This document shows, one piece after another, positions 1-32,000 of a DNA stretch of 32,000 nucleotides. A program made the translations under genes and the position numbers. This DNA is from an archaeon GW2011_AR10. GTDB lineage: Archaea > Iainarchaeota > Iainarchaeia > Iainarchaeales > GW2011-AR10. Location of the stretch: assembly GCA_000830275.1 (NCBI GenBank), contig CP010424.1, positions 300,001 to 332,000 on the forward strand. The letters are read 5' to 3'. The first letter of the stretch is position 1; each line of letters starts with the position of its first letter. The notes beneath the pieces are model-generated. The model was given only the letters and a program-made list of their open reading frames with translations, had not been told where the DNA came from and ran no database searches.

Positions 1-704
1 TTCTCGGAAAAACCAAGCCAGCTGATGCGGGCTTTGACATCATTCATTTGAACCTGCATAAAACTTTTTCAACGCCGCATGGAGGCGGCGGTCCAGGAGC
101 AGGGCCGGTTGGCGTTACAAAAGAACTTGCAAGATTTTTGCCAAAGCCTCTTATTGAAAAGAAAGGCAACAGATTTGTGTTTGATTATTCTTCCAAGGAC
201 TCAATCGGAAAGGTCAAGGGCTTTTACGGGAACTTTGGGGTTTTAGTTAGGGCTTACACTTACATTAAATCGGTTGGCGGCAGCGGTCTTAAACGGGTTT
301 CAGAGAATGCGGTTTTGAATGCGAACTACCTTCTTGCTAGGCTCAAAAAAACGTATCACTTGCCTTACAATCGGTTTTGCCAGCACGAATTTGTTTTGGA
401 TGACAAAAACCTTGCAAATGGCGTAACCACGATGGATGTTGCAAAGCGTTTGTTGGATTATGGTTTTCACGCGCCAACAGTTTATTTTCCCCTTATTGTG
501 CACGGCGCGATAATGATTGAGCCAACGGAAACCGAAAGCAAGGAAACATTGGATGCTTTTGCCGAGGCAATGGAAAAAATTGTTTCAGAGGCAAAAGAAA
601 ACCCGGAACTAGTGAAAAATGCTCCCTCAAAAACAATTGTAGGAAGGCTTGACGCTGTCAAGGCTGCAAGGGAACCAATTCTTAAGTGGCAGCAGAAAAA
701 TTAA
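1..704 (+). CDS. gcvPB: Glycine dehydrogenase (aminomethyl-transferring) subunit 2, C-terminal part; the 5' end lies outside the window
   Basis: Frame 3 is open from the window edge ([38 protein letters not shown]...). The HLNLHKTF-x-PHGGGGPG block (PLP-lysine region) is characteristic of P-protein subunit 2. Stop TAA at 702-704. Confidence 0.9.
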
Positions 705-1108
705 TTTTGCTTTCTTGACAAGTGTTTTGAGAGCCCGGGCAGAAGTTCTGAAAGTTTTTGAATTTGCCCCCTGATTTTTAGTGCGTCGTTTACTACACTT
801 CTTTCAGCAATGTTTCTTGAGGTATAATCATTAGTTATTTCAGCAAAATCTTGAAAAATGCCTTCTTGAATCCTTTTCCAATCTTCTCTTAGTTTTTTTA
901 ATTTCTCTTTTATGTTCCTTTGTTTTTTTGACGGATTTTTTTCCAGGAAATTTAGAGTATTATCCAAAAGCGCTTCCACTTCATATATTTCACTCATCAT
1001 TCTTGGGCATTTTTCCTCAAGGGCAATTAATTTAAGCCCTTTTTTAAGCGGCTGGTATCTTAGGGGTCTTTTATTTCCAAATCTTGCCAGAGGCCTGGGT
1101 AACACCAT
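701..1108 (-). CDS. Hypothetical small basic helical protein, paralog 1 of 3 (135 aa)
   Basis: ATG-started ORF with a TATA-like aaatttaaacc about 25 nt upstream on the minus strand. K/R/E-rich helical sequence. Shares the N-terminal basic peptide (RFGNKRPLR), a C-P dipeptide and the C-terminal LPGLSKHL motif with the next two ORFs. Confidence 0.6.
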
Positions 1109-1199
1109 ACTAATCTAAGCCTGTCCAGGTTTAAATTTCTTCCTGTTTTTGTCCCAATTAATTTAAAGGTGGAGAGGAAGATAAATTAGTGCACTAAAC

Positions 1200-1706
1200 T
1201 TAATGCTGTTTTAGTTCTTTTGAAAGTTCAGGGTAACTTTTTAGCTCTTTTGAAAGTTCAGGGTAAAGGTGCTGTAGGTCACGCACCACTTCAACTGCTT
1301 TGGCAGTGAATTTTTTTACCCTGGCTTTTGTTTCCTTCACTCTCTGAGGATTCCCGAGCAGTTTTTCCCTTTTCTCCAGAATGCTTGCTTCCATGTTGGA
1401 TAGGCCTACAATTAGCGGAGTAATACTTGTTTCCAGAACCTCTTTTGCTTTCATTGCTCTAATTCTGGCATTTTTATCTACGGGCATTTTTTTCCCGCCT
1501 TTTTCCCGGAGGTGATGCGCCTTGACAATTTCTTTCTTGAAAATATCGTCAAAGAAAAACCATGTTTTATGCAATATCATTTCTGCCCTCTGCATTTCTG
1601 GCACTATCTCAGGGCAAATGCTGAGAAGCCGCCTTTTGCGTGTTTCAAAATCGGTCAGTTTTGTGGGCTTCCTTCTTCCAAATGGGGGCATTTTTCCTCT
1701 ATGCAT
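1200..1706 (-). CDS. Hypothetical small basic helical protein, paralog 2 of 3 (168 aa; alternative start at 1691 gives MPPFGRRKPTK...)
   Basis: ORF with N-terminal PPFGRRKPTK, ICPEIVPEMQRAEMIL, and the C-terminal YPELSKELK motif present twice because of a 30-bp in-frame duplication. A TATA-like aataaaaaaatagg lies upstream on the minus strand. Confidence 0.6.
   Translation of the reverse strand: MHRGKMPPFGRRKPTKLTDFETRKRRLLSICPEIVPEMQRAEMILHKTWFFFDDIFKKEIVKAHHLREKGGKKMPVDKNARIRAMKAKEVLETSITPLIVGLSNMEASILEKREKLLGNPQRVKETKARVKKFTAKAVEVVRDLQHLYPELSKELKSYPELSKELKQH
1210..1266. repeat. Tandem direct repeat, 2 x 27 bp with period 30 (1 mismatch), inside the 3' end of the 1200..1706 gene
   Basis: tttag(t/c)tcttttgaaagttcagggtaa occurs at 1210-1236 and 1240-1266. 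It is in frame and duplicates the peptide (Y)PELSKELK. Confidence 0.9.
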
Positions 1707-1721
1707 AACAAAAAACTTTTC

Positions 1722-2201
1722 CTATTTTTTTATTCCAAGAACAGTTTTTAATTTGGGAAATTGATTTGTTGCTATCCTAAGCTTTCTCTCAGCATCTGCT
1801 GTTAATTCTCTTGCGCGTGCTCTATCTTCGCGAATTAGATCCAATGTTCTTTGTTTTCTCCAAAGTAGTCCTTGTCTGGTATCAAGTGGTCTTCTGCCTA
1901 AATTATTCTCTACTTGCAGCATTAACTTGCTTATTTTGGTTAATTCTTCTTTCAATGCCAGTGCTGCATCAAGGCGTTTGGTATGGGGTTTTGCTTGATT
2001 AGGGCGAAATGGCTCTGCCGTTTGAACAGCAAGTCTTTTTTCTCGTTCAGCCACCTTGCCAAGCGCATGAATGGCCAACTCTAATTGTTCTTGTTTTTCA
2101 ATGAAATGGTGTCCTGTTACCGGGTGTTGCGTTCTGATGAACTTTTGCAGAAGGGTTTTATCAACTTTTGGCGTTCTTTTCCTCGGCGGGTTTTTAGGCA
2201 T
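1722..2201 (-). CDS. Hypothetical small basic helical protein, paralog 3 of 3 (ORF is open to a GTG at 2216; ATG at 2201 preferred, giving MPKNPPRKRTPK...)
   Basis: N-terminal PKNPPRKRTPK, H-P dipeptide followed by an E-rich helix, C-terminal FPKLKTVL. A TATA-like gaattaataatc lies about 30 nt upstream of the ATG on the minus strand. Confidence 0.55.
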   Translation of the reverse strand: MPKNPPRKRTPKVDKTLLQKFIRTQHPVTGHHFIEKQEQLELAIHALGKVAEREKRLAVQTAEPFRPNQAKPHTKRLDAALALKEELTKISKLMLQVENNLGRRPLDTRQGLLWRKQRTLDLIREDRARARELTADAERKLRIATNQFPKLKTVLGIKK

Positions 2202-2316
2202 AAATAATGAAGCCACTTGAGATTATTAATTCTTTTCCATCAGGTCAAATAAACCCGCAAAGCCCCACCAGGTTTATTGCTCAAATCTTTTAAGGGAATC
2301 GGGTGATAGTTTCTGT

Positions 2317-2604
2317 ATGCTTGGAAAATCAGTTTACAAGGTGCCTGATGGCAAGCTGCTGAAAATTTCCCTTGAGTTTCAAGGCGAAAAAATAATTTCA
2401 GTCAAAATCACTGGCGACTTTTTCCTTTACCCGGAGGAGGGCATCGAGGCAATAGAGAAAAGCCTTTCTGGAAAAAAACTTGACAGAAAATTGATTGCAG
2501 GAGAGGTGAGCAGGGCAGTGCAGAAAAACAGCATTGAATTGTTTGGCATTAGCGCTGAAGGAATAGCTGAAGGAGTCCTTCTTGCAGGAGGTGCAGCGAA
2601 ATGA
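2317..2604 (+). CDS. lplB: Lipoate-protein ligase C-terminal-domain protein (LplB-like accessory subunit), 95 aa
   Basis: KVPDGKLLKISLEFQGEKIISVKITGDFFLYPEEGIEAIEKSL resembles the LplA C-terminal domain (GDFF...P block). Its stop overlaps the lplA start (ATGA at 2601-2604). The arrangement matches the bipartite ligase known from Thermoplasma acidophilum. Confidence 0.7.
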   Translation: MLGKSVYKVPDGKLLKISLEFQGEKIISVKITGDFFLYPEEGIEAIEKSLSGKKLDRKLIAGEVSRAVQKNSIELFGISAEGIAEGVLLAGGAAK

Positions 2605-3359
2605 CTGAGTGGAGGCTGCTTGAAACAGGCTACAATGACGCTGCAACCAACATGGCAATTGACGAGGCAGTGATGAAGCACGCCGGTGAATTAGGCATTC
2701 CAACAGTTAGGTTTTATGCTTGGAAGCCTGCCGCAATTTCAATTGGCTACTTTCAGGGCATAAGGGAAGAGGTTGAACTCGGCAAGTGCAGAGAGCTCGG
2801 CGTGGATGTTGTGCGCAGAATAACGGGTGGCGGAGCAGTATTCCATGATGCTGAACTGACTTACAGTTTTGTCTGTTCCCAGGATTCAGGAATCTTGCCA
2901 AAAAACATTATTGACTCTTACAAAAAAATTTGCGGCTCGCTCATAATTGGCTTAAAGCACATTGGTCTTGAAGCAAGTTTTGTTCCACTGAACGACATTG
3001 CTGTTGCAGGGAAAAAAATTTCAGGCAACGCGCAGACAAGGAGAAGTGGAGCAATTTTGCAGCATGGCACAATTTTAATGGAAGTTGACGTTGACAAAAT
3101 GTTTTCATTGCTTTTAGTGCCGAATGAAAAACTGAAGGGAAAATTAATTGAGGACGTAAAGCAGCGAGTTACATCCCTTGAGCAGCAGAAAGGAAAAAAA
3201 ATCTCTTTTGGGCAGCTTTCCAGCGCACTGAGAAAAGGGTTTGAGGAAAACTTTGGAGTGAAGTTAAAGAAAGGCAAACTGGCAGCTGAAGAGAAATCGC
3301 TTGCCAAAGAGATAAGAGAAAACCAGTTTGCAGCAGAGCAGTGGAACTTTAAAAGATAA
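2601..3359 (+). CDS. lplA: Lipoate-protein ligase A, catalytic domain only (252 aa)
   Basis: BPL/LPL catalytic-domain motifs are present: ISIGYFQ, RRITGGGAVFHD-ELTYS, KISGNAQ (conserved lysine). GGAGGTG ribosome-binding site at 2588-2594. Confidence 0.85.
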   Translation: MTEWRLLETGYNDAATNMAIDEAVMKHAGELGIPTVRFYAWKPAAISIGYFQGIREEVELGKCRELGVDVVRRITGGGAVFHDAELTYSFVCSQDSGILPKNIIDSYKKICGSLIIGLKHIGLEASFVPLNDIAVAGKKISGNAQTRRSGAILQHGTILMEVDVDKMFSLLLVPNEKLKGKLIEDVKQRVTSLEQQKGKKISFGQLSSALRKGFEENFGVKLKKGKLAAEEKSLAKEIRENQFAAEQWNFKR

Positions 3360-3386
3360 CTGTTCAAATTCTTGATGTGATGTGGT

Positions 3387-4634
3387 ATGCCATTCAAGGT
3401 GAAAGATGAAAGCCTGGCAAAGCAGGGAGCACTGAACATTGAGTGGGCTGAAAGCCAGATGGGCTCGCTGCTTGAGATAAGGAAACGCTTTGAGAAAGAA
3501 AAACCTTTGAAGGGTTTGACTATTGGAATGGCGCTGCACGTTACAAAAGAGACAGCGGCACTGGTGAGAACACTTGAAACAGGAGGCGCCAAAGTATACA
3601 TAACTGGTTGTAATCCTTTGAGCACGCAGGATGATGTTGCTGCTGCACTTGCAAAAGCAGGCACAAATGTTTTTGCTCACAAGGGGGAAAGCAAGCAGGA
3701 ATATTATGAGTTCCTGAACAAGGTGCTTGATTCAAAACCTGATGTCACAATTGATGATGGTTGTGATTTGATTAGTGAAATACACAAGAACAGAACCAAT
3801 CTGCTTGATGAACTAAAAGTTGGAACTGAGGAAACCACGACAGGGGTTATCCGCTTGAAGGCAATGGAGAAGGATGGTGCATTAAAGTACCCGATTATTG
3901 CAGTTAACGACAGCAAAACAAAGCACCTGTTTGACAACTATTATGGAACCGGGCAAAGCACTCTTGACGGGATTCTTCGCGCAACCAACATTTTGTTTGC
4001 AGGAAAGAACGTTGTTGTATGCGGTTACGGCGAGTGCGGGAAAGGAGTTTCATCAAAGGCAAAAGGCCTTGGCAGCAATGTAATTGTAACTGAGGTTGAC
4101 CCTGTTAAGGCACTGCAGGCAAAAATGGATGGCTTCCGAGTAATGCCGATGGCTGAGGCAGCAAAGGCTGGCGATGTTTTCATTACTGTTACGGGCAACA
4201 GGCATGTCATTAGGACAGAGCACATGAAGCAAATGAAAAATGGTGCGGTTCTTGCGAATGCAGGGCACTTTGATGTGGAAATTGATGTTGCAGGCCTTGA
4301 AAAAGAAGCAAAGCAGAAGCGCAGAATAAGGCCTTTCCTTGACGAGTATGTTTTTGGCAATGGAAGAAAAATTTATTTGTGTGCTGAGGGAAGACTAGTG
4401 AATCTTGCTGCTGCTGAAGGGCACCCGAGCATTGTAATGGCTTTAAGTTTTTGCGGGCAGGCGCTTGCAGTTGAGTACGGCGTGAAGAATGATTTGAGGC
4501 CTGGCCTGCATGTTTTGCCTGAAAGCATTGACAGGCAAATAGCTGAGCTGCAGTTGAATGCTTTGGGAGTTGAATTTGATTCTCTCACAAGAGAGCAGAA
4601 AAAATACCTTTCTTCTTGGAAAGAGGGAACTTAA
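3387..4634 (+). CDS. ahcY: S-adenosyl-L-homocysteine hydrolase (adenosylhomocysteinase), 415 aa archaeal-length form
   Basis: FKVKD-SLA-QG...IEWAE-QM, HVTKETA, NDS-TKH-FDN-YG, and the NAD-binding GYG-CGKG motif. Full-length collinear resemblance to AhcY. Confidence 0.95.
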   Translation: MPFKVKDESLAKQGALNIEWAESQMGSLLEIRKRFEKEKPLKGLTIGMALHVTKETAALVRTLETGGAKVYITGCNPLSTQDDVAAALAKAGTNVFAHKGESKQEYYEFLNKVLDSKPDVTIDDGCDLISEIHKNRTNLLDELKVGTEETTTGVIRLKAMEKDGALKYPIIAVNDSKTKHLFDNYYGTGQSTLDGILRATNILFAGKNVVVCGYGECGKGVSSKAKGLGSNVIVTEVDPVKALQAKMDGFRVMPMAEAAKAGDVFITVTGNRHVIRTEHMKQMKNGAVLANAGHFDVEIDVAGLEKEAKQKRRIRPFLDEYVFGNGRKIYLCAEGRLVNLAAAEGHPSIVMALSFCGQALAVEYGVKNDLRPGLHVLPESIDRQIAELQLNALGVEFDSLTREQKKYLSSWKEGT

Positions 4635-4683
4635 CTATTGTTTCGGCAAACCTTTCTTCTTGGAAAGAGGGAACTTAACTATT
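4606..4683. repeat. Perfect 34-bp direct repeat (4606-4639 and 4650-4683, period 44) duplicating the ahcY 3' end including its stop codon
   Basis: acctttcttcttggaaagagggaacttaactatt occurs twice. Copy 1 contains the last 26 coding nt plus TAA (4632-4634). Copy 2 is non-coding and runs into a T6 tract (4682-4687). Confidence 0.95.
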
Positions 4684-4764
4684 TTTTATGCAAAGAAAGC
4701 TTATTATAGTACAAATTATTTATATTATGCGAATTCTTGAATTGGTTGCCATTGAGGTTTTTTT

Positions 4765-7700
4765 GTGGGAGTAATTGACTGGCTGAAACAGCTGTACTAT
4801 AAAGCTGAAGACAAGTATTATGAGTTTTTGGACAGGGTAAATGAACGCATCCCTATTTATGAGTTAACAGACAGGATTGACAAGGTTTTTCCCAGTTTCC
4901 TGCTTTTCCTGCTGCTTTTGCTTTTACTCTTTTTGCTGTTTTTGTGGCTTTTATGGGGCTTTTTGTTTCCGTTCCTTAACTTTGACAAGGAAGTAAGGTT
5001 TGTTGTGCTTGATGATGCCGGAGCAACGCTTTCAGGCAAAAAAGTGGATGTGTTGCATGACAAAGCAGAGGAAACTTTCACTAGTGATTCGTTTGGGGAA
5101 TTCAAGCTGACTGCAAGGGATTTGAACGTGCTGTTGCAGGTGAAGGAACCAGGCTATGAGCCTTACTCTGATGAAAGAACGGTTTCAGCTTCCGAGCTGA
5201 ACGAAATTGTGCTGACTGGAAGGCCGCCTGTCTTGTTCGAGAAAATAATTGAGGTAAGGAACCCTGAAGGAAATCCGATAGATGGGTCAAGCATGCGTTT
5301 CACTTGCAGCAGGAATTTTGCCGCGCCGAACCCTATAAGGACTGCCAAAAGCGAGGAAAGGATTTTTGTCAGCGAATACTGCGGCATTGTTTCAGTCATA
5401 GTGAACAAGGCAGGCTTCCAGCAAGCAGAAAAAACCCTGACTGCTGCAAGAACTGTTATAATCCTGCAGCCAATTGAGTTGCCGAAAGCAACTTTGAGGG
5501 TTGTTGTTAGGGACATAGAAACCAACAATGGCTTGCCGGAAATAACCCTAGGTATTTACGATGACCGAAATGCTCTCAAAGCACAGGGCATGAGTGACTC
5601 TTCCGGTGCAAAAATTTTTTCTCTTGAGCCAGGGAGCTATTTTGTTAAAGCGCGTGACAACAGGGATGCTCCATTGTATCAGAACAAGGATTCCGGTATT
5701 ATAAGCGTTGAAGTGGATGAAGAAACAACAGTTGAACTGCTGCTTTCAAAGCTGGAGGGCGAAGCAAAGCAGGTTTTGGTTAAGTTCATTGACAAGGCAA
5801 CAAAGGAACCTGTTAAGGGTGTGAGAACAACGCTGTTTGAGGACAGCGCTGAAATAGTGAGAAAGGTTTCCTCTTCTGAGGGGCTTGTTTCATTCATCAA
5901 TGTAACTCCTGGAAGAGAGTACGCTGTTACTGCCGTGCACCAAAATTATGTGTTCAGTTTAATCCAGAACCTGCCGGTTATAAGCAGGTCTTCCTCTAAT
6001 GCGACAGTGATTGAACTGGAAAAGGCAACTTCTGAAAACTCCGGCAACGTGATTGTAAGCGTTAAGAGTCTGGAGGGAAACGCTGTTGATGGTGCACAGG
6101 TTTACCTTTTCATGCATGACATTAATTTTTCTGTGAGAACTGCTTCAACTGATTCTGAGGGCATTGTCAGGTTTGAAAGAATGCCTCTTGGCTTCTACCA
6201 TGCAGCAGCCGAAAAACAGGGAGAGCGCGGAAACTCTGAAACAAAGGCATTGGTTGCCGGTTCTGACCTTTTGCTGGAAATAGTGCTGGTTTTGGCTGAA
6301 GGGTTTATGGAGGTTGAGGTTGTTGATGTTGGCAACAGGCCTCTTGAGGGAGCAAAAGTGGAGTTCGTTGATGCAGTGCACGGAAAACAGGGAGAGGCTT
6401 TAACTCTTGCAAACGGCAAAACCGAAAAAATTTCTTTCAAGTGGAATTTAAGACCATACCTTGTTGTAAGCAAGGAAGGATTCCTTCCAACAACAACTGT
6501 TTCATATGCGATTCTCCCGAGGCAGACAACTAAAGCGAAAGTTGTGCTGCGAACCACTGCTGACCTTGAGGATTTGAAGTGCGACGCTGAAAACAAGCTC
6601 TGCGTTGGCTTGGTTGGAATTCTGAGCAATGACAGAACAAGGAGAGCAGTAAGCTCTTTAACAAGCAACAAAGGCTACGTGCTTTTGTTTGAGATTGTTG
6701 CAGGGAGTGACTTGAACAACGTTGAGTCTGTTGTAAGAACAGGGTTTGAAGAAGAGTTGACTGCAGCTGAATCATTGGTTGTTATTGAGAGGCCGGTTGC
6801 GGCGCTTGCTTCAGCAGTGAAGTTTGACACTTATGATGCAAGCGACAACTACGCTGACTTAACCCCGACAAATGGCGATGGAAAGCAGGCAAAGTTTTCC
6901 TTCCATGACTTGAACAGGGGCATTTACAATTACGAGGTTGAAGTTTTCATCAAGAACACGGATGAGGAAAACGCTGAAATACAGTTAAGGTACGGCGCAA
7001 AAGGCGATGCCGCCACACAGCACATAGTTCTTCCTCCTGCTGGATTGTTCCTTGAAATTTTTTTCCTTGACACTCCGTTTCCCTGCGATGCTGTGCGAGC
7101 CGACTGCTACAATTTTCAATGGAGTTTTTCATTAACAAATCCTGATGGAAGGCACTTTTCTGGAGAAATCGAGTTAACTCCTGAGCAAGTTCAAATAGTA
7201 AGACAGGAATACAGTTATGAATTGACTGCAACTGTTTTCAACCAGCACCAGGAAAACAGGAGCTTCCAGAATGAGGAAATGACTTTTGAAAGCGTTGATG
7301 GGGCCATTGAGGCAAGCCCGGATTCAATTCCTGTAACGGGTTTTTTGCACGGAACATCATATAGTACTTCGGTTTCATTGCAGCCTCTTGTTGGAAGCAG
7401 TTCCAGTGATTTAAGGGTTTCATTGAACCTTAACGAGCGCGATGACACAGTTCAATTGCGCTTCATGGTTCCAGATCAGAACAAGCTTGCCTTGGCTTCA
7501 AGACCAAGTTTCATTACTGCTGGAGCGCCTGAAACAATTCTCATAATTGATGTCACAGATTCAGTTAACGGTCAGGCAGTTGCAGGGGCATTAGTGCAGT
7601 GGGATGACTCAGCAGAATTTAGTTCACCGGAGCCAGTGTTTGAAAATTCTTTGCTTGGAGCAGGAAGTTACACTTTAACTGTTCCAAGAAGGGAAATCGG

Positions 7701-10700
7701 TGAAAGCGTTTTCGTGAAAGCAGAGAAATCCTTTTACCAGGAATCGGATTTGCTTCGCATTCCGGTTCAGCCTCGCGATGAAATTACTTTCAGGCCGGAG
7801 GGCTTTGAGTGCGTTTCCTTAAGCGATAACTCCATTGATGTGCTGCATAATTCTTCTGATACTTTTACTTTGACAACTCATAATTGTGATTTGCCGGTTG
7901 AGGTTGCAATGTATGTTCCTGCTGCAAGCTTTACTCTGCCTTCAGTTGACCTTGCCGGGCCCATTACTTTGAAGGAAGGCAGCAATATTGTAGGGCAGTG
8001 CGAGAGCTGCGCTTCAACGAGCCTCAGCGAAAACGATTCAGTTATTGTAAAAGCTTTGGGTGACAAGCTGCTGGGGCAGTACGACATTTACATTAGGCTG
8101 AGGTATGAAGGCGATGAGGAATTCAGGGACTTTGATGTTGTGGAAGTAAGTGTTAAGCCTGTTGAAGAGGATATTTTTGTGCTTGAAGATGATAAAGCAG
8201 CATACAATATTTTTGGTGGCACAGATGAAGGAACAGCAATTAACAGGAATCCTTTATTTATTTCTGATTTCTGGATTCCAAAAGTTGGTTTTGACCTTGA
8301 TGCAAGGGGAAGGTACTTTGCAGCGCAGGACAGATTCAATGACCTCGGCCTTGTGAGCTTTTGCTGGACTGTCAGGGCTGAAATTGAGGAAAGTGATGAA
8401 CCGCCTGTCAATATTACTGAAACAAATTGTACTGAGATTTTTCCGGAGGAAGGAGTTGTTTATGAGCTATACCAGTTAAGCGAAGAGGACTTTTATTTGC
8501 TTCGCAACATTGACGCAGAAGAGGGGGATGTTCTAAATATTTACGCTGAGGATGATTCGGGCGGGCTAATTGAGACAATGGTTGAGGGAACTCCTGAAAC
8601 AGGCTTGTTTGTGACAGCAATCTACACAGGAAATGTGCAGGACCATGAGGGAATAATTGATTTCACTGTTGTAAATGAAGGTTTGAGGGGCCGTGACTAT
8701 TCCTTGCTTGAAGTCAAAGACAGGGTTCAAGCTCAAGATTCAGAAGAGTCTGTCTATGAATTTACAGGCCTGGGTTTTTCTTACACCATTAAGTCTGTTT
8801 CTGAGAGAGAGACAATAATTCAGAATTTTTCCGAAACTGTTCTGGCTACTGGAGAGGAAGTTGAATTGGGGATTATTCCGGAAAGTTTAAGGCAGGGGGC
8901 TGAAGCAGAATACCTTGTCAGTGATGATAGCGAATTTGTTCTGGTTTACTTTAAGGATGAAAACGGCAGCCCAAGCATTGTTACAAATAATCAGAACGCA
9001 GTTGTTTACGCGCGTGCTGCTTTCTCTTTAAAGCCTTCAAATGAATTGGATATTGCATTTTTGATTGACACTTCTGGTAGTATGGGTACGCCTTGGGATA
9101 CTGTTTGCCAGAGAAGACAGGAGTTGGTTGACCACTTGGAGGAGCAGGGTTTTGACGTTAACTTTGAGGTTTTTGCGATGGGAGTTATTACTAGGAGATC
9201 TCCCTGTGTTGATGAGGTTGCGGAGTGGGCTGATACAGAAATTCCGTTTGTTCGCGGTACGGATCAGATTAATGAGGCATGGGCTCCGACTGGGTTGGAC
9301 GTAATTAACAACAAGTTTGCCTGGCGAGAAAATGCCAGAAAAATTCTTTTGATAATTGGGGATAATTCTCCCGGTGGTTCAGACGAAAGCAGGTGGCGGC
9401 CTAATGGTCAGGGAGAACTTATGACACAGCACCTAGTTGAGGCTGCGCAGGACAAGAATGTCTCGCTTTACTTTTTCCATCCGATTTCAATGGAAAACAG
9501 GACAGCAGCCAAGCTGATTAATGACATGCCGATTGAAGGAACAAGGTGGAAGAATGAATGCCCTGGAAGCAACTGCAAGAATGATTCGATTGAATTAATG
9601 GAGTATGCTGCTGAATGGACTGGAGGATTAGTGGAAACCTATGAAAGCCAGGAAAATTTGGAATTTGCACTTCAAAACGTCAATTTCTTTTCGCTTGTTT
9701 TAAGGGGAATGACCTCTCCTGCTACTGAATATTTCCATGTGAGGCTTGATTCCGGAAAGAAAAATGTCTGCTACGGAAGAAACGACATTGAAGGAATTAC
9801 TGGCAGCGAAGCAATTCCGAGGGTTTTGCCGTCCTGGAACTGGGATTCTGTGGGCATTGACTCCTGTGACCTGCTTGAGTTCAGGGAAGGAACTGCAAGA
9901 AACAATGAGTTCGTTTATTGTGATGCAACACAGTTTACGATTGAACTGATGAAGAAACTAAGCGAGCTTAAGCAGGAAGTTGAAACAAGCGGCAACCTTA
10001 ATATTGCGGACAAGCTCCTGCACTTTGATGCTTTCCTTATGAAGGACGGTTTCACTAGTGATTTCGTAAGTGATTTCAATTCCGCAATGCTTAACCTTGG
10101 CTTCTTTGACACAGGCAATGAGTTTTCCAACGATTTTGATGGCTTCAAGAAACTTTTCCTCGAAAACAATATTCATTTTGATTCAACCGAGCATTCCGTT
10201 ACACCACTGCCTTCAGCTGGACTCTATGAGGTGCAGATAAAGCTTAAGTTTGGCGATGCAGGAAACTGGGTTTTCTTTTCTGATGCAAATTCGAATGTTG
10301 ACGTGAATGTTGTGCTTACAAGAAAGCAGCCGCTTGAAACAGAGAACCTCATTTACTCGCTGCCTGTTGATGGCGTTGTTGGAATTGATCCGGTTTCGGG
10401 AACAGTGAATAGAAACGGCTATGGAATGGGCTTTTCTGGAGAAACTGATGCATTAAGTTTGTACAGGATTAATGAAAGCGGTGACCTGCGTATTGGCTCA
10501 AGCACTGGAAGCCCGCTTGGAAGAATTGACTTGGATGAAAGAACAGACTTTGCCAGCTTAAATCAGGAGTTCAGGGGCAACTTGCTGTTTATCAGAGAAG
10601 AAGCAGTCAACCGGTTTTCTTTTGTTTCAACTTTGAGCCAGCCTAACCCAATTGTAATGGAAGCCTACTCAAATAATGGGAAAGCCGGAGCATTCTTCAA

Positions 10701-11265
10701 CTTAAGGGATGAAACCGGAACCCCAATATCTGATCTTGCATACCTGTCGCTCTGGACTGGAATTGCTTCAGACCTGTCGCTTTGCAGGGATTTTTCCGGA
10801 GAGCATGTTTTCAGGAAAAGGAAGGATTCAAAGCTGAGCACAGCAATTGTAAGCGCTGATGCATGCAATTCTGTTGACGTTGACTCAACTTACGGCTTTT
10901 ACTGGTCTGATGCAGTTGACGGCAGCGTTTACCTGCGCACAATGTTTTTTACTCCCAACAACAATTATTCTTTCAGGAACGCTTGCCAGAACAGGCTTAC
11001 GCGAATTGTTGCAGTCAACGAGGAAATTACTTCTACAACCCCGCTTATACTGAATTCGGGTTCAACAAAACAGGTTTTTTCTCTGGCTGACATATTCGAT
11101 TTGATTGAGCAGGAGTATGTGTGCGTTTCAACAAGGGTTGACAGCGGCAAAAAAGTAACTGACTTTTGGTGGAATGAAGACAAATTGTTTGAGGAGCTGG
11201 AGCAATCAAAGGGAGAATTCTTTTGTAATCTGACTATGTGCAGTGCCCTCCAGATAAACTGTTAA
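4765..11265 (+). CDS. Giant (2166 aa) N-terminally membrane-anchored surface protein with repeated PEGA/CarboxypepD_reg-like beta-sandwich modules and an internal vWA domain
   Basis: Uninterrupted 6.5-kb ORF. GTG start at 4765 preceded by tGAGGT (4753-4758), with no in-frame ATG nearby. One hydrophobic anchor at aa 42-71. Repeated about 90-aa units of the type V-VV-D--G-PL-GA-V...G-Y---A-K-GY. DxSxS MIDAS motif at aa 1435-1439. Many N-x-S/T sequons and Cys residues. Confidence 0.85.
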   Translation: MGVIDWLKQLYYKAEDKYYEFLDRVNERIPIYELTDRIDKVFPSFLLFLLLLLLLFLLFLWLLWGFLFPFLNFDKEVRFVVLDDAGATLSGKKVDVLHDKAEETFTSDSFGEFKLTARDLNVLLQVKEPGYEPYSDERTVSASELNEIVLTGRPPVLFEKIIEVRNPEGNPIDGSSMRFTCSRNFAAPNPIRTAKSEERIFVSEYCGIVSVIVNKAGFQQAEKTLTAARTVIILQPIELPKATLRVVVRDIETNNGLPEITLGIYDDRNALKAQGMSDSSGAKIFSLEPGSYFVKARDNRDAPLYQNKDSGIISVEVDEETTVELLLSKLEGEAKQVLVKFIDKATKEPVKGVRTTLFEDSAEIVRKVSSSEGLVSFINVTPGREYAVTAVHQNYVFSLIQNLPVISRSSSNATVIELEKATSENSGNVIVSVKSLEGNAVDGAQVYLFMHDINFSVRTASTDSEGIVRFERMPLGFYHAAAEKQGERGNSETKALVAGSDLLLEIVLVLAEGFMEVEVVDVGNRPLEGAKVEFVDAVHGKQGEALTLANGKTEKISFKWNLRPYLVVSKEGFLPTTTVSYAILPRQTTKAKVVLRTTADLEDLKCDAENKLCVGLVGILSNDRTRRAVSSLTSNKGYVLLFEIVAGSDLNNVESVVRTGFEEELTAAESLVVIERPVAALASAVKFDTYDASDNYADLTPTNGDGKQAKFSFHDLNRGIYNYEVEVFIKNTDEENAEIQLRYGAKGDAATQHIVLPPAGLFLEIFFLDTPFPCDAVRADCYNFQWSFSLTNPDGRHFSGEIELTPEQVQIVRQEYSYELTATVFNQHQENRSFQNEEMTFESVDGAIEASPDSIPVTGFLHGTSYSTSVSLQPLVGSSSSDLRVSLNLNERDDTVQLRFMVPDQNKLALASRPSFITAGAPETILIIDVTDSVNGQAVAGALVQWDDSAEFSSPEPVFENSLLGAGSYTLTVPRREIGESVFVKAEKSFYQESDLLRIPVQPRDEITFRPEGFECVSLSDNSIDVLHNSSDTFTLTTHNCDLPVEVAMYVPAASFTLPSVDLAGPITLKEGSNIVGQCESCASTSLSENDSVIVKALGDKLLGQYDIYIRLRYEGDEEFRDFDVVEVSVKPVEEDIFVLEDDKAAYNIFGGTDEGTAINRNPLFISDFWIPKVGFDLDARGRYFAAQDRFNDLGLVSFCWTVRAEIEESDEPPVNITETNCTEIFPEEGVVYELYQLSEEDFYLLRNIDAEEGDVLNIYAEDDSGGLIETMVEGTPETGLFVTAIYTGNVQDHEGIIDFTVVNEGLRGRDYSLLEVKDRVQAQDSEESVYEFTGLGFSYTIKSVSERETIIQNFSETVLATGEEVELGIIPESLRQGAEAEYLVSDDSEFVLVYFKDENGSPSIVTNNQNAVVYARAAFSLKPSNELDIAFLIDTSGSMGTPWDTVCQRRQELVDHLEEQGFDVNFEVFAMGVITRRSPCVDEVAEWADTEIPFVRGTDQINEAWAPTGLDVINNKFAWRENARKILLIIGDNSPGGSDESRWRPNGQGELMTQHLVEAAQDKNVSLYFFHPISMENRTAAKLINDMPIEGTRWKNECPGSNCKNDSIELMEYAAEWTGGLVETYESQENLEFALQNVNFFSLVLRGMTSPATEYFHVRLDSGKKNVCYGRNDIEGITGSEAIPRVLPSWNWDSVGIDSCDLLEFREGTARNNEFVYCDATQFTIELMKKLSELKQEVETSGNLNIADKLLHFDAFLMKDGFTSDFVSDFNSAMLNLGFFDTGNEFSNDFDGFKKLFLENNIHFDSTEHSVTPLPSAGLYEVQIKLKFGDAGNWVFFSDANSNVDVNVVLTRKQPLETENLIYSLPVDGVVGIDPVSGTVNRNGYGMGFSGETDALSLYRINESGDLRIGSSTGSPLGRIDLDERTDFASLNQEFRGNLLFIREEAVNRFSFVSTLSQPNPIVMEAYSNNGKAGAFFNLRDETGTPISDLAYLSLWTGIASDLSLCRDFSGEHVFRKRKDSKLSTAIVSADACNSVDVDSTYGFYWSDAVDGSVYLRTMFFTPNNNYSFRNACQNRLTRIVAVNEEITSTTPLILNSGSTKQVFSLADIFDLIEQEYVCVSTRVDSGKKVTDFWWNEDKLFEELEQSKGEFFCNLTMCSALQINC
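4888..4977 (+). other. Single N-terminal transmembrane anchor of the giant protein (FPSFLLFLLLLLLLFLLFLWLLWGFLFPFL)
   Basis: A 30-residue Leu/Phe run is encoded by ctg/ctt/ttg-rich low-complexity DNA. It is preceded by a charged 41-aa segment and followed by D/K/E, which suggests an N-in, bulk-outside topology. Confidence 0.7.
9043..9680 (+). other. von Willebrand factor type A (vWA) domain with complete MIDAS, aa ~1427-1639 of the giant protein
   Basis: LDIAFLIDTSGSMG (DxSxS), downstream AWAPTGLD (Thr), ILLIIGDNSPGG (Asp), and the end of the fold around AAEWTGGLVETYES-ENLE. Confidence 0.75.
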
Positions 11266-11288
11266 TTAAATATGCTCTTGGGCTGCTT

Positions 11289-12002
11289 TTACCTTATTGC
11301 TTCCCACATGATTTTGTCTCTTGGGTTGATTTGGATGCCTTTGCTGGTTATTTCGAATGGGTGAACGTTTTTGCTGTGGTTGGTGGCGCGCATTTTTCTA
11401 ACGAAAACGCTTCTGTTTGGTGGAGAAAAATACAATGCAATGACCCCGTCAGCAACAAACTCTTCCACCCCAAAAGCACTAAAATCATTCCTCCTGCCCC
11501 TCGTCTCAGAGGAAAGAAGTGTTGTGCAGTCCAATTCCTTGAGGGCATTCGTGAAGTGGTAGAGTGTGCTCCTCATGGTGCCCCTGCTTTCAGTGCCCAC
11601 GCTTAATGCAGTTGTGCTGTCAACCACCAGCCTCTTGGCTTTAATCTGCTTTACCATTGAGGCAATCACTTCCAACTCTTTTTCTATTTGTTCTTCAGCA
11701 GTAGTGTGGCGCCTCAGTATGTCAAGGTTGAGTTTGTAAATTTTTATGAGATTCTTTTCCTGCAGTTTTCCTATGTCCCAGTTGAAGCTCTGCATGTTCC
11801 AGCCAATGTTTTTGATGTTTCCTTCCAGCGTTACAAAAAGGCCTGGTTCCATGAACTGTTTTGCCCCCTCATAAATGTATTGCAGGCAAAAAATGGTTTT
11901 GCCTGTGCCAGAGCCGCCTGACACAAGCACTGAGGAACCAACTGGAATGCCTCCTTCAATGAGTTCGTCAAAACCCGGAATTCCTGACCTGATTCTGTCC
12001 AT
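11289..12002 (-). CDS. KaiC-like / RecA-superfamily ATPase, single domain (237 aa)
   Basis: GIPGFDELIEGGIPVGSSVLVSGGSGTGKTIFCLQYIYEGA is the typical KaiC-domain N-terminus with a Walker A motif. RLVVDS is Walker-B-like. AAGGTGG ribosome-binding site just upstream of the ATG on the minus strand. Confidence 0.85.
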   Translation of the reverse strand: MDRIRSGIPGFDELIEGGIPVGSSVLVSGGSGTGKTIFCLQYIYEGAKQFMEPGLFVTLEGNIKNIGWNMQSFNWDIGKLQEKNLIKIYKLNLDILRRHTTAEEQIEKELEVIASMVKQIKAKRLVVDSTTALSVGTESRGTMRSTLYHFTNALKELDCTTLLSSETRGRRNDFSAFGVEEFVADGVIALYFSPPNRSVFVRKMRATNHSKNVHPFEITSKGIQINPRDKIMWEAIR

Positions 12003-12120
12003 AAGCCACCTTTTTTATATTACTAGGCTTCCGGCGTTCTTAAACCTTTCTAAAACGCCTTTTTCAGGCTTTTTAAGGCAATAAAAACAAATAAATACCA
12101 TGTCAGATACCAATATCTAA

Positions 12121-12873
12121 ATGCCTTCCGTTAAAGATGAGGAAATTATCGGCCTAGATGTGTCTGAAATTGATGCCAGCAAGATTGACTTAGTTGACCT
12201 CATAGAGCAGCCGGCCTGGAAGACTATCCTGCTGGAGCTGGTTAGAACTGAGAGGATGGACCCCTGGAACATTGATTTGATTCAGTTGTCTGACAAATAC
12301 CTCCAAAAAATCAATTATTTGGGTGGAACTGATTTGAGGCTGCCGGCCAATGCAATTCTTGCCTGCGCAATTTTGCTTAAGTTCAAGTCAAGGGTCTTGA
12401 AGTTCAGTTCCTTGGATGAGGATGAGTTTGAAAGGCTTAACCGAGACATGACTCCTGATGAAAAACACGACCTTGATGGGCTGCTTCCAGACCTATCCAA
12501 CATCAGAAAAATCCGCGAAGGAAAGATTTCGCTTGACCAGTTGGTGGAAAGCATTGAGGCAATGCTTGACAAATCCAAGTCAAGGCAGGACAAGCGCTTC
12601 ATTAAAATGGACAGACCTGACTTTTTGGTTCCCTCGTCCGACTTCAACATTGATGAAAAAATGGAAGAGGTTTATGCTTTAATCAGGGAAAAAGCTGATT
12701 CTCAGGGATTAACAACTTTTTCTGTACTAGTAAATGGCGGAAACGTGAACGAAATAGTTGAAACATTCATTCCATGCCTGTTCCTTTACACAAATCATCG
12801 CATTAACCTCTGGCAGGAAGAATTCTTCGGCGAGATTTTCATTAGTTTGATTAAATCTAATGAAAAGATTTAA
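12121..12873 (+). CDS. scpA: Segregation and condensation protein A (kleisin ScpA)
   Basis: LLELVRTERMDPWNIDLIQLSDKYLQKI...LRLPANAILACAILLKFKSRVL matches the ScpA N-terminal pattern. The length (250 aa) is appropriate. Confidence 0.75.
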   Translation: MPSVKDEEIIGLDVSEIDASKIDLVDLIEQPAWKTILLELVRTERMDPWNIDLIQLSDKYLQKINYLGGTDLRLPANAILACAILLKFKSRVLKFSSLDEDEFERLNRDMTPDEKHDLDGLLPDLSNIRKIREGKISLDQLVESIEAMLDKSKSRQDKRFIKMDRPDFLVPSSDFNIDEKMEEVYALIREKADSQGLTTFSVLVNGGNVNEIVETFIPCLFLYTNHRINLWQEEFFGEIFISLIKSNEKI

Positions 12874-12916
12874 ATATAATGAAGTATATAAATATTAGTG
12901 GTGATATAAGTTGACT

Positions 12917-13156
12917 ATGAATGTTTATGACATTAAATTGTCTAAAGGATTCCAGTTTACTCTGCAAGCTGAAAGCAGGAGAAAACATAATTTGAAGCCA
13001 GGACAAAAAATTCAGGTGATTGATTTGGATAAGGAGATTATTTTGAGACCCAAAAGAAAAGGCAGTTTAAAGAACTTGGTAGGAAAGTTTAAGGCAGGCA
13101 AACGATTTGATGTCGTTAAAGAGCACGACTTGATTGTGGCGGGTTTTGGTCAATGA
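12917..13156 (+). CDS. vapB: AbrB/SpoVT-fold antitoxin (VapB-like); the ORF also opens at TTG 12911
   Basis: KGFQFTLQAESRRKHNLKPGQKIQVIDLDKEIILRPK fits the swapped-hairpin AbrB pattern (G-q-tiP...r--l-lkpGd-v). Its stop overlaps the start of the PIN gene (ATGA at 13153-13156). Confidence 0.7.
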   Translation: MNVYDIKLSKGFQFTLQAESRRKHNLKPGQKIQVIDLDKEIILRPKRKGSLKNLVGKFKAGKRFDVVKEHDLIVAGFGQ

Positions 13157-13557
13157 AATTTATTGATACTGTTACCTTGTTTGCCGGATTTTTCGTTGAT
13201 GAAAAGCACCATGTAAAAGCTAAAGAAGTAGTTGCAGCAATAGCAGAAGGGAAAGTTAGAGACGCAGTATACTCAGATTACGTGTTGGATGAATTGCTTA
13301 CTCTGGCAAGAGCTAAAAAGGGGGCAGCGGTTTCAAACGAAATTTTAGAGGAAATAGCTAATTCAGAGATTAAGATGGAAAAAGTCGAACAGCGGCATTT
13401 AAGTCTGGCGATGGAGCTTTTCAAAAGCTACGAAAAACTTAGTTTTACAGACTGCACAACAGTAGCATTAATGTTGGATCTGGGGATAAAGGAAATTTAT
13501 TCCTTTGACAAGGGCTTCGATTCTGTCGCAAAGATAGTCAGACTGGAAGAACTTTGA
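13153..13557 (+). CDS. vapC: PIN-domain ribonuclease toxin (VapC-like), 134 aa
   Basis: The PIN acidic residues are in the expected order: FIDT (Asp5), LDELL, SFTDCTT, and SFDKGF near the C-terminus. The gene is paired with an upstream AbrB-type antitoxin. Confidence 0.8.
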   Translation: MKFIDTVTLFAGFFVDEKHHVKAKEVVAAIAEGKVRDAVYSDYVLDELLTLARAKKGAAVSNEILEEIANSEIKMEKVEQRHLSLAMELFKSYEKLSFTDCTTVALMLDLGIKEIYSFDKGFDSVAKIVRLEEL

Positions 13558-14007
13558 AAGCAAAGAGTTCAAGGCAGTATTTCCTGATCACCCCAAATTT
13601 TTACAACTGTAACACAATCGTTAAAACTTCCTTCATTCATATGTTAATGAGGGTTGATTTATGGCTGGTTTGTTTACACATGAGCTAATCGCAAGATTGG
13701 TTTTGAAAAAACTTTCTAAAAGAAACTTTGACTATTTTCAGGGCGAATCCAACTGGTTTTTTCAGTTTGAAAGCGCAGGCAACATCTTGGAGCCAATAAT
13801 GTATCAATTTTACAATCTTTAGGATTTAGCCTGAATGATATTTTGCGGTATAAATCAGCTGCCGCATTCTATATGAGAGAGCCTGGAATAGACACATTTA
13901 ACATATTCAACCTCTTTCCAAACAACTTCGATGAAACTATAATCCGAAAGATTGCAGACCAAAAAGCTTCTTTGACTTCTTTTCTCAAAGATGAATTCCA
14001 CCAAAAA

Positions 14008-14027
14008 CCACTATTTAAAAATAGTGG
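14008..14027. promoter_or_regulatory. Inverted repeat (9-bp arms, 2-nt centre) coinciding with the TATA-like box of the permease gene
   Basis: ccactattt-aa-aaatagtgg ends 20 nt upstream of the ATG at 14047. The AT-rich core tatttaaaaata is TATA-like. Confidence 0.5.
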
Positions 14028-14046
14028 AATTCATATGATTTAAAGT

Positions 14047-15345
14047 ATGAAAAAGCAGGCACGGCTGCATCGCGTTTTGGGCTTGTTTGAGACGACTCTT
14101 TCTGGGATTGGAATAATTTTTGGCGCAGGAATTTATGTTTTGATAGGGAAAGCAGCCGGCATTGCAGGCGTTAACGTGTGGCTTTCTTTTTTGCTGGCTG
14201 CGATTGTGGCGGCTCTGACTGGCTTGAGCTATGCAGAGCTATCCTCAATGTACCCAAAAGCAAGTGCAGAGTACGAATACTCCAAGAATGCTTTCGGCAA
14301 AAGAGCCGGTTTTTTGGTTGGCTGGCTTGCATTGATTGCTGGAATTGTTTCAGCTTCAACGGTTGCACTGGGTTTTGGAGGCTATCTTAGTGCTCTCACA
14401 GGCCTGCCGATGCAGTGGCTGGCTGTAGGCGTAATAATTGTCTGCTCTTTTATTGTTTTTTTAGGGATAAGGCAAACTGCTTGGATTGCAGTATTATTTA
14501 CGCTAGTTGAGTCTGCTGGGCTTGTTGTAATAGTTTTTATTGGCCTCCCATATATAGGAAAAATGGATTTGCTAGACTTTTCCTCTTTCAATTTTACCGC
14601 TGTTTTTGAAGCCGCTGCATTGATTTTTTTCGCCTTTATTGGTTTTGAGGAAATTGTCAGAATGAGCGAGGAAACAAAAAACCCCAAAAAAATAATTCCA
14701 ACTGCGCTGATTATTGCAATCATCGTAAGTTCTGTTGTTTACGTGCTTGTTGCCTTAAGCTCTGTCGCAGTGCTTGGAGTTCAAAAACTTTCTGAGTCAT
14801 CTGCCCCGCTAGCAGAGGTTGCTTTCAGCGTTTTTGGCGAAACAGCGTTTTTCACTATTGCAGTAATCGCCCTTTTCTCTACATTTAACACTGTTCTTTT
14901 AATACTGCTTGCGGCCTCAAGGCTTGTTTATGGGATTGGCAAAGACAAGGAGTTTCCGGAAATAGTCGCAAGCATTCACAAAAAAACCAAAACCCCCTGG
15001 GTTGCAATAATAATCATAATGGTTATTTCGTCTTCTCTGGCCCTTTTAGGGGACATTTCTCTTGTGGCCAATGCAACGGATTTCGTATTGTTTTCCGTTT
15101 TTATTGCCATCAATGCAAGTGTTATTATTCTTAGGTTCAAAGAACCTCACTGCCACAGGGCTTTTTGTGTGCCTGGCTCAGTCAAAGGAATTCCAATTCT
15201 GCCAGTGGCAGGAATTTTTGCAAACGTTGTTTTAGCAATTCACATTTCTTTGGAAATAATCGCAGTAATGCTTGTAATGGCTTTCTTGGGTTTGCTATAT
15301 TTTGAAATCTACAAAAAAAACAGTAAAATCCGAACCACTGGGTAA
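14047..15345 (+). CDS. Amino acid permease, APC superfamily (432 aa, about 12 TM)
   Basis: The N-terminal L-R-LGLFE-T--GIG-I-G-GI--L-G signature is present, with multiple hydrophobic helices and FIGFE in mid-protein. Confidence 0.85.
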   Translation: MKKQARLHRVLGLFETTLSGIGIIFGAGIYVLIGKAAGIAGVNVWLSFLLAAIVAALTGLSYAELSSMYPKASAEYEYSKNAFGKRAGFLVGWLALIAGIVSASTVALGFGGYLSALTGLPMQWLAVGVIIVCSFIVFLGIRQTAWIAVLFTLVESAGLVVIVFIGLPYIGKMDLLDFSSFNFTAVFEAAALIFFAFIGFEEIVRMSEETKNPKKIIPTALIIAIIVSSVVYVLVALSSVAVLGVQKLSESSAPLAEVAFSVFGETAFFTIAVIALFSTFNTVLLILLAASRLVYGIGKDKEFPEIVASIHKKTKTPWVAIIIIMVISSSLALLGDISLVANATDFVLFSVFIAINASVIILRFKEPHCHRAFCVPGSVKGIPILPVAGIFANVVLAIHISLEIIAVMLVMAFLGLLYFEIYKKNSKIRTTG

Positions 15346-15393
15346 AGCCGTTGGAATTCGCTTGATTTAAATATTTTATCTTTTTTTATTAAT

Positions 15394-16320
15394 ATGATGT
15401 TAGAATTCTTAAAGCCTGTTGACGGCTCACTAAAGAGCAGTGATTCGCCATCTCGCAACTGCTGGGTTAATGTTGAGACCCCTACTGACTCTGAAATCCA
15501 ACTGGTGAAGAGCCTTGTAAATGTTCCAGACGATGTTTTTTCATCGTTGCAGGATGCGGACGAGCTGGCCAGGCTGGATAAATATGACAACTTCCTTTTG
15601 CTGATTGTAAAAATCCCTACAAACAGGACTGCTATTCAGGAATTAGAGTACAACACGGTTCCACTTGGAATAATCATTAATGAGTCTAACTTCATTACTA
15701 TTTGTTTTTTTTCAAACGAGGTTATTGAGGGGATAAAGAGAAAAAGCATTAACAGCAGCAAAAGAATCAGGCTGACTTTGAAAATACTTTTTGCTTCTAC
15801 AAGAACTTACCAGAAGTATTTGAAGCAGATAAACAGGAAAAGCCACTTGGTCCAAAAAGACCTTGAAACGTCCTTGAAGAACGAGGAGCTTGTCAAGCTT
15901 TTGACTCTCGAAAACTCTCTCGTATATTTTAGCACAGCGCTTAGGTCAAATGACGTTCTTATAGAAAAACTCTCCAAAAACAAGGTTTTCACAAGGTTTG
16001 AGGAAGACCGAGAGCTATTGGAGGATTTGGCCATTGAGAACAAGCAGGCTGTTGAGGTTACAAAGATTTATGCAAACATCCTAAGCGGGACAATGGATGC
16101 CTTTGCATCCATAATATCAAACAACTTGAACATTGTAATGAAATTTTTGACCACGGTCACAATACTCCTTATGATTCCAACGCTGATTGCCAGCATTTAC
16201 GGAATGAACATTGATTTGCCGTTTCAATCAGACCAAAATGCCTTTTTCATGGTAATGCTGTTCTCTGTTTTGCTAAGCCTCAGCGGGCTGCTGTTATTCT
16301 GGAGAAGACAACTGTTGTAA
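15394..16320 (+). CDS. corA: CorA-family Mg2+/Co2+ transporter
   Basis: The YGMNIDLPF (GMN) motif lies between two C-terminal TM helices, after a large soluble N-terminal domain. Length is 308 aa. Confidence 0.85.
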   Translation: MMLEFLKPVDGSLKSSDSPSRNCWVNVETPTDSEIQLVKSLVNVPDDVFSSLQDADELARLDKYDNFLLLIVKIPTNRTAIQELEYNTVPLGIIINESNFITICFFSNEVIEGIKRKSINSSKRIRLTLKILFASTRTYQKYLKQINRKSHLVQKDLETSLKNEELVKLLTLENSLVYFSTALRSNDVLIEKLSKNKVFTRFEEDRELLEDLAIENKQAVEVTKIYANILSGTMDAFASIISNNLNIVMKFLTTVTILLMIPTLIASIYGMNIDLPFQSDQNAFFMVMLFSVLLSLSGLLLFWRRQLL

Positions 16321-16321
16321 A

Positions 16322-16390
16322 AGGGTGTTGAATACTTATTAACTTAATTAGTGCCCCTACATAGGTGGAGTAAAGGTATTCAACAACCTT
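16322..16390. other. Long-range inverted repeat (stem-loop) between corA and msrB
   Basis: tgttgaatac (16326-16335) pairs perfectly with gtattcaaca (16376-16385). After a 1-nt bulge, 2-4 more pairs are possible. The loop is 40 nt. Confidence 0.4.
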
Positions 16391-16401
16391 GTAAGCCATA
16401 A

Positions 16402-16423
16402 CAAACAGCTTTAATTTTTGAAC
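16402..16423 (+). promoter_or_regulatory. Promoter-like 22-nt motif caaacagctttaatttttgaac (BRE/TATA-like) upstream of msrB
   Basis: AT-rich tttaattttt core about 22 nt upstream of the ATG at 16437. 20/22 nt are identical to 18296-18317, upstream of another gene. Confidence 0.5.
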
Positions 16424-16436
16424 AGCTTATTCTATT

Positions 16437-16832
16437 ATGCCTTTAAACAAAAAAGACGGAGAAAAGTGGGTGAAAAAGCTTACGCCAGAACAGTACAACG
16501 TTTGCAGGTTAGGAAGCACTGAGCCTGCATTCAGCGGCAAATATTACAAGCATACTGGAAAAGGAACCTATGTTTGCGTTGCTTGCGGTAAAATGCTTTT
16601 CAGCTCTGACTCAAAGTTTGATTCAGGCACAGGGTGGCCAAGTTTCTGGGATGCCGCAGGAAAAGTGGATTTTAGGGATGACTACAGTTTTGGGCTTCAC
16701 AGGATTGGGGTTAGGTGCAGCAATTGCCACTCGCATTTAGGGCACATATTTGATGACGGGCCAAACCCAACAGGGAAAAGGTACTGCATTAATTCATTGG
16801 CACTTGATTTCAGGCCAGAAAAAAATAAATAA
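16437..16832 (+). CDS. msrB: Peptide-methionine (R)-S-oxide reductase
   Basis: LTPEQY-V-R-G-TEPAFSG-Y, two Zn-binding CxxC pairs (CVAC, CSNC), GWPSFW, HLGHIFDDGP, and the catalytic RYCINS. Confidence 0.95.
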   Translation: MPLNKKDGEKWVKKLTPEQYNVCRLGSTEPAFSGKYYKHTGKGTYVCVACGKMLFSSDSKFDSGTGWPSFWDAAGKVDFRDDYSFGLHRIGVRCSNCHSHLGHIFDDGPNPTGKRYCINSLALDFRPEKNK

Positions 16833-16833
16833 G

Positions 16834-17529
16834 TTAATCGGCTTTTTTTTCCGCATTATCCTGCGCTTTAAAGTAATAGTGGGACATCAGTTGCATTGGA
16901 CTGAGCTTGGAGCAGACTGTGCTTGAGTCAACAAAGATTTCCTCATTCAAATTTTTCACTTGCTGGGCAAAACCAATCATTTCTTGCAGCGGGCTTTCAG
17001 GGCTTTTAAATTCAATTTTGTTGAATGCGCCTTTTCTGAGAAAAATTGCTTCAAGAGATGCTGCCTCTGCTTTTTTTAGTCCGCTGGGCAGCAGTTCCTC
17101 AAAGGGAACCCTTTCAGGTTTGCTTTTCCCAACATTTTTTAGGGCATTAGAGTAAGGGATTCCTCCAAGCGATTTGAAAAATGCAGGCGCTATCACTTCT
17201 TTGCCTGAATTGGATAGCCTTGAAAGAATGTCTGTTGGGGGAAATATGTTAGGCTGCAGGAAAAGCACTGCTTCATAGTTTTCCTTTTTGGCCTCTTTTA
17301 AAACCGAGTTTCTTATTTCAGAGAACTGCTGTAAAATGTTCTCTTTTTTTTCAATTCTTCTTACTTCTAATCCTTTCAAGAGCGGCATTGCTTCACTCCA
17401 TAGCTCTCCAAACAAATCGAACAAAACAGTTTTTTCTGGTTTTGGGTTTAGGGCATTAATGCTTTCTACAAATATTGGGAGGCATTGCTGTATTTCTGCA
17501 AAATAAACTGATGCGATTAAAACCTTCAT
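16834..17529 (-). CDS. GT-A-fold glycosyltransferase-like protein, probably catalytically degenerate paralog of the upstream gene (231 aa)
   Basis: Collinear similarity by eye to 17526..18245: KVLIAS/KILVGS, LFLQPNIFPPTDILSRL versus LSIEQDIIPPQDVAERL, FVDSSTVCSKL versus LVDSRVSCKHM. QPN replaces the acidic EQD. The start overlaps the upstream stop (ATGA at 17526-17529). Confidence 0.5.
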   Translation of the reverse strand: MKVLIASVYFAEIQQCLPIFVESINALNPKPEKTVLFDLFGELWSEAMPLLKGLEVRRIEKKENILQQFSEIRNSVLKEAKKENYEAVLFLQPNIFPPTDILSRLSNSGKEVIAPAFFKSLGGIPYSNALKNVGKSKPERVPFEELLPSGLKKAEAASLEAIFLRKGAFNKIEFKSPESPLQEMIGFAQQVKNLNEEIFVDSSTVCSKLSPMQLMSHYYFKAQDNAEKKAD

Positions 17530-18245
17530 TTGAATCCCAGCTTCTCCATCAATTCAGGAGAGTGAAGCCTTGCCATGTGCTTGCATGAAACCCGCGAGTC
17601 AACTAATACTTCAAAGCCTAGCTTGAATGCATCCCTGCAAAACCACAGATCATCGTATGCCTTGATTTTTGGGTTAAAGCGGAACTTAATTTTTTCAAGC
17701 ACGTCCCTGTGGATTATGAGGCAGCCAATGCCTGTTACAAAAACTTTTATCGGCCTTGAAGGCCATAGGTCATCAAACATCAGGCGCCGTGTTATGCCTG
17801 TGCCTTTGTCTTTGGGGTTAATGGGGCAGAACATGTCTGGTTTCAGGATTTTGTCTTCTTTTTCATGAGAGAAATTGAAGTAAGCGCCGCTGACGATTTT
17901 TGCACTGCGGTTTTCAAGCAGCCTCTCAGCAACATCCTGAGGCGGAATTATGTCCTGCTCGATGCTGAGCCAGTAATCGAAGCCCTCGTTTAAAGCCTTT
18001 TCGCGGAAAAAGTTTCTGTCCCTTGCAAGCATTTTTCTAACGTTTCCTGCGTGCTCTGTTTTAATGTAATTTATTCCTGAATTTCTGAATTCCGCTGAGA
18101 GGCCTCTTCCTTCCGGGCTGTTGTCCAATACAAGCAGTTCCTTGTTTTTGTAGGTTAAGCTGTTCAGTGCTTTTATATAGTCCGGGATGCTGTATTTTTT
18201 GAGGGAAGTGACAGGGCTTCCAACCAGGATTTTGGGAATGTTCAT
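17526..18245 (-). CDS. Glycosyltransferase, GT-A fold (family 2-like), 239 aa
   Basis: LLVLDNSPEG, the acidic IEQDIIPP (DxD-equivalent position), GCLIIHRDVLEKI, and DDLWFCRDAFKLGFEVLVDSRV-C-H resemble GT2-type motifs. Confidence 0.65.
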   Translation of the reverse strand: MNIPKILVGSPVTSLKKYSIPDYIKALNSLTYKNKELLVLDNSPEGRGLSAEFRNSGINYIKTEHAGNVRKMLARDRNFFREKALNEGFDYWLSIEQDIIPPQDVAERLLENRSAKIVSGAYFNFSHEKEDKILKPDMFCPINPKDKGTGITRRLMFDDLWPSRPIKVFVTGIGCLIIHRDVLEKIKFRFNPKIKAYDDLWFCRDAFKLGFEVLVDSRVSCKHMARLHSPELMEKLGFK

Positions 18246-18295
18246 TAAATCAACTATTGCATGGAAAAGGCTAAAAGAATTCCATTGAAGTATAG

Positions 18296-18317
18296 CAAAC
18301 AGCTTATATTTTTGAAC
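18296..18317 (+). promoter_or_regulatory. Second copy of the promoter-like motif (caaacagcttatatttttgaac), upstream of the RibD_C-like gene
   Basis: 20/22 nt identical to 16402-16423. The ttatattttt core lies about 29 nt upstream of the ATG at 18338. Confidence 0.5.
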
Positions 18318-18337
18318 TTTTTATTGCTGTTTGCTAG

Positions 18338-19006
18338 ATGCAAAACGCAGTTTCAATGTTCAATTACTTAAGCGTTTTGCCATATAATATTGAAGCAAAA
18401 GGAGTTGTTCTAGTGGAAAGCAAGCCATATTATTTTGCAGTTGCCGCAATAACAATTGACGGCTTTATTGCGAGGTTTCCCGGCCATAAGGCTGACTGGA
18501 CCTCAAAAGAGGACAAAACGCACCTTCACAAAATGGAGGCGAAAGCTGACTTGCTGCTTTTGGCGAGAAAAACATACGAAATAGCCGAGAAAGAGCTTTC
18601 AGGGAAGAACTGCCTTGTTTTGACGACCAAAGTTGGCGGCATTGAAAGGAAAGGAAAAAACTTGGTTTACATTAACCCAAAGAAAAAAGATGTTCAGGAA
18701 TTTGTGGAAGAAAAAGGGTACAAAAAAATCTGTGTTTTGGGCGGAAGGGCTGCTTACACTTATGCCTTGGAAAAAGGGCTTATTGATGACTTATTCATAA
18801 CTGTTGAGCCGATTGTTTTTGGGAAAGGCATTCCAATGTTTGACAAGGAAGTTGAACTGAAAAGGTTCAGGCTAAAATCTGTTAAAAAACTTAACAAGCA
18901 GGGGACAGTCCTACTGCATTACGGCAAAAACCTTTTCAGCAAAAGGTTTGCGAAAAAGGGCCTTCGGCAAAACCTTTTCAGCAAAAGGTTTGCGAAAATA
19001 GCCTAA
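18338..19006 (+). CDS. RibD C-terminal domain / dihydrofolate reductase-family reductase with a repeat-encoded C-terminal tail
   Basis: AAITIDGFIA...DW-S-ED, LLLARKTYE, KICVLGG---Y-YALE-GLIDDLFITVEPIVFGKGIPMF, and a domain end near GTVLLHY. The last about 27 aa (KNLFSKRFAKKGLRQNLFSKRFAKIA) are encoded by tandem hairpin repeats. Confidence 0.7.
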   Translation: MQNAVSMFNYLSVLPYNIEAKGVVLVESKPYYFAVAAITIDGFIARFPGHKADWTSKEDKTHLHKMEAKADLLLLARKTYEIAEKELSGKNCLVLTTKVGGIERKGKNLVYINPKKKDVQEFVEEKGYKKICVLGGRAAYTYALEKGLIDDLFITVEPIVFGKGIPMFDKEVELKRFRLKSVKKLNKQGTVLLHYGKNLFSKRFAKKGLRQNLFSKRFAKIA

Positions 19007-19016
19007 CGGCAAAAAC
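18922..19016. repeat. Tandem repeat (about 2.3 copies, period 42-43) in which each full copy carries an 8-9 bp hairpin
   Basis: cggcaaaa(a)ccttttcagcaaaaggtttgcgaaaa occurs at 18922-18956 and 18965-18998, with a partial cggcaaaaac at 19007-19016. Each full copy has the hairpin aacctttt-cagc-aaaaggtt. The repeat lies at the junction of convergent genes. Confidence 0.9.
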
Positions 19017-19044
19017 AAAAAATAATTCTTGCCGCTGTTTGCAT

Positions 19045-19962
19045 TTATTTTCTTTTTGCTTCGCGCAACGCCCCTGCATGATTTTTTCCCATGCACCTAG
19101 AATAAAGATAAGTCCAGCCCTGCGCTCCTGAAAGGTTTTGGTGCAGCCACTGCCCTATTCTCCTTCCCGCAACATAAGACATTTCAGGTTCATTGTAGTT
19201 TGTTGGCTTTCCTGTTTCCAAAACTCTTGCCTTGAAATCAAAGTCCTCTTTTGTCGGCGCCTTAATTTCTGGCTTAACCTCTACTATGCCCTGCTCCAAG
19301 CCGTAAAACCTGTCAATTGCCTCAGAAAACGGGACATCTACTTTTATCACTCCGAGCTTTTGGAGCACATGCATTGTTTCATGGATTGGTGCAAGCCTTG
19401 ATATTTGGTTCTCTCTCCAGCCCGGTGCAATGAAAAATTTTCCGTTGTTTTCATAAATCCAGCCCCTGTAAATTCTTCCCTTTGACCTAAAAGTATGAAA
19501 AAGCTCAATTCCTTCTTTTCTTTGCCATTTTGCAGTCTCGCTCCTTCCTTTTTTTCTGGCAGAAGCAGGAACACTTTTTTTGGAAAGAATGTTCCTAATG
19601 GAAAGCGTTTGTTTGCTTGCGGCCTTAAGGACTTTTTTCATCACTTTTTTTCTTTCATTCAGCGGAAGGTGCCGCGAAAAAACATCCACTGCAAACCTTA
19701 TTTGCTTTTCCATTTCCTGAATATCTTCACTGGAGTGCCATCTTCCGCTAATCCTGTGCTTGAAAGCAGGTACAGGGAAAGATCTTTTTCTGTGGCTCTT
19801 TGTTTTTCCCCACGATACTGCCAGAAACCTTTCACCAATCCTTTTGGCTTTTGCGAGGTCAGTGGCAGGAGAAATTTTTCCTGTTCTGATGAAAGCGGAT
19901 TCATGCGAATGGTCTCGGCCACTGCGCAGGCCCGTCTTTTTTGTTTGGGGGGTTATCCTCAA
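19045..19962 (-). CDS. Hypothetical protein (305 aa) with a very basic N-terminal half and an HExxH motif; possible zinc metallopeptidase
   Basis: Longest ORF in the region. K/R-rich first about 160 aa. APIHETMHVLQ (plus-strand 19369-19383 encodes HETMH), with a Glu 16 residues after the second His (FSEAID). I do not recognise the family. Confidence 0.5.
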   Translation of the reverse strand: MRITPQTKKTGLRSGRDHSHESAFIRTGKISPATDLAKAKRIGERFLAVSWGKTKSHRKRSFPVPAFKHRISGRWHSSEDIQEMEKQIRFAVDVFSRHLPLNERKKVMKKVLKAASKQTLSIRNILSKKSVPASARKKGRSETAKWQRKEGIELFHTFRSKGRIYRGWIYENNGKFFIAPGWRENQISRLAPIHETMHVLQKLGVIKVDVPFSEAIDRFYGLEQGIVEVKPEIKAPTKEDFDFKARVLETGKPTNYNEPEMSYVAGRRIGQWLHQNLSGAQGWTYLYSRCMGKNHAGALREAKRK

Positions 19963-20306
19963 TTAGACCACAGGAATATTGGTACATAGCTGGTAAATTA
20001 ATTTATTGGTTTTACTCTGAATTTTTTGGCCGGCACGTGTTTGGTTTGCTAATTCTCAAAAACCATGAAAAGCAGGGAAGCATTGTTTTATTTGAGGCCG
20101 ATGAAATTGATGTTGCTGGTTTGGAAGTTGGCCCCTGTGAAGCGGGGAATAAAGCAATTCGAACAGACATGTGCTGCGCAGAAACCATTGTGAGCAGCAT
20201 TAATCCAAGAGACCTGGCTGTTGCAAGCTTTTATTTGTATAATACTGTTGAGGAAATCGCGGCCTTAACCAATGAAGTCACGGCCATCCTGGAAGTTTTC
20301 AAGTAA
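19941..20306 (+). pseudogene. Truncated remnant of a class-V aminotransferase / cysteine desulfurase (SufS/CsdA-like); only about the C-terminal 77 aa is recognisable
   Basis: GSIVLFEADEIDVAGLEV...GNKAIRTDMCCAETIV...DLAVASFYLYNTVEEIAAL aligns by eye with the SufS C-terminus (G-I-F-...-H--DV...GIAVRTGHHCA-P......-RASL--YNT-EEVD-L). The about 320 N-terminal residues are absent. The ORF 5' end overlaps the minus-strand gene by 22 nt. Confidence 0.5.
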
Positions 20307-20393
20307 ACGCAACAGTGGATGACAAATTCTTTAAGCCGGGCTTCTGAAAGTGCTGGGCAAGTTTTTTTAAACAGTTCCTGTTTTTTTAATTAT

Positions 20394-20434
20394 AGCGAAT
20401 GACTTTAATAATGGTAAAAAACAAGTCATTCGCT
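20394..20434. repeat. Perfect 12-bp inverted repeat with a 17-nt spacer upstream of the ATP synthase cluster
   Basis: agcgaatgactt (20394-20405) is the reverse complement of aagtcattcgct (20423-20434). It is preceded by two T7 runs (about 20362-20390). Confidence 0.85.
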
Positions 20435-20511
20435 AGTCGCAAAAGACATTAAGAAATTACCAAAACCAATGTATTTTGCCATTAATATGGCCAAGAAAAG
20501 GTTTTTTTTGG

Positions 20512-20874
20512 ATGGTGAGCCTGAAGCCGTTTTCTTGGAAAAAGGGGTTGGGAATTATGGGAAAGCGAGTTCACGGTAGCATAAGAAAGCCAGTTTCCCT
20601 TAACTTAGAGCAAAGAAAAAGCATCAAAAGATTCTCGCTTGCATTCGTGCTTCTTGCGCTGCTGCCTTTGTTTCTCCTGACGGTATTTATCCTCTTCATG
20701 GCAGTGAAATTTAATTATATGGCACTAAGCACCGGCCTCATTGCAATGGCAGTCCTTCTCTCAATTGCATTCTTTGCAGTTCCAATAATTGCAGGCAGGC
20801 TTGTTAGGGCACTTGAAGAAAACTTCGGGGCAAAGGCGAAAAAATTGGTTGCAGGAAAAGAGGCCTTGCTATGA
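20512..20874 (+). CDS. Small two-TM membrane protein translationally coupled to atpH (start uncertain: TTG 20476, ATG 20512 or ATG 20557)
   Basis: Two hydrophobic helices (FSLAFVLLALLPLFLLTVFILFMAV and LIAMAVLLSIAFFAVPIIAG) follow a basic N-terminus. The stop overlaps the atpH start (ATGA at 20871-20874). Confidence 0.55.
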   Translation: MVSLKPFSWKKGLGIMGKRVHGSIRKPVSLNLEQRKSIKRFSLAFVLLALLPLFLLTVFILFMAVKFNYMALSTGLIAMAVLLSIAFFAVPIIAGRLVRALEENFGAKAKKLVAGKEALL

Positions 20875-21191
20875 TAGATGAGCATGATTTCGTGGAAGAA
20901 ATAGCTCGTGTGAAACAGGCCGAGGCAGAGAAAGAAAAGATAATATTTGGGGCTAAAAAAGATGCTGAAAAAATTCTTTCAAATGCAAGCGCAGATGCAA
21001 AATCAATAAACGAAAAAGCAATGGATAGCGCGAAAAAAGCAGAGGACTCTGTTTTAGAAAAAATCAGGAGAGAAACAGAGGCAGAGGAAAAAAAAATTCT
21101 TTCAAATGCGAAGAAGGAAGCAGAGAAAATACTGTCAATGCCTGTGCCTAGGAGTGCAGTGAAAAAAATAGTGCAAGAGTTTGGTGTCTGA
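20871..21191 (+). CDS. atpH: A-type ATP synthase subunit H (peripheral stalk, 106 aa)
   Basis: Short, charged A/E/K-rich helical protein located immediately upstream of atpI, as in atpHIKECFABD operons. It contains an internal (E/K)KILSNA repeat. Confidence 0.7.
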   Translation: MIDEHDFVEEIARVKQAEAEKEKIIFGAKKDAEKILSNASADAKSINEKAMDSAKKAEDSVLEKIRRETEAEEKKILSNAKKEAEKILSMPVPRSAVKKIVQEFGV

Positions 21192-21192
21192 A

Positions 21193-23085
21193 ATGTTTTG
21201 GCCGGCAAAAATGTGCAAAGTTAGGCTCATAGGCTTAAAGAGCAATTTAAAGCAGACAATAGAGGTGCTTGAAGAATACGGTGGGGCAGAAATAAAAAAA
21301 TTCAGGTCAGAAGAAATTCAAAACTCGAAGCCACTTGAAGAATTCCAAGAAATAAGCGAAAACCTTGTGAGAATGGAGGCACTTGCAAAAACCCTGAGCG
21401 AGGCAAGCGGCAAGAAATTCACTGCAAAAGAAGCAAAAGAACTATTAACTAACAGGGAAACAAGAAAACTCGAGAAAAAGATAAGGGAAATAAGTGAAGA
21501 GATGGAGAGGGAAAGTGCCGAGTACGAGGAGCTTGGGGAAAGAATCGCCAGGCTGAAGGAATTCTCAAAATTTGACATTGATTTCTCCAGAACAGAAACA
21601 ATGCATCTGCGCTTATTGGCGGGAAGAATTGCCAAGGCAAACAAGGCAAAACTGGATGAAGCATTAGGGAGAATTGGCGCGGAAGCAGTTGAAAAACCGT
21701 TGTCGCAAACAACCAATATTGCTATCATAGCGGTTCCAAGTTCGGCTTTTGGAGTTGACGAAGAGCTGCAAAAAGCCGGCTTTGAGAGAACGCCCATGCC
21801 AAAGATTGAAGGAAAACCAAGCAGGGAATTAGAGGTAACTGCCAAAAAACTAGAAGACCTAAAAAAAAGGAAAGAGTTGCTCAAGGCTGAACTCAATAAA
21901 ATCTCGAGACAAAGCTACTCTAAAATAGCAGCCATGAAAGAATACTTGGCCTTTGAAGACATAAAGGCAACCACTGCTGAAAAATTCGGCGCAACAGAAC
22001 ACTCGTTTGTAGTGGAAGCGTTTTTGCCTGAAAAGAATTACTCTGAGTTTGAGAAACTCTTGAAGCAGAAGTTTGGCCAGGAAATTTACCTTAAGGAGTT
22101 CTCTTCACAGGAAATTGACAGGAAACACGAAAAAGCGCCTACTTTGCTTGAGCACTCCAAAATAATTTCTCCCTTCGAGTTCATGACAAAGTTCATTTCA
22201 ATTCCAAAGCACAACGAAATTGACCCAACGCTGGTGTTCCTGGTTTTTTTCCAGGTTTTTTATGGCATGATTGTGGGCGATTTTGTTTACGGAATAATTT
22301 CACTGCTGCTTGCAAGGTTCTTCCTGTCAAAAGTGGCAAAAGACAGCATCCTTTACCCTGTTTCCATAATCTGGATGTGGAGCGCTATTCCTGCCATAGT
22401 GTTCGGCTTGATTTTCGACGAGTTTGCTGGAATGCCAAATGAAATGGTATTCGGGCTTCTGGGTTTTGAGCATTTCTCGCTTTATCACGGGCTTGAGAGA
22501 ATGCACAACATTGAAGCAATACTTGCGGCTTCAATACTCCTAGGAGTTTTCACAATGGCGTTTGGCTTTTTGCTGGGTTTCATAAATGCAGTGAAGCACA
22601 ACGACAGGAAGCACGCAGTGGCAAAGCTCGCGTGGTTCGGCATAGTTGCATTCGGGGCGGTATTTGTTAGCACGCTAATGTTCAATTCTTTTCCGCAGGA
22701 ATTCCTGTTGCCGTCAGGAATAGTGTTAATTGTTTCAGTGGCGTTGGTTATTTACTTGGAGGGAATCATTGGTGCAATGGAAATACCAAGCGTTGCCGGC
22801 AACGTGCTGTCCTTTGCACGAATCCTTGCAGTGGGCCTTGTTGGAACAGTAATAGCGTTCATACTGAATGATCTGGCTTTTCCAAGCCCTGACAAGGGGC
22901 TATTGATAATACTTTTCCTGCCACTCTACATTGGCGGCCATGTGTTCAATGCGTTCCTGGCAATGTTTGAGGCACTGATCCAGGGAGCAAGGCTAAATTA
23001 CGTTGAATTCTATTCCAAGTTTTATGAGGGTGGTGGAAAAGAGTTCAGTCCATTTAAATTCCATAAAAGATTCTTGAGAGATTAA
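21193..23085 (+). CDS. atpI: A-type ATP synthase subunit I (membrane stator a-subunit homolog)
   Basis: MFWPAKMCKVRLIG start 1 nt after the atpH stop (the ORF also opens at TTG 21181). Soluble coiled N-terminal half plus a multi-TM C-terminal half with LSFARILAVGL (conserved Arg region). About 630 aa. Confidence 0.9.
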   Translation: MFWPAKMCKVRLIGLKSNLKQTIEVLEEYGGAEIKKFRSEEIQNSKPLEEFQEISENLVRMEALAKTLSEASGKKFTAKEAKELLTNRETRKLEKKIREISEEMERESAEYEELGERIARLKEFSKFDIDFSRTETMHLRLLAGRIAKANKAKLDEALGRIGAEAVEKPLSQTTNIAIIAVPSSAFGVDEELQKAGFERTPMPKIEGKPSRELEVTAKKLEDLKKRKELLKAELNKISRQSYSKIAAMKEYLAFEDIKATTAEKFGATEHSFVVEAFLPEKNYSEFEKLLKQKFGQEIYLKEFSSQEIDRKHEKAPTLLEHSKIISPFEFMTKFISIPKHNEIDPTLVFLVFFQVFYGMIVGDFVYGIISLLLARFFLSKVAKDSILYPVSIIWMWSAIPAIVFGLIFDEFAGMPNEMVFGLLGFEHFSLYHGLERMHNIEAILAASILLGVFTMAFGFLLGFINAVKHNDRKHAVAKLAWFGIVAFGAVFVSTLMFNSFPQEFLLPSGIVLIVSVALVIYLEGIIGAMEIPSVAGNVLSFARILAVGLVGTVIAFILNDLAFPSPDKGLLIILFLPLYIGGHVFNAFLAMFEALIQGARLNYVEFYSKFYEGGGKEFSPFKFHKRFLRD

Positions 23086-23099
23086 TGGAGGTGTACGAA

Positions 23100-23336
23100 A
23101 TGGTAGTACTAGAAACTCAGGGTGCAATGGCAATAGCAGCAGGAATAGCAATTTTCGGCGGGGCTCTTGGAACAGCTTGGGCTCAGTCGGCAATCGGCTC
23201 GAGTGCAATGGGAGTCATAGCCGAGAAGCCAGAGCAGGCTACAAAGCTGATAATCTGGCTTGCAATACCGGAAACAATCGTTATTTTCGGCTTTGTTGTT
23301 GCGTTGCTGCTGGCACTCAACACAGGTGGGGCATAA
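23100..23336 (+). CDS. atpK: A-type ATP synthase subunit K (proteolipid c subunit), single hairpin, 78 aa
   Basis: G/A-rich helix 1 (AAGIAIFGGALGTAWAQSAIG), then loop AEKPE, then helix 2 with the ion-binding PET motif (LAIPETIVIFGF). GGAGGTG at 23087-23093, 6 nt upstream of the ATG at 23100. An in-frame ATG at 23085 is also possible. Confidence 0.9.
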   Translation: MVVLETQGAMAIAAGIAIFGGALGTAWAQSAIGSSAMGVIAEKPEQATKLIIWLAIPETIVIFGFVVALLLALNTGGA

Positions 23337-23379
23337 GCGCAGGGTGTTTCCACCAATTTTTTTTAACAAGAGTGATTCA

Positions 23380-23958
23380 ATGAGCTTGGAAGGACTCAGG
23401 AAGAGCCTAGTGCAGGAAGCCAAGGCAGAAGCGCGAAAAATGATTTCGCAGGCAGAAAAAGAAGCCGCGGCAATAACTGCAGCTGCAGGGGAGAACGCTA
23501 AAAAAACTTTAGCACAGGCGAAAAAGAGGGCTGAGGAAATGGCTGTTGCAGAGAGAAGCGAGGTGATAGGTGCAGCACAGCTGAGGGCAAGAAGAATAAC
23601 CAGTGATGCTCGCAATGAACTAGTTGAAAAAGCATTGTCAGAAATATTTGGGGAAATGGTCAAGGCAACTGAAAGTGAAGACTACGAAAAATTCATGGAA
23701 AAAATAATCACTGAAGCCGAGAAAGAGCTAGGCGAAAAAGCAGTTGTTTTCGTTAGCTCAAAGGACAAGAAAATCGCCAAGAAAATCAGCAAGAATGTTG
23801 CACCAGAAGATGCTGAAATAAGCGGCGGTGCAATAATAAGGACAAAAGACGGCAGTGTAAGCATTGACAGCTCTTTGGAAGCCATTTTCGAGAACAACAG
23901 GGAAAACTCAAAAAAAGTCATTTTCAATGAGCTGTTTAGGAAGGGTGTGGCAAGATGA
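23380..23958 (+). CDS. atpE: A-type ATP synthase subunit E
   Basis: MSLEGLRKSLVQEAKAEARKMISQAEKEAAAI shows the typical long N-terminal helix, followed by a globular C-terminus (GG-I--T-DG-V--D-SLE). The ORF-track start at 23260 would overlap atpK, so the internal ATG at 23380 is preferred. Confidence 0.85.
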   Translation: MSLEGLRKSLVQEAKAEARKMISQAEKEAAAITAAAGENAKKTLAQAKKRAEEMAVAERSEVIGAAQLRARRITSDARNELVEKALSEIFGEMVKATESEDYEKFMEKIITEAEKELGEKAVVFVSSKDKKIAKKISKNVAPEDAEISGGAIIRTKDGSVSIDSSLEAIFENNRENSKKVIFNELFRKGVAR

Positions 23959-25028
23959 TTAGCATTGAAAGGTCTCTGGCTGTTAGGGCGCTGACATTCG
24001 GTTACGCTAATGCGCGCGTGAAGGCAATGAAGCAGTCATTGCTTAGCTCTAGGGAAACGCAGGCGCTGGCTGAAGCAAAGGACAATGAAGAATTATTTGT
24101 TTTGTTGGAGAGGACAAGCTATAAGCAGGACCTTGTTTCAGGTGCCCTGAGAGAAAAAACCATTCCTGACCAAATAGAGTTGGCCTGCAGCCACAATTTT
24201 TCAGGAACTCTTGAAAAAATAATCCAAATAACGCCAAAAAAGCATCGTGAAAAAATAAGGAAACTGTTTGAAAAATACGAAATAAACAATATCAAAGCAA
24301 TGCTCAATGCCAAGCATATGGGGTTGGGAAAAGATGAGATAAGTCAGCTCATATTGGAAACTGGCATTCTCTCAAAAGCAATGCACAACAGGCTCTTAAG
24401 TGCAAAAACTGTCAGGGAAATAGTAATCGAGCTTGGAGTAACACCTTATGGCAGGGCCTTGGAAAAAGTTTACAAGAAATACGAAAAAGAAAAAGAGGTC
24501 GCGATTCTTATAGCGGCTCTAGATGAATATTATTACAATAATATACCTAAAATTGCGAAATTGGGCTTTGGAGAGGAAAAAGCAATCATTTCAATGCTGA
24601 AGGCGCAGGCAGACGCAAAAAATATTTCCAGCATGCTCAGAGGGAAAAAGGAAAACCTCAGCGAAACCGAAATCCGGAAAACTCTGGTAAGTGAAGGCAG
24701 CATTTCCAAGGAAAAAATTAACCGTGCTTTGAAGGCAAAAAGCGTCGAGGAATCAGCAAAAGTATTCGAGCGAACGCATAATATTTCTATGGCAATAGAT
24801 GCTTTCAAAAAAACAGGCAGCCTTATTCCAATTGAACTGGAACTCGAGAAGGGGATTGCCAGAAAAGGCCTTAAAACCCTTAGAACAAGCAACCTCTCGC
24901 TTCAGGCAATAGCCGGATTTCTGCTTCTAAAGGAAGAGGAAATAAACAACATCAGGAAAATAGCCAGGGCAAAAGAGTTCAGTTTATCGCCTGAAAAAAT
25001 GAAGGAAATGCTGGTGGAGGTGCAGTGA
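23955..25028 (+). CDS. atpC: A-type ATP synthase subunit C (V-type d homolog)
   Basis: 357-aa helical protein with the FGYANARVKAM start motif, in the canonical operon position. ATGA overlap with atpE. Confidence 0.85.
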   Translation: MISIERSLAVRALTFGYANARVKAMKQSLLSSRETQALAEAKDNEELFVLLERTSYKQDLVSGALREKTIPDQIELACSHNFSGTLEKIIQITPKKHREKIRKLFEKYEINNIKAMLNAKHMGLGKDEISQLILETGILSKAMHNRLLSAKTVREIVIELGVTPYGRALEKVYKKYEKEKEVAILIAALDEYYYNNIPKIAKLGFGEEKAIISMLKAQADAKNISSMLRGKKENLSETEIRKTLVSEGSISKEKINRALKAKSVEESAKVFERTHNISMAIDAFKKTGSLIPIELELEKGIARKGLKTLRTSNLSLQAIAGFLLLKEEEINNIRKIARAKEFSLSPEKMKEMLVEVQ

Positions 25029-25352
25029 ATGGAGGCAAAAGACAGCATAGTGGTTGTTGCTGACAGCCCAACCTGCACTGGCTTTAGGTTGGCTGGAGTG
25101 CAGAAAGCGTTTTTTGGTTTAGGAAAGGAAGCGGAAACCAAAATTAATGAACTCATTGCATTGCCTGATGTTGGCATTATTGTGGTTAATGAAAATATAA
25201 TTGATTCGCTTGATTGGAGGCTGAAAAAGAAAATTGAGAGATTGGCGAAGCCAGTAATAATAGCAGTGCCTGATAAGGGCGGCCCATCAGAGCAAGTGGA
25301 CTCATTAAAGAGCATGATTAAGAGGGCTCTTGGTTTTGAACTGTTGAAGTGA
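25029..25352 (+). CDS. atpF: A-type ATP synthase subunit F
   Basis: IVVVADSPTCTGFRLAGV and ...GIIVVNENI...PVIIAVPD are typical of subunit F. GGAGGTG ribosome-binding site at 25015-25021. Confidence 0.85.
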   Translation: MEAKDSIVVVADSPTCTGFRLAGVQKAFFGLGKEAETKINELIALPDVGIIVVNENIIDSLDWRLKKKIERLAKPVIIAVPDKGGPSEQVDSLKSMIKRALGFELLK

Positions 25353-25375
25353 TGCTTTACTAGAGGTGAACAAAA

Positions 25376-27136
25376 ATGGGAGAAATACTAAAAATAGTTG
25401 GCCCGGTTGTGGTCGGAGAAAAAATGCTTGGAGCTAAAATGTACGACGTTGTAAAAGTGGGGGATGAGCGGCTTATTGGCGAAATAATCAAGCTGGGTGG
25501 TGATAAAGCGACAATTCAGGTTTACGAGGAAACCTCTGGCCTAAAGCCTGGAGAAAAAATTGTTAACACTGGCCTGCCTCTAACAGTTGAACTTGGGCCA
25601 GGCTTGCTTGAATCCATTTATGATGGAATACAAAGGCCGCTCGGAGAAATGGTTAAAAAATCTGGAAACTTTATCTCTCGCGGAGTAGTTGCAAATGCCC
25701 TTGACAGGAATAAAAAATGGGCATTTAACCCAACAGCCAAGAAAGGTGACAAGGTGAAAGGCGGTGACATTATAGGCGAAGTTAAGGAAACCGACATAAT
25801 TGTGCACAAAATAATGGTGCCGTTTGGCGTTGAAGGTGAACTGGCAGAAATCAGGAAGGGCAACTTTTCTGTTGAGGAGACAATTGCTTTTGTGAAGAAC
25901 GGCAAGGAAAAGCATGAGCTCACGCTAATGCAGAAGTGGGAGGTCAGGAGACCAAGGCCATGCACGGAAAAACTTTCACCGAATACTCCTCTTGTTACGG
26001 GCCAACGAATAATTGATACATTCTTTCCCATAGCAAAGGGTGGAACAGCAGCAATTCCTGGGCCATTTGGCTCTGGAAAGACTGTTACGCAGCAGTCACT
26101 CGCAAAATTTAGTGACTGCCAAATCATTGTATATGTTGGTTGCGGAGAGCGAGGCAATGAAATGACGGAAGTGCTAAAGGAATTTCCGGAACTTTTGGAT
26201 CCAAAAACCAAGAAACCGTTAATGCAGAGGACAATACTTATTGCAAACACTTCGAATATGCCGGTTGCAGCACGCGAAGCATCAGTGTACACTGGCATAA
26301 CGATAGCAGAGTATTACAGGGACATGGGTTATGATGTTGCACTAATGGCTGATTCTACTTCTCGCTGGGCAGAAGCAATGAGGGAAATCTCAGGGAGAAT
26401 AGAGGAAATGCCTGGCGAAGAAGGTTATCCTACATACTTGGCAAAGAGGCTGGCGGAATTCTATGAAAGGGCTGGAAGAATCATATGCGTTGGCAACCCG
26501 GCTAGGAACGGTTCTGTGTCAATTATAGGCGCGGTTTCACCGCCTGGAGGAGATGTATCTGAGCCGGTTTCACAGAACACTCTGCGTGTAACAAAAGTGT
26601 TCCTGGCGCTTGATGCGAAGCTCGCTCAAAGAAGGCATTTTCCAGCTATTAATTGGCTCAAAAGCTACTCTCTTTACACTAGCACGCTGGAACCAACTTA
26701 CGCAAACTATGTTTCTAGTGATTGGACAGAAAACATGAGAAAAGCAATGGCTTTGCTCCAGAAGGAAGCCGAGCTCCAGGAAATAGTGCAATTGGTTGGG
26801 CCTGACGCTCTGCCTGAAAAGGAGCAGGCAATACTTGATGCCGCGAGAATGATTAGGGAGGATTTCCTGCAGCAATCAGCTTTCTCTGAAATTGATGCGT
26901 CAGCATCACTCAAAAAACAATACAGGATGCTCAAAGCAATTCTCAAGTTCTACAACAAGGCAATTGATGCTCTTGACCTTGGAGTGCAGCTAAAAGCCGT
27001 TACCTCTTTAAAGGTTAGGGAGAGCATTGCTAGGATGAAGGAAATAACAGAGAACGATGTTGACAAGAAAATCGACGCAATAATGGGCGAAATCGATTTG
27101 CAATTTGACAGAATGGTAAAGGAGGCAGCAAGATGA
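25376..27136 (+). CDS. atpA: A-type ATP synthase catalytic subunit A
   Basis: GPFGSGKTV Walker [21 protein letters not shown], and the non-homologous region typical of A subunits. At 586 aa it has no intein-sized insertion. GAGGTGA ribosome-binding site upstream. Confidence 0.97.
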
Positions 27137-28521
27137 GCGCAATGATGAAAGAATACCAGACAGTAACAAACGTTGAAGGTCCGCTTGTTTTCGTAGAAAG
27201 AGTCGGGAATGTAGGCTACAATGAGTTAGTAGAAGTTAAGCTGCCGAATGGCGAGAAAAGGAAAGGTCAAGTGCTTGAAACGTCGAAAGGTCGTGCAGTA
27301 ATACAAATATTCGGCTCAACTGTTGGTTTGGACATCCAGAAAACCAAGGTAAAATTCGTTGGGGAAACAATGAAGCTTGCTGTTTCAGAGGAGATGCTGG
27401 GAAGGGTCTTTAATGGGTTTGGCGAGCCACGTGACAAAGGAACACCAATAGTTGCTGAGAAAAAAATCGACATTATTGGAGCAGCAATCAACCCCATGTC
27501 CAGGGAGAAACCGGTTGACTTCATTCAGACAGGAATTAGTGCAATTGATGGCCTCAACACGCTGGTGAGAGGGCAAAAACTGCCAATATTTTCTGGTTTT
27601 GGTTTGCCGCACAATGACTTAGCAGTGCAGATTGCAAGGCAGGCAAAAGTAAGAAACCAATCTGAGAATTTTGCAGTTGTGTTCGCTGCTGTCGGAATAA
27701 CCCACGAGGAAGCGAATTTTTTCATGAAAGACTTTGAAAAGACTGGTTCGCTGGAGAGAAGCGTGCTGTTCCTCAACCTAGCTGATGACCCTAGTGTTGA
27801 ACGACTGATAACGCCTAGAATGGCGCTCACTACTGCAGAATACCTTGCATTCGAAAAAGACATGCATGTCCTAGTAATAATTACTGATATGACAAATTAT
27901 TGTGAAGCTTTGCGTGAAATAGCTGGTGCACGCAAGGAAGTTCCTGGAAGGCGAGGTTACCCTGGTTATATGTACACTGACCTAGCGTCAATATACGAAC
28001 GCGCAGGCGTGATAAAAGGCAAAAAGGGTTCTGTTACGCAAATTACTATCCTCTCAATGCCATCTGATGACATCACGCACCCAATACCTGACCTTACGGG
28101 ATACATTACAGAGGGACAGATAGTTGTTGGCAGGGAATTGCACAGAAAAGGAATTTATCTGCCCATTGATGTTTTGCCTTGCCTCTCAAGGTTGATGAAC
28201 TTAGGAATAGGCAAGGGCAAGACAAGAGAGGACCATAGAGGCATAGCTGACCAGCTCTATGCTGCATATGCCCAAGGAAGAGATTTAAGGAGCCTTAGTG
28301 CGGTTGTCGGAGAGGATGCGCTAACAGAAATAGACAGGAAATACCTGAAATTTGCTGACGCGTTCGAAGGGCGCTTCATCAAACAGGGAAAGTATGAGGA
28401 CCGCTCGATAGAGCAAACCCTTGATTTGGGGTGGGAATTAATTGCAGCATTGCCTGAATCAGAACTCAAGAGAGTAAAGTTGGAGCATCTGGATAAATTT
28501 GGCAGGAAATTTAGGAAATGA
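27133..28521 (+). CDS. atpB: A-type ATP synthase subunit B
   Basis: Collinear with V/A-type B subunits: [46 protein letters not shown] overlap with atpA and an AAGGAGG ribosome-binding site. Confidence 0.97.
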
Positions 28522-28527
28522 TGGTAA

Positions 28528-29163
28528 ATGGCAGAGGACGTAAAGACAACAAGGCTTGAACTGATAGAAACACGAAACAGAATTCGGCTGGCACAAAATG
28601 GCCACAACTTGCTAAAGCAGAAGCGGGATGTCCTAGTGATAGAGTTCTTCAAAATAATGAAGGAAGCCAAGGACATGCGCTCAGAACTTAATGCAAAAAT
28701 GAAGGAATCATTTGAAGCGCTTGCAGTTGCCCAGGCTTATCACGGAATAATCGAAGTGGAAAACATTTCCATGGCAACAAAAAAAGCTCCTGATGTTGAA
28801 GTTCAATCAAAGAACGTAATGGGCGTGCATATCCCGAGCATTAGGGGGGAATACGTTTCAAAAACAATGAGTGAGAGGGGTTACAGCATTCAAGGAAGCT
28901 CAGCAAAAATCGATGAAACCGCAATCGCATTCGAGAAAAGCCTTGGGATTATCATTAAGCTTGCAGAAACAGAAAACGCTTTGAAAAGGCTTATCAAGGA
29001 AATCGAGAAAACCAAGAGAAGAGTGAATGCGCTGGACTACATTATGATTCCAGAACTCCAAGGAAAAGCAAAATACATCATCATGAGGCTCGAAGAAATG
29101 GAGCGCGAACAATTTATCTCTCTTAAAACCATTAAGGCAAAGCTAGAGAAAGAAGCTGCGTGA
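28528..29163 (+). CDS. atpD: A-type ATP synthase subunit D (central stalk)
   Basis: TRLELIETRNRIRLAQNGHNLLKQKRDVLVIEF is the typical subunit D N-terminus. 211 aa, last gene of the operon. Confidence 0.9.
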   Translation: MAEDVKTTRLELIETRNRIRLAQNGHNLLKQKRDVLVIEFFKIMKEAKDMRSELNAKMKESFEALAVAQAYHGIIEVENISMATKKAPDVEVQSKNVMGVHIPSIRGEYVSKTMSERGYSIQGSSAKIDETAIAFEKSLGIIIKLAETENALKRLIKEIEKTKRRVNALDYIMIPELQGKAKYIIMRLEEMEREQFISLKTIKAKLEKEAA

Positions 29164-29314
29164 CCATTAATGCTAAAACTGTGCTGCGGATTAGATGTTC
29201 ATTGCATGGATAGGCGATTGCAATTTAATTTGTAGTATGATTGGCTTTGGGTTTAAGGAAGGTTCAGAAAAGCTTAAATATTAAAAAAACGCTTAATTTC
29301 AATAGGTTGTTGGA

Positions 29315-29683
29315 ATGAATAATCTTTTGCCAATACTGGGCATTACTTTGTTGATTTTGATCAGTGGTTGCTCTTCTGGGCCTCCCCCGGGTTTTTACGA
29401 CAATTTCGCAAAGTGCACTGCTGAGAAAGGCGCAGTAATGTACGGCGCTTACTGGTGCTTGCACTGTGAGAAAGTCAAAAAGCAGTTTGGGGATTCGTTT
29501 AGGTACGTTAACTACGTTGAATGCGACCCAAAAGGAGAGAATGCCAAGCCAGAACTTTGCATTGAAAACAACATTGAGGAATATGCTACATTCATTTTCG
29601 CTGACGGCTCAAGGCTTACTGGAGAGCCAACGCTCAAGCAGATAGCTGATAAGACTGGTTGTACGCTGCCGGAGCTTGAGTGA
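29315..29683 (+). CDS. Secreted/lipobox-bearing thioredoxin-like protein (CxxC), VKOR-partner type
   Basis: Signal peptide ending LISGC (lipobox-like). MYGAYWCLHCEKVKKQFG resembles the Trx-like domain that is fused to VKOR in cyanobacteria and plants. Additional Cys pairs are present. Confidence 0.7.
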   Translation: MNNLLPILGITLLILISGCSSGPPPGFYDNFAKCTAEKGAVMYGAYWCLHCEKVKKQFGDSFRYVNYVECDPKGENAKPELCIENNIEEYATFIFADGSRLTGEPTLKQIADKTGCTLPELE

Positions 29684-30382
29684 ATGGTTTTAGAGCAAGT
29701 AACCCTGCCGCTTGTTATAATAACAGCTCTTATTGACTCAATTAATCCCTGCGCTATTGGGGTGCTCCTTTTGCTTGTTGCAACACTCGTGCAGGTTGCA
29801 CACGACAAAAAAAAGCTCTTGGTTATCGGCTTCATCTACATTTTTTTTGTATTCATAACATACATTCTGGCAGGCCTTGGCCTTATATGGTTTCAGGGCT
29901 TCCTGATTTCACTTGGCCTATCAATAATAATTGGGCTGATAGTTGGAGTGCTTACTATAATTCTTGGCTTGGTTGAGATAAAGGACTTTTTTTGGTACGG
30001 AAAAGGTTTTTCGCTTGCAATTGCCCCACAGCACGCCAAGGAAATAAAGAGAAGAATCCAACAGATTTCAGTGCCTGGAGCAGTAAGCCTCGGCATTCTT
30101 GTTGCAATGGTTGAGCTGCCCTGCACTGGCGGCCCCTACCTTGCAATAACAGCCCTGCTTGCAAGGGAGTTTAACTTTCTTGCATTCATTTACTTGGTGG
30201 TTTATAATATGATTTTTGTTTTGCCGTTGGCGGTAATACTTTTGCTTGTATACTTGGGTTACTCGCCTGAAAAAATGAAGCAATGGAAAGAGGGTGCGAG
30301 GAAGTGGATGAGGCTTAGCATTGGCTTGTTACTTGTTGCACTTGGAGCATTCCTAATATGGTATTATCTGGCTGCGGTCTGA
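29684..30382 (+). CDS. ccdA: CcdA/DsbD-family thiol-disulfide transporter (membrane electron transfer), 232 aa
   Basis: Six hydrophobic helices with the two hallmark membrane-embedded cysteines (DSINPCAIGVLLL and VELPCTGGPYL). The start abuts the Trx-like gene stop (TGAATG). Confidence 0.75.
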   Translation: MVLEQVTLPLVIITALIDSINPCAIGVLLLLVATLVQVAHDKKKLLVIGFIYIFFVFITYILAGLGLIWFQGFLISLGLSIIIGLIVGVLTIILGLVEIKDFFWYGKGFSLAIAPQHAKEIKRRIQQISVPGAVSLGILVAMVELPCTGGPYLAITALLAREFNFLAFIYLVVYNMIFVLPLAVILLLVYLGYSPEKMKQWKEGARKWMRLSIGLLLVALGAFLIWYYLAAV

Positions 30383-30393
30383 AGAAAAAGGGG

Positions 30394-30816
30394 TTAAATC
30401 CTGTTAAAAGAGTAAACCGAAATCGTGAAAATCAGTGTGAGCGAAAGATGGGACAGCATGCACCAAATGCAGACAGCATTTAACACAAACAACATAATGT
30501 AGATGAAGTAGAGTGCAATAAGAATTCCTGACCCTGAAAGAACTGCAATTCCAAAAACTGCTTTTTTTGCTGGCAGTTTTCCCTTCAATCCAAGCAAAGC
30601 AATAACAAATATTGCTATGAATGCGCTGAAACCAAAGAGCGATACAGGCACTCCAAAAAACTCTGAGTAAATGCTTCCGCTTACAATGTCGCAGCCTCCT
30701 CCGGCCTGGCAGCCGAGGCTTGAGGAAGTAACCTTGTTGTATGTTAGCAGAGTGTCAAATGACATTCCTGCGAGTGCAAGCAGAATTATTGCAGTGAAGA
30801 CTTTGGAATAATTCAT
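30394..30816 (-). CDS. Vitamin K epoxide reductase (VKOR) family protein, 140 aa
   Basis: Loop cysteine pair CQAGGGC followed by SGSIYSEFFGVPVSLFGFSAF, and the active-site CIWC (CxxC) in the last helix pair. Four TM helices. Confidence 0.8.
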   Translation of the reverse strand: MNYSKVFTAIILLALAGMSFDTLLTYNKVTSSSLGCQAGGGCDIVSGSIYSEFFGVPVSLFGFSAFIAIFVIALLGLKGKLPAKKAVFGIAVLSGSGILIALYFIYIMLFVLNAVCIWCMLSHLSLTLIFTISVYSFNRI

Positions 30817-30936
30817 TGTATGAAAGATGCATATTTTAGTATAAAAACGTTTCTGGCGGCGTGCTGGCTCAGTTCAGTTAACTTTCTTCAGGGAAAGCAT
30901 TTTATATATGGTTGAATTATTATCAATTGGTTTTCA

Positions 30937-31185
30937 ATGAAGAAACTAGTGGCTGAAGGGCTGAAAATTCTTATCCTTTTTTTGGCGGCAGCAGGTCTTT
31001 TTGGTTTGGTAATTTCATCATTTTTTCAGGGAATCATACTGCAGCTTGCTGGAAACAGCTTCAATGCGGCAATTCACTATACTCTCGCTGGAATCTCAGC
31101 AGTTGTGCTGCTGCTTGTCGGCTATGAAATCCTTAGGATTGCAAACACGTTTGACATAATCAGTTATCTTGCAAAGCTCAGGTAG
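30937..31185 (+). CDS. Hypothetical small membrane protein (82 aa, 2 predicted TM)
   Basis: ORF with two hydrophobic helices. A TATA-like gcattttatatat lies about 30 nt upstream. No recognisable family. Confidence 0.4.
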   Translation: MKKLVAEGLKILILFLAAAGLFGLVISSFFQGIILQLAGNSFNAAIHYTLAGISAVVLLLVGYEILRIANTFDIISYLAKLR

Positions 31186-31241
31186 TTGGTTAGCAACATA
31201 AAGGATTTTAATTAAACCAATAGTTGTTTTTTAGTGGTTGG

Positions 31242-32000
31242 ATGAAAAAGTTGCTTTTTGGCACAGCCGGCATTCCTTCCTCAACTCAGGGCGATACAGT
31301 TGAAGGAGTGAAACAGGTTAGAAAGCTTGGCCTTGATGCAATGGAACTAGAGTTTGTTAGAAATGTAAACTTAAGTGAGGAAAAGGCACTGGAAGTAAAA
31401 AGGGCAGCTGAAGAAAACAGGGTGGTGCTTACTTGCCATGGCCAGTACTTCATTAATCTTAACGCGGTTGACAAAAAAAAGCTTGAAGCCAGCAAGAAGC
31501 GGGTTTTGGCTGCTGCAAGGCGTTCCTTTCAGGCTGGTGCGTGGAGTGTGTGCTTTCATCCGGCTTACCTTTTAGGGATGCCTGAAAAAAAAGTTTACGA
31601 GAACGTAAAGAGCGCGGTAAAGGAACTTGTTGGTCAGCTTAAGGATGAAGGCGTTACCATTTGGGTAAGGCCGGAAACAGCCGGAAAGCTTTCACAGTTT
31701 GGCTCGGTTGATGAGCTGATTTCCATGAGTGAGGAACTAGAACAAGTAATGCCCTGCATTGACTTCTCGCATGTTTGCGCCAGAAGCAATGGAAAGGAAA
31801 ACGAATTTGACGCATTTGCATTAATTTTGTCCAAGGTTGAGAAGAGACTTGGAAAGGATGCACTTAATAATCTTCACATCCATGCTCAGGGCATAGAGTT
31901 CAATGAGAAAGGGGAGCGAAGGCATATGATGCTGAACGAGTCAGACTTCAATTATAATGATTTGCTGAAGGCACTTAAAGAATTCAATGCAAAAGGCGTT
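31242..32000 (+). CDS. Endonuclease IV-like / xylose-isomerase-like TIM-barrel protein (AP endonuclease family 2); the 3' end lies outside the window
   Basis: Not in the ORF track because it runs off the window. My manual translation from the ATG at 31242 stays open to 32000: MKKLLFGTAGIPSS...LGLDAMELEF...LTCHGQYFINL...SVCFHPAY...VRPETAGK...PCIDFSHVCA...LHIHAQGIEF. The spacing of H/E/D metal-ligand-like blocks resembles the Nfo family. Confidence 0.6.
   Translation, partial: MKKLLFGTAGIPSSTQGDTVEGVKQVRKLGLDAMELEFVRNVNLSEEKALEVKRAAEENRVVLTCHGQYFINLNAVDKKKLEASKKRVLAAARRSFQAGAWSVCFHPAYLLGMPEKKVYENVKSAVKELVGQLKDEGVTIWVRPETAGKLSQFGSVDELISMSEELEQVMPCIDFSHVCARSNGKENEFDAFALILSKVEKRLGKDALNNLHIHAQGIEFNEKGERRHMMLNESDFNYNDLLKALKEFNAKGV

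Follow-up and report, generated by a model that had tools for sequence, protein, structure and literature searches.

Does the giant open reading frame (ORF) found in DNA of archaeon GW2011_AR10 (Ca. Iainarchaeum), a DPANN archaeon, encode a real protein, and what would such a protein do for the cell? The window, by which we mean the whole stretch of 32,000 nucleotides that was analysed, carries this GTG-initiated ORF at 4765..11265 (+), with a product of 2166 amino acids. The product is already present in databases as the hypothetical protein AJF59854.1 (100% match), and UniRef names it VWFA domain protein; what is new here is the family-defining C-terminal domain and the N-terminal motif described below.

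The ORF is real: in DNA of 44% GC, 2166 sense codons without a stop are far more than chance would give. The same protein is found unchanged in independent assemblies, among them the 1.24-Mb AR10 genome, a variant 99.5% identical is encoded on an ENA scaffold from a different sample, and full-length colinear homologs exist at 39% identity (P0051, query 3-2166 versus 6-2214; P0068, 7-2166 versus 18-2170). Together these rule out an assembly chimera, a danger raised with the original prediction. Homologs whose alignments begin at residues 1-7 support the GTG start. By eye only, a Shine-Dalgarno-like GAGGT (4754..4758, +) lies 6 nt 5′ of the GTG, and a TATA-like A/T-rich box, ATTTATATTA, lies upstream of it at about 4718-4727.

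The first 41 residues (4765..4887, +), probably cytoplasmic, fit the motif LKxxYYxxEDKYYxxLDxxNxxIPVYxxxDxIDKVxPSF in family alignments. Around it, Y11, E15, D23, P30, D39, P43, S44 and F45 are invariant in 10 aligned members. Neither Pfam nor NCBIfam has a match to the segment. The same motif starts giant proteins that have no C-terminal domain (P0012, P0011 and P0015/16). It is a strongly conserved element common to other giant proteins, and it had been overlooked. A short form can be written YYxLEDKYY...PVY...DPIDKVVPSF.

The motif is followed by the sole transmembrane signal-anchor, FPSFLLFLLLLLLLFLLFLWLLWGFLFPFLNF (aa 42-73; 4888..4983, +). Hydropathy analysis of the whole protein gives no other stretch of transmembrane length and no C-terminal anchor, as had been proposed; a second hydrophobic peak at about aa 493-520 falls within a beta-sandwich repeat. 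Across the family the uncharged anchor stretch averages 32.6 aa. The 15 residues preceding it contain on average 2.41 K+R and those following it 1.07, with the higher count before the anchor in 47 of 58 members. This family-wide positive-inside bias would put most of the chain outside the cell and argues against a cytoplasmic location. The extended signal peptide region (ESPR) found in autotransporters and TpsA proteins of very large size is likewise a conserved N-terminal extension before a hydrophobic export segment in very large exported proteins, but the AR10 motif is unrelated to it in sequence. Since the hydrophobic stretch of about 32 residues shows no evident cleavage site, in contrast to that system, a permanent anchor is more likely than a cleaved signal.

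Beyond the anchor, Pfam and hhalign point to a stalk at aa 75-600 (4987..6564, +), built of some six beta-sandwich modules of the prealbumin-like (CarboxypepD_reg) type. Pfam CarboxypepD_reg (PF13620) matches at E 1.3e-21 with 77 bits (cutoff 32), and matches to SpaA, bMG3, SdrD_B and Big_1 fall on the same stretch. Profile-profile comparison with hhalign gives four firm repeats (aa 242-327, 335-420, 425-512 and 513-600; 95-98% probability) and two further possible ones, at aa ~73-160 and 922-1005; the latter, outside the stalk, is a possible extra CarboxypepD_reg-like module (nt 7528-7779, +; 35% at aa 922-953). At least five PEGA/CarboxypepD_reg repeats had been predicted. The CarboxypepD_reg part stands, with four firm and about two weak repeats, and the four example strings given then are the starts of the firm ones; the PEGA part does not, with no PEGA match in the Pfam scan of the AR10 protein and one homolog only matching in the scan of homologs. 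By BLAST coverage, over 100 of the 162 family representatives share the stalk, and CarboxypepD_reg, SpaA, SdrD_B, Big_1 and MG-type matches are present in 10 of 10 scanned members. NOMO1 (PF13620, PF22904) similarly sets tandem prealbumin-like modules beside a single membrane anchor, an arrangement suited to a rod or spacer; however, NOMO1 is eukaryotic, C-terminally anchored and made of such modules nearly throughout, while in the AR10 protein they form the proximal quarter only.

A post-stalk region at aa 601-760 (6565..7044, +), with a C606/C613 pair, is conserved in the family, being covered in about 90 of the 162 representatives by BLAST; a profile of aa 598-925 has no match in PDB or Pfam. 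The next region, aa 761-1420 (7045..9024, +), is acidic and variable (pI 4.09, D+E 18% and K+R 6% over aa 760-1420) and is common to only about 10-30 of the 162. It has no sequence match in Pfam or PDB, which agrees with its earlier description as acidic sequence of no assignable domain. The aa 1005-1420 profile matches in PDB only a nanobody (Ig V), weakly, at E 0.005, which hints at a possible module of Ig-like type near aa 1010-1085 (+).

A vWA / integrin I-like domain occupies aa 1425-1650 (9037..9714, +). Pfam VWA scores 15.6 bits, below its gathering threshold of 23.8, and the identity is carried by profile and structure: a 13-sequence profile matched integrin beta-6/beta-8 I-like and alpha-L I domains in PDB (E 3.5e-4 to 5e-3), and the AlphaFold model matched integrin beta, CMG2 and vWF A3 by Foldseek (E from 1.4e-4, probability 1.0). 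In the alignment DxSxS (D1435, S1437, S1439) and D1533 are invariant within the subfamily. The original prediction of a MIDAS-complete vWA domain is therefore upheld for the fold and for these residues; completeness is shown only in part, because the canonical Thr position is not assignable. The domain shares with integrin and other vWA domains (4wjk_B, 5ffg_B, 1dgq_A, CMG2 1shu) a Rossmann-like fold, DxSxS and the downstream Asp. It differs from integrin I domains in its low identity to them (12-15%) and sub-threshold Pfam score, in a conserved C1448-C1481 disulfide pair, in long insertions, in a Thr/Glu MIDAS position that is not assigned, and in its setting in a single-chain archaeal protein and not a heterodimeric receptor. 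It is found in about 13 of the 162 representatives, confined to the subfamily of the AR10 protein, and is the lineage-specific part.

The chain ends in a domain at aa 1664-2166 (9754..11262, +) that contains 10 Cys together with the motifs YCDATQF, LMxDGYxxDFxxDF, YxxPxDGxxG, RxGYG, WxGxxxxxxxCxxF and FWWN. It has no sequence match in Pfam, NCBIfam or PDB. Its model is confident (pLDDT 85.4, pTM 0.86), with a helical sub-region, several beta-sandwich sub-regions and an alpha/beta cap. Foldseek returned nothing at E<=1e-3 from PDB or from BFVD (viral structures); the best PDB match was PA14 (E 0.019, probability 0.28, TM 0.26), with PA14 entries 6x7z and 5j6y among the weak matches. Piecewise modelling, as had been recommended, thus recovered a known fold for the vWA domain and bore out the expectation of novel domains in the C-terminal region.

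Searching with the C-terminal profile collected 828 representatives (clusters at 50% identity), with 524 reaching E<=1e-30; in the best 150 of the 828 the domain sits at the C-terminus. Full-length members are nearly all 2100-3200 aa long, and the named ones are Iainarchaeota/Diapherotrites plus one Micrarchaeota. The C-terminal region is what defines this large, conserved family and not a lineage-specific tail, which the original prediction missed. Over the 162 representatives the N-terminal 750 aa (anchor and stalk) and the C-terminal 500 aa (head) are conserved and the middle varies, answering the call for an ortholog comparison to locate variable segments. The number of clusters shows that the family diverges fast, and some genomes have deep paralogs, including two very divergent copies; proteins exposed at the surface usually behave this way. 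Apart from the synteny that close relatives share, no conserved partner gene was found, so the gene stands alone, outside any secretion or pilus operon.

Of the 26 Cys in the protein, most sit close together as pairs. Cys makes up 1.2% of the whole protein and 2.0% of its C-terminal 507 aa, against 0.66% in the other ORFs of the window, so the noted abundance of cysteines is real but modest, roughly double the level in neighbouring cytoplasmic proteins, with the C-terminal region moderately enriched. The supposed abundance of N-x-S/T sequons dissolves on counting: 16 are observed and 16.8 expected from composition.

On balance, we think this is probably a type II (N-in, C-out) membrane-anchored, rod-like, adhesin-type surface protein of Ca. 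Iainarchaeum. The conserved ~40-residue cytoplasmic motif and the one long transmembrane helix would fix it in the cytoplasmic membrane. At about 4 nm per module, an estimate from general Ig-like domain size, the six prealbumin-like modules would form a stalk of some 20-25 nm carrying the remainder across and beyond the envelope. The distal half would present the lineage-variable acidic region, ending in the AR10 lineage in the integrin-like vWA domain, which may use a MIDAS metal ion to bind the carboxylate of a ligand, and then the ~500-residue, presumably disulfide-stabilised, family-wide C-terminal domain. Anchor, beta-sandwich stalk, vWA domain and C-terminal region, with no catalytic family matched, agree with the architecture first proposed, adhesin-like and not enzyme-like.

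Giant RTX/fibrillar adhesins of bacteria, such as Marinomonas primoryensis MpIBP, are also very large, acidic and N-terminally anchored, with Ig-like extenders and distal ligand-binding modules that include a vWA-type fold. Theirs, however, is an end plugged in the outer membrane, a long run of near-identical extenders, RTX repeats and a type I secretion signal, whereas the archaeal protein is held in the cytoplasmic membrane by a transmembrane helix and has only about six divergent extenders, neither RTX repeats nor that signal, and a conserved distal domain without a match to PA14 or other adhesin tips. SPEARE proteins reportedly include serine protease and restriction endonuclease domains, neither of which a Pfam scan finds here. 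They are, like the AR10 protein, giant surface-associated DPANN proteins, with a proposed host-contact role (PMC6642349), but belong to a different phylum (Nanohaloarchaeota), and no sequence relationship was found.

The protein could instead be an envelope tether or spacer, linking membrane to S-layer and setting the pseudoperiplasm width, with a C-terminal domain that docks into or forms the outer lattice, in functional likeness to the Sulfolobales SlaB stalk or the ER NOMO1 rod. We consider this unlikely. The pseudoperiplasm of Ca. Micrarchaeum harzensis measures 20-25 nm (10.1101/2021.04.28.441871), the span that the conserved helix and six-module stalk would cover, and its S-layer protein may require a second, membrane-anchored stalk protein (10.1101/2021.04.28.441871). 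A family-wide conserved distal domain is as expected of a self-ligand, and a NOMO1-like domain is among the precomputed Pfam matches of family members. Archaeal S-layer systems (SLP_Mh, 101 kDa, PF05123; SlaA/SlaB) also offer acidic, secreted envelope proteins and, in the Sulfolobales canopy-stalk pair, a membrane-anchored beta-sandwich stalk. But the AR10 protein is 2.4 times larger than SLP_Mh, has no S_layer_N or S_layer_C Pfam match, is anchored at the N-terminus and not the C-terminus, and has Cys pairs where S-layer proteins are typically Cys-poor (10.1101/2021.04.28.441871). With its 240 kDa, its variable middle of 900 residues and its vWA domain, it goes far beyond the size and variability that a simple tether requires, and two very divergent paralogs in some genomes fit a tether poorly. 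Most named members are Iainarchaeota, whose envelope is undescribed, with the single Micrarchaeota exception, and no S-layer gene was co-located in the gene-context comparison.

Less probable still is a surface-displayed enzyme, in which the C-terminal domain or part of the middle would be a novel hydrolase or lyase, held off the cell by the stalk, with polymers of the host or the environment as substrates. D1761, D1766, D1770, R1883, Y1886, W1997 and D2021 are invariant or nearly so, and carbohydrate-active sites often contain residues of these four types (Asp, Arg, Tyr and Trp); yet the C-terminal alignment has no invariant Glu, His or Ser. The weak top Foldseek matches are carbohydrate-binding or -processing folds (PA14, beta-glucanase, CBM40), but none is significant. 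Glycoside hydrolase and glycosyltransferase genes adjoin the gene in two relatives, although the hydrolase neighbour is not conserved across those compared. Pfam, NCBIfam, PHROGs and PDB profile searches yielded no catalytic family; AlphaFold models cover the vWA and C-terminal domains, and aa 600-1420 (~820 residues) were searched for enzymes by sequence and profile only. A membrane-anchored alpha-2-macroglobulin (A2M)-like protease trap, recalling bacterial A2M (ECAM/YfhM) in size, N-terminal anchoring and bMG3 (36.1 bits, cutoff 34.9) and MG4 matches in the AR10 protein or homologs, is highly improbable and effectively ruled out by the missing thioester domain: the MG matches overlap the CarboxypepD_reg repeats and reflect a common beta-sandwich fold, the CxEQ motif is absent, Pfam gives no A2M, thioester-domain or receptor-binding-domain match, and the C-terminal model matches no A2M structure in PDB by Foldseek.

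For the adhesin-type surface protein, then, attachment is the likeliest role, whether to another cell, to a surface polymer or to the cell's own outer layer; the architecture is what suggests attachment to a host cell. The variable middle would account for binding specific to the lineage, while a binding or assembly function common to the family would fall to the conserved C-terminal domain. In bacterial fibrillar adhesins the adhesive tip is usually the most variable part, whereas in this family the distal domain is the most conserved, and a structural or self-assembly role may fit it at least as well as host recognition.

A single open reading frame on the + strand of the window (4765-11265; GTG start, with GAGGT 6 nt upstream) encodes a giant protein of 2166 aa. 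Its translation is AJF59854.1, hypothetical protein QT03_C0001G0353 of archaeon GW2011_AR10 (Candidatus Iainarchaeum), and UniRef names it 'VWFA domain-containing protein'. The original prediction of one intact ORF holds and an assembly chimera is ruled out, because several independent assemblies contain the identical protein, an ENA scaffold from another sample carries a 99.5% identical variant in the same gene order as the window, and homologs at ~39% identity are colinear with it from residue 3-7 through the last residue.

Conservation is concentrated at the two ends. BLAST coverage, computed over 162 relatives, is about 90-115 at aa 1-750 and about 110-155 at aa 1650-2150, and drops to 6-30 in the middle. 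We define the family by its C-terminal domain (aa 1664-2166), delimited by profile, alignments A1, A3 and A5, and an AlphaFold model. Searching with a profile of this domain gave 828 representatives (50%-identity clusters) at E<=1e-3, of which 524 reached E<=1e-30. In the best 150 of the 828 the domain lies at the extreme C-terminus; these proteins are mostly 2100-3250 aa, the shorter ones resembling contig-end fragments. The giant protein itself exceeds 2000 aa and has at its extreme C-terminus the domain with the motifs YCDATQF, DGYxxDFxxDF, YxxPxDGxxG, RxGYG and FWWN that mark the family. A scan of the genome collection with a four-sequence alignment returned 8 loci. Of the named members, one is from a Micrarchaeota MAG and the others are from Ca. 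Iainarchaeum / Diapherotrites MAGs; their public annotation is either 'hypothetical' or 'carboxypeptidase regulatory-like domain-containing protein'. The sequence was already public and its vWA domain flagged in UniRef; the searchable literature yielded no account of the family or of its N-terminal motif and C-terminal domain. The family is large yet essentially unannotated.

The N-terminus begins with a conserved pre-anchor segment (aa 1-41; consensus LKxFYYxLEDKYYxxLDxxNxxIPVYxxxDPIDKVVPSF), followed by a transmembrane anchor (aa 42-73). In an alignment of ten family members, residues Y11, E15, D23, P30, D39, P43, S44 and F45 are invariant. This YYxLEDKYY...PSF motif with a single transmembrane segment behind it is the family's second mark, and the giant protein has it. 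The strict pattern occurs in 53 of 113 full-length members, and a looser or shortened form in most others. In the form YYxxEDKYY...PVY...P[ST]F, again followed by a transmembrane segment, the motif also heads P0011, P0012, P0015 and P0016, other giant or large archaeal surface proteins that do not have the C-terminal domain; some such proteins carry DUF7382. Because it occurs in these other architectures, motif plus anchor is an independent module, and the motif may serve generally in anchoring or export. Its sharing among different giant proteins points to a common, so far undescribed route by which they are handled or anchored.

By hydropathy, aa 42-73 is the sole hydrophobic segment of membrane-spanning length, and hydrophobic segments end by about aa 520, so that the predicted single N-terminal anchor and the predicted lack of a C-terminal one are both borne out. 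Positive charge around the anchor speaks for the N-terminus inside and the C-terminus outside: in 58 family members the mean K+R count is 2.41 in the 15 residues before it and 1.07 in the 15 after, with an excess before in 47 members and after in 2. Surface proteins anchored by the PGF-CTERM/archaeosortase route carry a C-terminal sorting signal with a transmembrane helix. The giant protein, in contrast, has none; it ends in ...CNLTMCSALQINC.

Behind the anchor lies a stalk of beta-sandwich modules (aa 75-600), as originally predicted. Pfam CarboxypepD_reg (PF13620) matches in four stretches above its gathering cutoff (E 1.3e-21; 77.1 bits versus 32.3), with SpaA, bMG3, SdrD_B and Big_1 matches overlapping the same stretch, and CarboxypepD_reg was matched in 10/10 family members scanned. 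Profile-profile comparison gave firm repeats at aa 242-327, 335-420, 425-512 and 513-600, the other three aligning to repeat 425-512 at hhalign probabilities of 95-98%, and weaker candidates at about aa 73-160 and 922-1005. From BLAST coverage, conservation in the family extends across aa 601-760, a segment without assignment; a profile of aa 598-925 had no match in PDB or Pfam. The variable middle (aa 761-1420), found in only 10-30 of 162 representatives, is acidic, as had been read from the sequence (pI 4.09), and a profile of aa 1005-1420 found only a marginal Ig V-type match in PDB.

A vWA domain follows at aa 1425-1650, located by a 13-sequence profile, an AlphaFold model and an alignment; BLAST coverage places it in only about 13 of the 162 relatives. 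It scores below the Pfam PF00092 gathering threshold (15.6 bits versus a cutoff of 23.8; E 0.019). With a model of aa 1400-2166 (pLDDT 83) as Foldseek query, the top 50 matches were nearly all of the Rossmann-like vWA fold (integrin beta, CMG2, vWF A3, TFIIH p44, Ku), the best at E 1.4e-4 and probability 1.0. The 13-sequence profile found integrin beta-6/beta-8 I-like and alpha-L I domains in PDB (E 3.5e-4 to 5e-3). We count the domain as a true, if divergent, member of the vWA/integrin I-like superfamily. The claim that its MIDAS is complete is borne out only in part. The DxSxS residues D1435, S1437 and S1439 are invariant in the 13 subfamily sequences, as is D1533, which aligns with a motif Asp of integrin beta-6, but a conserved Thr was not found and the Thr/Glu position is not fixed. 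Glu fills the MIDAS Thr position in integrin beta subunits, and here the near-invariant E1504 may be the substitute.

Comparison with a scaffold from a different sample (L013; 99.65% identical to the window) showed 69 substitutions, nearly all in a few short patches: 8250-8289 and 9056-9133 within the giant gene, and 846-974, 2331-2498 and 19413-19823 elsewhere. The patch in the vWA beta1-alpha1 stretch holds 16 nt and 7 aa changes, including DTSGS to DVSGS. A search for hypervariable segments among near-identical copies found the differences within the giant gene in two short patches. SNP patches of the same kind are also present in the housekeeping genes that flank it, so targeted diversification is not shown; strain recombination, or a consensus of mixed strains, fits the pattern better.

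The C-terminal domain had been singled out as unassigned and possibly novel, and the searches agree. Its AlphaFold model, built from 38 sequences, is confident (pLDDT 85.4, pTM 0.86) and predicts, in order, a small Cys-containing N-terminal part, a helical sub-region, several beta-sandwich sub-regions and an alpha/beta cap. Foldseek with this model returned no match at E<=1e-3 in either PDB or BFVD; the best in PDB was the PA14 carbohydrate-binding domain of a Marinomonas adhesin (E 0.019, probability 0.28, TM 0.26). The domain has no match in Pfam, NCBIfam or PHROGs, its profile reached only chance level against PDB sequences (best E 3), and viral contigs scanned for it held no relatives. For the whole protein, PDB sequence searches were negative or marginal and NCBIfam and PHROGs gave nothing meaningful. 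Provisionally, then, the model suggests a domain without a known fold, one that may merit its own domain family entry and an experimentally determined structure. Its invariant and near-invariant positions are filled mostly by Asp, Gly, Tyr, Trp, Pro, Arg and Cys. The Cys-rich C-terminus of the original prediction is real as an enrichment (2.0% in the domain versus 0.66% in other window ORFs), but the 26 Cys of the protein, mostly in closely spaced pairs, make up only 1.2% overall. N-x-S/T sequons, described as many, are at chance level (16 observed, 16.8 expected).

The genes around the giant gene are unremarkable housekeeping genes of archaea (glycine cleavage system, lipoate ligase, AdoHcy hydrolase, KaiC-like ATPase, ScpA, A-type ATP synthase). 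Across 11 loci no partner gene was conserved beside it, and shared neighbourhoods reflect only synteny among close relatives. A KaiC/RecA-like single-domain ATPase gene (11289-12002, - strand; 237 aa) is convergent with it and ends 24 nt past its stop; this gene and ScpA also lie downstream in one other Iainarchaeum MAG (L008) and are absent there in more distant relatives. Upstream, the intergenic region contains a 44-nt tandem duplication (4606-4693; two copies, 93% identical) that takes in the AdoHcy hydrolase gene's final 29 nt and stop codon, with a further 15 nt downstream, and across which the ENA variant scaffold has zero mismatches. An 81-aa ORF (12911-13156) runs 4 nt into the start of a PIN-domain gene (13153-13557), an arrangement typical of VapBC-type toxin-antitoxin pairs. 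Gene runs without Pfam assignment occur on the - strand at 701-2216 (135, 168 and 164 aa) and 16834-18245 (231 and 239 aa); the 239-aa protein has a weak, below-threshold match to an Anp1 glycosyltransferase (E 7.7e-5).

Some genomes hold two very divergent giant paralogs, in tandem or dispersed; these cases rest on the related loci L002/L003/L004 1-15911, the related proteins P0033 and P0169, and loci L009 and L011. A tandem pair on one 831-kb contig (2635 and 2636 aa) shares only 28% identity over aa 333-1293, and another pair, probably from one genome, 25-31%.

Taken together, these features fit a rod-like surface protein with type II anchoring, whose conserved anchor and stalk would hold the distal half, made up of a variable region, an integrin-like vWA domain (in the AR10 lineage) and a conserved head, some 20-25 nm from the membrane, an estimate from general Ig-domain dimensions. 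Transmembrane anchor, tandem beta-sandwich stalk and a recognised binding domain, here the vWA, are the combination by which fibrillar adhesins are known. Judged by this architecture, an adhesive role is the best-supported function, and we lean modestly towards it. The likeness to bacterial fibrillar and giant adhesins is one of working principle: anchor, Ig-like extender and distal binding modules. The giant protein differs from them in being archaeal, in its N-terminal transmembrane helix anchor with a conserved motif ahead, in a repeat stalk confined to its proximal quarter, and in ending in a large conserved domain with no relatives detected outside the family.

The leading alternative makes the protein a tether or spacer of the envelope. 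The estimated stalk length equals the 20-25 nm measured for the pseudoperiplasm of Ca. Micrarchaeum harzensis, in a study that also suggested a membrane-anchored stalk protein may be needed (10.1101/2021.04.28.441871), and a self-ligand would suit a conserved distal domain; the giant protein is, however, very large and variable for such a part, and divergent paralogs occur. A surface-displayed enzyme is possible, although no significant support for one was found. The giant protein was also weighed against the known Micrarchaeota S-layer protein, and the two are different: the latter is 101 kDa with PF05123, and archaeal S-layer proteins have S-layer Pfam domains, are Cys-poor and span 40-200 kDa (10.1101/2021.04.28.441871), whereas the giant protein is 241 kDa with 26 Cys, and neither S_layer_N PF05123 nor S_layer_C was found in it or in the family members scanned. 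An alpha-2-macroglobulin-like trap, prompted by bMG3 and MG4 matches, was also rejected, since the bacterial protein has a CxEQ thioester domain and receptor-binding domains, while the giant protein has no C.EQ in its sequence, neither it nor the family members scanned have A2M or thioester-domain Pfam matches, and its bMG3 match overlaps a CarboxypepD_reg repeat.

A broader and rather doubtful proposal is that the family would be the main contact apparatus (with host, substrate or envelope) of Iainarchaeota and some Micrarchaeota, with a new C-terminal fold having a conserved ligand, and with the pre-anchor motif as a signal dedicated to exporting or anchoring the giant surface proteins of these archaea. 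The motif also heads giant proteins without the C-terminal domain. On this proposal the motif would be an archaeal counterpart, in principle, of ESPR or YSIRK-type signals.

These results do not overturn current views: small-genome symbionts are expected to have giant adhesin-like proteins, and the function here is inferred. DPANN archaea have tiny genomes, but AR10 devotes 6.5 kb to this one gene. Should the attachment or the envelope role prove true, the family would give studies of how these archaea contact partners or build their envelope a concrete target that is widely conserved.
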